A stretch of DNA of 62,865 nucleotides, counting the filler. It is 6 parts of 6 records of this genome, joined end to end, with 100 filler letters (N's around TTAATTAATTAA, not from the genome) between each part and the next. Parts side by side here need not be neighbours in the genome. Positions count along the whole stretch, not along the records: positions 6,087 to 12,067 come from DRR723986_83260; 5 more parts are not named here. One strand, 5' to 3'. Within the stretch, counting starts at the first letter, position 1, and each line of letters begins with the position of its first letter. This document shows positions 1-62,865 of this stretch, one piece after another. The notes beneath the pieces are model-generated. The model saw only the letters and a list, made by a program, of their open reading frames with translations. It did no database searches and was not told the origin of the DNA. Both the position numbers and the translations under genes were made by a program.

Positions 1-131
1 TATCCGGCGTTCGCTAATCCCTGACGCAAATGTAGGTCCTAAGCCCCTGCAAAAAGGGGGGGATTACCCTCTGACAACAGAGATGCATTCAGTATTGGGA
101 GGCAAAAGCAACTTGGCCTTCTCACGTCGGG

Positions 132-824
132 TTGCCTAGAATAGCATCGGGAGCGGCACAAATACTCCACGGGTCCATGTTGCCAGAAAAATATTCAGAT
201 CGGGAAGAGTTTTTTGAAGAGGCGTTTCGCGCTCTAGAGATGACATGTGGCGGCCAACCAAATCCGCAACATGTGAGACGACTGCACGAGTATTTATTTA
301 CCCTCTTTTGTTCTAGCTATGAGAGCAGACAAGAAGGCTCACCTTCGACGTTGGCCAAGACCGCGCAAGAACTTCAAAGATATCTCGATAAACTCAACAA
401 TCGCTCCGGCCTATCAGATCATGTTTCTATAAAGAGCTTTCTCGCGCTGAGCGAGACAGCACAGGCCCTTGTAGCTTCCATGATCGCGTTAGAGACACAC
501 CAGCTGATTGATAGTTTTTATGACATCGATTTCAGCAATCAGGCGCATTTTGATGCTCTAAAACATGCGGTGGCCCGCGCCCGAGATCAGATCTCGCGCA
601 ATGTAGGAAGACCAAGCGATGACTGTCTAGATCAGTTCTACTTCAACATCACAACGTTTGCCCACGATGAACTTGGAGCCGATATTAGGGTCCGCAATCA
701 TCACAAAGGCGGTCCCGTGACACCGTTTGAACGGATGATTGTAGCAGGACACCGATTGACCGACATCACAATCAGTTATCATGGCATCGTCAAACGCTAT
801 GCCGCAGCAATGAAGCGCCGATAG
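132..824 (+). CDS. Hypothetical protein in the mobile element (start uncertain; ATG at 177 is an alternative)
   Basis: 230-codon ORF with helical composition, co-oriented with the downstream excisionase/recombinase genes. No family recognised. Confidence 0.6.
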   Translation: MPRIASGAAQILHGSMLPEKYSDREEFFEEAFRALEMTCGGQPNPQHVRRLHEYLFTLFCSSYESRQEGSPSTLAKTAQELQRYLDKLNNRSGLSDHVSIKSFLALSETAQALVASMIALETHQLIDSFYDIDFSNQAHFDALKHAVARARDQISRNVGRPSDDCLDQFYFNITTFAHDELGADIRVRNHHKGGPVTPFERMIVAGHRLTDITISYHGIVKRYAAAMKRR

Positions 825-895
825 GTCTCCATAAGGAAAAGCCGGGGAAATTTCGGGCTTAGATTTTGTCACCTCAAAGATGTCTCCGTCTTTGT

Positions 896-1093
896 ATGAC
901 CAAAGCGTTTCCACATTCTTTGCCCTCCGAGCATCCAGCGCCAGCTAATCTTTCAGCCGGGCTCGCAACGTTGGCCGAGTTGATCGCGCGCCATTGCGCA
1001 AGGGCGGATTTTGCGAACGGAAGGTCCCAACATTCAGATGGAGGATCTGCCGATGAGCAGTTCAAAACCCATCCGCCTGCTCACGATCAGTGA
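896..1093 (+). CDS. Possible small hypothetical protein
   Basis: In-frame ATG at 896. The LAELIARHCARADF helix resembles small proteins I recall upstream of alphaproteobacterial recombinase genes. Overlaps the excisionase start by 41 nt. Confidence 0.35.
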   Translation: MTKAFPHSLPSEHPAPANLSAGLATLAELIARHCARADFANGRSQHSDGGSADEQFKTHPPAHDQ

Positions 1094-1247
1094 GGCGGCG
1101 GAGTATCTCGCTATATCCGAGCGCTCAATCAAGCGCCTCATCGCGCGCGGTGATATGCCCTGCATTCGTGTGGGCTGTGCCTTGCGGTTTGCCTTTGCAG
1201 ACCTTGAGGCCTTCATCGCCCGCAACCGCTCAGGGGGGATGTCCTGA
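1053..1247 (+). CDS. Excisionase-like HTH DNA-binding protein (HTH_17/MerR-like)
   Basis: LLTISEAAEYLAISERSIKRLIARGDMPCIRVG..LRF...DLEAFI matches the Xis-like pattern. GGAGG SD at 1040-1044 precedes ATG 1053. Confidence 0.88.
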   Translation: MSSSKPIRLLTISEAAEYLAISERSIKRLIARGDMPCIRVGCALRFAFADLEAFIARNRSGGMS

Positions 1248-1433
1248 TGACCCTGAATGTCCCCTTAGGGTCTGCTTTGACCCTCGGCCACGCGTTGTCG
1301 TGCAAATCTATATGTTGTTATCATCACTATCATTTGCGGCATATTTGCACTATATATAGCATTTTGCCTCGGGTGGCTTCACGTGGCCCAAACTGTCCTG
1401 CATCTTCCTTCACGTCTTGTTGGAGTAACCGCT

Positions 1434-3230
1434 ATGACTATGCATAACCCGTTCTTTGACGCCAATCAGATGAGCTTGGCTGAGCTGCGCGAACGTATCG
1501 AAGCGGACCATGAGCTATCCGTGTATAAGCGCCGCGATATCGCTTCCGCCTGCCGCAGCTTGGCGGAGTGGTTCCACTTGCCTGAGACCAGCATCCCAGC
1601 CTCTGCGCCTTACATCCGAGAGAAGATTGAGCGTGTGCATCCAACCTTGATCAATGTGACGCAGCGCCGTGTGCAAAATGTGCGGTCTTTGATCTTAAGC
1701 GCGATGCGGCATCTGAAGATCAACACCAAGCTTGCGCCGACCTCAGCAAAGCTCACGGCTGAGTGGCAGGTGCTATATGATCTTCTGAGTGGCGATACAT
1801 ATCGTAAGTCTGAGCTAAGCCGCTTTATGCGCTACTGCTCAAACCAAGGGATCGCACCTAATTCGATCTCTGACGTTGTATCTGACGGCTATCTTGCTGC
1901 ACTAGAGACCGAGAGCCTGATCAAACACCCCCGCGTGCGGCATCAATCGACCTGCCGTGTCTGGAACCAAATGGCGGATAAGCACCGCAGTGTGGGCTGG
2001 CCACAGGTTACACTTAAGGTGCCCCGCTATGAAGACAGGCTCTACGCCATCGACTGGTCTCTCGTCTCTGATTCTGTGAAGGCGGATATCGATGCCTATC
2101 TAGCTCACCTTGCCAGCAAGGATGTCTTCAGCAAGGGTTTGAAGAAGCCCTTTGCGCCAATCAGCATCAATGCCGTGCGGGGGCAGCTGCATCGTTACAT
2201 CTCTGCGCTTTCTCACAAGGGCGTAGATGTAAGCGGCGCTCAGTCCCTCCGCGATCTAGTCACGCCCGCCATGTTTGAGACTGGCATCAACTGGTTTCTG
2301 GAACGCAATGGAGGCGAGACCTCAAAGCATATCGGCGAGCTTGCCTGGAGCGTGCGCTGTTACGCCGTAAAGCACTGTGATCCATCGGATGAAGATGTGG
2401 CCTTCTTTGCAGAGCATATGCCCAAACTGCGTCTCTCCCATGACGGGCTATCCGCGAAGAATGCTGCCTCTATGCATCAATTTGATGATCCAAAGGCCGT
2501 ACTGCGCTTCCTCACGTTGCCTCAAGTGCTCTGGGACAGAGCCCTTTCCATGTCCAAGACAGTTGAGCAAGGCAGTGTACGCAAGGATGCGCATCTCTTG
2601 ATACAAGCCGCCGTAGCCATCGAGATTCTGCAGTTCGCGCCGATGCGGATCCGCAATCTCAATGCTCTGCGCCTCGATCAGCACCTTATCTGGTATGACA
2701 AATGTCTGCGCATTATCGTGCCTGTAGAAGAGGTGAAGAACAAGGTCGCGCTCGACTTCCTCTTGCCAGAGGCCACAACAGAGCGGGTGAAGCGCTATAT
2801 CGATGACTGGCGCATGATGTTCACCCCTGGCGCGAGCCCCTATCTCTTCCCTGGACGCAAGGGGGCTGCAAAGGACTGCTCTGCCTTACGCAAGCTCATC
2901 ACGAACACGCTCTGGTCCCATGCCGCGATCCGTCTAACCCCGCACCAGTTTCGTCATGCAGCGGCCAAGCTCCTGCTAGACCGCCTGCCCGGCCATTATG
3001 AGGTCGTGCGTAAGCTTCTGGGACATAAGGCGCTCACCACCACCTATGCGCATTATGCGGGCGCTGAGACACAAAAGGCGATCGAGCTTTACGGTGAAGT
3101 GATCACAAAGACCCGGCGGGATGGTGTGGTCCAAGCCTTTAAAGAGCATAAACAAAACCCAAAGCGTCATGAGGATCTGTTCATAGATCCGTTGGCTCTT
3201 ATGGGCAAGCCAAAGCGGAGTGCGTCATGA
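1434..3230 (+). CDS. Tyrosine recombinase/integrase, large (~598 aa) with extended N-terminus
   Basis: Catalytic motifs APMRIRNL (R), VKNK (K), PHQFRH (HxxR), LLGH...TTYAHY (H, Y). GGAG SD at 1422-1425 precedes ATG 1434. Confidence 0.9.
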   Translation: MTMHNPFFDANQMSLAELRERIEADHELSVYKRRDIASACRSLAEWFHLPETSIPASAPYIREKIERVHPTLINVTQRRVQNVRSLILSAMRHLKINTKLAPTSAKLTAEWQVLYDLLSGDTYRKSELSRFMRYCSNQGIAPNSISDVVSDGYLAALETESLIKHPRVRHQSTCRVWNQMADKHRSVGWPQVTLKVPRYEDRLYAIDWSLVSDSVKADIDAYLAHLASKDVFSKGLKKPFAPISINAVRGQLHRYISALSHKGVDVSGAQSLRDLVTPAMFETGINWFLERNGGETSKHIGELAWSVRCYAVKHCDPSDEDVAFFAEHMPKLRLSHDGLSAKNAASMHQFDDPKAVLRFLTLPQVLWDRALSMSKTVEQGSVRKDAHLLIQAAVAIEILQFAPMRIRNLNALRLDQHLIWYDKCLRIIVPVEEVKNKVALDFLLPEATTERVKRYIDDWRMMFTPGASPYLFPGRKGAAKDCSALRKLITNTLWSHAAIRLTPHQFRHAAAKLLLDRLPGHYEVVRKLLGHKALTTTYAHYAGAETQKAIELYGEVITKTRRDGVVQAFKEHKQNPKRHEDLFIDPLALMGKPKRSAS

Positions 3231-4357
3231 GCAAGATCGAACGCACCTCCCTGCCTGTTACAGACTGGCCCGAGCAAGACCAAAGGCTCTGGCAATCCGC
3301 CACTGAACCAGGCCGTTACTTCAAAAAGGCAGGCAAAGCTTCTCATTGGTCTGAGGTCACTAAGCTGCAGGTCCAAAAGAGCTATGCCAAATGGCTCTGG
3401 TATCTGCAGAGCTGCGGCCTGCTTGATCCTGCCGCCTTCCCATCTGAGCGCATCTCAGAGCAATATCTGCGCGGATACCTCGCTGAGCTGGACCATCAGG
3501 GTGTGGCCAGTGTAACCATAACCTCGCGCATCACCGATCTGACGGAAGCCATCCGCGTGATGGAGGCAAAGGCTGATCTGACCTTGTTGCGGGATCTCTG
3601 CTCCCGACTGAACGCGCGCGCTGTACCTTCTCGCAAAAAGGCAGAGCGCCTACGAGCCCCCTCAGAGATCTGGGAGGCCGCTGCTGCAGAGATGTGGTCG
3701 ATCAGGTCAGAAGGCACCCTTACCATCCAATCAGCCTCACGCTTCCGCGATGCGATGTCTGTGGCCTTCCTGATCTGGTCGCCCATCCGGCTTAGCAATC
3801 TGCAATCCCTGACCCTAGGTGAGACAATTACCTTCGCAGGCGCCCTCTGGCGCTGCAGCTTTGCTGCACATCAGATGAAGGACAAGACGCCCTTGGACTT
3901 CTATCTTCCACAGGACGAAGAGTATCGCTCGCTCATGCAGCTCTATCTCCGCCGATACAGGCAGAAGCTTCTCCGGCAGCCGGAGTTGCCCATTGGCGCC
4001 CCTCTGCCCTTAAGCGGTCCGCTCTGGATATCCACCCGTGCAGAGGCCATGTCAGGCCAATCCCTTTATTACGGCTGCAAGCGCTGCACCAAGGCCACCC
4101 TTGGCACGGCCATAAACCCGCATCTCTTCCGAGACTGCGCCGCCAGCGCCCTCACAGCCGACAAACCAGAATATGTGCTCGCCGCAGCGCGCATTCTCAA
4201 TCACAACCAGCTCTCGACCACCCTCACCCATTATGAGCATGCCTCCATGATCCAGGCCGCCTCCCGTCTCCATGACGTCATCGGCCAAATCATCGATGAA
4301 GCCGGTGAAGGAGACGATGTGTTCAAGGCTCTCTTCGACAAATGGGGGGATGAGTGA
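3227..4357 (+). CDS. Second tyrosine recombinase (376 aa)
   Basis: SPIRLSNL (R), MKDK (K), PHLFRD (HxxR), ILNH...TTLTHY (H, Y). ATGA overlap with the upstream integrase at 3227-3230. Confidence 0.88.
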   Translation: MSKIERTSLPVTDWPEQDQRLWQSATEPGRYFKKAGKASHWSEVTKLQVQKSYAKWLWYLQSCGLLDPAAFPSERISEQYLRGYLAELDHQGVASVTITSRITDLTEAIRVMEAKADLTLLRDLCSRLNARAVPSRKKAERLRAPSEIWEAAAAEMWSIRSEGTLTIQSASRFRDAMSVAFLIWSPIRLSNLQSLTLGETITFAGALWRCSFAAHQMKDKTPLDFYLPQDEEYRSLMQLYLRRYRQKLLRQPELPIGAPLPLSGPLWISTRAEAMSGQSLYYGCKRCTKATLGTAINPHLFRDCAASALTADKPEYVLAAARILNHNQLSTTLTHYEHASMIQAASRLHDVIGQIIDEAGEGDDVFKALFDKWGDE

Positions 4358-5986
4358 TGCGCGTTGCTGTCTATGCCCGTTTCTCCACTGATATGCAGCG
4401 CGATAAGTCCATCGAAGATCAGGAGCGTGTTTGTTTGCGACTGATCGCGAGCAGGGGATGGTCACATGTCAAAACATTCGCCGATCGCGGACTCTCAGGC
4501 GCCTCCAATACGCGTCCCGGATATCAAGAGCTACTTGGATTTGTCAGAGAAGGCGGCTGTGATGTCGTGGTGGCCGAAAGTATCGATCGTCTTAGTCGAG
4601 ACCAAGAACACATCGCTGGCTTTTATAAAGCGATGGCATTCCAAGGCGTGGTGATTTGCACTGTAGCTGAGGGGGTCATCAACGAACTGCACATTGGCCT
4701 GAAGGGCACAATGTCAGCCTTGTATCTTAAAGACCTCGCACAGAAAACAAAGCGCGGCCTGGAGGGGCGCATTGCAAAAGGCAAAAGTGGCGGTGGTAAT
4801 GCCTATGGTTATTCAGTCGTTCCGGGCGATGAGCGCGGCGACCGAATAATCGATGGAAGCGAAGCACGAATAGTTCGCCGGATTTTCGAAGAGTTCGCCA
4901 ACGGTAAATCACCCAAGCAAATTGCAAGGGACTTAAACCGAGATGGCATAACTGCGCCGAGAACACGTCTGTGGCGTGACAGTGCAATACGGGGCCATGT
5001 TCAGCGTGGAACGGGTATTCTCAACAACGAACTCTACATCGGTCGATTGGTTTGGAACCGCCAGAGGTACATCAAGGACCCAGAGACTGGGAAGCGCGTC
5101 TCACGCCGCAACGCCGAACACGAGATCCAGATCACCGCCGTCCCGCACTTGCGAATTGTAGACGACGAGCTCTGGAGGCGCGTAAAGCAACGCCAGAAGG
5201 AGATTTGGCCCAATCAGAAGCGCTCGCCACAAAAGCAACCAGACTTTTGGCAAACTCGACGTCCCCTCCACATCCTGTCCAATAAGACACACTGCAGTCG
5301 CTGCGGGGGGAGGATGGTGTCCGTGGGGCGCGATTATCTTGCATGTAGCAATGCACGGAAGCTACAGACGTGCAGCCAAAGCAAAGGCATCCGCCGCCCA
5401 GATCTGACGACTAAAGTGGTCGAGCTCCTTAATCATGGATTAATGCGCTCCGAGGCGGTGAGGGCATTCATCAACGCCTATCAACGGGAGTTCAACGAAT
5501 TACAAAAACATCGTTTCGCTGCCACCAATGCGCTCAGGGACAATATTGCCGCAGCGAATAAGAAATTGGATGGGCTGTACGATGCAGTGGCTGATGGAAT
5601 ACGCAGCGAAGGCATAGTGGCGCGGATTAGCGAGCTTGAAGCACGCGTGAAGGAACTCAGAGCCGCCCAAGAACAGCAAGTAGAGCCATCGCCTGTTCTA
5701 ATGCATCCAAACCTTGCAGAGGCGTATCAACGGAAACTCGGTCAACTCACCAGCATGCTGAATGACCCCGCATTCGCGTCAGAAGCCATTCCTTTAATAC
5801 GCGAGTTGATCGACCGAGTTGACCTGCGCCACACTGCTGAGGGATGGGAAGTCGAACTTTACGGCCAGTTGGCAGCATTGTTCAATGTCGCTTTATCAGA
5901 AAGAAAAAAAGCCCACCCTTCGACGGATGAGCCTGGTTTCATTAGTTCGACAAAAGTGGTTGCGGGGGTAGGATTTGAACCTACGA
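4357..5986 (+). CDS. Large serine recombinase (resolvase + recombinase + zinc-ribbon + coiled coil); no stop before contig end
   Basis: MRVAVYARFS catalytic Ser motif, DRLSR, YIGRLVWNR, CSRCGG...YLAC...C zinc ribbon. TGATG overlap with the upstream gene at 4355-4359. Confidence 0.93.
5904..5932 (-). terminator. Rho-independent terminator for the tRNA-fMet, embedded in the recombinase CDS
   Basis: Minus strand reads GCTCATCC-GTCGAA-GGGTGGGC-TTTTTTT: an 8-bp stem with G:U pairs plus U7, 24 nt downstream of the tRNA CCA. Confidence 0.75.
5957..5986 (-). tRNA. 3' part of tRNA-fMet (truncated by contig end); likely att site
   Basis: Reverse complement TCGTAGGTTCAAATCCTACCCCCGCAACCA is a T-arm, acceptor 3' strand and CCA typical of proteobacterial initiator tRNA. 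The anticodon is not visible. Confidence 0.8.
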
Positions 5987-6086
5987 NNNNNNNNNNNNNN
6001 NNNNNNNNNNNNNNNNNNNNNNNNNNNNNNTTAATTAATTAANNNNNNNNNNNNNNNNNNNNNNNNNNNNNNNNNNNNNNNNNNNN
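5987..6086. other. Artificial contig spacer (N-run + TTAATTAATTAA + N-run); also at 12068-12167, 26044-26143, 32549-32648 and 55956-56055
   Basis: The same 100-nt linker, with stops in all six frames, occurs five times. Confidence 0.99.
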
Positions 6087-7333
6087 TTGCCAACAGCACT
6101 TTCAACATGAAGCGTGCTGTCATGCCGTAGTAAGATATGCTTAACAATGGCGAGGCCTAGGCCCGTACCACCCATTTTTCGTGAGCGCGCATTGTCAACA
6201 CGATAAAATCTTTCCGTAAGACGGGCTAAGTGGTCTTCGGCTATTCCCGGTCCTTCATCGCGCACAGATATCTTTACTTTTCCGTCAACTTTGCCTGCAA
6301 CTACATCAAGAAAAACCGTAGTATTTCTGTCGGCGTATTTAGCCGCATTCACAGTAAGATTGATTAATACCTGCATCAATTGGTCGGGGTCAGCAATGGC
6401 ATAGTCCAGTCCAGGTTCTATTTTTGTTACAAAGGACATCCCACGTTCTTTACCAACAGCGGAGGCCGTCAGCACAACGCTACTGATCATCGTAGATAAA
6501 TTTACGTTGTTGTTGGGGGCTTCATGGCGAGACATTTCAATTCGAGAAAGAGAAAGCAAGTCATCTATAAGCCGAACCATCCGTTCAGTCTCTGTTTGCA
6601 TTATGCCTAAGAAGCGCTCCCTGGCAGGGGGGTCATTTTTAGCAGGGCCCTGTAATGTTTCGATGAAACCGATCACAGAGGATAGGGGTGTACGCAGTTC
6701 ATGGCTTGCGTTGGCAACAAAATCCACACGCATTTGCTCTGTTTGCAGCAAGCTGGTAACTTCATAGAAAAAGGCCATTGCCTGGGTGGGTACTTTTTTT
6801 GAACCTGTCCCAGATACGCGGGAGATAGTAACGTCAAAACTGCGTTTTTGTGCGTTTTCATAGCGAATCACGCCAGCGTATTTTTCTCCATCGATGAATA
6901 TTTTTTGTATCGCTTCCACGATTTTGGATTGCCGTAGATATTTATGGACATCATTTCCAGCAATCTCATCACCAATCAGTTCTTTCGCGGCATTATTTGC
7001 AAAAGATATTCTGTGGTCTTCACCAATGATTAGAATTGGCAGAGGAACGGCATGTAGCGTGTTGGCACGCACCGATTTTATGCCGCCACTTCTCCGTGTT
7101 GTGATGATAGATTTCGCTGTATCATTATCTTCATTAGGCAAGCCTGCCGTTTTGTCTAGTGTGTCAATGCCGAGTATCAATATGCTAATCACTGCAAATG
7201 TTACAACCGCGGCGACTATTGTCATCATTCCGATTAGCCAAAAAGAAATGAGAATGATGAAAAGTATAGCGATTATCATTGGCCTGGTTAATAGGCTTTG
7301 CACAGTATATTTGGAAGGGTCAGATAAGGGCAT
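6087..7333 (-). CDS. phoR: Phosphate regulon sensor histidine kinase PhoR-like (C-terminus truncated)
   Basis: N-terminal TM helices, PAS region, DFVANASHELRTPL H-box, NAAKY N-box, DEGPGI, ERFYRVD..RSR..GGTGLGLAIVKH. Confidence 0.88.
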
Positions 7334-7482
7334 TCTATGTACTCGCAAGTAGCGCTGAATGAAGTAAACAATGGGTTATAGCAGTAATACCTAGCAATAT
7401 TACTTCTTGATGACACTTTTTTGTCGCTTGAGATTAAAATTTTATTAGGTAAATCATAACAATATAGCGTATTGTGACTTCG

Positions 7483-7499
7483 TTGGTTGGGGTTTTGCT
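7483..7499 (+). promoter_or_regulatory. Possible sigma-54 (-24/-12) promoter upstream of the RRE-kinase cassette
   Basis: TTGG-TTGGGGTTTT-GCT gives exact GG-N10-GC spacing (GG 7485-7486, GC 7497-7498) with a TTGCT -12 box. The CAC after GG is not conserved. Confidence 0.35.
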
Positions 7500-7551
7500 C
7501 GCGAAAGCGCGGTCGAAATAAATATTATGACATTTTTACAATGGATATGTT

Positions 7552-8322
7552 GTGACTGAAAAACCAATATTACCTGATACATCGGGAAGTGACACCGACG
7601 CTGAGGAAAGTGACTCAACGCGGCGGATAAAGGAACGCCGACATTTGTTAATGCTCGGTGCTGCCGGGCTTCCTATGATGTTGACGCTGAAGGCGTCTGC
7701 CCGTGAAGTGTTGATATCCCAATTAAAATGTACAGTGAAGCTGCCTCGCAGAATGCGAATTTTGGTGGACTGTGATGGCGCTGCGTGGGTTGGTACGCGC
7801 AACATAGAATACAAAAATGGTAAAGGTTTCAAAGTATCTGACATTGCGAAATTCAAGGACAAGGCGTCTTATGTGTTTCCTGCGGGTACTGTGCCTAACA
7901 ACTGGCGCCCAGATGTTTGCCCGATCGAGCAGTGTGGCGATGACGACGACGATGATGATGATTTTGATTATGATTATGCCAGCGCGTCTTCAGAGTTAGA
8001 TGAGCTGATGCGGGCTTCTATGTCAGACCAAGCAGACGGTATTATGCTAGCTGCAGCACGCAAAGGCGATGATGACGACGATGATGATGATTGTGATCCA
8101 GATTGGGTAGATTCTGGCTATGCATTTTACAATATCGACAAAAATACTATTATTACGCCTGCAGACCATGTCAGTGGTAATAGTTTTAGTGTGCAGAATA
8201 ACAACAATGGTTTGTATATCATTCTATCGTTAGCGTATGAGAGCAGTTATGGAAATGCTGCAGGTTGGCCCGGAATTTCATGCATATTCTCTATTTTAAC
8301 CTATTTGCAAACGCAAAGTTGA
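7552..8322 (+). CDS. Tat-signal-like, Cys- and poly-Asp-containing protein; candidate substrate of the downstream RRE/kinase/NTase
   Basis: ERRHLLMLGAAGLPMMLTLKASA (twin Arg, h-region, AxA), six Cys, two G-D8 tracts, C-terminal GWPGISCIFSI. First gene of the operon. Confidence 0.75.
   Translation: MTEKPILPDTSGSDTDAEESDSTRRIKERRHLLMLGAAGLPMMLTLKASAREVLISQLKCTVKLPRRMRILVDCDGAAWVGTRNIEYKNGKGFKVSDIAKFKDKASYVFPAGTVPNNWRPDVCPIEQCGDDDDDDDDFDYDYASASSELDELMRASMSDQADGIMLAAARKGDDDDDDDDCDPDWVDSGYAFYNIDKNTIITPADHVSGNSFSVQNNNNGLYIILSLAYESSYGNAAGWPGISCIFSILTYLQTQS
7936..8097 (+). repeat. Duplicated 33-nt Gly-Asp8-x-Asp coding unit (7936-7968 and 8065-8097)
   Basis: GGCGATGACGACGACGATGATGATGATTTTGAT versus GGCGATGATGACGACGATGATGATGATTGTGAT: 31/33 identical, 129 nt apart. 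Confidence 0.85.
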
Positions 8323-8354
8323 TTTAAAGAACCTGCTATTGGCATACGTCTGAT

Positions 8355-8663
8355 ATGGCCTCAAAATTAAACACAAATGATGTGCGCTGGCTGTCTGACT
8401 CAAGCCAGTATTTAGCCGTGGAATATGATGATACGCATCTGGTGTATTTTAAACCATCAGGCGACACACACTTTTTAAATTTTCTTTCCTATGGAATGGT
8501 TGATGTAGTATCGACCGGGCCTTTGTCCGAGCAGGAAATATTTCAAGCCGTCCTGTCGCGTTTTTCGCTAACAGCTCAGGAACTGCCTGCAAATTTGATA
8601 ACAATTACGCTAGATGAATTGGATCAGGCCGGGTTAGTTGCGAAAGTGAGCCCGGTGGAATGA
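8355..8663 (+). CDS. PqqD-family peptide chaperone / RiPP recognition element (HPr-rel-A system type)
   Basis: 102 aa. EYDDTHLVYFKPSGDTHFLN beta-strands, then helices ending LDELDQAGLV. Directly upstream of an HprK-related kinase with ATGA overlap. Confidence 0.85.
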   Translation: MASKLNTNDVRWLSDSSQYLAVEYDDTHLVYFKPSGDTHFLNFLSYGMVDVVSTGPLSEQEIFQAVLSRFSLTAQELPANLITITLDELDQAGLVAKVSPVE

Positions 8664-9592
8664 CTGAAATAGCCACCCTTGCATCTTATAAAAAATCAGA
8701 CATTCGTTCAGCTCTTCGGCGTGGCACGTTGACGCTGCATCTTGGCCCTTTTGCGCATTTAATTTCTGGCGCAAGCGATGCTTTGCTTGATTTTTTGATG
8801 GACACATACCGGGATTGCCGCTTCGAAATGAATCCATCTGACGTTACGGATGTTCAATTGAGCATAGAAGCCCCTAATATACTGCGTAGATACATACGTC
8901 CGCAGATTATTCCCAATCCAGGATTTGAAGTGCCTGCGCTTCCACTCCCCAAAAGCATGGCTGCGCTGGCCCATGAAATGGGTTTAAACCTCTCGGTGGC
9001 CCTTAAATGCTGCAGGTTTGTTAATATTCATGCAGGTGTTGTTGCGGACGGCGAAGGCGCTATTGTAATGAGCGGGGCATCTGGGGCAGGTAAAAGCACA
9101 CTAACGGCCGCTATGCTCCAATATGGTTATCGTCTTTTGTCTGATGAATTTGCATTGCTTGGTATGGACAAGCCAATGCTGCACCCATACCCGCGCCCAA
9201 TTTCTTTGAAACAACAAACAATCCCTGTCGTCCGTGAAATGGTAGGAGATAGTTGGATAAGCAAAGTTGTTGAGGATACGCCCAAGGGCAACATCGCATA
9301 TTACCGCGCAAAACAATCTGATTTGAAACGTGATCAAGAATCGGCCAAAGCTAAATTAGTTATTTTTCCCAAATTTGAAGAGGGTGTTCGGCCTCACGCG
9401 CACCAATTAAACCCGGCTGAGGCTATTATGCGGCTTGTTCCCGCTTCCACGAATTATTCGTTGTTAGGTGAGCCAGCCTTTCGTGCGATGACCGGTATGC
9501 TTGAGAATACGCGTTCTTATGAAATTTCTTATGGCTCGACAACAGATAGCCTTCGTTTAATGGGGGAAATTACGGGTCAAAAATTTCTATGA
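8660..9592 (+). CDS. HprK-related kinase A
   Basis: IHAGVV, Walker A GASGAGKST, LLSDEF, PYPRPISLK. Lacks the N-terminal DRTGG-type domain of true HprK. Confidence 0.88.
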   Translation: MTEIATLASYKKSDIRSALRRGTLTLHLGPFAHLISGASDALLDFLMDTYRDCRFEMNPSDVTDVQLSIEAPNILRRYIRPQIIPNPGFEVPALPLPKSMAALAHEMGLNLSVALKCCRFVNIHAGVVADGEGAIVMSGASGAGKSTLTAAMLQYGYRLLSDEFALLGMDKPMLHPYPRPISLKQQTIPVVREMVGDSWISKVVEDTPKGNIAYYRAKQSDLKRDQESAKAKLVIFPKFEEGVRPHAHQLNPAEAIMRLVPASTNYSLLGEPAFRAMTGMLENTRSYEISYGSTTDSLRLMGEITGQKFL

Positions 9593-10638
9593 TGAACCGC
9601 TCTAGCCTTAAACATATTACCGGACTTGTCCCGTTACCAAAAAAGGTCATGGATCGCATTGCGCTGCTTGTTTATGCCGATGCAAACCATATTGTCGGCC
9701 AAATGGCTTCATTGGTACCAACTTCAGACGGCGGGCGTCTTGATAAAATTTTTACAAATGCTCTATTAAGGGCCGGTAGTGATCATAGAATGCTGCAGTT
9801 TGAGATGAACCGGCTGGAGTATGCACTAAGCGATAGTGATATAGAACCAATAATTCTAAAGGGCGGCGCTTATGTTGCGCGCAGCAAAAAAGCAGGCGAA
9901 GGCAGACGTGTAAGCGATCTAGATATTTTGGTGCCTGAGTCAGACTTGGCAGAGGTGGAAGACAAGCTTTCGGATGCAGGGTGGGAACCACATGAGGAAA
10001 CTGACAATCCTTATGACCAGTCATATTACCGCGAACATATGCATGAGTTGCCACCGTTACGGCATAGGAAGCGCGGCACCATACTAGATGTTCATCATCG
10101 CTTATTGCCTAAAACTGCAAGATACAGTGTTGATGTTGAGTTGATGCAAAGTGTGGCAAAACCCTTAAAGGGAACGCGCCTAAAAACATTTAATGATGTT
10201 GACCTATTTATCCACTCAGCCGTGCATGCTTTTGGGGATGGTTCTTTTGACACACCGGCCAGAAGCTTGGTTGAACTGCATTTATTGTATGATGAACTAA
10301 CGCCGGACGACAAAACAAAGCTTCCGATAAGGGCAACGGAAGTAGGCGCTAAAGTTCCTGTGTCTATAGCTTTGTGGGCAATTGGATGGTTTTTTGCCGT
10401 TGATACCGCGCGGAAGCACGCCAGCCGCTTAATGGGGCTAAGGCGTCACCACCTTTTGCGTTGGGCGATAAAATCTAAAACACTAGTTGGGCCTTTGTCG
10501 GCCATGGCGAAGTCTTTCTTATACATACGCAGCCATTATTTGCGTATGCCAATGCACCTATTGATACCGCATCTGTCTAGAAAAGCGATTGCATGGCGGC
10601 CATTTTCAAGGCCACCGGTCGATTTGCCATTTCCATAA
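9589..10638 (+). CDS. Nucleotidyltransferase family protein (NTP_transf_5-like)
   Basis: PIILKGGAY, GRRVSDLDILV (DxD), HMHELPPLRH, LDVHHRL. ATGA overlap with the kinase. Confidence 0.87.
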   Translation: MMNRSSLKHITGLVPLPKKVMDRIALLVYADANHIVGQMASLVPTSDGGRLDKIFTNALLRAGSDHRMLQFEMNRLEYALSDSDIEPIILKGGAYVARSKKAGEGRRVSDLDILVPESDLAEVEDKLSDAGWEPHEETDNPYDQSYYREHMHELPPLRHRKRGTILDVHHRLLPKTARYSVDVELMQSVAKPLKGTRLKTFNDVDLFIHSAVHAFGDGSFDTPARSLVELHLLYDELTPDDKTKLPIRATEVGAKVPVSIALWAIGWFFAVDTARKHASRLMGLRRHHLLRWAIKSKTLVGPLSAMAKSFLYIRSHYLRMPMHLLIPHLSRKAIAWRPFSRPPVDLPFP

Positions 10639-10781
10639 ATTCGTTGCAATTGCGCCACTTTTTGATGTGTTTCTGCTTGCGTCTTCGGCTGCGCATGGTT
10701 TAAGAGCAAATGAAATTGCGTAGATTGCTGTGGTATTGAAACTTCTTGAAAGCACTACCCACAGAGTAAAAGGTAAGTTTG

Positions 10782-12067
10782 ATGAGTGAATGGCGTCCAG
10801 ATAGCTGGAGAAATATGCCAATTGTGCAGGTTCCGTCCTACCCGGACGCAGCCGAGTTGAAAGCTGTTGAGCAAGAGCTTTCAGGCTATCCGCCACTTGT
10901 GTTTGCTGGCGAAGCAAGAAACTTGAAAGCGCAATTGGCTGACGTGGCTAATGGCAATGGTTTTTTGCTGCAGGGCGGTGATTGCGCTGAAAGTTTTGCT
11001 GAGTTTCATCCAAATAATATTCGCGATACGTTTCGGGTTTTGCTGCAAATGGCTGTGGTTCTTACGTTTGCGGCCAGTTGTCCTGTTGTTAAAGTGGGGC
11101 GACTAGCAGGGCAGTTTGCTAAACCACGATCCAGCGATACAGAAAGTAAGGACGGCGTTGAGCTGCCAAGTTACCGCGGTGATATTATTAACGGCATCGA
11201 CTTTTCTGAAGAATCGCGTGTTCCGGACCCGAAACGGATGCTACGGGCATTTAGTCAATCTGCCGCTACTCTTAACTTGCTGCGTGCCTTTGCGCAGGGC
11301 GGTTATGCAAATCTGATGTCTGTTCATAAGTGGAACTTGGACTTTGTAACCCAAAGCGGTGCAGGGGAGCGATACGGTGAGCTGGCGGATCGTATCGGAG
11401 AAGCGCTTTCTTTCATGCAGGCGTGCGGTATTAACCCAGCAGAAGTTAGGCAGCTTCAGGGCACTGATTTTTACACATCTCATGAAGCGTTGTTGCTTGG
11501 TTATGAACAAGCGCTAACCCGCGTGGATAGTACGTCTGGTGACTGGTATGACACTTCAGCGCATATGTTGTGGGTTGGGGATAGGACACGTCAAACCGAC
11601 GGTGCTCACCTTGAGTTCTTGCGCGGTGTGGCAAACCCCCTTGCCAGCAAGGTGGGGCCAACAACGGACCCTGATGACCTCATTCGTCTTATTGATATCC
11701 TTAACCCTGGCAATGAGCCTGGCCGCCTTACGCTGATTACAAGGTTTGGGGCAAATCAGGTTGAAGAGTTTCTTCCTGGAATTTTGCGTAAAGTTAAAAG
11801 CGAAGGCCGTAATGTTGTCTGGTCATGCGACCCAATGCATGGCAACACGCTTTCTGCAGCGGGTGGGCTTAAAACCAGACCTTTTGAGCGAATTTTACAG
11901 GAAGTTAAGCAAGTATTTGCTTGCCACAAGTCTGAAGGAACATACGCTGGTGGAATTCATCTGGAATTAACTGGGCAGAACGTTACTGAATGTACGGGCG
12001 GCGCAATGGCGATTACGGAAGATGGGCTTTCCTCGCGGTATCATACCCACTGCGACCCGCGTTTGAA
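10782..12067 (+). CDS. Class II 3-deoxy-D-arabino-heptulosonate 7-phosphate (DAHP) synthase (3' truncated)
   Basis: [49 protein letters not shown]. Confidence 0.96.
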
Positions 12068-12167
12068 NNNNNNNNNNNNNNNNNNNNNNNNNNNNNNNNN
12101 NNNNNNNNNNNTTAATTAATTAANNNNNNNNNNNNNNNNNNNNNNNNNNNNNNNNNNNNNNNNNNNN

Positions 12168-12188
12168 CAGCTCCGCGAAGCTGGAGCG
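12168..12188 (+). repeat. 21-nt hairpin CAGCTCCGCGAAGCTGGAGCG, identical at the start (12168-12188) and end (26023-26043) of contig 3
   Basis: Direct comparison of the two contig ends. Stem GCTCC-GC-GAA-GC-T-GGAGC. Confidence 0.95.
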
Positions 12189-12266
12189 AACGAAGCCCAT
12201 CTAACATAGAAGAAATGCTTAGCTTTGTCGAGCAAAACAATTCTAAACGTACTCAAGGCCCGAATA

Positions 12267-13037
12267 ATGAACCTTATAGACACCCATACGCACTTATTCT
12301 CTGATCAATTTGATGAAGACAGACACTCAGTTATTCAAGCCGCTATAAATGCTGGAGTTTCAAAAATGTTATTGCCCAATATAGACCTTGATTCTATAGA
12401 CGCCATGCATCAATTAGAAAAAGATTTTCCTGATAACTGCTTGGCAATGATGGGGCTTCATCCTTGTTCGGTTACTGAAAATTGGGAATCTGAGTTAGCT
12501 GTAATTAAAGAGCACTTATTCAACAGAAAATATATTGCCGTTGGGGAAATTGGAATGGACTTGTATTGGGACAAATCTACTTTAGGCTACCAACAAAAAG
12601 CGTTTGCGCTACAAATTGAATGGGCTAAAGAACTCAAGATTCCGATAGTTATTCACGTTCGAGATGCCTTTGATGAAGCTTTTGAAATAGTTGATCAACT
12701 GAATGATGATCGCTTGACGGGAGTTTTTCATTGCTTTACTGGGACGCAAGATCAGGCACAACATATCCTCAACTATGGCGGATTTAAATTGGGTCTTGGT
12801 GGGGTTTTGACCTTTAAAAACGCAGGATTAGATCAAGTGATAAAAGATATTGAATTAGAACATTTGATTTTAGAAACAGATTCCCCTTACCTGGCTCCAC
12901 ATCCTAATAGAGGAAAAAGAAACGAAACTTCGTACATCACTTATGTGGCATCTAAACTTGCAGAGGTGAAAGAAATTTCTATTGAAGAAGTGGCAGCTGC
13001 TACCACCAAGAATGCCAAGGAGTTGTTTGGGCTGTAA
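12267..13037 (+). CDS. tatD: TatD family deoxyribonuclease/hydrolase
   Basis: IDTHTH, MGLHP, AVGEIGMD, IVIHVR, GVFHCF, LETDSPYL. Confidence 0.95.
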   Translation: MNLIDTHTHLFSDQFDEDRHSVIQAAINAGVSKMLLPNIDLDSIDAMHQLEKDFPDNCLAMMGLHPCSVTENWESELAVIKEHLFNRKYIAVGEIGMDLYWDKSTLGYQQKAFALQIEWAKELKIPIVIHVRDAFDEAFEIVDQLNDDRLTGVFHCFTGTQDQAQHILNYGGFKLGLGGVLTFKNAGLDQVIKDIELEHLILETDSPYLAPHPNRGKRNETSYITYVASKLAEVKEISIEEVAAATTKNAKELFGL

Positions 13038-13038
13038 T

Positions 13039-13110
13039 CTCGACTACGCTCGATTACCGCATTTATAAGCATCTGAGAGCAACAAATTATGCTCGACTTC
13101 GCTCGATTAC
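13039..13110 (+). repeat. Two direct copies of REP-like CTCGACTWCGCTCGATTAC (13039-13057, 13092-13110)
   Basis: 18/19 identical. Each has a TCGA..TCGA internal palindrome. Intergenic, after tatD. Confidence 0.75.
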
Positions 13111-13144
13111 TAAACATGATCAAACACTAAACTTCTTTCATCCC

Positions 13145-13275
13145 GACTTCGACAAGCTCAGTCTGACCGAACAAGCATTTATATCAAAAAGAATCTTTAG
13201 GTACAATGATTATTTAAAACTATTAAATTGCAAGTGGCTTGTAATAAGCACAGTCAGACTGAGCCTGTCGAAGTC
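13145..13275. repeat. Inverted pair of Bacteroidota REP-like units (GACTTCGACAAGCTCAGTCTGAC ... GTCAGACTGAGCCTGTCGAAGTC)
   Basis: 23-nt arms at 13145-13167 and 13253-13275, 22/23 complementary, with an AT-rich spacer. REPIN-like layout. Confidence 0.85.
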
Positions 13276-13453
13276 TTGCCGATTAATATCCTAATCCATT
13301 TACAAAGGATAAATAAATGGTTTGCACCGCACAATCAATTACCCATAACTTTTCAATATCTAAAGCCTTACTTTGTATTTGGCCTTTTTGATGGCGCCAA
13401 AGCCTAGAAAATGTTTATTTTCGAAGCTTTAATTTGATAAAAGACCAAACGTA

Positions 13454-14482
13454 ATGATAAACCCAAAGGTTCTAATAATTTATACCGGTGGCACTATTGG
13501 CATGATCAATGACCCAGAAACCGGAGCCTTAAAGCCCTTTGACTTTGAATCGCTCTATGCGAGCATTCCAGAGTTAAAGCAATTTGATTATGAATTAGAC
13601 ACCTTTTCAGTTGATGAACCAATTGACTCTTCAGACATGAATCCTGAATTGTGGGCAGACATTGCAAGGACGATCTTTGACAACTATGCTAACTATGATG
13701 GCTTTGTAGTGCTTCACGGCACGGATACAATGGCCTTCACAACGGCTGCATTAAGCTTTATGCTTCCAGGATTAAAAAAGCCGGTGATATTTACAGGATC
13801 TCAATTACCAATTGGACAAATTAGAACAGATGGTAAAGAGAATTTGATTACTGCAATTGAAATGGCAGGAATGAAAGATATGAGCGGCAACTCAGTTATT
13901 CAAGAAGTTGCACTATATTTTGAATTTCAGTTATACAAGGGTAATCGTGTAACGAAAATCAGCACCTTTAATTTTGAAGCGTTTAAAAGTTACAACTATC
14001 CATTGTTGGCACAAGCTGGAACCAATATTAAAATTGATCACAATTCGCTATATCGATCGCAAAAAGAAGAACTTGAATTGGTCACGAATTTTAATTCGAA
14101 TATTGCCCTGGTTAAATTATTTCCAGGGATGCCGATTAAATCTATCAAAACGCTCTTTGATTTTTCAAAAGTAGAAGGCGTGATTTTAGAAACTTTTGGT
14201 AATGGTAACAGTTTTTCATCTCCAGAATTTGAGAAGATGATAGCAGATTATATGGAATCGGGTGGAATTGTAATGAATATTACACAATGTGCTCAGGGGA
14301 ATGTAGTGCTCGGATTGTATCAAACATCTGTACACTTCAAACGCCTCGAAGTTATTAGTGGACGGGACATTACAACAGAAGCCGCAGTAACTAAAATGAT
14401 GCATGTTTTAGGACAAACCTCAGATCAAAAAGAAAGAATTGAACTCATGACACAAAACATTTGTGGTGAGGTAACAATTTGA
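13454..14482 (+). CDS. ansA: Type I L-asparaginase
   Basis: IYTGGTIGM, DSSDM, VLHGTDTMA, FTGSQLP. Confidence 0.95.
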   Translation: MINPKVLIIYTGGTIGMINDPETGALKPFDFESLYASIPELKQFDYELDTFSVDEPIDSSDMNPELWADIARTIFDNYANYDGFVVLHGTDTMAFTTAALSFMLPGLKKPVIFTGSQLPIGQIRTDGKENLITAIEMAGMKDMSGNSVIQEVALYFEFQLYKGNRVTKISTFNFEAFKSYNYPLLAQAGTNIKIDHNSLYRSQKEELELVTNFNSNIALVKLFPGMPIKSIKTLFDFSKVEGVILETFGNGNSFSSPEFEKMIADYMESGGIVMNITQCAQGNVVLGLYQTSVHFKRLEVISGRDITTEAAVTKMMHVLGQTSDQKERIELMTQNICGEVTI

Positions 14483-14604
14483 TAACAGGATTTGGTAAGG
14501 AAAAATGCCCTTTGGATTAGCATGAGTTAGAAAATTTTGTACTTTAGCAAACGCTTTTTAGGTATGTTAAAAAGCACCGAACTTTAAAATAAAAACAATT
14601 AAAA

Positions 14605-15441
14605 ATGAAAAAAGTATTAGCATCATTCGCTATTGCAGGTTTTTTAACCTTTGGAATTTCAACAAATTCAATGGCTCAAGATGAATTACCAGTAGAAGGT
14701 GACTCAGCCGTAGAAGCAGTTGAAGAAGTTATTGACGAACCAGTTGTGGAAGAAGTGGAAGAAACCGCGACTTCAGCAGAAGAGGAATCTGCAAACACTG
14801 GAGGTTATACCCTTACAACTGAGTTAAAGAAAAGATTCATTGAAGGTGGACCTTTCTTTATGGGAATTGTATTGTTATGTTTAATTCTTGGTTTAGCCTT
14901 GATTATTGAGCGTATCGTATACCTAAACTTAGCATCTACGAATACTAAGAAATTAGTACAAGAGGTAGAGGATGCATTAGCATCAGGTGGAGTTGAAGCA
15001 GCAAAAGAAGTTTGTAGAAATACAAGAGGACCTGTTGCATCTATCTTTTACCAAGGTTTAGATCGTTCAGAAGAAGGATTAGATCACGTTGAAAAAGCTG
15101 TAGTTTCTTACGGTGGAGTTCAAATGGGATTAATGGAAAAAGGAATGTCTTGGATTGGACTATTCATTGCTTTGGCTCCAATGCTAGGGTTCATGGGTAC
15201 GGTAATCGGGATGATCCAGGCCTTTGATGATATCGCGAAAGCTGGTACTATTTCAGCAACAGTAGTTGCAGGTGGTATTAAAGTAGCCCTACTAACAACG
15301 GTATTCGGACTAGTAGTAGCTATTATCCTTCAAATCTTTTACAACTATCTATTGGCGAAAGTTGATAGTGTCGTAAATGATATGGAAGATGCTTCAATCT
15401 CTTTGATTGATGTATTGATTAAGCACAACGCTGCAAAATAA
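14605..15441 (+). CDS. exbB: MotA/TolQ/ExbB proton channel protein
   Basis: Signal peptide, acidic linker, APMLGFMGTVIGMIQAF and GIKVALLTTVFGL TM motifs. Confidence 0.92.
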   Translation: MKKVLASFAIAGFLTFGISTNSMAQDELPVEGDSAVEAVEEVIDEPVVEEVEETATSAEEESANTGGYTLTTELKKRFIEGGPFFMGIVLLCLILGLALIIERIVYLNLASTNTKKLVQEVEDALASGGVEAAKEVCRNTRGPVASIFYQGLDRSEEGLDHVEKAVVSYGGVQMGLMEKGMSWIGLFIALAPMLGFMGTVIGMIQAFDDIAKAGTISATVVAGGIKVALLTTVFGLVVAIILQIFYNYLLAKVDSVVNDMEDASISLIDVLIKHNAAK

Positions 15442-15510
15442 AAAGTAATCACCCCTGATTGATTAACCTGTTTAGGCAGTGGCAATCAATCAAATTAAAA
15501 ACTTACAATT

Positions 15511-15984
15511 ATGAATGAAAAAGTAGTTGGATTAATAAGAACCGGAGGTGTATTACTACTGTTTTTAATCGGTATTCTATTAATTATGAACGCAATGGGA
15601 ACTTCTGCTACAGTAGATCCTGAAACGCAAGAAGTAATTGAAGATGCTGATAAAGTAACAGGTTCGGTAACATTTGCACTATGGATGGTTTACGGTTGCA
15701 TTGGTGCAATCGCGATTTTCTCAATTTGGGCAATAATTCAAAATCCTAAAAGATTTATTACTCCGGCAATCGGAATAGCAATCTTCTTAGTAATTGGATT
15801 CATTGGTTATGCTATGGCAGACACTACTCCAATTGATGGAATTTTAGAACATCCTGAAGCAACGGAAAGCTCTTTAAAATGGGCTGGCACCGGAGTAAAA
15901 ACAACCTTCATCTTAGTTTTCATTGCAATTGCGTTAATCTTAACGTCAAGCGTGATGGGAATGATGAAATATTTTTCTAAATAA
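15511..15984 (+). CDS. Four-TM membrane protein between exbB and exbD
   Basis: Four hydrophobic segments. Position fits the Bacteroidota exbB-hyp-exbD-exbD arrangement. Confidence 0.8.
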   Translation: MNEKVVGLIRTGGVLLLFLIGILLIMNAMGTSATVDPETQEVIEDADKVTGSVTFALWMVYGCIGAIAIFSIWAIIQNPKRFITPAIGIAIFLVIGFIGYAMADTTPIDGILEHPEATESSLKWAGTGVKTTFILVFIAIALILTSSVMGMMKYFSK

Positions 15985-15994
15985 ATTATTAATT

Positions 15995-16711
15995 ATGGCA
16001 AGAAGAGAATTAGAAGAGATCAATGCTGGGTCAATGGCGGATATCGCCTTCCTACTCTTGATATTCTTCTTGGTAACGACCACCATGGAAGTTGATGCGG
16101 GAATTGGTCGTACGTTGCCATTGAAAAACGATAATCCGAATCCACCTGAAGCTCAGGACATTCGTGACAGAGACATCCTGGAGATTAACTGTAACTCGAA
16201 TGACCAATTGTTAGTTGAAGGTAAACTAACTGTGATTGAAGACTTAGAGGGTATTGTTAGAGATTATTATACGGATAACATGAACGGAGAAACAAATCCG
16301 AAAATGCCGGCATATACTCAAATCAATATCCCAAAATGTCAGCAGGAAATTTCTAAAATCCAAGAGGCTTTAGTAAAAGATCCTGAAAACACATATGCAA
16401 GTACAGAGTTGGAAAAATGGAAAACCAAATTGAAATTGTGTGAAGAATTGCCTACTGGGCAGTATTCTGAGATTTCTAAAATGGCAATTATCCGTTTGAA
16501 AAACCAAGCTGGAACTTCTTATGGTCTTTACATTGAAATTCAAAACATCTTGAAAAAGGTGGTTAACGAATTAAGAGTTAAGCAGTGTGAAGAGATCTGG
16601 CAAAGAGATTACTTTGCGTTGGATGAGGCTGAACCTGAGGATCAAGAAATCATCAAGAAATTGAGAATCTTGGTTCCAGAACGAATTATTGAAGCAAAAA
16701 TTGATAGATAA
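15995..16711 (+). CDS. exbD: Biopolymer transporter ExbD
   Basis: EINAGSMADIAFLLLIFFLVTTTM motif. Confidence 0.92.
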   Translation: MARRELEEINAGSMADIAFLLLIFFLVTTTMEVDAGIGRTLPLKNDNPNPPEAQDIRDRDILEINCNSNDQLLVEGKLTVIEDLEGIVRDYYTDNMNGETNPKMPAYTQINIPKCQQEISKIQEALVKDPENTYASTELEKWKTKLKLCEELPTGQYSEISKMAIIRLKNQAGTSYGLYIEIQNILKKVVNELRVKQCEEIWQRDYFALDEAEPEDQEIIKKLRILVPERIIEAKIDR

Positions 16712-17160
16712 TGGGAAAGTTTAAAAAAGATGGTAAGAAGGGTAGCCCTACGGTTAATACCTCTGCTTTACCGGATATCGTTTTCATGTTATTATTCTTC
16801 TTCATGGTTGCTACAACTATGAAAGAGGTAGACATGCAGGTAGATATCAAAAAACCTATTGCTGATCAAGCTGAAGAAATTGAAGACAAAGATAACGTTG
16901 ACTTCATTTATATTGGTTACCCAATGGATGACAATCAAGGTACAGAGCCTAGAATCCAGTTGAATGACCAGTTAGCTTCAGATGCGTCTAAGGTTGGACC
17001 TTGGAAAATTACACAAGCTAGAGAAGGTAAACGTCCTTTTGACATTGTTACCTCTTTGAAAGTACACAAAGACGTTGGTATGCGTATTGTTTCTGATGTA
17101 AAAGAAGAACTGCGTGATATTGATGCAATTAAAATTAACTACTCAGCAGACGCTCGATAG
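16711..17160 (+). CDS. exbD: Second ExbD/TolR family protein
   Basis: TSALPDIVFMLLFFFMVATTM motif. TAATG overlap with the previous gene. Confidence 0.9.
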   Translation: MGKFKKDGKKGSPTVNTSALPDIVFMLLFFFMVATTMKEVDMQVDIKKPIADQAEEIEDKDNVDFIYIGYPMDDNQGTEPRIQLNDQLASDASKVGPWKITQAREGKRPFDIVTSLKVHKDVGMRIVSDVKEELRDIDAIKINYSADAR

Positions 17161-17181
17161 TTAAAATAATTTTAAAGTTCT

Positions 17182-17214
17182 AAACCCTGATGTTGAAAAA
17201 CGTCAGGGTTTTTT
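17182..17214 (+). terminator. Rho-independent terminator of the exbBD operon
   Basis: AAACCCTGATGTT-GAAA-AACGTCAGGGTTT followed by a T-run. Confidence 0.85.
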
Positions 17215-17301
17215 GTTTTGTCTTTATTGACTACGATTTGTGTCACTCATTAGTATTAAATAGCTCGAGCATTCTAATTTATTATGTGTAACCGGCTTGA
17301 A

Positions 17302-17384
17302 TTCGACAGGCTGCGCCACCTTGCCTTTGCGAAGCTTCGGCGAAGCGCGGCGCTAAAGCTTCAGCGACACGCGGTCAGTCTGAC
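17302..17384. repeat. REP-like unit (TTCGACAGGCT|CAGTCTGAC) interrupted by a GC-rich hairpin repeat insertion
   Basis: The flanks match the 13145/13253 unit. The 63-nt insert holds two related GAAGCTTCGGCG/AAAGCTTCAGCG palindromes, each ending GCGG. Confidence 0.7.
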
Positions 17385-17528
17385 GCTATACAGAATGTAC
17401 TTAAAATAAAGTTCGGGGATAACTGTTCTCGTTACAATCTCGGCAAGCCGAAATCACTCGAACAAACCTTTTGGCCGTCACACCTATAAAATCCCTTTCA
17501 TCAGAGAAGGTCTACTTGAAAAAAAGCG

Positions 17529-18290
17529 CTAACCTACTAATCCCGGCACAAAAAACATCAAGGTAATGTTAACGCCATTGTACAGAAAATGCATGAGCAT
17601 GCTGTATCGAATATCTTTGGTATAATGATAGACATAGCCAAACACAATTGCCAAGCCGGTCATAGGAAGTATGTTCCAAGGTTGCCAATGAAAGCCTGCA
17701 AATATTAGAGAAGAAACAATGACTGCAAAATGAATTTTACCATTACTGGTTTCGTTCAAGTAGCGCATAAGCAAACCTCTAAAAACTAGCTCTTCTATAA
17801 AGGCAGGTACCATAGCAAAAACAAACAGAGCAATAGGATAATAACTGATGTTCTTGGAGCTAAACAATTCTACATACTTAGCGTTCAACTCTTCTTCCAT
17901 TTCTAAGAATCCACTATTTGGAATTTGCTCTATACCTGCCCTATTAATCAGATACAATAAATCTGCAGCAAACCACATAACTACGATTCCGGCTAAAGCA
18001 ATTCCGATAAACTTCCATTGAAAAGGACTGCGAAGAATAACGTCATCTGCCTTTTGTTTGGTTAACTTCAAGAACAACCAAAATCCCATTATAAAAATCC
18101 CTAATAAGCCTAGAAAAGCTGAGACATAACTGTACATTGGACCTAAGTCATTGATGTCTTCAATATTTGCTGGTATACCACCTGTGAGCGAGAGGAACAA
18201 AATAAACAATAAGGGACCTACCACGAACAAGCCACTTAAGGTGAACACCAAAAGCAATAAAATTCTTGAACCTGGGGGTAACTCTTCCAT
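17529..18290 (-). CDS. CPBP family (CAAX/Abi) intramembrane metalloprotease
   Basis: PAFIEELVFRG, FAGFH, SMLMHFLYN motifs. Multi-TM. Confidence 0.9.
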   Translation of the reverse strand: MEELPPGSRILLLLVFTLSGLFVVGPLLFILFLSLTGGIPANIEDINDLGPMYSYVSAFLGLLGIFIMGFWLFLKLTKQKADDVILRSPFQWKFIGIALAGIVVMWFAADLLYLINRAGIEQIPNSGFLEMEEELNAKYVELFSSKNISYYPIALFVFAMVPAFIEELVFRGLLMRYLNETSNGKIHFAVIVSSLIFAGFHWQPWNILPMTGLAIVFGYVYHYTKDIRYSMLMHFLYNGVNITLMFFVPGLVG

Positions 18291-18291
18291 A

Positions 18292-19656
18292 TTATTGCAG
18301 CACAACTTTACGTTCTGAATCTAATTTAATGAGAATAAATAGCAAAAGCGAAAAGGTCAAGACAGATGATCCTCCATAGCTGAATAAGGGCAATGGAATA
18401 CCTATTACTGGAGCCAAACCTATCCCCATTCCAACGTTAATCATGAAATGGTAGAAGAAGATACCAGCTACACAATAGGCAAATATTCGAGTATATCTAG
18501 AGCGCTGCCGCTCAGCTACCGACACAATTTTTATCAATAAAATTGAATAGAGAATAACCAGGAATGCCGAGCCTAAGAACCCCCTTTCTTCAGACCAAGT
18601 GCAAAAAATAAAATCCGTACTCTGCATAGGCACATGTTTTTGACTAGCGTTGGCCAACGTAGCTTGCTGATAACCTTTACCTGCAAATCCACCAGACCCT
18701 ATCGCGGCCTTTGCTCTATTAATGTTATATCCTTTACCATCTGGATCTTCAATTTTACCCAATAACAAATCAATACGCTCTTTTTGATGATCATCTAAAA
18801 AGGTTGAATATCCCCACTCAACAAAATTCACAAAGAGAATAGAAACGATCAAACTCCCTATCATAGCTCGATAAAGAGGTGGACGATTTCTTTTCAAAAC
18901 AAATTGTCTGATGAGCAAATAGAACACCAACCCCATAATTAATAAAGCAAGCACAATTCCAAACTTTCCACTCATCTTAATCTTTAGAAAAATGAAACTT
19001 GAATCAGCAACAATTAATGTAATGACCGCAATGATAACAGCAACTAACAAGAATAATAAGATGTTACCGGCATATCCTTCACGATACAATACCAAAATGA
19101 AAGAGGTGAACACGATAAAAGTACCTGCATCAGGTTGCAATAAAACCAAGACACATGGAATCCCAAGAATGGCGATCGTTTTCCAATTTGAAGAAACCAG
19201 CTGCACCAAATATGAAATACTGATACTGGGGGCTAATTTATTTTTTGTGATAGGAATATTAGATAAATGTGCAGAAAGTGCCAAGCAAGCACCCAGCTTC
19301 GCCAACTCTGAAGGTTGTACTCCAAACGAACCCCATCCAAACCATGATCTCGCTCCGTTAATTGGCTCTGTGAACAAAACGGCGACCAGCAGCAACATTA
19401 ATACGCCATAGACCCAGAAGGATAATTTTCTAATAAGTGACCCATCAATTATCATGACTATTACGCCCAAAAACAAGGCAATACCGACCCACATGATTTG
19501 TTTACCATGCTCAGTAGACAAGTCAAACAAATCAGGTTTCATGGGGTCATACACTGACGAGTAGATATTGGAAATTCCCATGATTACCAACAACAAGTAC
19601 AAGCCCACTAGAGCCCAATCAATATCCGCTAATATTTTATCCTCTTTACCTCTCAC
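18292..19656 (-). CDS. rodA: Rod shape-determining protein RodA (SEDS)
   Basis: GARSWF, VQPSELAK, LLQPDAGT, IGSGGFAGKG, TDFIF, SYGGSS. Confidence 0.95.
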   Translation of the reverse strand: MRGKEDKILADIDWALVGLYLLLVIMGISNIYSSVYDPMKPDLFDLSTEHGKQIMWVGIALFLGVIVMIIDGSLIRKLSFWVYGVLMLLLVAVLFTEPINGARSWFGWGSFGVQPSELAKLGACLALSAHLSNIPITKNKLAPSISISYLVQLVSSNWKTIAILGIPCVLVLLQPDAGTFIVFTSFILVLYREGYAGNILLFLLVAVIIAVITLIVADSSFIFLKIKMSGKFGIVLALLIMGLVFYLLIRQFVLKRNRPPLYRAMIGSLIVSILFVNFVEWGYSTFLDDHQKERIDLLLGKIEDPDGKGYNINRAKAAIGSGGFAGKGYQQATLANASQKHVPMQSTDFIFCTWSEERGFLGSAFLVILYSILLIKIVSVAERQRSRYTRIFAYCVAGIFFYHFMINVGMGIGLAPVIGIPLPLFSYGGSSVLTFSLLLFILIKLDSERKVVLQ

Positions 19657-21533
19657 TATTTCTTTTTCGGAACCACTTTAATTGGCATTAAATCGGCCTC
19701 TAAAATTCTGTTCTCTTTGTTCGTGTCTGCAATGGCACCAGTCAAATATTTTTCAATCAACAAACTCGCAATCGGTGCTGCCCATGTTCCTCCAAAACCT
19801 GAATTCTCTATATAAACCGACACCGCAATTTTAGGGTCATCCTTAGGAGCAAAGGCGATAAAAATAGAATGATCAACCAGCTGCTCTCGTTTACCATTAA
19901 TAATTTTAAAATTCTCGGCTGTACCTGTTTTACCGCAAATGTTTAAGCTGTCTACTCTAGCTCTTCTTGCTGTTCCTCCTGGCTCATGCACCACTCGCCA
20001 CATCCCATCAATTACCGGTTCAAAATTTTCAGGTTCAACCATTGTTTTTTGTTTGATGGTATAAATATCGGGGATATCCTGACCTTCAATCTCTTTGATA
20101 AAATGTGGGTAATAAAAATGTCCTCTATTGGCCATAATCGCAGCAATATTTGCCATTTCAAGCGGACTTACAAGTACCTCTCCCTGACCAATAGAATTCG
20201 AATAAATCGTACTGTAGGCCCAACCATATTTCCCATAAGGATTAGACTTTGATGGAAACTCGTTATCGTAAAAATTAGTATTCGGAACGAAACCATAGCG
20301 AATGGCTGGAAAATCAGTTTTCAAATCAACTCCCAGTCCAAAACTTTTTAAGTACTTGGCCCAAATATCGAGGCCTTCAGCAGCATCAACAAAATGACTT
20401 TTGTGTTTGCCTTGTTGGATGATTTTTCGAGTCAGGTAATAGAAATAAGGATTACAAGACATTTTTACACCGTCTGAAACTCCTCTAGCAGTTGGGTGAT
20501 TGTGGCAACCCACCAAACTTTTCGTACATGGAAAACTAGCTTCTTCAGTTATTACGCCCTCTTGCAAAGCAATCAATGCCATTAATAGTTTAAATGTTGA
20601 ACCTGGTGGATAAGTCGAATTGGCCGATCGGTTTTGTAAAGGCAAGGTAGTATCCTTCATCAATTCTCCATAATTCTGCCCCAATCTTCTTCCTACCAAC
20701 AAGTTAGGGTCATAAGTCGGTGATGAAATCATAGTGAGAATTTCTCCTGAACTAGGTTCAAGAACAACTACCGAACCTCTTTTATTTTGCATTAAGCGTT
20801 CTCCGTATTTCTGCAGTTCAGCATCAATGGTCAAGGTGATGCTGGAACCCTGTTCAGCCAATGTATCATATTTACCATTTTCGTATCGATCTGTTTCAAC
20901 ACCAATGGCATCTTGCAAATAGTACTTTACCCCTTTTTTCCCTCGCAGGACTTTTTCATAGCTTTTTTCAATTCCACTTTTTCCAATTAAATCACCTGAC
21001 TTGTAGTAAGGATCAGCTTTAATATTGGTAGAATCCACTTCAGACATATAGCCTAATACATGCGCGGCAATTGGATTTGGGTAAATTCTCAGGGTTCTCT
21101 CTACCTCATAAAATCCGGGATATTTATAGAGTTCTGGGGCAATATCAGCAAATTCATCTGGTGGAATCTGCTTCACCATTTCAGAAGATTTACGATAAGA
21201 ATAATCACGCGCCTTATTCATTTGACGCTCGTAATCTTCAATACTGATATCAATCAATTTGGCAAAAGCAACACTATCCATGTCTTCAGACATTTGATTG
21301 GGGATTACTCGAATGTCATAATACACTTCATTCGAAATCAGCTTGATTTTATTTCTGTCGTAAACAATCCCTCTAGCCGGATAAGTGATGACTTTGTTCT
21401 CAGATATTTGAGCTGCTCTTTCTTTCCATTTATCATCTACCACCTGCATAAAAAACAACCTTATCACAAAAATGAGTGGGATAAGGATGAATATGAGGGC
21501 AATGATATATTTTCTATTGTCAATATTCTTCAT
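19656..21533 (-). CDS. mrdA: Penicillin-binding protein 2
   Basis: PARGIVYDRN, YPPGSTFK (SxxK), SCN (SxN), GKTGTAE (KTG). Lies in the mre operon. Confidence 0.95.
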   Translation of the reverse strand: MKNIDNRKYIIALIFILIPLIFVIRLFFMQVVDDKWKERAAQISENKVITYPARGIVYDRNKIKLISNEVYYDIRVIPNQMSEDMDSVAFAKLIDISIEDYERQMNKARDYSYRKSSEMVKQIPPDEFADIAPELYKYPGFYEVERTLRIYPNPIAAHVLGYMSEVDSTNIKADPYYKSGDLIGKSGIEKSYEKVLRGKKGVKYYLQDAIGVETDRYENGKYDTLAEQGSSITLTIDAELQKYGERLMQNKRGSVVVLEPSSGEILTMISSPTYDPNLLVGRRLGQNYGELMKDTTLPLQNRSANSTYPPGSTFKLLMALIALQEGVITEEASFPCTKSLVGCHNHPTARGVSDGVKMSCNPYFYYLTRKIIQQGKHKSHFVDAAEGLDIWAKYLKSFGLGVDLKTDFPAIRYGFVPNTNFYDNEFPSKSNPYGKYGWAYSTIYSNSIGQGEVLVSPLEMANIAAIMANRGHFYYPHFIKEIEGQDIPDIYTIKQKTMVEPENFEPVIDGMWRVVHEPGGTARRARVDSLNICGKTGTAENFKIINGKREQLVDHSIFIAFAPKDDPKIAVSVYIENSGFGGTWAAPIASLLIEKYLTGAIADTNKENRILEADLMPIKVVPKKK

Positions 21534-22051
21534 TGCTTGGACGGTTTATAGAAGATATATTGAAATAAAATCACCAATGCAAGCGAGAAAATAAATGATA
21601 AAAATGCTTTGCCGAGAATTAAAAAGAATAAATCAAATCTTAAAATCTCAAAGCTGAAAAACCAGAGGTGATGTAAGAAAATCATTACGGAACCGTAGGC
21701 CAAAAACCAAACCGCACCCATATCTTGAATAGATGGTAACAATGAAGTGTCATAACCCTCTTTAGGTTTGATATACCTGATAATGGTTGGTCTTAAATAA
21801 CCTATGAACAAAGCCGAAGAAGCATGCAGACCAAAAGTATTGGAAAAGGCATCAACGCTTAAACCTAAAAATAAGGCCACCGCCATAGTTACGATCGCAT
21901 TCAATTCAAAAGGCAGCATCAAAATCATAATGGGGTAAACCATAGGGTTGAAATACTCATTGAGTTGAATATTGTTCACCACCAGCCCTTGAATCAGCAC
22001 GATCAAGATGAATACTAGACCATATTTTACCCAATTATTATTCATTGTCAT
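21530..22051 (-). CDS. mreD: Rod shape-determining protein MreD
   Basis: Hydrophobic; GLSVDAFSNTFGLHA motif; lies between mreC and mrdA. Confidence 0.9.
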   Translation of the reverse strand: MTMNNNWVKYGLVFILIVLIQGLVVNNIQLNEYFNPMVYPIMILMLPFELNAIVTMAVALFLGLSVDAFSNTFGLHASSALFIGYLRPTIIRYIKPKEGYDTSLLPSIQDMGAVWFLAYGSVMIFLHHLWFFSFEILRFDLFFLILGKAFLSFIFSLALVILFQYIFYKPSKQ

Positions 22052-22874
22052 TAAATAGATCAGCTTCTAGTTGATCTTGCTCTTTTTTAAGTATGTTTTT
22101 TACCACATAAACGTGATAAACTGAATTGAAATTCACTGAAAGTTCAATGTTCACATCCAAGGTAGATTTCCCATCTATAGAAATCAACTCTTTTACAGTT
22201 CCGACTACTTGATTTTCAGGGAAAATTCCTTTGTTACCTCTGGTAATTACCTCATCACCTTCTTTAATATCTATATCTCGTGTAACACCATTTAATTGTG
22301 CTACAGCATTGTCTTTTCCGTCCCATTTTAACAGCCAATGTTCATTATTTTTGGCCAGTTTCACGGAAATATTGATGTTTTCTGAAAGTAGCGTTTTTAC
22401 AATAGCATAATGAGAAGAGACATCAACGACAAAACCAATTGCACCATCCTTTGAAATGACTCCCATTCCTTCTTCAATTCCAGATTTGGATCCTTTATTT
22501 AAAGTAAAATAGTTGTCGCGTTTATTGTCAGAAGAGTTGATGACTTGAGCCGGAATGTAGGAGTACTGTTGCTCGAAGAGGGTATCATTCACATAATAAA
22601 CTTTGTCTTGAAGCTGGTAAAAACTCTCTGGCATCAAGCCGCGTAATTTCGCGTTCTCTTGAGCTAAACTATCGTTTGCCTCGCTTAAAGAAAAGTGTTT
22701 TGTGATGTTGTGTTTTTTCTCAACGAACCATCCAACAATACCTGATGAGGTATTGACCATTTTGGCCTTATGATAATTTTTTGAGTTGAAAAATAGACCT
22801 AATACAAATAACTGCAGCAATAAAAAGATTATAAAATCTCTAAATTTCTTTAAGAATTGGAGCAGTCTTCGCAT
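22038..22874 (-). CDS. mreC: Rod shape-determining protein MreC
   Basis: N-terminal TM, LAQENAKLR coil, LNKGSKSGIEEGMGV, GDEVIT. Confidence 0.93.
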   Translation of the reverse strand: MRRLLQFLKKFRDFIIFLLLQLFVLGLFFNSKNYHKAKMVNTSSGIVGWFVEKKHNITKHFSLSEANDSLAQENAKLRGLMPESFYQLQDKVYYVNDTLFEQQYSYIPAQVINSSDNKRDNYFTLNKGSKSGIEEGMGVISKDGAIGFVVDVSSHYAIVKTLLSENINISVKLAKNNEHWLLKWDGKDNAVAQLNGVTRDIDIKEGDEVITRGNKGIFPENQVVGTVKELISIDGKSTLDVNIELSVNFNSVYHVYVVKNILKKEQDQLEADLFNDNE

Positions 22875-22901
22875 TTATCATTCAGGTGCTGTCGGTTAAT
22901 A

Positions 22902-23930
22902 CTATCTCATTAAGAATTGGAAACGATCGATATTTTTCAATGCAATACTTGTTCCTCTTGCTACTGCTCTTAGTGGATCTTCTGCAATGTGAACAGGTAA
23001 TTTAGTTTTCATTGAAATTCGTTTGTCCAAGCCTCTTAACATTGACCCTCCACCTGCTAAGTAGATACCTGTTTTATAAATATCTGCAGAAAGTTCTGGT
23101 GGCGTCATCTCTAATGCACTTAAAATCGCTTCTTCTATTTTAGAAACAGATTTGTCAAGCGCGTGTGCGATTTCTGAGTAAGTAATCAATATCTCTTTTG
23201 GAATACCTGTCATTAAATCTCTACCTCGTACGGCAAATGGTTCAGGTACTTTATCCTCATCTAGCTCGGTTAATGCCGAACCAACTTGAATTTTAATTTG
23301 TTCAGCCGTTCTTTCACCTACAAGGATGTTATGCTGACGTCTCATGTATTCTTCAATATCAGAAGTAAAGTCATCACCGGCAACACGAATAGATTTATCA
23401 CAAACGATACCTCCTAAAGCGATTACCGCAATTTCAGAAGTACCCCCTCCTATATCAATGATCATGTTCCCCATTGGCTCTTCAACATCAATACCGATAC
23501 CGATTGCAGCCGCCATAGGCTCATGAATCAAATACACTTCTTTGGCTCCGGCATGCTCTGCGGAGTCACGTACGGCTCTTTTCTCAACCTCAGTAATCCC
23601 TGAAGGGATACAAATCACCATTTTCAAAGAAGGATTAATAATTTTTGGTCCTGAATGAATCATCTTGATCATTCCACGGATCATTTGCTCAGCAGATTCG
23701 AAATCAGCAATTACACCATCTTTCAAGGGCCTAATTGTTTCGATTAATTTGTGTGTTTTTCCGTGCATTTGTTGCGCCGTTTTTCCGATTGCAACAATTT
23801 TTCCGGTTTGAATGTCTTTCGCAACAATTGAGGGTTCATCCACAACAACTTTGTCGTTCATGATGATTAGCGTATTCGCCGTTCCCAGGTCAATTGCTAT
23901 TTCTTGTGATAAAAAATCAAATAATCCCAT
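22902..23930 (-). CDS. mreB: Rod shape-determining actin MreB
   Basis: IAIDLGTANT, RPLKDGVIADF, DIGGGTSE, LAGGGSML. Confidence 0.98.
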   Translation of the reverse strand: MGLFDFLSQEIAIDLGTANTLIIMNDKVVVDEPSIVAKDIQTGKIVAIGKTAQQMHGKTHKLIETIRPLKDGVIADFESAEQMIRGMIKMIHSGPKIINPSLKMVICIPSGITEVEKRAVRDSAEHAGAKEVYLIHEPMAAAIGIGIDVEEPMGNMIIDIGGGTSEIAVIALGGIVCDKSIRVAGDDFTSDIEEYMRRQHNILVGERTAEQIKIQVGSALTELDEDKVPEPFAVRGRDLMTGIPKEILITYSEIAHALDKSVSKIEEAILSALEMTPPELSADIYKTGIYLAGGGSMLRGLDKRISMKTKLPVHIAEDPLRAVARGTSIALKNIDRFQFLMR

Positions 23931-24039
23931 CTGCTTCCTTTGTATTTAAATTTGGTCTATTCTATCTGTTTTACTCATTATTCAGGAATTTGTTACCAAA
24001 ACTCTGATTTTCGTCTTTTGTAGACCAAATAATTGGTGT

Positions 24040-25569
24040 TTAATGTTTAAAATGTCTGTTCCCTGTGAACACCATGCTCACCCCGTTTTCATTGCAATAA
24101 TTAATCGAAAGTTCGTCTTTTATTGAACCTCCTGGTTGAATAACAGCAGTTATCCCTGCCTTATCCGCAATTTCTACACAATCAGGAAAGGGGAAAAATG
24201 CATCTGATGCCATTACTGCTCCCTTTAAATCAAAGTTAAATGATTCCGCTTTGTGAATGGCTTGTCTCAGGGCGTCAACTCTAGATGTCTGACCTGTTCC
24301 GCTTGCTAAAAGCTGACCGTTCTTTGCCAAAACAATTGTATTTGATTTGGTATGTTTCACCAATTTATTCGCGAACTCTAAATCCTTTACTTCCTGTTGA
24401 GAAGGTGATGTTTTCGTCTTCGTTTCAAAATCTGCAGCTTTATCAGTAATTGCATCTTTATCTTGCTCTAGCACGCCATTCAAAATCGTTCTGAACTGTT
24501 TTTTAGGTAATTCAACCGGCTTTTGAACCATCAATACTCTATTCTTTTTTTCTTTTAATATCTCTAAAGCAGCCGCATCAAATGAAGGAGCAATCACTAC
24601 TTCACAAAATAAGCTGTTAATTTCTTGCGCCGTATCTGCATCTATTTTAGCATTGGCAATTAATATTCCGCCAAAAGCCGAAACGGGGTCCCCTGCTAAA
24701 GCATCAACATATGCTTCTTTGATTGTTGCTCTCGTTGCAAAGCCACAAGCATTGTTGTGTTTTAAAATCGCAAATGTCGGATCGTCATTTTTGAAGTCCT
24801 CCATTAAATTCACAGCAGCATCAACATCTAATAGGTTGTTATAGGATAATTCTTTACCATGTAACTTATCAAAGATGCCATCTAAATCTCCATAAAAAAC
24901 TCCGTTCTGATGAGGGTTCTCACCATATCTTAATGTTTTAGCAGGAGAATAACTTGCCTTAAATCCTGAGATATTTTTCTCAGTGAAATAGTTAAAAATA
25001 TGCGTATCGTAATGAGACGACACATTGAATGATGCTGTCGCAAAATCTTTTCTTTGACCCAAAGTTGTTGAGCCGTCACCCGTATTTAAAATATCCAAAA
25101 ATGCTTGATATTGATCTTTAGAAGGGATAATAACTACATCAGAATAATTCTTTGCGGCTGCTCTTATTAATGAGATTCCTCCAATATCAATTTTTTCGAT
25201 AATGTCTGCATGGTCAGCTCCGCTTGCCACTGTATCTTCAAAAGGATAGAGGTCAACAATTACTAAATCAATTTCAGGTATTTCAAACTCAGCAATTTGA
25301 GATTGATCACCCTCATTGGCTCTTCTATTCAAGATTCCTCCAAAAACTTTCGGATGTAAGGTTTTCACTCGACCTCCCAAAATTGAGGGATATGATGTTA
25401 GATCCTCTACTCGTTCAACTGAGATTCCGAGATCTTCAATGAAACTTTGTGTTCCTCCAGTTGAATAAATTGTAACTCCTAGTTCGTTTAATCTTTTTGC
25501 GATCTTGTCAAGACCTTGCTTATCAAATACGGAAATTAAAGCGTTTTTAATCGTTTTTTTATCAGACAT
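24040..25569 (-). CDS. purH: Bifunctional AICAR transformylase/IMP cyclohydrolase
   Basis: ALISVFDK, GGRVKTLHP, LRYGENPHQ, SDAFFPFPD, QPGGSIKD, RHFKH. Confidence 0.98.
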   Translation of the reverse strand: MSDKKTIKNALISVFDKQGLDKIAKRLNELGVTIYSTGGTQSFIEDLGISVERVEDLTSYPSILGGRVKTLHPKVFGGILNRRANEGDQSQIAEFEIPEIDLVIVDLYPFEDTVASGADHADIIEKIDIGGISLIRAAAKNYSDVVIIPSKDQYQAFLDILNTGDGSTTLGQRKDFATASFNVSSHYDTHIFNYFTEKNISGFKASYSPAKTLRYGENPHQNGVFYGDLDGIFDKLHGKELSYNNLLDVDAAVNLMEDFKNDDPTFAILKHNNACGFATRATIKEAYVDALAGDPVSAFGGILIANAKIDADTAQEINSLFCEVVIAPSFDAAALEILKEKKNRVLMVQKPVELPKKQFRTILNGVLEQDKDAITDKAADFETKTKTSPSQQEVKDLEFANKLVKHTKSNTIVLAKNGQLLASGTGQTSRVDALRQAIHKAESFNFDLKGAVMASDAFFPFPDCVEIADKAGITAVIQPGGSIKDELSINYCNENGVSMVFTGNRHFKH

Positions 25570-25604
25570 TCTTGAATTTAAAATGGGGTTTATCCTATGC
25601 GTTG

Positions 25605-25612
25605 CAAAGTTA
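25605..25612 (-). promoter_or_regulatory. Bacteroidota -7 promoter element for purH
   Basis: Minus strand TAACTTTG matches the TAnnTTTG consensus, 35 nt upstream of the ATG. Confidence 0.6.
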
Positions 25613-25749
25613 GGGAATAAAAGGAAGGAAATGGTTTTTATCCCTTTAAGAAATGGCTTATTTTTAATAAGTGCGTTGATTTGTTAATTATTCGCCACTT
25701 AGAAAGAGTAAAAGGGATAAAAACCGGGACGTTGAGGTCCTCTATTTTT

Positions 25750-26043
25750 TTCTTGTTCGATTTAAAAGAATTGCTTCTGTCGGTTCGTGGCTTCGTCCGC
25801 GTCTATGCCTGCGGCATGACGCTCTTCGTTCGGCTTGGCATCTCGGCTTCACCGAGATTGAAGCCTGTTCGTGCGTTCATCAAATCGGCTCTGCCAATTT
25901 AATTCTCTGTTCGGAAAGTCTTGCAATAAGTGAAACGAACAGTGAAAAGTTTGCTTAAGGCGAACTTTGAACGAACGAACAGGTTTAAGAATCGGCAGCG
26001 CCGAGTCGAAAAACCGAACGAACAGCTCCGCGAAGCTGGAGCG
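25750..26043. repeat. Long imperfect inverted-repeat element with nested hairpins (continues at 12189-12240)
   Basis: Arms 25821-25879 and 25968-26026 are 43/59 complementary by hand alignment. Inner CTGTTCG/CGAACAG pair. Small hairpins sit at mirrored positions. Confidence 0.75.
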
Positions 26044-26299
26044 NNNNNNNNNNNNNNNNNNNNNNNNNNNNNNNNNNNNNNNNNNNNTTAATTAATTAAN
26101 NNNNNNNNNNNNNNNNNNNNNNNNNNNNNNNNNNNNNNNNNNNATTTGAAAATAGGGTAAAATAGCTAGCTATCTATATTTTGTGTTAGAAGTTGGTAAT
26201 TCTAACAAACCATTTTCTAGAACTATAGAAATGCTTTGATTGCCTAGAAAAGCAAAAACCCCAACTCTCAATATTTCAGATAGTTAGGGTTTTGTGGTG

Positions 26300-26384
26300 C
26301 AGAGGAAGAGGGATTCGAACCCCCGGTACCTCACGGTACAACGGTTTTCAAGACCGCCGCATTCGACCGCTCTGCCATTCCTCT
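26300..26384 (-). tRNA. tRNA-Ser (UGA)
   Basis: Reverse complement AGAGGAATGGCAGAGCGGTCGAATGCGGCGGTC-TTGAAA-ACCGTT...GGTTCGAATCCCTCTTCCTCTG. Long variable arm, anticodon TGA. Confidence 0.95.
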
Positions 26385-26420
26385 AGGTCGTCTTCAGGGA
26401 TAATTCCCTGATTTGGTCTG

Positions 26421-26428
26421 CAAAGGTA
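26421..26428 (-). promoter_or_regulatory. Bacteroidota -7 promoter element for tRNA-Ser
   Basis: Minus strand TACCTTTG (TAnnTTTG), 36 nt upstream of the tRNA. Confidence 0.6.
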
Positions 26429-26648
26429 AATTAAAAGCTAACTTTTACAAAGCCTCTTTTGCCTTTTTGTTCTAACCCGCTGATTGTTTAGGGATTATTT
26501 TTTAAAAAAAATGAGGTTGAAAGAGTTTCCAAATAAAATTTTGGGCTTTTCTACCGGGTTCTAGCTCAAATAAGTAATAAAAATGGAGGTAGATCTTTTG
26601 AATAGTGGTGGTTCTGGTTGATAGGATACAAAAATTGCAGATCTATAT

Positions 26649-27635
26649 TTATTCCGCGATAATACTTTTTGTGTCTAAAGTAGAACTATCCGGTTCCGCA
26701 CTTCTTTTACGCTTCTTATTTTCTTCTACCAAATCCAAACTCACATTCACCTCAAAGCATACAATCACAATAATTGAGGTGATCAGAAGCCATAGCATCA
26801 ACGCAATCAAAGTGCCTATTGAACCATATAGCTTGTTGTAGCTGGCAAAATTATTTAAGTAAAAGGAGAAGCCATAAAATCCAAACGTGATCAATAGCCC
26901 TGCTAATTTGGCTCCTGTAGAAAAGAAATTCCATTTGTCATGAACTGCAGGAGCAAATCTAAAAATGAATGCAGTAGTGATGTAAAACATCAAAAGTAAT
27001 ATCAGAAATTTCAGGCTGGAAAATAAGAAAATCATAAATCCCGAATTGAACACCTGAAGCTCATCCAGTCTTCTGATTAATACTCCTCCCACAATCATGA
27101 CTATGCTGGCGGTGATCACCGTAAATGCCAATACCATCACAATGCTCACTGCGATTCCTCGGCTTTGAAGGAAACCACGGTTGTCTTTGGTCTGGTAAAC
27201 GGAGTTAAAGGAATTCATCATAGACATTACTCCCTGGGTGGAAGCAAATAATGCAAAGAAAAAACCCAAGGATAGCATGCTCTGTCTTGGCTTGGAAACA
27301 ATATCCATGATGGTGTTTTCCGATTGAGTATATACTTCTGCAGGTAGTATTTCTTGGATAAAGGTCAGGATATTTTGCGTAGTAATGTATGGGAAAATGT
27401 CCTGCAGGTAGGGGATCAAGTTTAGCAAGAAAAGAATTAAAGGGAATAGGGCGATAGTGAAGCTAAATGCCATTGACCCTGCACGCTCGATGATATCATC
27501 CTTTTGTAGTTGAACCAAAAATATCCTTCCTACATCAAACAAGTTCTTGTCCGGATCGCCGAAATGAATTTTCTTAAGCTTGCGTGCTTGCCAAAGTAAC
27601 TTGACTTCTAACCTAAGGATTTTTGTTTTGATCAC
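26649..27635 (-). CDS. YihY/BrkB family membrane protein
   Basis: RAGSMAFSFTIALFP, YNKLYGSIGTLIALMLW. Multi-TM. Confidence 0.92.
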   Translation of the reverse strand: MIKTKILRLEVKLLWQARKLKKIHFGDPDKNLFDVGRIFLVQLQKDDIIERAGSMAFSFTIALFPLILFLLNLIPYLQDIFPYITTQNILTFIQEILPAEVYTQSENTIMDIVSKPRQSMLSLGFFFALFASTQGVMSMMNSFNSVYQTKDNRGFLQSRGIAVSIVMVLAFTVITASIVMIVGGVLIRRLDELQVFNSGFMIFLFSSLKFLILLLMFYITTAFIFRFAPAVHDKWNFFSTGAKLAGLLITFGFYGFSFYLNNFASYNKLYGSIGTLIALMLWLLITSIIVIVCFEVNVSLDLVEENKKRKRSAEPDSSTLDTKSIIAE

Positions 27636-27636
27636 T

Positions 27637-28053
27637 TTACCTTACTTCTTGAAAATACGCTTTCAATAAAGCTAACAAATTATGTGGAGGTCTGGTCGGA
27701 CGATGACTGTCTTTTTTGAGGAAAGTTAGAATAGTCCAACCTTCTGTGATTAATTCTCCCTGCGAATTAAAGACCTGATATTCAAACCTGATTCTGACTC
27801 CAGGGAGGGTTGGAATAGTGGTTTTAATGGTAAGTAATTCATCATATTTACCTGGCTTGAGGTAGCGGAAATGACTTTCTAGCACAGGCATCATTACCCC
27901 CTCATCCTCCATTTCCTTGTATGAAAAACCAATACTCCGCATGGCTTCCACTCTGGCCACCTCGAAGTACATCGCGTAATTACCATAATAGACATAACTC
28001 ATTTGGTCAGTCTCAGCATATCTTACACGAATTTGAGTTTCTGCTTGATACAT
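27637..28053 (-). CDS. YbgC/FadM family acyl-CoA thioesterase
   Basis: RVRYAETDQMSYVYYGNYAMYFEVAR hotdog motif. Confidence 0.93.
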   Translation of the reverse strand: MYQAETQIRVRYAETDQMSYVYYGNYAMYFEVARVEAMRSIGFSYKEMEDEGVMMPVLESHFRYLKPGKYDELLTIKTTIPTLPGVRIRFEYQVFNSQGELITEGWTILTFLKKDSHRPTRPPHNLLALLKAYFQEVR

Positions 28054-28055
28054 AC

Positions 28056-29099
28056 TTAGTAAATCTTGGCTGCATTAAGTGCGGCCTGATACCTTCTTGC
28101 ATTTGCATTATGCTGCGCTAAATTAGTAGCAAAAGAATGATATCCTGAGAAATCCTCTTTTGCGCAGAAGTATAAAAACTTATGATCTTCTGCATTTAGT
28201 ACTGCATTCAATGAGTTGATATCGGGTAAGTTTATAGGGCCAGGAGGTAGGCCGGCATACTTATAAGTATTATAGGGGCTATCAGTTTCTTTATGGACGT
28301 TTAGCACACGCTTCAATTCAAAATCTCCAAGTGCAAAAACTAATGTCGGATCAGCTTGAAGTGGCATGTTTAACCGTAATCGGTTTAGGTAGACTCCGGC
28401 GATTCTTGGTCGCTCATCAGATTTTTGACTTTCAGCTTGAACAATACTGGCGAGGGTGCTGACTTCTTTAGGAGTAAGCCCAAGTAGGCGGGCCTTTTGC
28501 TTTTTCTCTTCTGTCCAAAAACTTTCATATTCCCGGTGCATTCTATCAAAAAGTGCCTCAGCGCTTGTATTCCACCAAACTTCATAGGTATTTGGGATAA
28601 ACATGGACATGATAGTTTCTTCATCAAAATCAAACTTTCGGATATATACTGAGTCTTGAATTAAGTCAAGAAATTGATCTTTGGAAATCTCCATATTAGC
28701 AGTGATTTTTTCCGCTAAATCCTCCTTCGTTCTCACATTATTAAAGGTAACTCGGATAGGAGTTTGCCTGCCTGACCGAAGTAACCTTACTAATTCCAGG
28801 TTAGTCATCTTTGGTTCGATGGTGTAAAGTCCTGGTTTTACGTTTTCCTGGTAGTCCATGACTTTGGCTAAAAAGCCAAAACTCACCAAGTCATTTACCA
28901 CATGATTGTCATAAAGTTTATTTGATACGGTTTTGAATGTGTCATTACTCCCTATTTTCAACATATAGTTCTGTTCAGACTCAATCAGCACATTTGGGCT
29001 GAAGAATATCTGGTAGAAATAGAAACTCAGGGAGATAGCCATAACCGAAAAGGCAATGACTAGGACGAGGTAGATGTTTTTTCTTTTTTCGCTTAGCAT
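28056..29099 (-). CDS. mltG: Endolytic transglycosylase MltG
   Basis: LASIVQAE, IAGVYLNRL, LQADPT, SPYNTYKYAGLPPGPI. Likely start is MLSEK at 29099. Confidence 0.95.
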   Translation of the reverse strand: MLSEKRKNIYLVLVIAFSVMAISLSFYFYQIFFSPNVLIESEQNYMLKIGSNDTFKTVSNKLYDNHVVNDLVSFGFLAKVMDYQENVKPGLYTIEPKMTNLELVRLLRSGRQTPIRVTFNNVRTKEDLAEKITANMEISKDQFLDLIQDSVYIRKFDFDEETIMSMFIPNTYEVWWNTSAEALFDRMHREYESFWTEEKKQKARLLGLTPKEVSTLASIVQAESQKSDERPRIAGVYLNRLRLNMPLQADPTLVFALGDFELKRVLNVHKETDSPYNTYKYAGLPPGPINLPDINSLNAVLNAEDHKFLYFCAKEDFSGYHSFATNLAQHNANARRYQAALNAAKIY

Positions 29100-29185
29100 A
29101 CTGATGCCAAAAATAGGGAAAAATCTAAGTTGGAGTTTGTGCCTGAGGTAAGGTAGTGATATCTTTCTAGACAAAATTATGTCTC

Positions 29186-29614
29186 ATGGAAGTGGTTTTA
29201 GTCACCTGCGCTCTTATATTTTTGAATGGGAAGGTGCTTTGCGCGCAAAGATCTAATACTATGAATCTTTCAGGATTTTGGGAATTCCCTGGTGGGAAAA
29301 TTGAAAAAAATGAAAGCCCGGAAGCTTGTCTTGTAAGAGAAATAAAAGAAGAATTGGCAATTTCTGTCTGCACACGTGTTGCATTGAAGTCTAGTGAGTA
29401 TTCTTATTCTGCAGGCAAACTGATACGATTATTGCCCTTTGTTTGCAGTTGGCAGAGTGGAGAAATTACACTGCTTGAACATCAGGAAGTACGTTGGGTA
29501 TCAAAAGAAAATATAAAATCCCTTAATTGGGCACCGGCCGATATTCCTATCGTTGATGAGCTATTTGAAAATTGGAACAAGATTCAGGATCAACTAGTTA
29601 ATTATATCAAATGA
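29186..29614 (+). CDS. MutT-like NUDIX (d)NTP pyrophosphohydrolase
   Basis: WEFPGGKIEKNESPEACLVREIKEEL Nudix box; WAPADIP. Confidence 0.92.
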   Translation: MEVVLVTCALIFLNGKVLCAQRSNTMNLSGFWEFPGGKIEKNESPEACLVREIKEELAISVCTRVALKSSEYSYSAGKLIRLLPFVCSWQSGEITLLEHQEVRWVSKENIKSLNWAPADIPIVDELFENWNKIQDQLVNYIK

Positions 29615-29776
29615 ACTTTGAACTTGTAAATCTTCTTTTATTAGAAATATGTATATAAACTATTATGTGTTGAACACTAGCTTTGGTGGTACTTTGGTCA
29701 TCTGCCATCGCTCCTCCTTCCACGTAGATAAAGTATATAGGGGATAGCTTAATTTTGGCCTAATAGATAAAAAAAT

Positions 29777-30406
29777 ATGCCTGCTGAATTGATAAAACTA
29801 TATGAGGAAAACCCTGATCCTGACAAGATCAGAGAAATTGCATCCATTCTTCGTGATGGTGGTGTGGTGATTTATCCTACAGATACTGTTTACGGCATGG
29901 GCTGTGATATAATGAATTTGCGTGCAGTAGAGCGCATTTGCAAAATCAAGGGAATCAATCCCAAAAAGCACAACTTTTCGATTATCTGTGCCGACTTGAG
30001 CAATATTTCCCAATTCACCAAAATGATTGATAAACCGGTTTTTAAGATGATGAAAAAAGGACTTCCAGGCCCATTCACCTTTATTTTGGAAGCGAGCAAT
30101 CAGGTGCCCAAGATTTTGCACAGCAAAAAGAAAACAATCGGAATTAGAGTCCCAGATCACAATGTGCCTCGCATGCTGGTGTCTGAATTGGGGCATCCGA
30201 TACTCACTACATCCATCAATGACGAAGATGAGGTGATCGAGTATAGTACTGATCCGGAACTGATTTTTGAGAAATTTCAGCATCTCGTCGATGTTGTAAT
30301 TGATGGAGGTTATGGGCAAAATGTCGCCTCAACCGTATTGGACTGTACTGGATACGAAGTGGAAGTGCTCCGAGAAGGCTTAGGGAAAGTGGAGGAATTA
30401 GACTAG
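29777..30406 (+). CDS. Sua5/YciO/YrdC family protein
   Basis: IYPTDTVYG, LPGPFTFIL, GIRVPD, IDGG. Confidence 0.93.
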   Translation: MPAELIKLYEENPDPDKIREIASILRDGGVVIYPTDTVYGMGCDIMNLRAVERICKIKGINPKKHNFSIICADLSNISQFTKMIDKPVFKMMKKGLPGPFTFILEASNQVPKILHSKKKTIGIRVPDHNVPRMLVSELGHPILTTSINDEDEVIEYSTDPELIFEKFQHLVDVVIDGGYGQNVASTVLDCTGYEVEVLREGLGKVEELD

Positions 30407-30407
30407 G

Positions 30408-31034
30408 ATGGTAAAGCGCATTGCAGTAGATCTGCATTATTTTCCGAATCTTGAATTTTTCGCTGCTATTGCTGATGCGGAAGAGTTGATCTTTTTTCCA
30501 GAAGAACGATATCAAAGGCAATCCTATTTCAACCGAACTCAAATCCGTCTAGCGAATAAAACGGGGACGCTCAGTGTTCCGATCCAAGGTAGAAGACCTC
30601 GGCTCTCTCTCCAAAAGATTAAGATTGATTACACACAGAATTGGACGAAAATCCACCTCCGCGGGATTCAAAGTGCATATGGGAAAGCCCCTTTCTATGA
30701 ATATTATTTCCCTTATTTTGAGAACGTTTTCAGTCAGAATACGGAGAGTTTGTGGGATCTAAACTGGGATTTGCTGACAATCTGTCTTAAACTTCTTGGG
30801 ATGCCTGTCAAGATGCGGGTGTATAACAAAGATGAGGATCTTTCCTTGATGCAGGACATAAGAGGACAGCTGGTGCCCTCAGTGCCCTTTTCAGAGCGAG
30901 AATACTATCAGCCTGAGTCTTATTTTCAACTTTTTGGCTTAGACTTTGATCCCAACCTTAGCATTCTGGATTTGTTGTTCTGCGAAGGGCCAGCATCTAA
31001 AAGCATAGTATTAAAGTCTGTAAAAAAACATTGA
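30408..31034 (+). CDS. WbqC family protein
   Basis: YQRQSYFNRTQI, AYGKAPFYEYY, NLSILDLLFCEGP. Confidence 0.9.
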   Translation: MVKRIAVDLHYFPNLEFFAAIADAEELIFFPEERYQRQSYFNRTQIRLANKTGTLSVPIQGRRPRLSLQKIKIDYTQNWTKIHLRGIQSAYGKAPFYEYYFPYFENVFSQNTESLWDLNWDLLTICLKLLGMPVKMRVYNKDEDLSLMQDIRGQLVPSVPFSEREYYQPESYFQLFGLDFDPNLSILDLLFCEGPASKSIVLKSVKKH

Positions 31035-31115
31035 ACAATCTGCAAAAGGATTGTGTTTTTAAAACAAATTCGGTAACATACGTACAGGATTATTAAACAA
31101 TCAGATAGGAATTAA

Positions 31116-32548
31116 ATGGAAGCAAAATTTTCGAACAGAGTCAAAGAGGTGATCTCTCTTAGCCGCGAAGAAGCTCTTCGCCTTGGACATGATTACATTG
31201 GCACAGAGCACCTCTTGCTGGGGATGATTCGCGAAGGAGAAGGTGTTGCTGTTTCCATTCTTAAGAAATTGGGAGTGCCAATGGATGAATTGCGGAACGC
31301 GATAGAACGTGCTGTTAAAGGCACCGCAAATCACAACGTCAAAAATATGGCAAATATCCCTCTGACCAGACAGTCAGAGAAGGTATTGAAAATAACTTAT
31401 TTGGAGGCGAAGATCTTCAAAAGTCAGCTAATTGGTACGGAGCATTTGCTTCTTTCCATCTTGAGAGATGAAGACAACATCGCCACGCAAATACTTAACA
31501 AATTTGAAATCAATTACGATTCGGTAAAAGAGATGCTGGAAATGTCATCTGACTCTACTCCTCGCTCCAAAGCTGAGGCAGAAGATGGCGATGATGATGG
31601 TTCTAAGCTTTTCGGTTCTACAGGCAGTGGTTCTGGTGCGTCTAAGCCAGGAGCAGAGAAGTCTAGAACGCCGGTCTTGGATAATTTCGGTAGAGATTTG
31701 ACCAAAATGGCAGAAGATGATAAGCTTGATCCAATCATCGGTCGTGAGAAAGAAATCGAGCGAGTAGCTCAGATTCTTTCAAGAAGAAAGAAAAACAATC
31801 CGATTTTGATCGGAGAGCCTGGTGTAGGTAAGACAGCTATCGCAGAAGGTTTAGCATTGAGAATTATTCAGAAGAAGGTTTCTCGTGTGCTTTTCAATAA
31901 GCGGGTGGTGACACTTGATCTCGCTTCTTTAGTTGCGGGAACTAAATATAGAGGGCAGTTTGAAGAGAGAATGAAAGCCGTGATGAACGAGCTGGAGAAA
32001 TCTCCAAACGTCATTCTTTTCATCGATGAACTCCATACAATCGTAGGAGCAGGTGGCGCATCTGGGTCTTTGGATGCGTCTAATATGTTCAAGCCTGCTT
32101 TGGCACGTGGAGAAATCCAATGTATCGGAGCAACTACACTTGATGAGTATCGTCAGTATATCGAGAAAGACGGTGCACTAGCTCGTAGATTCCAGATGGT
32201 GATGGTAGATGCTACTACTCCAGAGGAGACAGTGCAGATTCTGAATAATATAAAGGATAAGTACGAGGATCACCATAATGTGAATTATACCGATGAGGCT
32301 ATAGTTGCCTGTGTGAAACTATCCGATAGATACATTTCCGATAGATTCTTGCCAGATAAGGCTATAGATATTTTGGATGAGGCAGGAGCCAGAGTCCATA
32401 TTAATAATATTCATGTGCCGGAAGATATTCTGAAACTTGAAGCTGAAGTAGAAGACATCAAAACTGAGAAAAACCGAGTGGTGAAATCTCAGAAATATGA
32501 AGAAGCGGCTCAGTTGAGGGATAAGGAGAAGAAATTGCTCGAGCAATT
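31116..32548 (+). CDS. clpC: ATP-dependent Clp protease ATP-binding subunit ClpC (3' truncated)
   Basis: Two Clp N repeats (GTEHLLL), [18 protein letters not shown] motif [11 protein letters not shown]. Confidence 0.95.
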
Positions 32549-32650
32549 NNNNNNNNNNNNNNNNNNNNNNNNNNNNNNNNNNNNNNNNNNNNTTAATTAA
32601 TTAANNNNNNNNNNNNNNNNNNNNNNNNNNNNNNNNNNNNNNNNNNNNCT

Positions 32651-33892
32651 TTTGATAAAGAACAAAAAAACATTTATATCAATAAAAAAGGCCAATTGAT
32701 GAAAGTGGATGTAAGTTCTGGTAAAATGGAGCCAATTAGCATACAATCTGAAATGCAGTTGAACGCATCAGCTGAGAGAACTTACATGTTCAATCATGCT
32801 TGGAGACAAGTAAGAGAAAAGTTTTATGTGGAAGATTTACACGGTGTTAATTGGGACATGTATAAAGATGAATACAGCAAATTTCTACCTTACATCAACA
32901 ATGGATACGATTTTTCTGAGATGCTTTCAGAACTGCTTGGCGAACTCAACGCATCACATACGGGTGCTAGGTATAGGAATCATAACGCTGATGGGGATCA
33001 AACTGCATCATTGGGTTGCTTTTATGATAAAGCTCATTCAGGTGATGGATTGAAAGTGCTTGAAATTTTACCCAAAGGCCCTTTGTCTAAATGTTCTGAA
33101 AAAATGGTAAACGGGGTGATCATCAAAAAAATTGACGGAATAGAAATCAAAGCGAATGAAAACTACTTGCCTCTTCTCAATCGAAAGGTTGGAGACAAAG
33201 TGTTGTTAAGTGTTTATAATCCTTCAACAAAAGAGAGCTGGGAAGAAATAGTAAAACCAATTTCTACGAGAACTGAAAACAACCTATTGTATCACAGGTG
33301 GATAAAAATTTGTGAAGATAAAGTAGAAGAATTATCTAACGGCAGAATCGGCTACGTACATGTTAAATCTATGTCACCGGGAGGATTCACTTCAGTTTAC
33401 GACAAAGCTCTTGGAAAATACAATAAAAAAGAAGCCTTGATTGTGGATACCCGCTTTAACGGTGGTGGCTGGTTACATGATGATTTAGCTACTTTTTTAA
33501 GCGGTAAAACCTATATGACGTTTGAACCAAGAGGTCAGAAAAATATGGGCGGCGAACCATTAGAAAAATGGCAGAAAGCATCCTGCGTTTTAATGTCAGA
33601 AGGGAATTATTCTGACGCACACCTATTTCCATATGTTTACAAGCAATTGGGCATTGGAAAATTAATTGGAATGCCCGTTGCTGGAACAGGGACGGCAGTT
33701 TGGTGGGAAACTATGATTGATGGTCAAACCGTTTTCGGTATTCCTCAAGTCGGTATGCGCTCCGTTACGGAAGGATTTTTAGTGGAGAATCATGATTTAT
33801 TACCAGACATTGAGGTCAATAATGAATACGAACAATTCATTAATGGAAATGATCAGCAATTAGAGGCGGCAGTCAAAGAACTATTAAAATAA
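32651..33892 (+). CDS. Tricorn-like S41 peptidase, C-terminal part (5' truncated)
   Basis: LGELNASHTG, PDZ region, IGYVHV, DTRFNGGG, NYSDAH, PDIEV. Frame is open to the contig edge. Confidence 0.92.
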   Translation, partial: FDKEQKNIYINKKGQLMKVDVSSGKMEPISIQSEMQLNASAERTYMFNHAWRQVREKFYVEDLHGVNWDMYKDEYSKFLPYINNGYDFSEMLSELLGELNASHTGARYRNHNADGDQTASLGCFYDKAHSGDGLKVLEILPKGPLSKCSEKMVNGVIIKKIDGIEIKANENYLPLLNRKVGDKVLLSVYNPSTKESWEEIVKPISTRTENNLLYHRWIKICEDKVEELSNGRIGYVHVKSMSPGGFTSVYDKALGKYNKKEALIVDTRFNGGGWLHDDLATFLSGKTYMTFEPRGQKNMGGEPLEKWQKASCVLMSEGNYSDAHLFPYVYKQLGIGKLIGMPVAGTGTAVWWETMIDGQTVFGIPQVGMRSVTEGFLVENHDLLPDIEVNNEYEQFINGNDQQLEAAVKELLK

Positions 33893-33893
33893 A

Positions 33894-34670
33894 TTGAAAA
33901 GGTCATCCAGCATATTTAAATATTCCATTATCAGCCTAATTGTTTTAGGCATTGGAATATGTTCTTGTGGTGATGGTAAAAACAGTTTTGTTCGATATTA
34001 CAATTTAGGTGATGAAAAAATTGATCTGAGCAGAAAATATTTGAGAGAGGTTCCATCAGATGTTTTCAATCATACTGAAATCAAATCCCTCAATCTGCAC
34101 AACAATAAGCTCACAACTATTCCGTCTGACATTGGCAAACTCGTAAACCTTGAACGATTAATCATCAGCAGAAATGACCTCACCTCTATTCCACCTGAAA
34201 TTGGTCAATTAAAGAAACTCAGAAAGTTATCTTTAAAAGCGAACAAATTGACCAAAATCCCAAAAGAGATTGGCCAATTAGAGAACTTAGAAGAATTGCA
34301 TTTAAGTTTTAATTCTTTGACTTCCCTACCGGATGAAATTTGTAATCTAAAAAAACTCTCACATGTCTATCTGGAGTTTAATCAGCTTGAGTCATTGCCT
34401 GAAAACATTGGAGAGATGTCGGCATTATTTCATTTAGCCATAGGACCTAATCAATTAAAATCTTTACCTCTCAGTTTCTATGATCTAACCCAATTAAATG
34501 TTTTAGATGTTTCTAGAGCTGGTCCCAATTTCATTATCAGTGACAGCATTTGTGCTTTTAGGTTAATTGAAACACTTTACATTGACCAAACCACCCTAAG
34601 TTTTGTTCCGAACTGTGTTGCGATAAGAGCTAGATCAAATCCGAGATTTAGGATTGTAATTAAAAACTAA
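33894..34670 (+). CDS. Leucine-rich repeat protein, probable lipoprotein
   Basis: 23-aa LxxLxLxxNxLxxIPxEIGxL repeats. N-terminal hydrophobic stretch ending ICSC. Confidence 0.9.
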   Translation: MKRSSSIFKYSIISLIVLGIGICSCGDGKNSFVRYYNLGDEKIDLSRKYLREVPSDVFNHTEIKSLNLHNNKLTTIPSDIGKLVNLERLIISRNDLTSIPPEIGQLKKLRKLSLKANKLTKIPKEIGQLENLEELHLSFNSLTSLPDEICNLKKLSHVYLEFNQLESLPENIGEMSALFHLAIGPNQLKSLPLSFYDLTQLNVLDVSRAGPNFIISDSICAFRLIETLYIDQTTLSFVPNCVAIRARSNPRFRIVIKN

Positions 34671-34672
34671 GT

Positions 34673-35317
34673 TTACTTGGCTGTTTCTTTGAGCATTGGA
34701 ACAAAGCTGAACTTTCCGAATGACTTTTGAGAGATTTCGCCAGCTTCATTTTTTGTCAACAAAATCATCTCCTGCACTTTTCCATCACCTAAAGGAATAA
34801 CCATTCTGCCACCATTTTTTAATTGATTCACCAAGTCTTCTGGTATGTAGGGAGCACCACAGGTAATAATTATTTTATCAAAAGGAGCAAAACTCGGCCA
34901 TCCTTTATAGCCATCTCCATACCTCAGTTTAGGCGTATAGCTCAACTTAGGAATCAGTTGTTTGGTTTTTAAAAAGAGTTCTTTTTGGCGCTCAATTGAA
35001 AATACTTTAGCTCCGATTTCACAAAGTACAGCTGTTTGAAAACCAGAACCAGTTCCAATTTCCAAAACTTTATCACCTTTAGATAAATCCAAAAGTTCTG
35101 TTTGAAATGCAACTGTATAAGGATGCGATATAGTTTGACCAGCACCAATTTGAAAAGCCATATTTGAATAAGCCTGCTTGGTAAACACAGGATCAAGAAA
35201 ATAATGCCGAGGAACCGCCATTATTGCGTCTAATACTGATTGTTGTTGAATACCTTTTTCTGCAAGTTCTGCTACCAATTGCTTTCTTAAGCCCTTATGT
35301 CTAAAATTATCAATCAT
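34673..35317 (-). CDS. pcm: Protein-L-isoaspartate O-methyltransferase
   Basis: VPRHYF, GQTISHP, VLEIGTGSGFQ, APFDKII. ATG 35317 lies just below a TACTTTTG -7 element (35323-35330). Confidence 0.95.
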   Translation of the reverse strand: MIDNFRHKGLRKQLVAELAEKGIQQQSVLDAIMAVPRHYFLDPVFTKQAYSNMAFQIGAGQTISHPYTVAFQTELLDLSKGDKVLEIGTGSGFQTAVLCEIGAKVFSIERQKELFLKTKQLIPKLSYTPKLRYGDGYKGWPSFAPFDKIIITCGAPYIPEDLVNQLKNGGRMVIPLGDGKVQEMILLTKNEAGEISQKSFGKFSFVPMLKETAK

Positions 35318-35475
35318 CCAGGCAAAAGTAAGCTCAAATTTTTTGATTAATTCATCCCAATCTTTTAAACTTTCAACAAGCATTTTTTAGCTTTACCCGA
35401 TTCTTGTCATAATCAGTGATTCTTTTTCACTTTCGGTCTAATAATTTTGTTATTTTTAAGTTTTTACGACAGCTC

Positions 35476-38400
35476 GTGAGTTACTACTTTAAATTTCTTC
35501 TATTCCCACTGCTTTTGTTGCTTTCTTGTAACAAGAAAAAGCAAGAGGTTCAACCTGATGAAAATCAAGCTGAAGAAGAAAGTGTTGAGGATGATTTTTT
35601 AAATCCAAATCTAGTAACAGGAGAGCCATACCCCTTTCAGCCAAAAGTTCTTGACCCAGATTTAATTCCTGCTCCTGAAGTCATAAAAGCAGGAGATCCA
35701 ATTGAACAGGGAGCACATTCAAATATTCAATCGGTAAAACAACCGATAATTAAATTACTTTCAACCTCGCTTCCTCATAAAACATTAGGGCAAGGTGATA
35801 TTGAAATGCCAGTAATCACTGAGGCCTCCGGAACTTCTAAGGAACTTGGTTACAATCAACCAGTTATCGGATCTAAATTCGATTTCAATGATGGGGCTAG
35901 TTACAATATTCAAGGAATTGATGTTGATCAAGGATTGAGTTCTAGCTATGTTATGGACATGATAGAAGATCGAAGAGGTAATCTTTGGTTTGCAACTTGG
36001 ACCACTGGCGTAACCATGTATAACGGACGAACGTTCATTCAATTTGATGAATCTAAAGGGTTAAAATCCAATTATGTTTGGACAATCCATGAAGATAAAA
36101 ACGGAACAATCTGGTTCGGAACGGATGGTTCAGGAGTAACTTCTTATGATGGACATACTTTTATTGATTACAATATTGATGATGGTTTAGCAAGCAATTT
36201 GGTGTTAGACATCACAGAAGACGACAATGGCAACATTTGGTTCGCTACAGGTCAAGGGATCAGTATGTTTGATGGTACTCACTTTACAACTTACGGCTTA
36301 GAACAAGGAATGAGTGGTGATTATGTCACATCCATTTCATTTGACGAAAAAGGGCAATTGTGGGCAGGAATTGATGGCGCTGGAGTCAATAAATTTGATG
36401 GCGAAGGATTTACGCATTTCGGAACAAATGAAGGTTTAATCTCAAATAATGTTTCCGTTATTTATTGTGATGATGAAGAAAACCTGTGGATCGGAACAAA
36501 AGATTCTGGTATTTGCATGTATGATGGCTATTCATTCATCACCTACACTGAAGAAATGGGCTTGAGCAATAATCACATCAAGGCGATTTTAGAAGATAAT
36601 TATGGCAATATGTGGTTCGGAACTGAGGGAGGTGGAGCTTGCATGTATAACCGCTTTGAATTCAAAAAATTCACTGTTCGAGAAGGAATGAGTAACAATA
36701 TCATTTGGTCTTTGTTAGAAGATTCTGATGGAAATATATGGTTTGGTACATTTGGAGCTGGCGCTAATGTTTACAATGAACGCTCATTTGAAAATTATTC
36801 TGAAAAACAAGGTTTGTTAGACCATATCGTTAGAGATATTTACCAGGATAGAGAGGGATTTTTATGGTTTGCAACCAACAACGGTGTTAGCAAATACAAC
36901 GGTAAATCATTCTTACATTATACTGAGGAGCAAGGATTAGCTTTGAACACTGTTCGGGCCATTCATCAAGACAATGAAGGTAATTTTTGGTTCGCCACCA
37001 ACGGAAACGGTGTTTCTAAATTTGATGGAGAAACTTTCACGAATTACAATTCTGATAATGGATTATCTGGGGATATCGTTCTGTCAATTTATGAAAATAG
37101 TGTTGGAGATTTATGGTTCGGAACTTTTATGGGAGGAGTAACAAGATATGACGGTTATACTTTCAGTCATTTTACTGAAGAACAAGGTTTAAGTAATAAT
37201 ACAGTGCAATCAATTCTGGAAGATTCATTAGGTCAGATGTATTTTGGAACAAAAGGTGGAGGAATTTCGATTTATGATGGACAAAACATCACGAATTATA
37301 CGGTAACGGAAGGATTAAGTGATAATTCAATTATTTCCTTGATTGAGGATTCAGAAGGCAATATTTGGGCAGGAACAGAAGGACGTGGATTGAATAAGTT
37401 TAGTCAAGATACGATCATCATTTACAGTACTGCAAACGGAATCAGCAATGACATTATCTGGTCTATTGTTGAGGATAACAATGGAGACTTGTGGCTCGGT
37501 ACAGAAAAAGGTCTTAATGTGTTTTCAATTAATGACAGTGGTCAAGTAGATATTACGAGTTTTGGAAAATTAGATGGACTAAAAGGTTCTGACTTCTACC
37601 CTAACTCAGTATGCCTAGATGATGAAAACCGATTATGGTGGGGAACCGGAAAAGCATTAGCAATGCTGGACTTGAAAAAATACGAGCAAGTTTCAAAACC
37701 ACCTTTCCTGCAAATAACTGACATCAGATTACATCAAACATTTGTTGACTATAGAAAACTAAAAGATTCAATTGATGCAGGAGTTGAGTTTCACTTGGGC
37801 GATTCTGATTTAAAAACTCTGAATGGCATCCAGTTCGGTGAAATCGAACCCTTTACAAATTGTCCAGATAAGCTTGAATTACCCTACGACTTAAGCCACA
37901 TTACGTTCTATTTTTCAGGGATAGATTGGTCAGCACCTCACAAGGTACAGTACCAATATAAATTACAAGGCCATGATGACGAGTGGAGCCCACTTTCATC
38001 TGAAAACCGCGCGGTATTCAGTAATATTTCTCCGGGAGAATACATTTTTAAAGTCAGAGCCATTTCTGATTCAAAAATTTGGAGTGATGAATTGGCTTAT
38101 GCTATAATTATCCATGCCCCTTGGTGGATGACCGGATGGGCCTATCTTCTATACACCCTAAGTGGATTATTTCTTATTGTTTTATTCATTCGATTCAGAA
38201 CCAAAAAACTTGTTGAGAATCAACGTCACCTTGAGTCAGTGGTAACACAAAGGACATCTGAGGTTGTTAAACAAAAAAATTTAGTGGAAGCTAAAAACAA
38301 GGAAATTACTGATTCAATTAATTATGCACAGAGAATTCAAAGTGCTATTCTTCCTTCAAAAAATCTGATTGAAAAACATCTTCCTAATTCTTTCTTCATG

Positions 38401-39048
38401 TACAAACCTAAAGACATTGTAGCTGGAGATTTTTATTGGTTAGAAACATCTGACGAAAAAGAACTTTTGCTAGCCGCTGCAGATTGCACTGGACATGGAG
38501 TACCTGGCGCAATGGTGAGTGTTGTATGTAATAACGCATTAAATAGAACCGTTCGTGAATTTAAATTACATGAACCTGCTAAAATTTTAAATAAGGTAAG
38601 AGATTTGGTGATAGAAACCTTTGAAACATCTGATACAGAAGTGAAGGATGGAATGGACATCTCTTTAATATCCCTTAACCCTGACACTTTAGAGCTCAAG
38701 TATTCGGGAGCTAACAATGATTTATATCTTATTACAAATGGAGAATTGAAGGTCTTTAGAGCAGACAAGCAACCAATAGGTCGATATGTGGTGACCAAAG
38801 ACTTTAACGAACACGTTATTCAACTCCAAAAAGGAGATTCGTTCTATATTTTCACAGATGGCTATATGGATCAGTTTGGTGGACCTAAGGGTAAAAAATT
38901 CAAGTATTCCGCCTTTAAAGATTTACTTTCTGAAATTCATGCTAAACCCATGAAAGAACAAGAAGAAATCTTAGATGAAACTATAACTCTTTGGATGAGA
39001 GGACTTGAACAGATAGACGATATCTGTGTAATCGGAGTGAGAGTGTAA
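35476..39048 (+). CDS. Beta-propeller/Y_Y_Y sensor fused to a SpoIIE-type PP2C phosphatase
   Basis: Many EDxxGNxWFGT repeats (Reg_prop), YQYKLQG..WS..PGEYIFKVRA (Y_Y_Y), PWW + TM, SINYAQRIQ, GDFYW, ADCTGHGVPGA, DGMD, TDG, DDI. Lipobox LLSC follows GTG 35476. Confidence 0.9.
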   Translation: MSYYFKFLLFPLLLLLSCNKKKQEVQPDENQAEEESVEDDFLNPNLVTGEPYPFQPKVLDPDLIPAPEVIKAGDPIEQGAHSNIQSVKQPIIKLLSTSLPHKTLGQGDIEMPVITEASGTSKELGYNQPVIGSKFDFNDGASYNIQGIDVDQGLSSSYVMDMIEDRRGNLWFATWTTGVTMYNGRTFIQFDESKGLKSNYVWTIHEDKNGTIWFGTDGSGVTSYDGHTFIDYNIDDGLASNLVLDITEDDNGNIWFATGQGISMFDGTHFTTYGLEQGMSGDYVTSISFDEKGQLWAGIDGAGVNKFDGEGFTHFGTNEGLISNNVSVIYCDDEENLWIGTKDSGICMYDGYSFITYTEEMGLSNNHIKAILEDNYGNMWFGTEGGGACMYNRFEFKKFTVREGMSNNIIWSLLEDSDGNIWFGTFGAGANVYNERSFENYSEKQGLLDHIVRDIYQDREGFLWFATNNGVSKYNGKSFLHYTEEQGLALNTVRAIHQDNEGNFWFATNGNGVSKFDGETFTNYNSDNGLSGDIVLSIYENSVGDLWFGTFMGGVTRYDGYTFSHFTEEQGLSNNTVQSILEDSLGQMYFGTKGGGISIYDGQNITNYTVTEGLSDNSIISLIEDSEGNIWAGTEGRGLNKFSQDTIIIYSTANGISNDIIWSIVEDNNGDLWLGTEKGLNVFSINDSGQVDITSFGKLDGLKGSDFYPNSVCLDDENRLWWGTGKALAMLDLKKYEQVSKPPFLQITDIRLHQTFVDYRKLKDSIDAGVEFHLGDSDLKTLNGIQFGEIEPFTNCPDKLELPYDLSHITFYFSGIDWSAPHKVQYQYKLQGHDDEWSPLSSENRAVFSNISPGEYIFKVRAISDSKIWSDELAYAIIIHAPWWMTGWAYLLYTLSGLFLIVLFIRFRTKKLVENQRHLESVVTQRTSEVVKQKNLVEAKNKEITDSINYAQRIQSAILPSKNLIEKHLPNSFFMYKPKDIVAGDFYWLETSDEKELLLAAADCTGHGVPGAMVSVVCNNALNRTVREFKLHEPAKILNKVRDLVIETFETSDTEVKDGMDISLISLNPDTLELKYSGANNDLYLITNGELKVFRADKQPIGRYVVTKDFNEHVIQLQKGDSFYIFTDGYMDQFGGPKGKKFKYSAFKDLLSEIHAKPMKEQEEILDETITLWMRGLEQIDDICVIGVRV

Positions 39049-39100
39049 TCGACCCTTTCAAATTATTTTCAGCTTCTTTTAAGTTTATTAACTTCGCAAA

Positions 39101-39985
39101 ATGTATAGAGGAATTCTTTATATGCTCTTATCTTCAGTGTGTTTTGCGCTGATTAATATTTGCGTTAAAATCTTATCGAATTCCGGGGATTTATTTCTTG
39201 AGATTCAAGATTACCCCTCCTATGAATTGGTCTTTTTCAGATCTATAATTTCATTGGTCATTTGTTTTGCCATCATCCGACATAAAAAAATTCCGTTTTT
39301 TGGAAACAATAAAAAATGGTTAATCATTAGAGGTTTCGCTGGGGTAACCGCATTGCTTATGTTTTTCATCACACTAAAACATTTACCAATTGCTATCAGC
39401 ACAACAGTCCAGTACCTCTCTCCTATTTTCACCATACTTTTTGCCATTAAACTACAGAAAGAAAAAGTCAAACCAATTCAATGGCTGTTTTTCTTTATTT
39501 CTTTATCAGGCGTAGCTTGGATTGGATTTTTTAAAGATGGAAATGTTCCGTTTAATCCTATATGGTTGTTATTAGGCCTAATATCTGCAATCATCTCTGG
39601 AATTGCCTACAATGCCATTATGAAATGCCGGGAAACTGACGAACCAATTACCGTTGTCATGTACTTTCCTTTAATTGCAACTCCTCTAATGCTTACTGCA
39701 TGTCTTATTTTTGGATTCGTTGTGCCACAGGGAATTGAATGGTTGATATTGCTTGCAATTGGTGTCTTAACACAAGCAGCTCAAATTTCAATGACTCGAG
39801 CATTCCATGCGGATGCTGCTGCAAAAGTTACTCCTATTAAATATGTTGGGGCCATTTATGCGGTGGCGGCCGGATTCTTTATCTTTAACGAAGAATTAGG
39901 CTGGTATTCGTCAATTGGCATTGTTTTAATCTTGTCAGGAGTATTATTGAATACCTTCTTCAAATCATTGGGCAAGACGGCCTAA
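39101..39985 (+). CDS. DMT/EamA family transporter
   Basis: About 10 TM segments; ELVFFRS, LIIRG, LQKEKV, IFNE. Confidence 0.9.
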   Translation: MYRGILYMLLSSVCFALINICVKILSNSGDLFLEIQDYPSYELVFFRSIISLVICFAIIRHKKIPFFGNNKKWLIIRGFAGVTALLMFFITLKHLPIAISTTVQYLSPIFTILFAIKLQKEKVKPIQWLFFFISLSGVAWIGFFKDGNVPFNPIWLLLGLISAIISGIAYNAIMKCRETDEPITVVMYFPLIATPLMLTACLIFGFVVPQGIEWLILLAIGVLTQAAQISMTRAFHADAAAKVTPIKYVGAIYAVAAGFFIFNEELGWYSSIGIVLILSGVLLNTFFKSLGKTA

Positions 39986-41787
39986 GAGAAATTTAAATCG
40001 TACAACTTTTTATATTGACCATCTAAATCAAGTAATTCTTGATGAGTTCCCCTCTCAAGAATTTTACCATCATCAATCACCAAAATCTCATTTGAATTGA
40101 CTATCGTTGACAACCTATGCGCGATAACAATTGAAGTTCTTCCTTTTTGAAGTTTATTGGTAGCATTTTGAATAAGTTCTTCTGATTCAGAATCCACACT
40201 AGCGGTAGCCTCATCCAAAATTAAAATTTTAGGATTATAAACATAAGCTCGAATGAATGAAATCAACTGTTTCTGTCCAACAGAAAGCACCCCTCCACGC
40301 TCTCTAACATTGTAATTATAATCATCAGGTAAGTTCATGATAAAATCATGAGCACCCACTTCTTTGGCCGCCTCAATCACTTGTTCTTTGGTTATTTCCT
40401 TGTTTCCAAGTGTGATATTATTCATTATCGTATCTGAGAATAAAAACACATCCTGTAGTACTATTGCAATACTTTTTCGCAAGGTGTTGAGTTCAATTTC
40501 TCGAATGGAATGATCGCCGATAAATAATTCACCTTTTTGAAATTCATAAAAACGAGTCAACAAATTGATTATGGTAGATTTCCCTGCCCCTGTTGCCCCA
40601 ACTAATGCAACAGATTGACCTGGTTGAACGGTAAAATCAATTCCTTTCAACACCCAATCTTCATCATTATAAGCAAACCACAAATCCTTAAATTCAATCT
40701 TCTGAGAAAAATCAACTTCTATTAAACTTCCACTGTCATCTATATGCTCTTTTCTATCTAGCATTTCAAAAACTCGTTCTGCCCTAACCATTCCTCTTTG
40801 CAGAACATTGAATCTGTCGGCCATTTGACGAATTGGACGATACAGCTTATAAATCAAGAGAATAAATGCAAATATCTCACCAGTTGATACACTGATTCCT
40901 TCAACCGCATCCATCTGAAATAAACTCCAGAAAATGATTGCAGCAATGGATAATGAACTCAATAACTCAACGAACGGGAAAAATATCGAATTGGCCATTA
41001 TTGCATCTAAATGTGCCTGCTTATGCTCCGCGTTAATTCCTTTAAAAGTGTTGTATTCACGTTTTGATCTGCTAAACAATTGAACGATCATCATTCCAGA
41101 AATATGCTCCTGAACAAAAGTGTTGAGCTTGGTAACCTGCGTTCGTTCTTTTTCAAAAGACTTCTTCATGGCCTTGGCAAATATTCGCGTTGAAAAGATC
41201 AATATAGGCACCGGAATCAAGGTCAACAAGGCAAGTTGCCAATTGGTTAAAAATAAAGCTATTAATATTGCCGACAGTTTAATTATGTCTCCAATCATGG
41301 TGATAAATCCTGTTGAAAAGACTTCAGAAACGGCTTCAATATCCGACACCATTCTCGTCACAACAACTCCATTAGGAGTTCTGTCAAAGTATTTTAACTT
41401 AAAGGAATTCAAATGCTTGAACAATCGAATTCGCATTTCCTTAATAATTGATTGCCCCAATAGCGCCCCTAAATAAGTAGAGAAAAAGGTCATTATCCCT
41501 TCTAGGAATAATAAGATTAAAACAACAATTGTCCATGCTAATAATTGATCACCTAATGCAACCGAAGGTTCCAAGCGATACATGAAACTTTGAATTAAAG
41601 AATCGTTGCATTTTTCATCTTGGATAAACCGATCCACGATTTCGCCTATCATAATTGGCTGTAAAACGCTAATCAAAGCAATAGAAACCACAACAATTAA
41701 CGAAGCCAAACTAACGTAGGGATGCGTCTTTAGATAATGCATCAACCTCTTCAATAAGACAAAATCAAACTTCGTTTTTTCAGCCAT
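39982..41787 (-). CDS. ABC exporter, fused permease/ATPase (MdlB-like)
   Basis: TMD followed by GATGAGKST, LSVGQKQ, ILDEAT, IAHRLST. Confidence 0.94.
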   Translation of the reverse strand: MAEKTKFDFVLLKRLMHYLKTHPYVSLASLIVVVSIALISVLQPIMIGEIVDRFIQDEKCNDSLIQSFMYRLEPSVALGDQLLAWTIVVLILLFLEGIMTFFSTYLGALLGQSIIKEMRIRLFKHLNSFKLKYFDRTPNGVVVTRMVSDIEAVSEVFSTGFITMIGDIIKLSAILIALFLTNWQLALLTLIPVPILIFSTRIFAKAMKKSFEKERTQVTKLNTFVQEHISGMMIVQLFSRSKREYNTFKGINAEHKQAHLDAIMANSIFFPFVELLSSLSIAAIIFWSLFQMDAVEGISVSTGEIFAFILLIYKLYRPIRQMADRFNVLQRGMVRAERVFEMLDRKEHIDDSGSLIEVDFSQKIEFKDLWFAYNDEDWVLKGIDFTVQPGQSVALVGATGAGKSTIINLLTRFYEFQKGELFIGDHSIREIELNTLRKSIAIVLQDVFLFSDTIMNNITLGNKEITKEQVIEAAKEVGAHDFIMNLPDDYNYNVRERGGVLSVGQKQLISFIRAYVYNPKILILDEATASVDSESEELIQNATNKLQKGRTSIVIAHRLSTIVNSNEILVIDDGKILERGTHQELLDLDGQYKKLYDLNFS

Positions 41788-41875
41788 CAGATGCAAAAAT
41801 ACTTAATCTAAATAGCAAAAACTGAATTATTAGTTTAGAATCCCATTAATTCTTAAATTTGTACAAAACACTACC

Positions 41876-43822
41876 TTGAAACTACGCTCCTCACTTATAC
41901 TTGTTATAATAGCCTTGGGGAACCTGTGTTTATCTCAATCGGATTCATCTGACTTAATAAACTTCAATTCAAACGATCCCGAGTTCATTATTCAAAATCA
42001 TTTTGAAAAGGCCAAAGTATTCAAGAAAAATGACGAATTAGATAGCGCTATAAATGAATTGTATAAAGCTGAGAAAATTGCTCAATCATTAAATGACGAA
42101 AAGCTGCTCGCTGATGTTTTATATAAGTTAGGCAGCTATAAATCCTCTGCCAGTTTATATGCAGAATCTATTAAATACTATCAGGATGCAGTTTTAATTT
42201 ATGCCGAAACATTTGATACTGCCGGTTTAGCTGGAGGATACAACAGATTAGGCGTTTCTTATAAACATATGGGGCAATACTCAAACGCCATAAACTCATT
42301 AACCAAATCATACAACTACTACCATGCGTTGAAAGACACCGCTGGACAGGGAAGCACAAAAATCAATTTAGGCAATGTTTTTAAAAATATCGGAGAGCCT
42401 GAAAAGGCAATAACCTATTATCATGAGGCCTTGGCAATATTTATTCCAGCAAATAATCAAAATGCTGTTGCTAACTGTTATAACAATTTAGGCAATGTGT
42501 ATAAAAACCTAGAACAGTTTGATTCATCTATGTTTTACATGAATAAAACATTAAATATTAGAAAATCCACCGGAAATCAAGCAGGTTTAAGTTACATTTT
42601 CCATAATTTGGCTAACCTCCATATTAAAATGGAAGATTACAACACTGCACTTCAATATGCAGACTCTTCTTTAACACTTAAAACCGAGAGAAATGACGAA
42701 TTCGGTATTGCCGGTGAGTTAGAAATTTTTTCTAGGATTTATTTTAAACTTGGTGATTGGAGAAATGCCATTCTTTATGGTGAAAAAGGACTCGCAATGA
42801 TCAAACCGTATAAGGATATCGAATACGAAAAAGAGTTTTATATAACTCTTGCCGAGTCTCATCTCCAAATTGGTAATTATAAAGAATCTGCCAATTATTA
42901 CAAATTACATATTGATGGTGAGAATTTTTTGAAAAAACTCAACCCAAAAAACACCCTTGAGTATGAACTGATTGAGTTCGAGTTATTGTCTGATAGTATT
43001 CAAAAAGAACAGTTAAAGCTTAAGAAGGAGCTCCAAGAAACTATCAATAAAAATGAGGAGCTTCGAAACACCGTATTTAAACGTAACATTTACCTCATTA
43101 TCTCAGGTTTAATTATATTCTCTGTGATTATCTCTTTATTCTTGTTTGCCTATCGCAGGAGATTGATAAAGAGCAAAAAAGAGAAACAAAATTTAGAAAA
43201 ATCTTCAGTACCTAAAGAGGAAAAAGAAATCTTGCTGAAAGAAGTTCATCACCGGGTTAAAAATAACTTTCAGATCATCAACAGCCTCATTCGAATCCAA
43301 TCTGAATTCATGAATCAATCAAACTTTAAACAAAAATTGATTGAAATTGAAAACAGAATCAGATCTATGTCTCTGATTCATGAAAAATTATATAAATCCG
43401 ATAGTATCTCAAAACTTGATTTTAAAGAATATGTTGAAGAGTTAATTGGTCACATAAAAGGATCGTATGAAACTCAAACAGATATTGAAATTAAACTGAA
43501 GGTTCAGCAAGTAAAATATGGAATTGACACCTTAATTCCATTAGGGCTAATTCTTAACGAATGTATCTCTAACTCTTTAAAGCACAGCTTTGAAGGCTTA
43601 GAGAAAGGAAGTATTATTGTAGAATTAAATGAAATAGAAAACGGAACTATTTTGTTAATTCAAGATGATGGAATTGGTGCTGATTTAAGTATTGATGAAC
43701 TTAAAGAGGAATCGTTGGGAATGGAATTAGTTTGGGATTTGACAGAGCAATTGGATGGAACAGTTTCATTGAGTACTGAAAAAGGATTCCATTATCAGTT
43801 TAATTTTCCAGCTTTAAAATAA
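41876..43822 (+). CDS. TPR-sensor histidine kinase (HisKA_2/HWE type)
   Basis: YNNLGNVY TPR repeats, TM, KEVHHRVKNNFQ, NECISNSLKH, DDGIG. Confidence 0.9.
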   Translation: MKLRSSLILVIIALGNLCLSQSDSSDLINFNSNDPEFIIQNHFEKAKVFKKNDELDSAINELYKAEKIAQSLNDEKLLADVLYKLGSYKSSASLYAESIKYYQDAVLIYAETFDTAGLAGGYNRLGVSYKHMGQYSNAINSLTKSYNYYHALKDTAGQGSTKINLGNVFKNIGEPEKAITYYHEALAIFIPANNQNAVANCYNNLGNVYKNLEQFDSSMFYMNKTLNIRKSTGNQAGLSYIFHNLANLHIKMEDYNTALQYADSSLTLKTERNDEFGIAGELEIFSRIYFKLGDWRNAILYGEKGLAMIKPYKDIEYEKEFYITLAESHLQIGNYKESANYYKLHIDGENFLKKLNPKNTLEYELIEFELLSDSIQKEQLKLKKELQETINKNEELRNTVFKRNIYLIISGLIIFSVIISLFLFAYRRRLIKSKKEKQNLEKSSVPKEEKEILLKEVHHRVKNNFQIINSLIRIQSEFMNQSNFKQKLIEIENRIRSMSLIHEKLYKSDSISKLDFKEYVEELIGHIKGSYETQTDIEIKLKVQQVKYGIDTLIPLGLILNECISNSLKHSFEGLEKGSIIVELNEIENGTILLIQDDGIGADLSIDELKEESLGMELVWDLTEQLDGTVSLSTEKGFHYQFNFPALK

Positions 43823-43870
43823 GCGAGGTCAAAATAATCTCTTTATTTTTGTCAAAATAATATTCTTGCT

Positions 43871-45100
43871 ATGCCTCAAATTTCGCAAAAGGGCCAAAAC
43901 ATGCCCCAGTCACCTATTAGAAAGCTCGTTCCCTTTGCGGAAAAGGCAGAAAAAATGGGAAAATCTGTATTATATTTAAATATCGGTCAACCTGATATTA
44001 GGACTCCTGAAGTTGCAATTGATGCCATACGTGTAATGGACAGAAAGACTATTGAATACAGTCATTCAGCAGGGGGTGCAAATTATAGAAGAAGTCTAGC
44101 AGAATATTATAGATCTTGCGGTATTGAAGTTACTCCTGAAGAAGTAATGATTACAACAGGTGGTTCAGAAGCCATTGTTTTTGGGTTTTTATCTTGTTTT
44201 GATCCAGGAGACGAAGTGATTATTCCCGAGCCGTTTTACGCAAATTATAATGGCTTTGCTAAAATTGCTGGTATAAATGTTGTTCCTGTAACTGCAACTA
44301 TTGACAATGGCTTTGCTTTGCCCCCAGTTGCAGACTTTGAAGCCTTAATTAATGAAAAAACCAAAGGAATAGTAATTTGCAATCCCGGAAATCCAACAGG
44401 TTATCTATACTCTAAAGAGGAATTAGAGCAATTAAGAGATATTGTAAAGGAACATGACCTCTACTTATTTGCAGATGAGGTTTACAGAGAGTTTTGTTAT
44501 GACGGTGCGGTGCCATATAGTGTAATGAATTTAGAAGGAATTGAGCAAAATGTAATATTGATTGATTCAGTTTCTAAAAGATATTCAATGTGTGGAGCAA
44601 GAATAGGCGCATTTATCTCAAGAAATAAAGAAATTCTAGCAACTGCTTTAAAATTTGCTCAGGCGAGATTATCTCCACCGACTTTAGGCCAAATTGCAAG
44701 TGAAGGAGCCCTGAAAACACCACAATCCTATTTTGATGAAGTCATTTCTGAATACGTTCAAAGAAGAGATATTTTAGTTAAAGGATTAAATGAAATTCCA
44801 GGTGTATACTGTCCTAATCCGAAAGGAGCTTTTTATTGTGTTGCTAAGTTCCCGGTAGATTCAACCGAAAAATTCTGTCAATGGCTTCTAGAAGAGTTCG
44901 AGCATGATGGTAAAACTGTAATGATGGCACCATTGGCAGGGTTCTATGCTTCAGATAATAAAGGTTTGCAAGAGGCAAGAATAGCTTATGTCTTAGAACA
45001 AGACGCCCTAAGATCAGCTGTAGAATGCCTAAAGGAGGCGTTAAAAGTGTATCCAGGTCGTATTCAGCAAGAAGCTGGATCTGCAGAGCAACTGGCTTAA
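43871..45100 (+). CDS. PLP-dependent aminotransferase class I/II
   Basis: LNIGQPD, CNPGNPTG, ADEVY, DSVSKRYSMCGARIG. Confidence 0.94.
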   Translation: MPQISQKGQNMPQSPIRKLVPFAEKAEKMGKSVLYLNIGQPDIRTPEVAIDAIRVMDRKTIEYSHSAGGANYRRSLAEYYRSCGIEVTPEEVMITTGGSEAIVFGFLSCFDPGDEVIIPEPFYANYNGFAKIAGINVVPVTATIDNGFALPPVADFEALINEKTKGIVICNPGNPTGYLYSKEELEQLRDIVKEHDLYLFADEVYREFCYDGAVPYSVMNLEGIEQNVILIDSVSKRYSMCGARIGAFISRNKEILATALKFAQARLSPPTLGQIASEGALKTPQSYFDEVISEYVQRRDILVKGLNEIPGVYCPNPKGAFYCVAKFPVDSTEKFCQWLLEEFEHDGKTVMMAPLAGFYASDNKGLQEARIAYVLEQDALRSAVECLKEALKVYPGRIQQEAGSAEQLA

Positions 45101-45143
45101 CTTTATTCCAATTTTAGTGAGATTTTTACGTTCTTTATAAAAA

Positions 45144-46772
45144 ATGCGTAAAAGTCTTCTCATATCTTTTTCACTAGTATTGATTGGCCTGTCGGCGTAT
45201 TCGCAGTCGTCTGCGCAATTGTTTTTTCATTTAGATAAGATTACGCTAAAAGAAAAGGTTGTTAAAGATTCTACTCTGAATCATCAAAAATATTTTACAA
45301 GAGCACTCAACGAATTTTCATTACAAGGCTATACTGGAATAAAGGCAACTGACACCATTTACAAAGGAAATGGAACACATTTCTACTTTGCAGCTGACTC
45401 AAAATTCGATAAGATTAATCTGATCAACGGAGACAAAAAGAAAAACAATTCAACAAAAAATCGTAATTATTCTGACCTCTCAAAGTCAATCAATGCTCAA
45501 TTAGTTTTTCTTGAAAACAACGGTTATCCTTTTGCCCAAGTTGAAATCACTGATCAACAGGAAGAGGATAACACACTTACTTTGACCTATCATATTGATT
45601 CTGGAAATGCCTATATCATCAATAATATTCATATCAAATCTGAAAAAAAGATTCACGACAAAACCATTCTCAATATTATTGGGATAAAACCTGGGGATAT
45701 TTACAATGAGAAAAAAATAGCCAATATCTCTTCTTTACTTTCTGCGTCAAATCTTTATAAAACTGTACGTCCAAGTCAAATACTATTCAAAGACAATTCA
45801 GCCGAATTGTACCTATATATCGCTAAACAAAAATCAAGTAGCGCTGATGGCTACATAGGCTTTCAACAAGATCAAGAAACGGGTAAATTGGCCCTGAATG
45901 GCTATGTGAATTTGCAATTGTACAACTCTTTTAATCGCGCTGAAATCATAGATTTACGCTGGAAAAGTAACCCGGATAAAACACAAGATTTTAAAGGTAA
46001 AATCGATTACCCTTATTTATTCAACACGCCGTTAGGAGTGGGTTCACATTTAGAATTACGCAAACAAGACACCACTTTTCTTAGAACAGATATCACCCTG
46101 AACCTAAGCTATAATCATCCAATTGCTAAATTCACCATTTTCGATCAAATCGAATCGAGTTCTGTTTTGAGAGAATCTGCTCCCGTCGAATATAGAAACT
46201 ATAGAAAAAACACAATTGGCGCATCTTTATTACTGAAACCACCAAGAATCGCCTCTATCCCATTCTATCATCCTGAAATTTTTCTCTTAGGAGGATTTTA
46301 CAATTACCGAGACGATACAATTGACGACAATAAATCAAAAATATCGAATCGAAAATATGAAATTGGTTATTCACATAAATTGGATTTTCTTAAATCTTTT
46401 CACCTTAAAAACACCGTTCAATTCCAAGGATTAAGTTCAAACATCAGTTTATCAAGGAACGAGTTAGTTTATTTTGGAGGACTGAACTCAGTCAGAGGGT
46501 TTTATGAATTAGAGTTATCTGGAAATGATGTATGGATTTTTAAAAACGAACTTGAATTTAAACCGATAAATCTTCTATCGATATTCATCCTCTATGATTA
46601 TTCAACATTTAAATCTAACGGACAAAGACACACCAACTCTGCTGGTTTCGGATTTGGATTAAACAATAAGAACACCCGACTAGAATTAATTATTGCAAAC
46701 GGTGTCTTAGATGCTAATCCATTAGATTTCACGCAAACTAAAATTCATATCGGGTTTAAATCTACTTTTTAA
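45144..46772 (+). CDS. POTRA-containing Omp85-like outer membrane protein
   Basis: ENNGYPFA POTRA motif, FGGLNSVRGFYE (VRGF loop), C-terminal Phe. Confidence 0.8.
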   Translation: MRKSLLISFSLVLIGLSAYSQSSAQLFFHLDKITLKEKVVKDSTLNHQKYFTRALNEFSLQGYTGIKATDTIYKGNGTHFYFAADSKFDKINLINGDKKKNNSTKNRNYSDLSKSINAQLVFLENNGYPFAQVEITDQQEEDNTLTLTYHIDSGNAYIINNIHIKSEKKIHDKTILNIIGIKPGDIYNEKKIANISSLLSASNLYKTVRPSQILFKDNSAELYLYIAKQKSSSADGYIGFQQDQETGKLALNGYVNLQLYNSFNRAEIIDLRWKSNPDKTQDFKGKIDYPYLFNTPLGVGSHLELRKQDTTFLRTDITLNLSYNHPIAKFTIFDQIESSSVLRESAPVEYRNYRKNTIGASLLLKPPRIASIPFYHPEIFLLGGFYNYRDDTIDDNKSKISNRKYEIGYSHKLDFLKSFHLKNTVQFQGLSSNISLSRNELVYFGGLNSVRGFYELELSGNDVWIFKNELEFKPINLLSIFILYDYSTFKSNGQRHTNSAGFGFGLNNKNTRLELIIANGVLDANPLDFTQTKIHIGFKSTF

Positions 46773-46842
46773 TCAATAATACTTGCCTTTAAGTCATTTG
46801 AGTCGTTATTCTATAAAACTATCGCTAATTTTAAAGCGAAAT

Positions 46843-49628
<2,786 letters not shown>

Positions 49629-49656
49629 TCATTAACTTTGATAAAAATACGAAAAC

Positions 49657-50271
49657 GTGTTTATCGAAGTCAATATAACGAATCCAGATGATCGAATTGT
49701 ACAAGATGTTGTCAATATCTTGAATAAAGGGGGTGTAATCATTTACCCAACTGACACCGTTTATGCGCTAGGCTGCAGTTTAATGCATAAAAGAGCCATT
49801 GAAAAATTGGCCAAACTAAAGGGTTTAAAACTAAAAAAAGCCAATTTCGCTCTAATTTGTCATGATTTGAGTAATCTATCTGAATATACACGATACATTG
49901 ATAGACCAACTTATAAAATCCTTAACAAAAACCTTCCTGGACCATTCACATTCATTTTACCGGCAAGCACAAGAATCCCAAAACTTTTTGACTCCAACAA
50001 AAAAACAGTCGGCATCAGAATTCCAGACAGTAATTTTGTAAGAACATTGGTGCAAGAATTGGGACACCCTTTGGTTACCACATCTATTTTGGATGATGAT
50101 GAAATACTAGAATACACAACAGATCCATATGCTATTCAAGAGAAGTGGGAATCTGATGTTGACATCATCATTGACGGTGGATACGGTAAAAATGAGCCAT
50201 CAACAGTAGTCGATTGCTCAGAAAGTGAAATCGAAATTATACGACAAGGAGTTGGTGAACTGCTTTATTAA
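49657..50271 (+). CDS. Sua5/YciO/YrdC family protein
   Basis: IYPTDTVYA, LPGPFTFIL, GIRIPD, IDGG. Confidence 0.92.
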   Translation: MFIEVNITNPDDRIVQDVVNILNKGGVIIYPTDTVYALGCSLMHKRAIEKLAKLKGLKLKKANFALICHDLSNLSEYTRYIDRPTYKILNKNLPGPFTFILPASTRIPKLFDSNKKTVGIRIPDSNFVRTLVQELGHPLVTTSILDDDEILEYTTDPYAIQEKWESDVDIIIDGGYGKNEPSTVVDCSESEIEIIRQGVGELLY

Positions 50272-50338
50272 CATCTTCATTTGAAAACTTCTTATCTAAA
50301 GAAGTTGCCTCAACCCTATTCTATCTTACATTTAAACC

Positions 50339-51925
50339 GTGATTCTTAATTACATATGGATTGGTTTTTTCTTGGTTGCTCTGATAGTAGCAATCATTAA
50401 GACTTTTCAAGGAGATTTGTCCGTTTTCGGTGAAATGGTGAATTCAACTTTTGAAATGGCAGAAGTTGGTTTTGAAATTTCTCTTTATTTAACGGGAATC
50501 CTATGCTTATGGCTAGGCATCATGAAAATTGGTGAAAAAGGTGGATCAATCAAAGCTATGTCTTGGTTAGTAGGACCATTTTTCTCAAAATTATTCCCGG
50601 ATGTTCCCAAAGACCATCCTGCAAGAGGATCCATGCTAATGAATTTCTCTGCCAACATGTTGGGGCTAGACAATGCTGCCACGCCAATGGGACTCAAAGC
50701 CATGAACGAGCTACAAGAGTTAAATCAAGAAAAAGATAAGGCTACCAATGCCATGATTATGTTCTTGGTGTTAAACACTTCAGGACTCACGCTCATACCG
50801 GTCACTGTTATGACCTACCGTGCTCAATTCGGCGCAGAAAATCCCGCAGACATTTTCTTACCCATTTTAATTGCCACCTATGTAGCTTCTTTAGTAGGAT
50901 TAATAACTGTAGCAATTTATCAACGCATCAACTTGTTTGACAAAGTAATTCTTGCCTATTTAGGTGCATTAACAGCAATAATTGTTGGCATCATTTGGTA
51001 TTTTTCTTCTTTATCTGTTGAGCAACTTGAGTCTTATTCTTCCTTGGCCAGCAATGTTATTTTGTACGGAATTATCTGCACTTTCATCATAATGGCTCTG
51101 CGTAAAAAAGTAAATGTCTATGAGGCTTTTATCGAGGGTGCAAAAGGAGGTTTTGATATTGCAATTAAAATCATTCCTTATTTGGTTGCAATATTAGTAG
51201 CAATAGGCGTGTTCAGAGCCTCAGGTGCTATGGATTATTTCGTTGCTGGCTTGGCCTGGTTTTTTAGCTCATTTCTTGAAAATACTGAGTTCGTCAATGG
51301 ATTACCTACAGCCATAATGAAACCCTTAAGTGGTTCAGGTGCAAGAGGAATGATGCTAGATGCCTTTAACACGCATGGAGTTGATAGCTTCATTGGTAAA
51401 TTAACTGCAACCTTGCAAGGCGCAACGGATACAACCTTTTATATTATCGCAGTTTACTTTGGGTCAGTGGGAATCCGTAAAACTAGATACGCTATAAAAG
51501 CAGGTCTTTTAGCTGATCTAGGTGGGATTATTGCTGGTATAATTATCGCAACTATGTGGTTCGGAGGGGATAAAAGTGAAATTGCGGATCCCGTTTCATT
51601 GACAAATGAATTTGCTAATAACTGGTCTGAAGGCAATGAAGAAGAGATGATAGCGGCACTATCAGACGATTGTGTGCTTTATGACCAATCCTTTGACACA
51701 ATCTATAACAACCCTAAAGATATTGTTACTAATTACTTGTTACCGGATTATATTAATAAGACGAACGTTGAGGCCAGATCTGTGAACTTAGTTGAAAAAG
51801 AAGATCTAAAACTGGTGTATCTTAAAATATACAACACAATTGACTCGTCTATCGTTAAAAGAAGTTTCGAACTTGAATTCGATAAATTTAAAATTGAAAG
51901 AATAAAGTATTTAGGTGATTTTTAA
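50339..51925 (+). CDS. Fused SpmA/SpmB nucleoside-recognition (Gate) membrane protein with an extra C-terminal soluble domain
   Basis: NMLGLDNAATPMGLKAM, FIEGAK, KPLSGSGARG, TDTTFYIIAVYFGSV. About 118 extra aa after the last TM. Confidence 0.88.
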   Translation: MILNYIWIGFFLVALIVAIIKTFQGDLSVFGEMVNSTFEMAEVGFEISLYLTGILCLWLGIMKIGEKGGSIKAMSWLVGPFFSKLFPDVPKDHPARGSMLMNFSANMLGLDNAATPMGLKAMNELQELNQEKDKATNAMIMFLVLNTSGLTLIPVTVMTYRAQFGAENPADIFLPILIATYVASLVGLITVAIYQRINLFDKVILAYLGALTAIIVGIIWYFSSLSVEQLESYSSLASNVILYGIICTFIIMALRKKVNVYEAFIEGAKGGFDIAIKIIPYLVAILVAIGVFRASGAMDYFVAGLAWFFSSFLENTEFVNGLPTAIMKPLSGSGARGMMLDAFNTHGVDSFIGKLTATLQGATDTTFYIIAVYFGSVGIRKTRYAIKAGLLADLGGIIAGIIIATMWFGGDKSEIADPVSLTNEFANNWSEGNEEEMIAALSDDCVLYDQSFDTIYNNPKDIVTNYLLPDYINKTNVEARSVNLVEKEDLKLVYLKIYNTIDSSIVKRSFELEFDKFKIERIKYLGDF

Positions 51926-52385
51926 TCGTAAAAAAAAGAAAGCAGAATTAACTGGGGCCGTCAAACTAAAACCTCTGAATTATCCACCGAAAATTTTGGT
52001 AGGATGGGCTGAGGCTATTGCCGGAAACACAGACCTTAGAGATTGGTTTCTCGCATCTGAACAATACAAAGAACTTGGCATGGCCGTTTACGCCATTCAT
52101 TTGAAGGATGATGCAAGAGACTGGCTGCTAAAAAACGGCTACGCCCATTTAATGGCAATGATTAATGGAGTTGAGGGCAACAAAGAAGCCTTGCACTGGT
52201 TAGAGAAAAACAACTTTCAAGTGTTGAAGCATATTGCTTTAGCTGGTGACGGCAAAGATGAATCAATGCAATGGTTAATTCGCAACAATCACAGAGAATT
52301 TGCCTTGGTTGCTCAAAAAATTGAAATTGTAAAGAACGAAATTGAAGAAAATCACAATGACGTTCATAAGTTTGGAATGGACTAA
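51915..52385 (+). CDS. Hypothetical protein with four ~25-aa helical (ankyrin-like) repeats
   Basis: GNTDLRDWFL / LKDDARDWLLKNG / GNKEALHWLEKNN / GKDESMQWLIRNN. Confidence 0.75.
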   Translation: MIFNRKKKKAELTGAVKLKPLNYPPKILVGWAEAIAGNTDLRDWFLASEQYKELGMAVYAIHLKDDARDWLLKNGYAHLMAMINGVEGNKEALHWLEKNNFQVLKHIALAGDGKDESMQWLIRNNHREFALVAQKIEIVKNEIEENHNDVHKFGMD

Positions 52386-52789
52386 TCCCGAATCAACTTA
52401 TACTCATAAAGCGTGGTGCCATCATCAAAAGTAAATTCGAAAACTTCATCATCAAAAAAGTAATTATAAGTGGTATCCAAATAATGATCGGCATCATATT
52501 GACCATTCGGAATATGGCTATTAGTGTAAATGATTCGACTGGCGTCTTGAATAAAAAATGTTCCTTTATGAGAAGCGGGAGCTCCGGTTAATGAATCCCC
52601 AACCATTTGAAACGAATTAGAATTTTCCCATAACGCCAAATAAACCACTCCTCCAGCTAAGGTATCCGTTCCATTGTATATTTCTTTAAAAACACCTCGG
52701 TAGATACCGTTATTCGGCACTAATATCTCCTTCTTACATCCAGTTAAGATGAACAGCATTAAAAAAAATGACAGAAAAAATTTTTTCAT
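52382..52789 (-). CDS. Hypothetical lipoprotein
   Basis: MKKFFLSFFLMLFILTGC lipobox. Confidence 0.8.
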   Translation of the reverse strand: MKKFFLSFFLMLFILTGCKKEILVPNNGIYRGVFKEIYNGTDTLAGGVVYLALWENSNSFQMVGDSLTGAPASHKGTFFIQDASRIIYTNSHIPNGQYDADHYLDTTYNYFFDDEVFEFTFDDGTTLYEYKLIRD

Positions 52790-52872
52790 GTTAAATAAAA
52801 ATCAAGATTGTTAATCTTATCAAAACAGATTAAAAATATTATTATCTTGCTCTTTCAAATTTACGAAAAACA

Positions 52873-54555
52873 ATGGGAACAAAGGTACTTTCAGATATAG
52901 AAATAGCACAGGCAGCAAAATTAGAACACATTAAAAATATCGCTGAAAAATTAGGCATCAGCGAAGATGATTTAGAGATGTATGGAAAATACAAAGCTAA
53001 AATCCCTTTAAATCTAATAGATCCGGCAAAAATTGAAAAGTCAAATTTAATTTTGGTGACGGCCCTAACCCCTACGCCAGCAGGAGAAGGTAAAACAACA
53101 ACTTCTATCGGACTTACCGAAGGTTTAAATAAAATTGGTAAAAAAACTACTGTAGTTTTAAGAGAACCTTCTCTAGGCCCTGTATTCGGAATTAAAGGAG
53201 GAGCAGCCGGTGGCGGTAATGCACAAGTTGTCCCTATGGAAGACATCAATTTACACTTTACAGGAGATTTCTCTGCGGTTGAAAAAGCTAATAATTTATT
53301 ATCTGCATTGATCGATAACAACATTCAGAGTAAAACCAAAAGTCTAGGTATTGATCCAAGAACTATCGGTTGGAAACGTGTGATGGACATGAACGACAGA
53401 GCATTAAGAGATATCGTTATTGGTTTAGGTGGTACTGGAAATGGAATTCCAAGAGAAGATGGGTTCAATATTACTCCTGCATCTGAAGTTATGGCTATCT
53501 TATGTATGGCTGAAAACTTTGAAGATTTAAAAACAAGATTGGGTAATATTTATGTTGGTCAAACATTCGATAAAAAACCGATTTACGCGAGAGATTTAAA
53601 AGCTGAAAATGCAATGGCTATCTTATTAAAAGACGCTATTCAACCGAACTTAGTTCAAACCTTAGAAGGTAATCCAGCAATTATTCATGGAGGACCTTTT
53701 GCGAACATAGCGCAAGGAACCAACACTATTATTGCTACCAAAATGGGACTTTCTTTGAGTGATTATGTGGTTACTGAGGCTGGATTTGGCGCCGATTTAG
53801 GTGCTGAGAAATTCTTAAATATCAAATGTGTATCTGGAGGATTAAAACCAAAAGCTACAGTGTTAGTTGCTACTATTAGAGCATTAAGACATCACGGTGG
53901 AGCGGAAAAAGAAGAGTACAATACGCCGAGCACTGAAAGAGTGGCTAACGGATTAGCTAACTTAGGTAAACACATTGAGAACATGCAGAAATTTGGATTA
54001 AATCCGGTCGTTGCAATTAATGCGTTCCCGACAGACACAGAGGAAGAAATACAATTAATAAAGGAAAGATGTGAAAGCAGAGGCTGTCAAGCAGTGGTAG
54101 CTAAAGGATGGGCTGATGGCGGAAACGGAATGACTGAATTAGCAGAAGCAGTTGTCAAGGTAATTGAAAGTGGTTCTAACAAATTCAAACAGCTGTATAA
54201 TTGGAATTCCCCTATTAAAGAAAAAATTGAGACAATTGCGCGAGAAGTATATGGTGCTGATGGTGTTGAATACTCTAAAAAAGCATTAACAGATTTAAAA
54301 AAGATAGAAGATTTAGGACTTTCTAAACTTCCTATTTGCATGGCCAAAACTCAAAAATCTTTTTCTGACAATGATAAATTACTTGGAAGACCTACAGGAT
54401 TTCATGTAAATGTGAGAGAGTTTGAATTCGCTGCTGGCGCAGGATTCATTATCCCAATATTAGGAGTGATGATGAGAATGCCTGGACTACCGGCAACACC
54501 AGCCTCTGAAGGCATGTCAATTGACAACAACGGTATTATCTCAGGTTTATCCTAA
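52873..54555 (+). CDS. fhs: Formate--tetrahydrofolate ligase
   Basis: TPTPAGEGKTT, KGGAAGGG, HGGPFANIA, TEAGFGADLG, MPGLP. Confidence 0.97.
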   Translation: MGTKVLSDIEIAQAAKLEHIKNIAEKLGISEDDLEMYGKYKAKIPLNLIDPAKIEKSNLILVTALTPTPAGEGKTTTSIGLTEGLNKIGKKTTVVLREPSLGPVFGIKGGAAGGGNAQVVPMEDINLHFTGDFSAVEKANNLLSALIDNNIQSKTKSLGIDPRTIGWKRVMDMNDRALRDIVIGLGGTGNGIPREDGFNITPASEVMAILCMAENFEDLKTRLGNIYVGQTFDKKPIYARDLKAENAMAILLKDAIQPNLVQTLEGNPAIIHGGPFANIAQGTNTIIATKMGLSLSDYVVTEAGFGADLGAEKFLNIKCVSGGLKPKATVLVATIRALRHHGGAEKEEYNTPSTERVANGLANLGKHIENMQKFGLNPVVAINAFPTDTEEEIQLIKERCESRGCQAVVAKGWADGGNGMTELAEAVVKVIESGSNKFKQLYNWNSPIKEKIETIAREVYGADGVEYSKKALTDLKKIEDLGLSKLPICMAKTQKSFSDNDKLLGRPTGFHVNVREFEFAAGAGFIIPILGVMMRMPGLPATPASEGMSIDNNGIISGLS

Positions 54556-55353
54556 ATGAAAAGTGTATTCGATTACGAAGGATATAAATTTAACAAAGGG
54601 TCGGTTACAAAAGTAACTGACCCTTTGACTGTTGAGGCACCCTTACAAATAAACATTAACGGTGAATCATTTACTGTTGTTATGCAAACACCAGGTGATG
54701 AGATTGAATTGAGCACTGGTCTCCTCTACTCTGAAAATGTGATTAAAGATTTTAGTAAGATTGAATTTGAAATTCATAGAAACAAACTTGATCAAATTGA
54801 AATAATAAATCTTGTTACCACTAAAGACAATTTAGCAGACGGCTATTTAAATAGCCGCAGCTTGCTATCGGTTTCGTCTTGCGGAATTTGTGGTAAACGA
54901 GAATTGTCGGACATAAACACTTCAGGGTCAGCAATCAATAAAGAACTAAAAACTTCGTTTGATAATTTGTTTGAAATGCAAAAAATCATGTTGTCAAAAC
55001 AAGATTTATTCAACATAACTGGAGGATGCCACGGCGTGGCCTTATTTAACAATAAAAGAGAATTACTCACTTTAAAAGAAGACATTGGTCGCCACAACGC
55101 CCTTGACAAATCAATTGGACAACTTATTTTAAATGATCAATTAAAACAAGCGAGTTTTGTTATTTTCTCTGGACGAATTAGTTATGAAATTGTTTCCAAA
55201 GCATTCAGAGCAAAAATTCCAATAATTGCAGCAGTCTCTTCCCCCTCTAGCCTTGCAATTGATTTCGCTAAAGAATATGGCATGACCTTAATCGGTTTTT
55301 GTAGAGAAAATAAAGGGACTTGCTATTCAAATCCTAATCGATTAAACTTTTAA
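54556..55353 (+). CDS. fdhD: Formate dehydrogenase accessory sulfurtransferase FdhD
   Basis: VMQTPG, SSCGICG, TGGCHG, EDIGRHNALDK, SGRISYE. Confidence 0.95.
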   Translation: MKSVFDYEGYKFNKGSVTKVTDPLTVEAPLQININGESFTVVMQTPGDEIELSTGLLYSENVIKDFSKIEFEIHRNKLDQIEIINLVTTKDNLADGYLNSRSLLSVSSCGICGKRELSDINTSGSAINKELKTSFDNLFEMQKIMLSKQDLFNITGGCHGVALFNNKRELLTLKEDIGRHNALDKSIGQLILNDQLKQASFVIFSGRISYEIVSKAFRAKIPIIAAVSSPSSLAIDFAKEYGMTLIGFCRENKGTCYSNPNRLNF

Positions 55354-55473
55354 TATTTATCGGTAATCCTTCCAACCAAGTTGAATAGCGAGGAAATATA
55401 ACACTCTATCGATTTAATATCTTTAAAGCCCAACCAATTCCGTTATTTGACATCTAAAAGACAGAAATCAAAA

Positions 55474-55713
55474 ATGCAAATGATGAAAAAAGTAATTACA
55501 GTTTTTGCAACAGGGCTAATTTCACTAGCCTCTTGCACTGAAAACCAGGGTACTGACAACTTAGAAAATCAAGTTAATCAAGAAGAATTAAATCAAAAAG
55601 AAATTATTGAAATTGAAGAATCCACATCATTGGTTGAAGATGGACTAATTGAATTAGAAACAGAAACAGAAAGTATCAATAGTGAAATAGATTCACTTCT
55701 AAATGAAATTTAA
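55474..55713 (+). CDS. Small acidic lipoprotein
   Basis: MKKVITVFATGLISLASC lipobox followed by a Glu-rich coil. Confidence 0.7.
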   Translation: MQMMKKVITVFATGLISLASCTENQGTDNLENQVNQEELNQKEIIEIEESTSLVEDGLIELETETESINSEIDSLLNEI

Positions 55714-55715
55714 AT

Positions 55716-55955
55716 ATGAAAAAGATAATACTTGCAACCCTATTACTATTAGTGTGTAACGCATATTCTCAGGGAAATAGCGGAAACAAAAAAAACAAAG
55801 GGAATAAAACAGAAAAAGAAATAAAATCCGAATATGAGAAAGAAGACAAATCCGAAGTTGAAAAAATTGAGGAATTAGGAAAGAACAAAGGTCAAGGTAA
55901 AGACAAGGACAAAGACAAAGACAAGGACAAAGACAAAGACAAAGACAAAGACAAA
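55716..55955 (+). CDS. Secreted Lys/Asp-rich hypothetical protein (3' truncated)
   Basis: Signal peptide MKKIILATLLLLVCNAYS, then a charged low-complexity tail. Confidence 0.7.
55902..55955 (+). repeat. Hexamer tandem repeat (GACAAR)x9 coding (DK)n, at the contig break
   Basis: Read directly from the sequence. Confidence 0.95.
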
Positions 55956-56055
55956 NNNNNNNNNNNNNNNNNNNNNNNNNNNNNNNNNNNNNNNNNNNNT
56001 TAATTAATTAANNNNNNNNNNNNNNNNNNNNNNNNNNNNNNNNNNNNNNNNNNNN

Positions 56056-56328
56056 TTCAGGCCTGAAGCGGTGGATGATTTCTTGGAAAACTTCAATGCA
56101 AACAAGAAATCCATTCGGAATTTTCCAGGTTGCCACCATTTGGAGCTTTGGCAAGATGAAAATGTTAAAAATATTTTCCTGACACACAGTCATTGGGAAA
56201 GCGAAGAGCACCTGAATCAATACCGTGATTCTGAGCTTTTTAAATCAGTTTGGACATTTACCAAAGCGCTGTTTTCTGATAAACCTATTGCCTTTAGCTC
56301 AAGAAAGTTGGAAGAAGTAGAAAAATGA
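56056..56328 (+). CDS. Antibiotic biosynthesis monooxygenase (ABM) family protein (5' truncated)
   Basis: IRNFPGCHHLEL...FLTHSHWESEEHLNQYRDSELF. Confidence 0.88.
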   Translation, partial: FRPEAVDDFLENFNANKKSIRNFPGCHHLELWQDENVKNIFLTHSHWESEEHLNQYRDSELFKSVWTFTKALFSDKPIAFSSRKLEEVEK

Positions 56329-56417
56329 GTTTGTAGAAAAAAGATTCTTTCTTCATATTTGCATCCCGTTACGCAAGTGACGGAGCCAAGTCAGGTGTAA
56401 GGCCAGACTTACCAAAT

Positions 56418-56499
56418 GCCCAGATGGCGGAATCGGTAGACGCGTTGGTCTCAAACACCAATGCCGCAAGGCGTGCCGGTTCGACTCCGGCTCTGGGTA
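56418..56499 (+). tRNA. tRNA-Leu (CAA)
   Basis: GCCCAGATGGCGGAATCGGTAGACGCG-TTGGT-CTCAAAC-ACCAA...GGTTCGACTCCGGCTCTGGGTA. Long variable arm. Confidence 0.95.
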
Positions 56500-56500
56500 C

Positions 56501-56528
56501 AAAAGCTCGCTGAAAAGCGGGCTTTTTT
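56501..56528 (+). terminator. Rho-independent terminator after tRNA-Leu
   Basis: AAAAGCTCGCT-GAAA-AGCGGGCTTTTTT. Confidence 0.88.
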
Positions 56529-56610
56529 CGTTTACACCTCCCTAAACATTTAATGGCTTTTTCCCCGCGCCTACATTAATTCACAATTTTGTCTAAGTAA
56601 GTTAAATCCA

Positions 56611-56682
56611 TAAAACCATGTAATTTGAAAGTTTAATTTTCAAATTACATGGTTTTAACATTATATTTATGCAATTTGAAAG
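56611..56682. promoter_or_regulatory. Perfect 20-bp inverted repeat plus a third half-site upstream of the AAA ATPase
   Basis: TAAAACCATGTAATTTGAAA (56611-56630), 7-nt spacer, TTTCAAATTACATGGTTTTA (56638-56657). Extra ATGCAATTTGAAAG at 56669-56682. Confidence 0.65.
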
Positions 56683-56697
56683 CAAATTGTAAAGGAG

Positions 56698-57891
56698 ATG
56701 ATCCAAAGAATACTTGAAGAAAAGCTTATTGACAGCCTGAAAAATATGCCTGTAGTGGTTATTCTAGGCCCAAGGCAGGTAGGAAAAACTACTCTAGCTT
56801 TAGACTTGGTAAAGACTGCTTTGGACAAACCTATCCATTATTTGGATTTGGAGCTGAATTCTGATTTGGCGAAACTCGATGATGCAGAAAGCTATTTAAG
56901 ACGCTTTGAAAGTCAGCTTTTGGTAATCGACGAGGTGCAAAGAAAACCAGAACTCTTCCCAGTTATTAGGGCTTTGGTGGATTTGCGCAAGCGGAACGGA
57001 GAGCGTGCGGGTCATTTTCTTCTGCTAGGCTCTGCCTCACGAGATCTTTTACAACAATCTTCTGAATCTCTTGCAGGACGAATTCGGTACTTGGAGCTCA
57101 ATCCCTTTTCTGCCAATGAACTTAACCTGAACGATCCTCTGGGTTTTAACTTGGAGAAATTATGGTTTCGAGGTGGTTTCCCTGACAGCTATCTAGCTGA
57201 CTCAGAAATCCAAAGTCAAAACTGGCGACGAGACTTTATTTCCACTTATGTAGAAAAGGATATACCGCTCTTTGGCCCACAAGTTCCAGCCACTCGAATG
57301 AAACGCTTTTGGTCCATGCTTGCACATTATCACGGACAGCAAGCGGTAATGACAGAGATTGCAAAAAGTCTGGAGGTAAGTCACACCACTGCCCGAAATT
57401 ATCTGGACATTCTTCAGGATTTCTTCATGGTGAGGCAGTTACATCCTTGGTCTGGCAACACAAAAAAGCGATTGGTAAAAACCCCAAAAGTATATATTCG
57501 GGACACAGGATTATTACATAGTCTACTGAACGTTTCTTCTTTCGATCAGCTGCTAGGACATCCAGCCGTCGGGGCAAGCTGGGAAGGGTTTGTGATGGAA
57601 AATATCCTGAACCAATTACCCACTGACTGGTCAGCAAGTTATTATCGCTCAAGTAATCAGGCAGAAATTGACCTAGTTCTTGAGTTTGGGACAAATGAAG
57701 TATGGGGAATAGAAATAAAAAAATCGAGTGCGCCGACCATCAGATCAGGTTTTCATAGAGCCTGTGAGGACATAGGTGTTACCAAAAAATATGTGGTTTA
57801 TTCTGGTGCTGACAGATTCCCGATGAGAGGAGATATTGAGGCTGTAGGGCTGATCGAATTTCTGGGGATGATAAGCACTGCAGAAAAATAG
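56698..57891 (+). CDS. AAA_14 ATPase with DUF4143 C-terminal domain
   Basis: GPRQVGKTT, IDEVQ, LLGSAS, ESLAGR, RGGFP, KTPKVYIRDTGLL, EIDLV...IEIK. Confidence 0.92.
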   Translation: MIQRILEEKLIDSLKNMPVVVILGPRQVGKTTLALDLVKTALDKPIHYLDLELNSDLAKLDDAESYLRRFESQLLVIDEVQRKPELFPVIRALVDLRKRNGERAGHFLLLGSASRDLLQQSSESLAGRIRYLELNPFSANELNLNDPLGFNLEKLWFRGGFPDSYLADSEIQSQNWRRDFISTYVEKDIPLFGPQVPATRMKRFWSMLAHYHGQQAVMTEIAKSLEVSHTTARNYLDILQDFFMVRQLHPWSGNTKKRLVKTPKVYIRDTGLLHSLLNVSSFDQLLGHPAVGASWEGFVMENILNQLPTDWSASYYRSSNQAEIDLVLEFGTNEVWGIEIKKSSAPTIRSGFHRACEDIGVTKKYVVYSGADRFPMRGDIEAVGLIEFLGMISTAEK

Positions 57892-57939
57892 AAATTACTG
57901 GATATCCATATCTTTAAAGGAAGTCTATTGCTTTTCTAT

Positions 57940-58398
57940 TCAAGGAGTATAATATTCACTCTTCAAACAAGGGCAGTATTCACCTAACTCACAGCCTTCA
58001 GGGTTGCCAGTACAAAAATCAAAGCAATAGATTCCATGCTTGAAAATCATCACCGGCCCCACTAAGATATCCATCAGTAGCTCATATCGTCGTGGCTGCG
58101 GTAGATCGTCCGGAAAGGCTACTTCCAAATTCCAGGAGTTCATCATCGAAACGAAAGCAGTAGTCACCTGAATCAATTGATCTTCAGAAAGCTGTTCTTT
58201 TGGAGGAAAGCTTTCCCGCTTTAGCCCACAGTAGCCTTCAAAGCCAGTCCTTTTTTCCTGACTTACAAACATTTCAGATTCTCGAAGAGACTCCTCCAAA
58301 TCCTCATCTTCTGAATTCTTACTGGATTTTGAATAATAATCCTGTGGGCGATGTGCCGCCACGATATCCTCAACCAAAAAATTAATATAAGCCTGCAT
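57940..58398 (-). CDS. Hypothetical protein with C-terminal Cys cluster
   Basis: 152-aa ORF; FDFCTGNPEGCELGEYCPC. Confidence 0.75.
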   Translation of the reverse strand: MQAYINFLVEDIVAAHRPQDYYSKSSKNSEDEDLEESLRESEMFVSQEKRTGFEGYCGLKRESFPPKEQLSEDQLIQVTTAFVSMMNSWNLEVAFPDDLPQPRRYELLMDILVGPVMIFKHGIYCFDFCTGNPEGCELGEYCPCLKSEYYTP

Positions 58399-58456
58399 AT
58401 CAAGTTTATTTTAAGAGTTTGAAAAATCATTTGACACTTGAAAATAATCATTCAAA

Positions 58457-58714
58457 ATCAAAAATTCATTTCTTTTATAGAAAGGATTGGAAGACTATCA
58501 ATATTGGACCGAGGCTGACATAAAGTTTTTAAGAAAAATCAATATACTGATAAAGGAATGTTAGCGAACTCCTTTTGAGGGAATCGGAAAACCTGAGCCA
58601 CTCAAACATGATTTAGCTGAAACTTGGTCACGAAGAATTGACCTAGAACATCGACTCGTATACCGAGTCAAAAATAAGGCATTAGAAATCGCTCAGTGCA
58701 GACATCATTATTAA
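58457..58714 (+). pseudogene. yoeB: Inactivated Txe/YoeB family toxin, with no adjacent antitoxin
   Basis: Hand translation: IKNSFLL*KGLEDYQYWTEADIKFLRKINILIKEC*RTPFEGIGKPEPLKHDLAETWSRRIDLEHRLVYRVKNKALEIAQCRHHY*. TAG at 58478 and 58562; ATC where the start is expected. Absent from the ORF track. Confidence 0.88.
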
Positions 58715-58789
58715 TAGAAAAAGGCCCACATTTCTGCGAGCCTTTCAAACTTTACATTTCTAATTAAAGAACTTACAAATTTTCGTTAG

Positions 58790-59167
58790 TTACCATCCTA
58801 AAAAAATTAGAAGAACCCCAAACAGCAACAGCCCTATTGAATAACCTCTATTTCTTATAACCCTATTATACCAAGAGGCTTCATTATAAGCTCCCCAAGA
58901 ATGAAACAAATAATAGGACCCTGTGAATAGGACATAAACTCCTATTATTGGAATCCAATTAATCTCGAGAAGAATCATTATTCCTTGCCACATTAAAATT
59001 TGCCCACAACCAATTATAGCCCAAATCCCCCACTTGTACTGAAGGTCTATATCCCCCCCATGGTACCACTTTCTAGTTTTTTTATCTCTTCTTTTTTCTA
59101 ACCAAATCCCCAAAGCCAGAATTAAAACCCCAAAAAATAAGCGAATAGCCCAGTTTTCTGTCACCAT
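58790..59167 (-). CDS. Small membrane hypothetical protein
   Basis: Four hydrophobic segments; AT-rich. Confidence 0.65.
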   Translation of the reverse strand: MVTENWAIRLFFGVLILALGIWLEKRRDKKTRKWYHGGDIDLQYKWGIWAIIGCGQILMWQGIMILLEINWIPIIGVYVLFTGSYYLFHSWGAYNEASWYNRVIRNRGYSIGLLLFGVLLIFLGW

Positions 59168-59215
59168 TTCTGATAAGCCCTATATTTTATTAATACAGAT
59201 TTCTAATTTCAAATT

Positions 59216-61738
59216 TTAAGTCCCCCTCAATATCTCCATCGGAGGCTGATTGATGATTTTCCTGCCATTGAGCCAACCAAGTACAATCGTCAAACCAGTA
59301 ATAGATAAGTAAAGCATCAACGCCTCAAGCCAAGCTCCTCGGAATGGGATGTTAAATACAAACTCACTTAATAGCCAAGTGGCTCCGAAAGACAAAATAA
59401 TCCCGGACAGCGACGCTAAACTCCCCAAAAAGAAGTATTCCAGCGTGTTGATCTTGCTGACAATTGCCGAGCTTGCCCCCAAAGTTCTAAGCAGAATGCT
59501 CTCCCGCATCCGCTGATATTTACTGATTATCAGGGAGCTGATCAATACCAATATTCCAGTAGCAATACTGAAAAAAGCCATAAACTGAATCACAAAGCTG
59601 ATTTTTCCCAAAATTTCTTCCAGCGTCGCTACAATTGCCCCTAGATTGATAATAGAGATATTTGGAAATTCCCGTACGATCTCTGCCTGCACATTTGCTG
59701 CTTCTCTGTCATTTTTAGTCTTAGTGATCAGTACATGAAATTTTGGCGCCTGATCCAAAACTCCCTCAGGAAATAACACCAAGAAATTGGTCGAGACTTG
59801 ATTGAATTTTACATCTCTTAGACTTCCTATATAGGTTTTAATAGGACGTCCCTGCACATTGAACTCCACTTCGTCTCCTATTTTCATTCCGTTGCCTTCG
59901 GCAAAACCTTTTTCAAAAGAAACGAAAACACTGTCTCCCCTTGCACCCATTGGGATTAACTCTCCATCGGTTAATGTTTCCGAAGAAATAAGGGAATCTC
60001 GATAAGTGACACGAAACTCTCTATTATATAACCATCTAGAATAGTCCTCTTCATCAGGAAGCTCTTCGTTCTCCTTTTTGTCTATTCCATTGATTTCATT
60101 TAGCTGCATCGTCACGATAGGAACTTCCTGCATGATCGGAAGATCCCGTGATAAAATTTTAGCTTTTACATCCTGCAGCTGAGCCGTTTGAATATCAAAC
60201 ATCAGCATGTTCGGCTGATCTTCCTTATCTGCAAATTTTGCCTCTTCCAGCAATTGATTTTGAAGAAAAAAGAGCGTGGAAATCATCGCAGTTCCTAGCC
60301 CAATAGTAGCAATCAAGGAAACTGTTTGATTGTTTGGTCTGTACAAATTCGCCAAAGATTGACGCAAGGTGTAGGTAAAAGAGATCGGCAAAAACTTTCT
60401 AACAGCCCAAATGATGAACTGAGCCACAGCCCACAAAATACCAAAGGCAAAAACCACGAATGCGGTAAATCCAAAAGCAAAGTCCACCCTACCCAATAAA
60501 TAGAAACTAAAGCCCCAAATAAAGGCCAGAATCCCTGCAATCACCAACCAACGAAGTGGATCTTTCAGCAATGTAGAATCACCTGTTTCTGGCCTTAGCG
60601 TAGCCATTGGAGAAACATTTCTCACTTTCAGCAAAGGCAAAAGAGCAAACAATATGGACACAAATAAACCTGTGATTATTCCAAAGCCAACTGACAACCA
60701 AGAGATGCCAAAGGAAACTTCAACAGGAAGGAAATCTGCAAAAACAGCCGGAAGTACAAACTGAAGTAAGGTTCCAAAGAAAGCTCCAAGTATGGCGCCG
60801 ACCAATCCCATGATCATGATCTCAAAAAGATAAATCAGTAAAACATCTCTGGAAGCAACACCCAAACAGCGTAAAACTGCTACGGAAGCCAGTTTCTCTT
60901 TGACAAATACATTCACTGCACTAGCCACACCCACACAACCTAGAAGGAGGGCAATAAAGGCTACCAAGCTCAAGAAGTTTGAAAGGTTTTCAAATGACCG
61001 ACCAGTAGATCTCTTTCTATCCTCCACCGTGTCTGCATCTACCCGATCTTCTTCCCATACATCTTCATAAGGCTTGATCAAGGCTTCTACATCCGTGCCT
61101 ACTTCAAACTGAAAGTAGCGACTGTAATTCACTCGGCTTCCGTATTGCACCAAGCCAGTTTCTTCCAAATAAGCTTTAGGAATATAAACTGCTGGTGCGA
61201 CAGAAGCGGTAATTCCTGTCTGCCCAGGAACACTTTGCAACTCTCCAACAACTTTGAAGAGAACCTCTCCTACTTTGATCTGATCACCTACCTCAGCATT
61301 GAACTGGGCCATCAGCGTCTTTTCTACCAATGCTTTTTTCCCGCCTGAGCGGAAATCAGCATCTCCAGAAGCAGGAATGGTTTCTAAAAATCCATAAAAC
61401 GGATACGCACCTTCCAGAGCACGAACCTGCGTCAAACGGCTTGCGCCGGTCTCAGGAAAGGCAACCATACTCGCAAAATTGACCTCTGAAGCCATTTGTA
61501 TAGCAGCACTGTCAATCGCCTGCTCACCAATTGGCTTGTTGTTTTCAAGCACCAAATCAGCTCCCAGAAGCTCTTTGGCCTGATTATTAATATCTGCAGT
61601 GAGATTTTCTCCAAAGGAACTGATTGCTACCAAAGCAGCAATACCCACGACAATGGAGGAAACAAATAGTAAAAGTCGAGAGATGTTTTTCCGGAAATCC
61701 CGGAAAGCCATCTTAATAATCCATCCGAAATCAGGCAT
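59216..61738 (-). CDS. YbbP-like ABC transporter permease (FtsX/MacB type)
   Basis: Two MacB/FtsX halves; LLGADL, YPFYG, LRCLG, NREFRVTY, LRTLGAS. Confidence 0.9.
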   Translation of the reverse strand: MPDFGWIIKMAFRDFRKNISRLLLFVSSIVVGIAALVAISSFGENLTADINNQAKELLGADLVLENNKPIGEQAIDSAAIQMASEVNFASMVAFPETGASRLTQVRALEGAYPFYGFLETIPASGDADFRSGGKKALVEKTLMAQFNAEVGDQIKVGEVLFKVVGELQSVPGQTGITASVAPAVYIPKAYLEETGLVQYGSRVNYSRYFQFEVGTDVEALIKPYEDVWEEDRVDADTVEDRKRSTGRSFENLSNFLSLVAFIALLLGCVGVASAVNVFVKEKLASVAVLRCLGVASRDVLLIYLFEIMIMGLVGAILGAFFGTLLQFVLPAVFADFLPVEVSFGISWLSVGFGIITGLFVSILFALLPLLKVRNVSPMATLRPETGDSTLLKDPLRWLVIAGILAFIWGFSFYLLGRVDFAFGFTAFVVFAFGILWAVAQFIIWAVRKFLPISFTYTLRQSLANLYRPNNQTVSLIATIGLGTAMISTLFFLQNQLLEEAKFADKEDQPNMLMFDIQTAQLQDVKAKILSRDLPIMQEVPIVTMQLNEINGIDKKENEELPDEEDYSRWLYNREFRVTYRDSLISSETLTDGELIPMGARGDSVFVSFEKGFAEGNGMKIGDEVEFNVQGRPIKTYIGSLRDVKFNQVSTNFLVLFPEGVLDQAPKFHVLITKTKNDREAANVQAEIVREFPNISIINLGAIVATLEEILGKISFVIQFMAFFSIATGILVLISSLIISKYQRMRESILLRTLGASSAIVSKINTLEYFFLGSLASLSGIILSFGATWLLSEFVFNIPFRGAWLEALMLYLSITGLTIVLGWLNGRKIINQPPMEILRGT

Positions 61739-62408
61739 CTTCTCCCTCCTGTATTTTACCGCCTTTGATATGAATGATACGCTGAGTCTTTGCCGCCAGT
61801 TCCAAATCGTGCGTCACCAAAACAAGTGTGGTACCTTCTTCCTTATTCAGGTCAAAAATCAATTTCTCGATCATTTCCCCTGTTTCAGTATCCAGATTTC
61901 CAGTTGGTTCATCTGCGAAAAGAATTTTCGGTTCGTTGGCAAAAGCTCTTGCAATAGAAACTCGTTGCTGCTCACCTCCGGAAAGTTGTGTGGGATAATG
62001 GGTTCCTCGATCTCCCAAACCAACTTTATCAAGAAGTTCTTGGGCTTTCTTTCTGGCGTCTTTTCTCTTTTTCAATTCCAACGGAACCATCACATTTTCC
62101 AGTGCGGTCAAGGTTGGCAGAAGCTGGAAATTTTGAAAAATAAAACCTACACTTTGGTTTCTCACTGCTGCGCGCTGATCCTCAGAAAGCTTCTCCAGAG
62201 AATTACCATCAAGTACCACACTTCCAGTGGATCCAGAGTCCAAACCGGCGCAAAGTCCAAGTAAAGTGGTTTTGCCACTTCCTGAAGGACCTACTATGGA
62301 AATGATTTCACCGGATTTAATGTCAAAAGTAACCTCGTCTAGGACAGTCAGTTTTCTGCTGCCACTTGTATAAACCTTACTCAGGTTTGAAACTGATAAA
62401 ATATTCAT
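61731..62408 (-). CDS. YbbA-like ABC transporter ATP-binding protein
   Basis: GPSGSGKTT, LSGGEQQRV, ADEPTGNLD. Start MNILSV at 62408. Confidence 0.93.
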   Translation of the reverse strand: MNILSVSNLSKVYTSGSRKLTVLDEVTFDIKSGEIISIVGPSGSGKTTLLGLCAGLDSGSTGSVVLDGNSLEKLSEDQRAAVRNQSVGFIFQNFQLLPTLTALENVMVPLELKKRKDARKKAQELLDKVGLGDRGTHYPTQLSGGEQQRVSIARAFANEPKILFADEPTGNLDTETGEMIEKLIFDLNKEEGTTLVLVTHDLELAAKTQRIIHIKGGKIQEGEDA

Positions 62409-62613
62409 GTGCTGTACTTGGGTGGGAAAGCGGTTGAGTAAAAGCTTAACGGCAATTGCTCTATATAGTTTGTGGAAGTTAACAATCCAACCACAAATCG
62501 ACAAATAACTTTACAATGATGGTATTTTAAGTCTTGTTTATAATCTTTATCGAACCTTTTACCCTGAAAATCCTTTTGGGTATATAGTTTTACCATTCAC
62601 AATTCAGATTTCT

Positions 62614-62865
62614 ATGCGATTCAATTTACACCGCTCTTTCTATTTTACCGCAATACTTTTACTTGGATTGTCAGTTTTCTCTTGTTCTGAGAAAAAAGTA
62701 GAAACCACCCAAACGGAAGTCACTACAGAAGCAGCTACGGAGACGAAATCAGATGAAAAAATCATCCTATTCTTTGGCAATAGTCTGACTGCCGCCTACG
62801 GGATAGATCCTGAAGATGGTTTTGCAGGATTGACCCAGCAAAGAATTGATAGCTTGGGACTGAAC
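62614..62865 (+). CDS. tesA: TesA-like SGNH arylesterase lipoprotein (3' truncated; not in ORF track)
   Basis: Hand translation: MRFNLHRSFYFTAILLLGLSVFSC...IILFFGNSLTAAYG. Divergent from ybbA/ybbP, as in the known tesA-ybbAP arrangement. Confidence 0.85.
   Translation, partial: MRFNLHRSFYFTAILLLGLSVFSCSEKKVETTQTEVTTEAATETKSDEKIILFFGNSLTAAYGIDPEDGFAGLTQQRIDSLGLN

Follow-up and report, generated by a model that had tools for sequence, protein, structure and literature searches.

Three recombinase genes of two chemistries follow a gene for an HTH_17 excisionase-type protein, all on the same strand, at positions 1053-5986 of the window, i.e., the whole stretch of 62,865 nucleotides that was analysed. 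Two of them encode tyrosine recombinases (TyrA and TyrB) and the last one a large serine recombinase (LSR). The best explanation for the region 981-5986 is a recombination module of approx. 5 kb that forms the end nearest to the tRNA in a non-conjugative genomic island. From its sequence context, the LSR is most likely the tRNA-fMet integrase of this island; we lean, with limited assurance, towards a composite reading in which this LSR is the tRNA integrase and the HTH protein, TyrA and TyrB are a separate unit, fused to it here, that would act on sites of its own. The features of the region are the following:

132-824, + strand: orf230, hypothetical, a variable member upstream of the module, with homologues in other loci
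896-1093, + strand: small ORF of 65 aa overlapping the Xis start, from an alignment of 40 distinct upstream regions
1053-1247, + strand: Xis-like HTH_17 protein of 64 aa (PF12728, TIGR01764)
1298-1413: conserved non-coding element of ~115 bp between Xis and TyrA, from an alignment of 54 distinct sequences
1434-3230, + strand: TyrA, large tyrosine recombinase of 598 aa with an ATG start (PF00589)
3227-4357, + strand: TyrB, ordinary-size tyrosine recombinase of 376 aa (PF00589)
4357-5986, + strand: LSR, from ATG 4357 (or GTG 4354), ended by the contig edge (PF00239, PF07508, PF13408)
5957-5986, - strand: the last 30 nt, at the 3' end, of an initiator-type tRNA-Met(CAT) gene, from comparison with related loci
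5987-6086: artificial joiner N44-TTAATTAATTAA-N44 (six-frame stop linker), not biology

The window consists of six concatenated contigs and the module lies in the stretch before the first joiner. The composition of this contig is foreign with respect to the rest of the window.

The LSR shows the domains of an integrase-type enzyme, Resolvase (PF00239, 6.5e-26), Recombinase (PF07508, 3.9e-23) and Zn_ribbon_recom (PF13408, 1.4e-6), and its catalytic serine is residue 10 counted from ATG 4357. The initial annotation took this gene as intact; its frame, however, is still open at base 5986, the last of the contig, and by homology about four codons and the stop are absent. The frame reaches the contig edge inside a tRNA-Met gene of the initiator type, at its 3' end and in antisense; ARAGORN made no tRNA call at 5957-5986 in the window, where merely 30 nt of the gene are present. 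Positions 5957-5968 correspond to a 12-bp core, TGGTTGCGGGRG, common to attL and attR of related islands. The tail of the LSR relatives is ...VAGxGFEPxTFRL and a stop, and 44/53 of them end in tRNA antisense with ...GFEPxTFRL and the stop. Of the first 12 LSR loci, 10 have a tRNA-Met(CAT) gene that overlaps the 3' end of the LSR, with the tRNA-Ile and tRNA-Ala of the rrn spacer ~3.4 kb past it; among another 40 loci, the tRNA 3' motif adjoins the LSR in 34. The LSR family was detected in 62/401 genomes versus 22/401 for TyrA (family of G402), and the Tyr pair is absent from 34 of the 52 fetched LSR loci, a set that is enriched in trios since 12 loci entered it through TyrA. The genes upstream of the LSR in the loci devoid of the pair are diverse, and include an FtsH-like AAA protease, relaxases, a T4 coupling protein and transporters. 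An LSR that occurs mostly without the Tyr pair and yet abuts an rrn-linked tRNA-fMet gene points to this enzyme as the tRNA integrase, and the early suggestion that the LSR, and not the Tyr pair, goes with tRNA-fMet is borne out, given that pairs without an LSR are found elsewhere.

The ends of related islands could also be located. Six LSRs have non-tRNA junctions that diverge directly past the 12-bp core, and three of these (L114, L115 and L118) are attP-like, with inverted arms. In three islands, attL was found 61.5, 35.2 and 46.6 kb from attR, each time beside a terminator-like host flank, with an identity between attL and attR of 12-21 bp, consistent with an LSR that would use a short core. 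Duplication of the tRNA 3' end had been proposed as the boundary of the element; it is so only to the extent of these shared 12-21 bp. The related islands are 35-62 kb long and carry metabolic cargo; no conjugation, replication or phage families were detected in 81 cargo ORFs of two islands. The island family is widespread and of roseobacter type, with a marine bacterium as the host type.

Both tyrosine recombinases appear to be active enzymes by their residues. TyrA matches PF00589 at 5e-13 and TyrB at 1.6e-6 (28.4 bits against a cut-off of 27.1), and the NCBIfam Xer models stayed far under their cut-off on these proteins (42 versus 335 bits). The full catalytic set originally described for both is also kept in their relatives (TyrA, n=22; TyrB, n=23): R, K, H, R and Y are present in 22/22 TyrA relatives and His-II in 20/22, and R, K, H, R, H and Y in 23/23 TyrB relatives. 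The invariant tyrosine of TyrA is the second Y of YAHYA, Y541 in the 598-aa numbering. The shared motif P-x-R-x-x-N-L is indeed found in both proteins of the window, but as a family trait it holds for TyrA only, since its Asn is present in 22/22 members of the TyrA family and in only 8/23 TyrB relatives. Structural models predict for both proteins the tyrosine recombinase fold, with a core-binding and a catalytic domain. TyrA has in addition an extra N-terminal helical region (about residues 1-230); it aligns to XerD and XerC-like chains, and its model (pLDDT 86) matches XerH, Cre, Tn1549 Int and lambda Int, while the AlphaFold model of TyrB (pLDDT 87) matched Cre and XerH along its full length. 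The two genes are neighbours in 20/20 genome loci fetched through TyrA, and the TyrA tree is congruent with the TyrB tree, showing the same sister pairs. Being catalytically complete and co-evolving, TyrA and TyrB could well form a heteromeric enzyme.

The protein encoded at 1053-1247 belongs to the same unit. It matches PF12728 HTH_17 (1.6e-13, 51.2 bits versus a cut-off of 27) and TIGR01764 'excise' (1.1e-12, 48 bits versus 28.8), in agreement with the excisionase-family domain recognised at the outset; nevertheless, it is a partner of the Tyr pair, and not of the LSR or of the whole trio. A homologue lies upstream of TyrA in 22/23 loci, including those without an LSR, and none was detected at E < 1e-3 in the 34 LSR-only loci, where one weak match (E 0.0032) is located 7.5 kb upstream. 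This distribution differs from what the phiRv1-type LSR would lead one to expect, in which the serine integrase can be directed by a small HTH protein of the Xis type.

Comparison of loci shows the HTH protein, TyrA and TyrB to behave, at the level of gene content and phylogeny, as a separate, co-evolving and portable unit. None of the six Tyr-pair loci without an LSR obtained from genomes is at tRNA-fMet, and pairs of this kind are found on alphaproteobacterial plasmids, e.g., by parA and rep on a 41-kb Pukyongiella plasmid. Other pairs adjoin Phage_integrase genes, either at tRNA-Phe (L038) or at a tRNA(CAT) after rpoD (L183 and L185); the TyrA proteins of the last two belong to the clade of the window, with about 52% identity to it. 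A 4.06-kb block formed by Hyp-HTH-TyrA-TyrB is common to L034 and L035, the surroundings of which are unrelated; its borders are gene ends with no recognisable end motifs, in a comparison that lacks the empty site. Congruence of the Tyr and LSR trees was rejected by AU tests (p 4e-6, 3e-127 and 6e-50), carried out with groups named after the trees had been seen, and L039 and L041 have in common the Tyr unit and the 5' part of the LSR gene but differ in its 3' part.

The association with the LSR is nonetheless tight. In the TyrA clade of the window, an LSR lies behind TyrB in 29 of the 34 decidable metagenome loci, at a spacing of -4 to +2 nt in 28 of the 29 and with LSRs that are 39-86% identical to that of the window; among the genome loci, 14/19 have a spacing of -7 to +17 nt. 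The search for co-occurrence and gene order recovered the trio, closely spaced, in 29 metagenome and about 18 genome loci, which is far beyond chance. The overlaps that chain the three genes were likewise verified: ATGA at 3227-3230 joins the TyrA stop to the TyrB start, and TGATG at 4355-4359 the TyrB stop to the LSR start. Contigs from RNA libraries span both gene junctions in one run, although DNA carry-over is possible in them. Without any functional link, an independent Tyr-pair transposon would have come to lie by chance ahead of an ordinary LSR, an outcome that the initial annotation had named as contrary to its reading. The conflict between the Tyr and LSR trees, the existence of both modules apart from each other and the cargo that splits TyrB from the LSR in L049 (3.3 kb), L085 (8 kb) and L168 (0.8 kb) all agree with such an insertion. 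We nevertheless hold it to be quite improbable, because an LSR is kept in most loci of the clade with stop and start overlapping or touching in 28 of them in spite of the divergence of the LSRs, the TyrB-LSR junction is too tight for a transposon end, and no terminal or inverted repeats were found around the Tyr unit or the module. On the basis of these alignments, it is proposed that the fusion of the Tyr unit with the LSR is kept by selection. That this coupling persists while the LSRs are exchanged speaks for a functional connection between the pair and the LSR, and this counts against a pair that acts only on its own sites.

Integration by an LSR is unidirectional and excision needs a directionality factor (RDF). 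Both chemistries might share the ends of the island: the Tyr pair and the HTH protein would excise or copy out a circle, in substitution of the RDF, and the LSR would integrate it at tRNA-fMet. The single operon, with its coupling conserved in 28/29 loci despite LSR swapping, fits this possibility; no recognisable RDF gene was found near the LSRs, the 12-21 bp common to attL and attR would suffice as the overlap region of a tyrosine recombinase, and SE elements circularise via their IntA/IntB pair, as outlined in PMC10214605. However, the same TyrA clade serves islands with classical integrases at another tRNA (L183 and L185) and the wider family is present on plasmids, therefore it cannot be tuned to the att arms of the LSR. 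Moreover, 34 of the 52 fetched LSR islands manage without the pair, and no mobility joints or circular forms appeared among the contigs; we regard a shared use of the island ends as unlikely. A related proposal, which we rate as a rather doubtful one, is an engine of two chemistries in which the Tyr pair, steered by the HTH protein, would circularise the island or dock it to cognate plasmids and the LSR would lock it into tRNA-fMet.

A possible site of action for the pair is the AT-rich element at 1298-1413, in which ~30 bp separate inverted arms of 13 bp and the motifs TTCAC/TGTC recur; it shows 42 invariant columns in 54 distinct sequences with TyrA identity down to 51%. Its RNA consensus fold reaches merely -2.9 kcal/mol, it has no Rfam match, and one sigma-70-like match is located by it, at 1295-1324. 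By its conservation, it is a candidate for a regulated promoter/operator or a recombination site, and it may be nothing beyond a promoter/operator. The element occurs once in genome G545, with no second copy; in the search for a recombination site of the Tyr pair, neither terminal repeats nor another copy of the element were found. A single-copy conserved site beside the genes for two co-evolving catalytic recombinases, comparable to XerC/XerD, could also indicate that TyrA and TyrB act at this element to resolve multimers or cointegrates in the manner of Xer, having been kept from plasmids for a circular or plasmid phase. The plasmid copies that adjoin par and rep genes, and the closest predicted folds (XerH, XerA and Cre), would fit with this function. 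Nevertheless, the arms are ~30 bp apart versus 6-8 bp in a core site, the islands examined have no replication genes, and neither the 230-aa N-terminal extension nor the coupling with an integrase has an evident need in a resolvase; resolution as the main function thus seems improbable to us.

Upstream of the HTH gene the loci are variable. Homologues of orf230 (23-41% identity) occupy the same position in 21 of the 40 metagenome loci with at least 900 nt upstream of Xis; orf230 has no Pfam or NCBIfam match and is missing from L137, the closest relative. The small ORF at 896-1093 has no Pfam family, and the alignment of the 40 upstream regions revealed codon-like conservation in its 3' half, from which we infer that it is a real gene. 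The DNA homology of L137 and L150 to the window starts within it, at 981 and 983. Such an abrupt start, next to highly variable cargo, could suggest a platform on which the pair inserts or flips the adjoining DNA as in integrons or shufflons, and capture by GInt integrases is proposed in bioRxiv 10.1101/2024.06.12.598671. However, no flanking inverted or direct repeats accompany the neighbouring genes, and the variable cargo is upstream of the HTH gene in the LSR islands but downstream of TyrB in the tRNA-Phe/tRNA(CAT) islands, which makes this function very improbable.

In the reading that we favour, comparison of the islands shows the LSR to recombine the 3' end of tRNA-fMet, the last gene of the rRNA operon, with an attP overlapping the 3' end of the LSR gene; once integrated, the LSR takes its final ~10 codons and its stop from the host tRNA gene read antisense. 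The Tyr unit sits beside the primary integrase of the island, whatever its type, an LSR here and classical tyrosine integrases elsewhere, and in the lineage of the window it is fused with the LSR as a single translationally coupled operon. The portability of the unit and its separateness from the LSR suggest that the pair would act on sites that travel with the unit and not on the tRNA site; recombination at its own sites is our best guess. Judging by analogy, the pair would most likely serve for moving or joining the module, or the island, between replicons, by a site-specific movement that would resemble that of Tn554/SE or, alternatively, by formation and resolution of cointegrates with plasmids bearing a cognate unit.

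LSRs are prized as one-way integrases, and the exit of natural LSR islands from the chromosome is often obscure. Here, the target is the initiator tRNA with which the rRNA operon ends, a universal, multi-copy site with kilobases of conserved flank, and this provides a new LSR/attB pair with a conserved tRNA sequence as attB. A tail encoded by the tRNA is unusual in that a host gene completes a gene of a mobile element. A sizeable subset of these LSR islands has a pair of Tn554/SE style welded into the same operon, and this system could reveal how two recombination chemistries work together, or just coexist, in a single element. It would also extend to Alphaproteobacteria the poorly understood elements with one large and one ordinary tyrosine recombinase. 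If the reading with two chemistries were true, these islands would represent integrative elements of a new class, with the Tyr pair for excision or transfer and the serine enzyme for integration, and the first Tn554/SE-type system described in Alphaproteobacteria; furthermore, the C-terminus that the LSR receives from the host tRNA could serve as a mark of integration.

No description of a Tyr-Tyr-LSR arrangement was found in literature searches. RIT elements, common in Alphaproteobacteria, also have three adjacent overlapping recombinase genes, but these are three tyrosine recombinases with terminal inverted repeats; membership was rejected, given that the third gene here is a serine recombinase, TyrA has 598 aa and inverted termini were not found. 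Concerning the LSR, the vB_PamS_Pami6 (phiPam-6) phage of Paracoccus aminophilus is similar in having a Rhodobacterales serine recombinase with tRNA-Met(CAT) as the predicted site, according to PMC6536676 and PMC3925955; in contrast, this element is a phage and has only one integrase, and it was absent from the phage-collection matches. XerC/XerD and XerH, the best structural matches on the models, resemble TyrA and TyrB as co-evolving catalytic pairs, and differ in that the Tyr unit resides on mobile elements and TyrA has the extra N-terminal region.

SE and GInt share with the module an operon of several tyrosine recombinases plus a small auxiliary protein at the end of a non-mobilizable island with variable cargo, as presented in PMC10214605 and bioRxiv 10.1101/2024.06.12.598671. 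They have a catalytically dead third protein of the same fold (Tfp, GinC) plus Srap or GinD; here, there is no dead paralogue, both Tyr genes are catalytic with no recombinase-fold ORF between them, and the third recombinase is a serine enzyme using its own tRNA site. According to PMC10214605, the SE/GInt marker proteins were searched for without any match in Alphaproteobacteria. The module had been considered to match none of the known systems, yet the hallmark of Tn554/SE, as stated in PMC10214605, consists of two catalytic tyrosine recombinases, a large one and one of ordinary size, accompanied by a small auxiliary protein, and TyrA and TyrB (598 and 376 aa) are encoded side by side in this manner. 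According to the descriptions in PMC3414803 and PMC10214605, Tn554 and the Tn554-like elements of Actinobacteria have two adjacent catalytic enzymes, one ordinary and one of ~600 aa or more, and a small third protein, and terminal repeats are unneeded. Insertion in the Tn554 type is site-specific, with a 6-bp footprint. The module differs from Tn554 in its gene order, small HTH, large, ordinary and then LSR, and in its hosts, the Alphaproteobacteria; TyrA searched against plasmids (E up to 1e-8) had only alphaproteobacterial matches, with none on Firmicute or Actinobacterial plasmids. Likewise, the TnpC-like protein of Tn554 is downstream and is not reported as HTH_17 in the accounts of it in PMC3414803 and PMC10214605, whereas the small protein of the module is an upstream HTH_17. 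Compared by architecture, sequences aside, the Tyr unit would be akin to Tn554/SE.

The window consists of six contigs joined by N44-TTAATTAATTAA-N44 linkers and is not one molecule. The first piece has a G+C content of 54% and the other five range from 36 to 46%, and from this contrast the six pieces may not derive from a single source organism. The recombinase module is found on the first piece, and the ATGA and TGATG overlaps that chain its genes are present as the initial annotation described. The features considered here are the following:

132-824, + strand: protein of 230 residues that could not be annotated (orf230)
896-1093, + strand: small ORF overlapping the start of the Xis-like gene
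1053-1247, + strand: Xis-like HTH_17 / 'excise' protein of 64 residues
between Xis and TyrA: spacer of 186 bp
1434-3230, + strand: TyrA, the large tyrosine recombinase (598 residues, ATG start)
3227-4357, + strand: TyrB, the tyrosine recombinase of ordinary size (376 residues)
4357 (ATG) to 5986, still open, + strand: large serine recombinase (LSR)
5957-5986, antisense: 3' end of a tRNA-Met(CAT) gene
5987-6086, 12068-12167, 26044-26143, 32549-32648 and 55956-56055: linkers

The small ORF at 896-1093 contains a conserved stretch (consensus roughly ...L.ALARLLGRQAA.E...) with third-position variation across 40 distinct loci, and may be a fifth gene of the module. The product of orf230 was beyond the reach of a profile of the 'Hyp' protein encoded upstream of the HTH gene in one TyrA subclade (E = 10). 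From translations alone, the second piece encodes a PhoR-like histidine kinase cut by the linker (6035-7348, - strand), and an Asp-rich secreted-looking protein, an ORF of about 100 residues and a P-loop ORF (7552-9592, + strand).

The module region is absent from G001, the nearest genome; TyrA and the LSR family were each detected in none of the 401 genomes of its family, and the tRNA had no match in G001 or G402, a result that is uninformative for MAGs. Both TyrA and the LSR family are common in the family that contains Roseovarius, and a Roseovarius MAG contig is 87% identical to positions 177-1489. The G+C contrast, the absence from the family of the nearest genome and the abundance in the Roseovarius family indicate that the first contig would be either mis-binned or a very recent import. 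A contig scan with the single TyrA protein gave one match of 19 residues; near-identical DNA, defined as half or more of the sampled words, was found in 16 seawater or marine metagenome runs from 11 studies. The closest relative, locus L137, is 87% identical over positions 981-5985 and unrelated upstream, and the homology of a further locus, L150, begins at 983; these limits delineate a conserved module of approximately 5 kb, which extends from within the small ORF to the 12-bp att core.

In the Roseovarius-containing family, relatives of the LSR were found in 62 of 401 genomes, at 76 places, and relatives of TyrA in 22 of 401; for comparison, 20 of the 27 TyrA places and 40 LSR places were taken, the latter being mainly matches that reach the C-terminus. 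Ten of the first 12 LSR loci have an oppositely oriented tRNA-Met(CAT) gene that overlaps the 3' end of the LSR, and the tRNA-Ala and tRNA-Ile of an rrn spacer lie about 3.4 kb beyond it, which identifies this tRNA as the one that closes an rRNA operon; its sequence has a predicted C1-A72 mismatch, an initiator-tRNA trait. Likewise, a tRNA 3' motif abuts the LSR in 34 of 40 further loci, and many contigs break there. The last 14 or so codons of the LSR are antisense within the tRNA-fMet gene (5957-5986 in the window; in relatives, e.g., 13825-13901 of L030), and 44 of 53 relatives end in ...VAGxGFEPxTFRL*, a tail that is the antisense of the tRNA from the CCA end to the anticodon loop. The LSR of the window stops at ...GFEPT owing to the contig end alone.

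Three contigs, complete or long, contain the opposite island end, at distances of 61.5, 35.2 and 46.6 kb; in each case it shows a terminator-like host flank, the same 12-nt core and then an unrelated arm. Identity between attL and attR extends for only 12-21 bp in these three islands, which would be the behaviour of a serine integrase. From this short-core pattern, integration would swap the last 10 or so codons of the LSR and its stop for host tRNA sequence; the codons past the 12-bp core are predicted to be host-encoded, the C-terminal tail and stop codon being exchanged on integration. Six LSRs depart directly after GGTTGCGGGRG, and in three of them (L114, L115 and L118) the sequence past the core forms an inverted repeat with it, so that these junctions have the look of an intact attP; LSR copies in the attP state (L114, L115, L117, L118 and L090) have other tails. 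No Tyr pair (TyrA plus TyrB) was present in 34 of the 52 fetched LSR loci, where the upstream genes are diverse (FtsH-like AAA protease, relaxases, coupling protein, TRAP transporters, phenol hydroxylase, SIR2/HerA). The LSR alone thus explains the targeting of tRNA-fMet, and the proposal of the initial annotation that this enzyme handles tRNA integration is borne out: comparative evidence establishes it as the predicted tRNA-fMet integrase. Relatives of the same length occur on chromids or plasmids of Paracoccus, Ketogulonicigenium, Bradyrhizobium, Ensifer, Sphingobium and others, and the Paracoccus phage Pami6 provides one published precedent, from the same taxonomic order, for a serine recombinase at tRNA-Met (PMC6536676).

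Several other observations concern this site. In 11 LSR-only loci (L095-L104, L117 and L118) a recurrent gene pair lies directly upstream of the LSR, encoding a protein of about 330 residues without a known family and an AAA/Peptidase_M41 (FtsH-like) protein of about 750 residues; it has the look of an alternative module, located where the Tyr pair stands in islands with the trio of recombinases. In L045, L104, L119, G641:C2 1-18758 and G761:C1 around 1251190, the LSR island is separated from the intact tRNA-fMet gene by a further element. The break falls at the anticodon loop, where a tyrosine integrase would be expected to place it; the site thus collects tandem elements of both chemistries. 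In genome G761, a 2.8-kb segment comprising the last 57 bp of TyrA, then TyrB, the LSR and the 46-nt 3' half of the tRNA is present twice with 99.96% identity, at two rrn loci (G761:C1 3288906-3290549 and 1251190-1252833; L036 and L081). At the left end of the 35-kb island of genome G592 (L124 and L136), the final 264 bp of the LSR gene occur a second time, ahead of the core and an attP-type arm; an earlier tandem or an unrecombined attP may have left this remnant.

Both tyrosine recombinases have the catalytic sets noted in the initial annotation. Among 22 TyrA relatives, the R, K, H, R and Y residues never vary and 20 keep His-II; all six catalytic residues of TyrB are invariant among 23 relatives, and the LSR has all three LSR domains. 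AlphaFold gave confident models of TyrA and TyrB (pLDDT 86 and 87, respectively). TyrB is modelled as a plain two-domain, Cre/XerH-like recombinase, and it had no match in a PDB sequence search; the TyrA model has the same two domains preceded by some 230 extra helical residues that match nothing solved. A search of the ESM Atlas returned only 'site-specific integrase' clusters. TyrA aligns with XerD and with an archaeal Xer. A role of the pair in Xer-like resolution seems unlikely to us.

The two tyrosine recombinases behave as one entity. TyrB is directly downstream of TyrA in all 20 TyrA loci, and the same sister pairs appear in both trees. Of 23 loci, 22 have an HTH homologue ahead of TyrA, whereas the 34 LSR-only loci, covered for up to 9 kb before the LSR, gave none except for one weak match (E 0.003). 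The 'excisionase' is therefore the partner of the Tyr pair; its position ahead of TyrA was correctly described, but its assignment to the whole trio did not hold. Six of the 20 genome TyrA loci lack an LSR, and none of these is at tRNA-fMet. The plasmid-borne relatives of TyrA are all alphaproteobacterial (15 records from Roseomonas, Azospirillum, Pukyongiella and Microvirga), and a 41-kb plasmid of Pukyongiella has a hypothetical gene followed by HTH, TyrA, TyrB, parA, a partition gene and rep. Locus L038 shows tRNA-Phe, Phage_integrase, ..., HTH, TyrA, TyrB and cargo; the metagenome loci L183 and L185, from the window's own clade, show rpoD, tRNA(CAT), Phage_integrase (354 residues), HTH, TyrA, TyrB and cargo. 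From these layouts, the unit tends to adjoin whichever primary integrase an island has. Loci L034 and L035 have in common just a 4.06-kb block, Hyp-HTH-TyrA-TyrB, with 74% identity, unrelated surroundings and limits at gene ends, where no end motifs were seen. Together, these comparisons show HTH, TyrA and TyrB to be a separable, co-evolving and, as judged from conserved residues, catalytically complete unit that also accompanies other integrases and occurs on plasmids.

The predicted histories of the Tyr pair and the LSR are different. The pair of the window is sister to that of L030 (60% and 53% identity), and its LSR falls in a different clade, with about 50% identity to L082, L036 and L039 and 38% to L030. 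For groups named after the trees had been seen, AU tests rejected a TyrA tree in which the 'c2-LSR' rows are grouped (p 4e-6) and an LSR tree that groups WIN+L030, WIN being the window's sequence (p 3e-127), or L039+L041 (p 6e-50). L039 and L041 have common DNA from the HTH gene through the first 860 bp or so of the LSR and then diverge, which points to crossovers within the conserved 5' part of the LSR that would swap its DNA-binding half; the neighbouring rrn operon would give long homology for such exchanges.

In spite of these histories, the fusion is kept. Scanning metagenomes with a TyrA alignment yielded 561 relatives; 63 distinct loci, of 51-92% identity, were retained. Of these, 36 include the TyrB stop, and in the remaining 27 the contig ends before it. 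An LSR, 39-86% identical to that of the window, follows TyrB in 29 of the 36, at -4 to +2 nt in 28 and past 776 nt in one; L183, L185 and three loci whose TyrB matches are truncated lack an LSR over the next 400 bp or more, and two could not be judged. Of 19 genome loci, 14 have TyrB and the LSR spaced by -7 to +17 nt and two by 132-150 nt, and cargo of 3.3 and 8 kb is inserted between both genes in two others; in L090 the spacing is -4 nt, but the TyrA/TyrB region is disrupted. The scenario in which the pair usually occurs without the LSR and has its own terminal repeats is contradicted, given that the LSR follows in 29 of 34 decidable loci of the window's own clade and no such repeats were found. 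Conservation of this arrangement shows two modules welded, in the window's lineage, into one predicted operon maintained by selection, and that the pair is a mere passenger appears distinctly improbable.

The spacer between Xis and TyrA is the best-conserved part of the whole module. An element of about 115 bp (1298-1413) has 42 invariant and 21 nearly invariant columns in 54 distinct sequences, with TyrA identity down to 51%, and is also present in the LSR-less L183 and L185. Its inverted arms of 13 bp, separated by about 30 bp, co-vary at two positions; the element also contains direct CTATATGT repeats, TTCAC/TGTC repeats and one sigma-70-like match. In genome G545 it is single-copy: a genome-wide search for a second copy gave only matches with 3 mismatches, which did not exceed those of the reversed-pattern control. 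Within positions 1-5986 only chance-level repeat pairs were seen, and self-comparison of four whole islands revealed nothing touching the module save the att core and the 264-bp copy in G592. The element would be a promoter/operator that keeps the recombinase operon under tight control, or else a candidate recombination site of the pair. Its reading as an RNA element was rejected, as the consensus fold is weak (-2.9 kcal/mol) and there is no Rfam match.

Two whole trio islands (61.5 and 35.2 kb) carry sugar ABC and TRAP transporters, protocatechuate-pathway genes, oxidoreductases and regulators, and none of their 81 ORFs is a conjugation, replication or phage gene. In other islands, defence-like genes lie near the module (helicase/PLD, DUF3427, WYL, RelA/SpoT-like and Cas9); the Cas9-like gene, at 11799-15038 of L045 (1079 residues; HNH_4, RuvC_III and Cas9 alpha-helical lobe), is about 3 kb upstream of HTH-TyrA-TyrB-LSR. 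Capture or inversion by the Tyr pair is, in our opinion, very improbable. Mapping of Logan contigs from four runs (three DNA, one RNA) revealed no recombination joints, and the pile-up from many organisms over the last 186 bases is due to the tRNA sequence. RNA-library contigs from one run cover parts of all genes and both gene junctions, at most a weak hint of expression.

Regarding the function of the pair, excision or copy-out on behalf of the LSR seems unlikely, because primary att sites differ among the islands served by one and the same TyrA clade, and this speaks against action on the att arms of the LSR itself. The Tyr unit is alike in architecture to the Tn554/SE elements, of which, according to published descriptions, one large and one ordinary recombinase, a small auxiliary protein and non-mobilizable islands are the hallmark (PMC10214605, PMC3414803, bioRxiv 10.1101/2024.06.12.598671); the likeness is architectural, and the same sources indicate that searches for the marker proteins Tfp/Srap and GinC/GinD of SE/GInt found none in Alphaproteobacteria. 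This architecture, together with the clade serving different att sites, favours recombination at sites of its own: the pair would work as a heteromer on sites that travel with it. We somewhat favour, as a whole, a model in which the LSR is the tRNA-fMet integrase and a separate Tyr unit, fused to it here, is dedicated to own-site recombination, either as Tn554/SE-like movement or as cointegrate formation and resolution with plasmid-borne cognate units. A search of the full-text literature, with subscription journals and supplements outside its scope, found no description of a Tyr-Tyr-Ser operon, nor of the LSR/tRNA-fMet island family beyond the single Paracoccus phage. Both kinds of recombination system are already known; what would be new is their combination, an LSR island integrase joined to a Tn554/SE-style pair.

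Follow-up and report, generated by a model that had tools for sequence, protein, structure and literature searches.

The window that we analyzed is a stretch of 62,865 nucleotides consisting of six pieces with N spacers between them, and the cassette described here lies in the piece from 6087 to 12067 only (Table 1). Four genes, all on the plus strand, occupy positions 7552 to 10638. ORF calling gave the arrangement that had been described in a sequence-only reading of this DNA: genes 2 to 4 are linked by ATGA overlaps, at 8660 to 8663 and 9589 to 9592. The 6-kb piece holds these four genes, a histidine kinase gene, a DAHP synthase gene, and nothing else. Because orthologues of the histidine kinase in related genomes adjoin phosphate-ABC-type genes (PBP_like_2, BPD_transp_1, DUF3333, and DUF3708), we infer that it may be PhoR-like. 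A promoter and terminator scan of positions 7250 to 10900 gave counts not above those of shuffled sequences, and inspection by eye gave no convincing Pho box around the cassette. The cassette DNA had no match in the nearest genome compared (G001).

Table 1. Features of the cassette and its flanks
Feature	Position	Strand	Basis or remarks
Flank: sensor histidine kinase, divergently oriented; truncated at the N spacer	6089..7348	-	HisKA + HATPase_c
orfA, putative precursor or substrate protein, 256 aa	7552..8322	+	ORF, GTG start; leader, folded Cys-containing core, and variable acidic insert
Conserved orfA leader core, residues 29-50	7636..7701	+	Twin Arg 7636-7641; h-region P41-M-M-L-T-L46 7672-7689; A48-S-A50 small-x-small site 7693-7701
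Junction motif S56-Q-L-K-C60	7717..7731	+	First conserved Cys, preceded by a Ser that is a candidate phospho-acceptor
Variable acidic insert with two poly-Asp runs	7936..8100	+	26 Asp/Glu in 61 residues; pLDDT <50
C-terminal motif W239-P-G-I-S-C-I-F-S247 ([ST]CxxS)	8266..8292	+	orfA homologue alignment
Discrete RRE, PqqD-family peptide chaperone of HPr-rel-A system, 102 aa	8355..8663	+	TIGR04353; AF2 and fold matches
HprK-related kinase A, 310 aa	8660..9592	+	TIGR04352; Walker A
PF14907 nucleotidyltransferase, 349 aa	9589..10638	+	PF14907; motif from translation
Flank: class II DAHP synthase, cut by N spacer	10779..12065	+	PF01474, 679.6 bits

The family assignments proposed for the last three genes, here called the trio, were all upheld above the curated cutoffs: the PqqD-type protein scored 48.4 bits against TIGR04353 (cutoff, 35), the kinase 234.9 bits against TIGR04352 (cutoff, 200), and the nucleotidyltransferase (NTase) 126.8 bits against PF14907 (cutoff, 31.2). 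By these scores and their adjacency, the kinase and the PqqD-type protein are the HPr-rel-A system (TIGR04352 plus TIGR04353). The PF14907 NTase, which we take to be the third gene of that system, was observed to co-occur with the pair here. The kinase has a Walker A motif (G139-ASGAGKS-T147) followed by G156-Y-R-L-L-S-D162-E163, and the NTase has G92-G93 ... S109-D110-L-D112 (counted from the translation); by sequence, the motifs of both enzymes are intact. Compared with solved structures, the kinase aligned with the HPr kinase/phosphorylase 1ko7 over the P-loop and the GHRLVADD stretch at an E value of 0.36 only, and no solved relative of the NTase was found by sequence. A literature search for the HPr-rel-A system, HprK-related kinase, TIGR04352, or TIGR04353 found no paper naming it. 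PF14907 (NTP_transf_5) is mentioned in two papers, at least one of them on phosphonates.

The product of the second gene is, judging from its AF2 model (pLDDT, 86.1; three strands and three helices), a PqqD-like winged helix that resembles solved RREs. The best Foldseek rows were the complexes of the lasso peptide B1 protein TbiB1 with leader (5v1u and 5v1v; E = 1.6e-3, probability 1.00, TMt 0.71), and further rows, RREs from the enzymes of other RiPPs, were TigE, MibB, TruD, TbtB, FusB1, PqqD, MccB, and NisB; no row reached an E of ≤0.001. By sequence, the RRE profile matched TbiB1 among solved structures at an E of 0.42 only. A search with the PqqD alignment found no fused RRE-precursor forms among proteins of 211 to 2000 aa, which is weak evidence.

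The first gene, orfA, matched no family in Pfam or NCBIfam, and its 47 homologues at an E of ≤0.001 include none from a named family. By sequence and model it is nevertheless a real gene, because the homologues have invariant leader and C-terminal motifs and the predicted core is confidently folded. In the AF2 model, residues ∼60 to 125 and ∼185 to 256 form a folded core (pLDDT, 85 to 94), and the leader and insert are disordered. The model gave no fold match: the best Foldseek E value was 1.7, and the best Z score of a wide VIA-align search was 2.3, mostly over the disordered insert. The acidic insert is missing from the ∼195-aa paralogues and is variable among the homologues. The features first noticed in the protein are present, namely, a signal-like segment at R29-R30, six cysteines (residues 60, 74, 123, 128, 181, and 244), and a C terminus rich in Ser, Thr, and Tyr (17 of the last 61 residues versus 17.5% overall). 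The twin arginines are followed by a hydrophobic stretch and then by A48-S49-A50. In the homologue alignment, the invariant leader residues are R29, R30, L33, G36, A38, G39, P41, M42, L44, T45, A48, and A50; S56, Q57, and C60 at the junction and P240, G241, S243, C244, and S247 near the C terminus are also invariant. Thus, the twin-arginine signal, C60, and C244, which had been singled out for a conservation check, are all invariant, and a leader-bearing ORF is kept beside most of the homologous operons examined. The shorter proteins with similar ends that the sequence-only reading mentioned exist: ORFs of 122 to 130 aa in three loci (L071, L074, and L078) have ...L.C....P and G.PG.SC..S ends.

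The leader pattern recurs in 15 divergent precursors (by alignment) and in 71 leader ORFs, with the consensus RRxLLK..P-x-h-h-T-L..AxA, then Ser/Thr and Cys. Among ORFs with the strict pattern, a Cys lies within 25 aa past T-L in 64 of 66, and 63 of those 64 have Ser or Thr in the preceding 6 residues. Cores range from 15 aa to more than 200 aa, with the leader conserved throughout; such a combination is typical of RiPP precursors. Of 22 leader-bearing ORFs compared with NCBIfam, none scored above cutoff. The protein atlas returned only "hypothetical protein" clusters of Pseudomonadota (0.93 to 0.94); a row at 0.84, with PF02975 on 11% of its members, was under the lead level. Short orfA paralogues sit after genes for a YCII-domain protein and an ECF-type sigma factor (Sigma70_r2 plus DUF6596), which gave no functional clue.

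Sixty of the 72 leader ORFs, a set with many close relatives, carry the motif [ST]CxxS in their final 30 aa. This would fit a reading in which orfA is the substrate but the RRE or the kinase reads the C-terminal motif, in the fashion of lasso peptide kinases, and the leader serves export only. We consider that quite unlikely: the shortest precursors (75 aa in L065 and 82 aa in L066) have neither Cys nor the motif yet keep the leader and the Ser directly after it, a second core family with endings such as ...YLKATWT also lacks the motif, and the modified Ser of the linear polyphosphorylated peptides (LPPs) discussed below is at core position 3 (PMC13381572). The last residue of orfA is Ser in the window, but this residue is not conserved among homologues, so the "C-terminal Ser" rule of lasso peptides does not transfer.

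We examined how closely the leader ORFs are linked to the trio. In Kordiimonadales-type genomes, 28 orfA loci comprised 16 full cassettes, 2 that were cut by a contig end, and 10 short paralogues elsewhere. The neighboring genes vary among 18 other alphaproteobacterial loci (kinase and transport genes of the phosphate type, MeaB with methylmalonyl-CoA mutase, polyprenyl synthase, or exopolysaccharide genes), and an NTase homologue follows the kinase in all 18. A leader ORF adjoins the trio in 17 of them: immediately upstream of PqqD in 14, immediately downstream of the NTase in 2, and truncated by a contig end in 1. The exception, L075, has no leader ORF nearby. In a phylum-wide sample, a leader ORF lay within 1.5 kb of the trio in 26 of 30 loci (25 codirectional, 1 divergent), and 3 to 4 of the 30 had none nearby. 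Of the 401 Pseudomonadota genomes in the sample, 62 (about 15%) carry the trio. We built a 43-position leader profile from the window's leader plus 14 alphaproteobacterial rows; it matched, at an E of ≤1e-4, in 47 of the 62 TIGR04352-positive genomes versus 2 of the 339 negative ones (Fisher P = 1.9e-45, a value that overstates independence because the genomes are related to one another). Only one of the 47 matched genomes had supplied a profile row; in the alphaproteobacterial sample, 14 of 17 strongly matched genomes had done so. Thirty-nine of the matches were within 4 kb of the kinase. By comparative sequence evidence, then, the upstream 256-aa ORF belongs with the trio, which is new here, and comparative backing has been gained for the proposal that the trio acts on the twin-arginine protein and that the RRE reads its leader.

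The same loci bear on the idea that the leader proteins are just coregulated secreted partners and that the trio acts on a different target, be it an exopolysaccharide, some other peptide, or a small molecule. In 5 of the 18 alphaproteobacterial loci the trio lies inside exopolysaccharide gene sets (Poly_export, Wzz, Wzy_C, glycosyltransferases, and deacetylase), LPP clusters are likewise found in capsule loci (PMC13381572), and 15 of the 62 trio-bearing genomes had no leader match at an E of ≤1e-4. However, a PqqD-type RRE is, by its fold matches, a peptide-binding domain, leader ORFs are nearly confined to trio genomes, and the adjacency is kept across unrelated flanks. We regard another target as very unlikely.

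Is the leader a Tat signal? The leaders have RRx-hydrophobic-hydrophobic-K, a mildly hydrophobic stretch of 12 to 15 residues, and a basic residue before the small-x-small site. The Pfam TAT_signal HMM did not report the window's leader even at an E of ≤10, and the NCBIfam Tat models had no match to it, so the Tat reading rests on inspection. Among eight leaders, TAT_signal scored one (L067), at 18.1 bits, below the cutoff of 22.7. TatC is present in all three related genomes that carry the cassette. An alternative keeps orfA as the substrate but takes its leader for a cytoplasmic one of the RiPP type that only looks Tat-like; the product then either is not exported by Tat or uses an unlinked protease and exporter. 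The silence of the Tat HMMs is in keeping with this, as is the conservation of P-x-h-h-T-L across unrelated cores, beyond the ordinary need of a signal peptide; one locus (L068), the only such locus of the 18, has HlyD, MacB, and ABC genes directly past the NTase. Nevertheless, we think this alternative unlikely, since the leader shows every Tat-signal feature inspected, the 18 loci show no conserved protease or exporter next to the trio (the only peptidase families there are unrelated trypsin-like matches several kilobases away), and the Cys-containing cores are predicted to fold, as exported proteins would.

The cassette looks like a proteobacterial cousin of the LPPs, a family whose first description dates from 2026 (Popov et al., Nat Commun 2026, PMC13381572) and which is the closest characterized system. 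As described there, LPP clusters of Bacillota, to which LPPs are said to be restricted, encode an RRE, an HprK-like kinase, and an NTP transferase; the precursors are 35 to 200 aa with a conserved N terminus; polyphosphorylation is on core Ser3; a signal-peptidase-I-like enzyme removes the leader; and the NTase did nothing detectable in a heterologous host. The cassette likewise has a stand-alone RRE, an HprK-like kinase, and an NTP transferase with no macrolactam cyclase, a likeness of family and description rather than of compared Lpp sequences. The two also share protein-like precursor lengths (75 to 260 aa in the cassette family) with conserved N termini and variable C termini, a frequent location within polysaccharide loci, and a leader that ends in a signal-peptidase-I-type site (for the cassette, as judged by inspection). 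By analogy with LPP Ser3, S56 is a candidate phospho-acceptor. In contrast to the LPP clusters as so described, the cassette's host belongs to Pseudomonadota, and the cassette has neither a SipW-like archaeal-type signal peptidase I (LppS), in the 6-kb piece or beside the trio in the 18 loci, nor an MsbA-like exporter in its piece (L068 alone of the 18 has ABC, MacB, and HlyD). The leaders differ too: RRxLLK..PxhhTL..AxA versus YxxPxVLxHQxIxFETxxS. Lasso and LPP RREs read a [Y/W]xxP motif (PMC13381572), whereas the cassette leader lacks a Tyr or Trp three residues before the Pro, and P-x-hydrophobic alone remains.

In lasso peptides, according to PMC8498205, an HPr kinase homologue phosphorylates a precursor Ser and an NTase adds hexoses to the phosphate, examples being paeninodin (PadeK) and pseudomycoidin (PsmK and PsmN). 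With these, the cassette shares the kinase and NTase set and an RRE of the B1 type, which in the lasso systems binds the leader, the window's RRE model being closest in fold to lasso B1. Our literature search joining the themes of PqqD/RRE, HPr kinase, twin arginine, and exosortase found only lasso peptide papers. Because such lasso clusters carry the same tailoring set and the cassette piece spans 6 kb only, we considered a split lasso pathway with the cyclase and B2 peptidase elsewhere in the genome. The absence of cyclase and protease beside the cassette, as first claimed, is borne out within the 6-kb piece and, the piece being 6087 to 12067, applies to that piece; but the B2 peptidase family (PF13471) is also absent from all three related genomes that carry the cassette, and no cyclase or B2 peptidase lies within ∼5 kb of the trio in the 18 loci. 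The one Asn_synthase match, in L064, was rejected as a lasso cyclase, since it carries a glutamine-amidotransferase domain and belongs to an exopolysaccharide gene set. Moreover, the substrates are 75- to 260-aa proteins with signal-type leaders, and the orfA product is predicted to be a folded protein, as opposed to a lasso peptide of ∼20 aa. A split lasso pathway is extremely improbable.

We consider it fairly probable that the three downstream genes act on the ribosomally made orfA product as their substrate, in a proteobacterial, protein-sized version of RRE-guided peptide phosphorylation; the trio probably phosphorylates and decorates the upstream secreted-type protein before export. In this mechanism, the discrete RRE would bind the conserved leader stretch RRxLL..G..P-x-h-h-T-L, which would also serve as the n- and h-regions of a Tat-type signal peptide, and would hand the substrate to the HprK-related kinase, which would phosphorylate a conserved Ser once or several times. 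S56, just past the predicted AxA cleavage site, would be the likeliest site; S243 or S247 in SCxxS would be the alternative. The NTase would then attach a nucleotide- or sugar-derived group to the phosphate. Once released, the modified, folded protein would leave through the housekeeping Tat system and be cleaved by signal peptidase I. Use of these housekeeping components would explain a cassette that has no protease or exporter of its own. More tentatively, the Tat signal may double as the RiPP leader in a stricter sense: the RRE, sitting on the h-region, may keep the protein from leaving the cytoplasm before the kinase and NTase have finished modifying it, with housekeeping Tat and signal peptidase I replacing a dedicated exporter and leader peptidase. 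Tat proofreading chaperones of the TorD/DmsD type bind twin-arginine signal peptides. The proposed likeness to them is one of functional analogy, in that a small cytoplasmic protein would keep hold of a Tat signal for as long as the passenger is maturing; the folds are unrelated (the cassette's RRE is a winged helix), and the maturation would be phosphorylation or nucleotidyl transfer, not cofactor insertion.

The NCBIfam models of the HPr-rel-A system cover the kinase and the chaperone only, and the putative substrate family is an addition made here; the pair, which has no known substrate in annotation libraries, is now tied to a defined leader-bearing family. The substrate link can be tested directly, by coexpressing the four genes and analyzing the product by mass spectrometry. 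Both here and for LPPs, the loci often lie among exopolysaccharide genes, a hint of a cell-surface or biofilm role. If the mechanism is right, LPP-type phosphorylation would reach beyond Bacillota into Pseudomonadota, and beyond peptides to folded secreted proteins. A leader that served both as Tat signal and as RRE ligand would represent a new coupling of posttranslational modification to export, and would act as a maturation checkpoint for an entire class of phospho-decorated products, secreted proteins as well as peptides, whose cores span 15 to more than 200 aa.

The 6-kb piece at 6087-12067 holds a histidine kinase gene, the four cassette genes, and a class II DAHP synthase gene. The sequence-only reading had described the cassette as a RiPP-like modification unit, and its observations (four co-oriented ORFs, both ATGA overlaps, and the six cysteines and twin-arginine segment of the first ORF, here called orfA) were all reproduced. 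The families guessed for the other three genes, hereafter the trio, were also correct. All three proteins exceed the relevant cut-offs, the PqqD-like RRE with 48.4 bits against TIGR04353 (cut-off, 35), the HprK-related kinase with 234.9 bits against TIGR04352 (cut-off, 200), and the nucleotidyltransferase (NTase) with 126.8 bits against PF14907 (cut-off, 31.2). No match to orfA was found in Pfam or NCBIfam. The cassette thus belongs to the NCBIfam "HPr-rel-A system," for which we found neither a publication nor a substrate model.

In the kinase, GYRLLSD162E comes after a Walker A loop (G139-ASGAGKS-T147) and aligns with GHRLVADD of HPr kinase/phosphorylase, with a whole-sequence E value of only 0.36. 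The NTase, read in translation, has the motif G92-G93 ... S109-D110-L-D112. Judged from these sequences, both enzymes look intact. The AlphaFold model of the PqqD-like protein has three strands and three helices (pLDDT, 86). Its best structural matches were the lasso-peptide B1 proteins crystallized with leader peptides, followed by the RRE domains of many RiPP enzymes (probability, 1.00; TM, 0.6 to 0.7; no row at an E value of ≤0.001). No protein in which this PqqD subfamily is fused to a precursor turned up among proteins of 211 to 2000 aa, which is weak evidence against such fusions.

The junctions between pieces (5987-6086, 12068-12167, 26044-26143, 32549-32648, and 55956-56055) each consist of 44 N, 12 bases, and 44 N, giving ten 44-N runs in five pairs, which divide the window into six pieces. 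Because G+C is 0.42 to 0.50 on the cassette piece, ∼0.55 on the left-hand piece, and ∼0.36 on the right-hand piece, and because the nearest genome searched (33% shared words) gave no match to the cassette DNA, the pieces may stem from more than one organism. On the neighboring piece, 3227-5985 looks like the end of a mobile element.

Features of the window and of homologous loci (L numbers, loci fetched from other genomes)
Feature	Position	Strand	Remarks
Phage-integrase-family gene	3227-4357		neighboring piece; overlaps start of large serine recombinase
Large serine recombinase	4354 onward (to 5985)		cut by spacer; Resolvase, Recombinase, Zn ribbon
Sensor histidine kinase	6089-7348	-	HisKA, HATPase_c
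orfA	7552-8322	+	256 aa
Acidic insert in orfA	7936-8100		two runs of eight Asp around a helical segment; length varies among homologues; predicted disordered
PqqD-like RRE	8355-8663	+	
HprK-related kinase	8660-9592	+	
NTase	9589-10638	+	
Class II DAHP synthase			same 6-kb piece as the cassette; family search
Tandem orfA copies	L024:6869-7717 and 7840-8493		ahead of a single PqqD-kinase-NTase set
Leader ORF	L062:794-1021	-	downstream of NTase
Leader ORF	L069:6342-6614	-	downstream of NTase
Leader ORF	L099:737-1240	-	divergent
HlyD-type, MacB/FtsX-type, and ABC ATPase genes	L068:9777-12711		directly after NTase; single locus
Exopolysaccharide-set genes	five loci		Poly_export/SLBB, Wzz, Wzy_C, GT4 glycosyltransferases, Asn_synthase with GATase, Acetyltransf_6, polysaccharide deacetylase, sugar transferase

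When one genome per species was scanned, orfA turned up at 28 loci, all of them in records named as Kordiimonas, Kordiimonadaceae, Kordiimonadales, or alphaproteobacterial or "Sphingomonadales" MAGs. The full orfA-PqqD-kinase-NTase set was present in 16, contig ends cut 2, and in 10 a short orfA paralogue stood alone, away from the trio, mostly behind genes for a YCII-domain protein and an ECF-type sigma factor (Sigma70_r2 plus DUF6596). Within this clade, the adjacency of orfA and the trio could reflect inherited gene order, because the genes on either side, for the histidine kinase and DAHP synthase, are likewise conserved there. The decisive comparison for the linkage is that outside the Kordiimonadales-type clade.

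Of 401 genomes sampled from the class (Alphaproteobacteria), 21 have a kinase exceeding the TIGR04352 cut-off, and we compared 18 loci, omitting one unpublished genome, one contig-start locus, and the K. aquimaris locus, which was already included. The kinase was followed by the NTase in all 18. In this comparison, of a kind that the sequence-only reading had called for, an ORF with the orfA-type twin-arginine leader (a leader ORF) adjoins the trio in 17 of the 18 loci, despite flanks that differ (phosphate-type kinase and ABC transport; MeaB and methylmalonyl-CoA mutase; polyprenyl synthase and methyltransferase; exopolysaccharide genes). It lies directly upstream of the PqqD gene in 14 loci and directly downstream of the NTase gene in 2, and is cut by a contig end in 1; only L075 has no leader ORF beside the trio. 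These leader ORFs encode 75 to 260 aa with unrelated cores, the shortest cores being 15 to 35 residues past the predicted cleavage site. The shorter proteins mentioned in the earlier reading exist as leader ORFs of 120 to 130 aa with the L.C....P start and G.PG.SC..S end seen in the window. No leader ORF reached a cut-off in NCBIfam (0 of 22 scanned), and none matched Pfam, either among 10 scanned or in the flank annotation of the 18 loci.

In the phylum-wide sample, the kinase was above its cut-off in 62 of 401 genomes. When 30 of these loci were inspected with 1.5-kb flanks, 26 had a leader ORF (25 codirectional and upstream, 1 divergent), and a 27th (L081) had a more divergent RR-signal ORF, recognized by eye only; for the remaining 3, a leader ORF was located 2.6 kb upstream or on a different contig of that genome. 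Further core families appeared, one of 150 to 180 aa ending in ...SCW(T/S/N)SF and one of ∼200 aa ending in ...YL..TW. Where the leader ORF lies relative to the trio varies among loci (see the table).

We also ran a 43-position leader profile, built from the window and 14 alphaproteobacterial rows of the leader alignment, on both samples. In the class sample (E value, ≤1e-6) it matched in 17 genomes, 16 of which had the trio with the match inside the trio locus, a largely circular result, 14 of the 17 genomes having supplied profile rows; in the 17th, no kinase was detected and the match was at a contig start. The phylum sample was nearly independent of the profile, only one of its genomes having supplied a row. 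There (E value, ≤1e-4) the leader matched in 47 of 62 trio-bearing genomes, leaving 15 with no match at this threshold, versus 2 of 339 others (odds ratio, 528; Fisher P = 1.9e-45, which overstates independence since the genomes are related); 39 matches lay ≤4 kb from the kinase. The contrast remains very large despite the kinship of the genomes. Comparative genomics thus supports the sequence-only interpretation, and orfA is quite probably the substrate of the trio.

In 71 leader ORFs plus the window, the leader elements keep a constant order. An N-terminal stretch that is acidic or charged comes first, followed by RR(R)x[LIF][LIV]K and by a Gly/Ala-rich segment of 12 to 15 residues that includes P-x-h-h-[TS]-[LM]; after this there is often a basic residue, and last comes a small-x-small site, past which come Ser/Thr and then Cys. 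Among 66 leader ORFs that fit the strict pattern, many of them close relatives, a Cys follows within 25 residues in 64, of which 63 have Ser/Thr in the six residues ahead of it. By inspection, the leader appears to be a twin-arginine signal peptide of canonical form, and three related genomes have TatC. The Pfam TAT_signal model was tried on eight leaders; it reported only one, at a score under its cut-off, and that was not the leader of the window.

Leaders in front of unrelated cores share a conserved h-region, and such conservation is not needed for export alone. The P-x-hydrophobic core of the h-region also resembles the second half of [Y/W]xxPx[LVI], the motif bound by the RREs of lasso systems and of the linear polyphosphorylated peptide (LPP) clusters, according to PMC13381572. 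For these two reasons we propose, by argument, that the RRE may read this stretch. That it would bind a true Tat signal and so serve as an export checkpoint is a tentative and somewhat doubtful extension.

Searches with orfA gave 47 homologues (E value, ≤0.001), none of which matches a Pfam domain; just two bear a name, "hypothetical protein," one from Kordiimonas aquimaris and one from Temperatibacter marinus. The poly-Asp middle varies among homologues and is absent in the ∼195-aa paralogues. In nine genomes, a second and shorter orfA paralogue with the same leader lies off the cassette (L015-L019, L021-L023, L025, and L026), which suggests that a single set of enzymes may act on two substrates. 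The AlphaFold model of orfA has a confident core (∼60-125 and 185-256; pLDDT, 85 to 94), with the leader and acidic insert disordered, and no match was found among solved folds. In a protein atlas, 7552-8319 gave a row at 0.84, below the tool's lead level, with PF02975 on 11% of cluster members; PF02975 is the methylamine dehydrogenase light chain, likewise a small Cys-rich exported protein.

In an 18-sequence alignment, the invariant leader residues are R29 R30 .. L33 .. G36. A38 G39. P41 M42. L44 T45 .. A48. A50, and the mature form is predicted to begin at R51. Invariant as well are S56-Q57 ... C60, directly behind the leader, and the C terminus, P240-G-.-S243-C244-..-S247. The serines of this C-terminal SCxxS are alternative phospho-acceptors. 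We predict S56 instead, because core Ser3 of LPPs offers a precedent and because the junction-proximal Ser is the sole feature kept even in the shortest, Cys-free precursors (L065 and L066). In the scheme that we consider rather probable, the RRE would guide phosphorylation of an orfA Ser, the phosphorylated protein would then be decorated by the NTase, and the decorated product would be exported.

As described by Popov et al. 2026 (PMC13381572), LPP precursors are 35 to 200 aa with a conserved N terminus and variable C termini, core Ser3 can receive as many as four phosphates from the kinase, the RRE hands the leader to a signal-peptidase-like enzyme, and the NTase did nothing detectable in a heterologous host. 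The same paper places the clusters in capsule loci, calls the family restricted to Bacillota, and gives its function as unknown. For lasso peptides, the review PMC8498205 describes phosphorylation of a precursor Ser by PadeK-type kinases and addition of hexoses onto that phosphate by the pseudomycoidin NTase. The cassette would work like the LPP and phospho-lasso systems but is a member of neither. Unlike lasso clusters, it has no cyclase or B2 peptidase, either on the window's piece or in three related genomes; the earlier claim that cyclase and protease are missing held for the whole 6-kb piece. Unlike LPP clusters, it has no dedicated peptidase or pump, and its leader motif differs. From the genes directly after the NTase at L068, a few systems may have an exporter of their own.

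The divergent histidine kinase is also conserved at L071, L074, L077, and L078, beside PBP_like_2, BPD_transp_1, DUF3333, and DUF3708 genes (phosphate-ABC-type), and a link of the cassette to phosphate regulation is possible. Exopolysaccharide gene sets enclose the trio in 5 of the 18 alphaproteobacterial loci (L062, L064, L069, L070, and L075), loci that we presume to resemble PEP-CTERM/exosortase loci. This setting is like that of LPP clusters in capsule loci (PMC13381572). The cassette is a proteobacterial relative of LPP and phospho-lasso tailoring, with a Tat-like leader and with neither protease nor pump.
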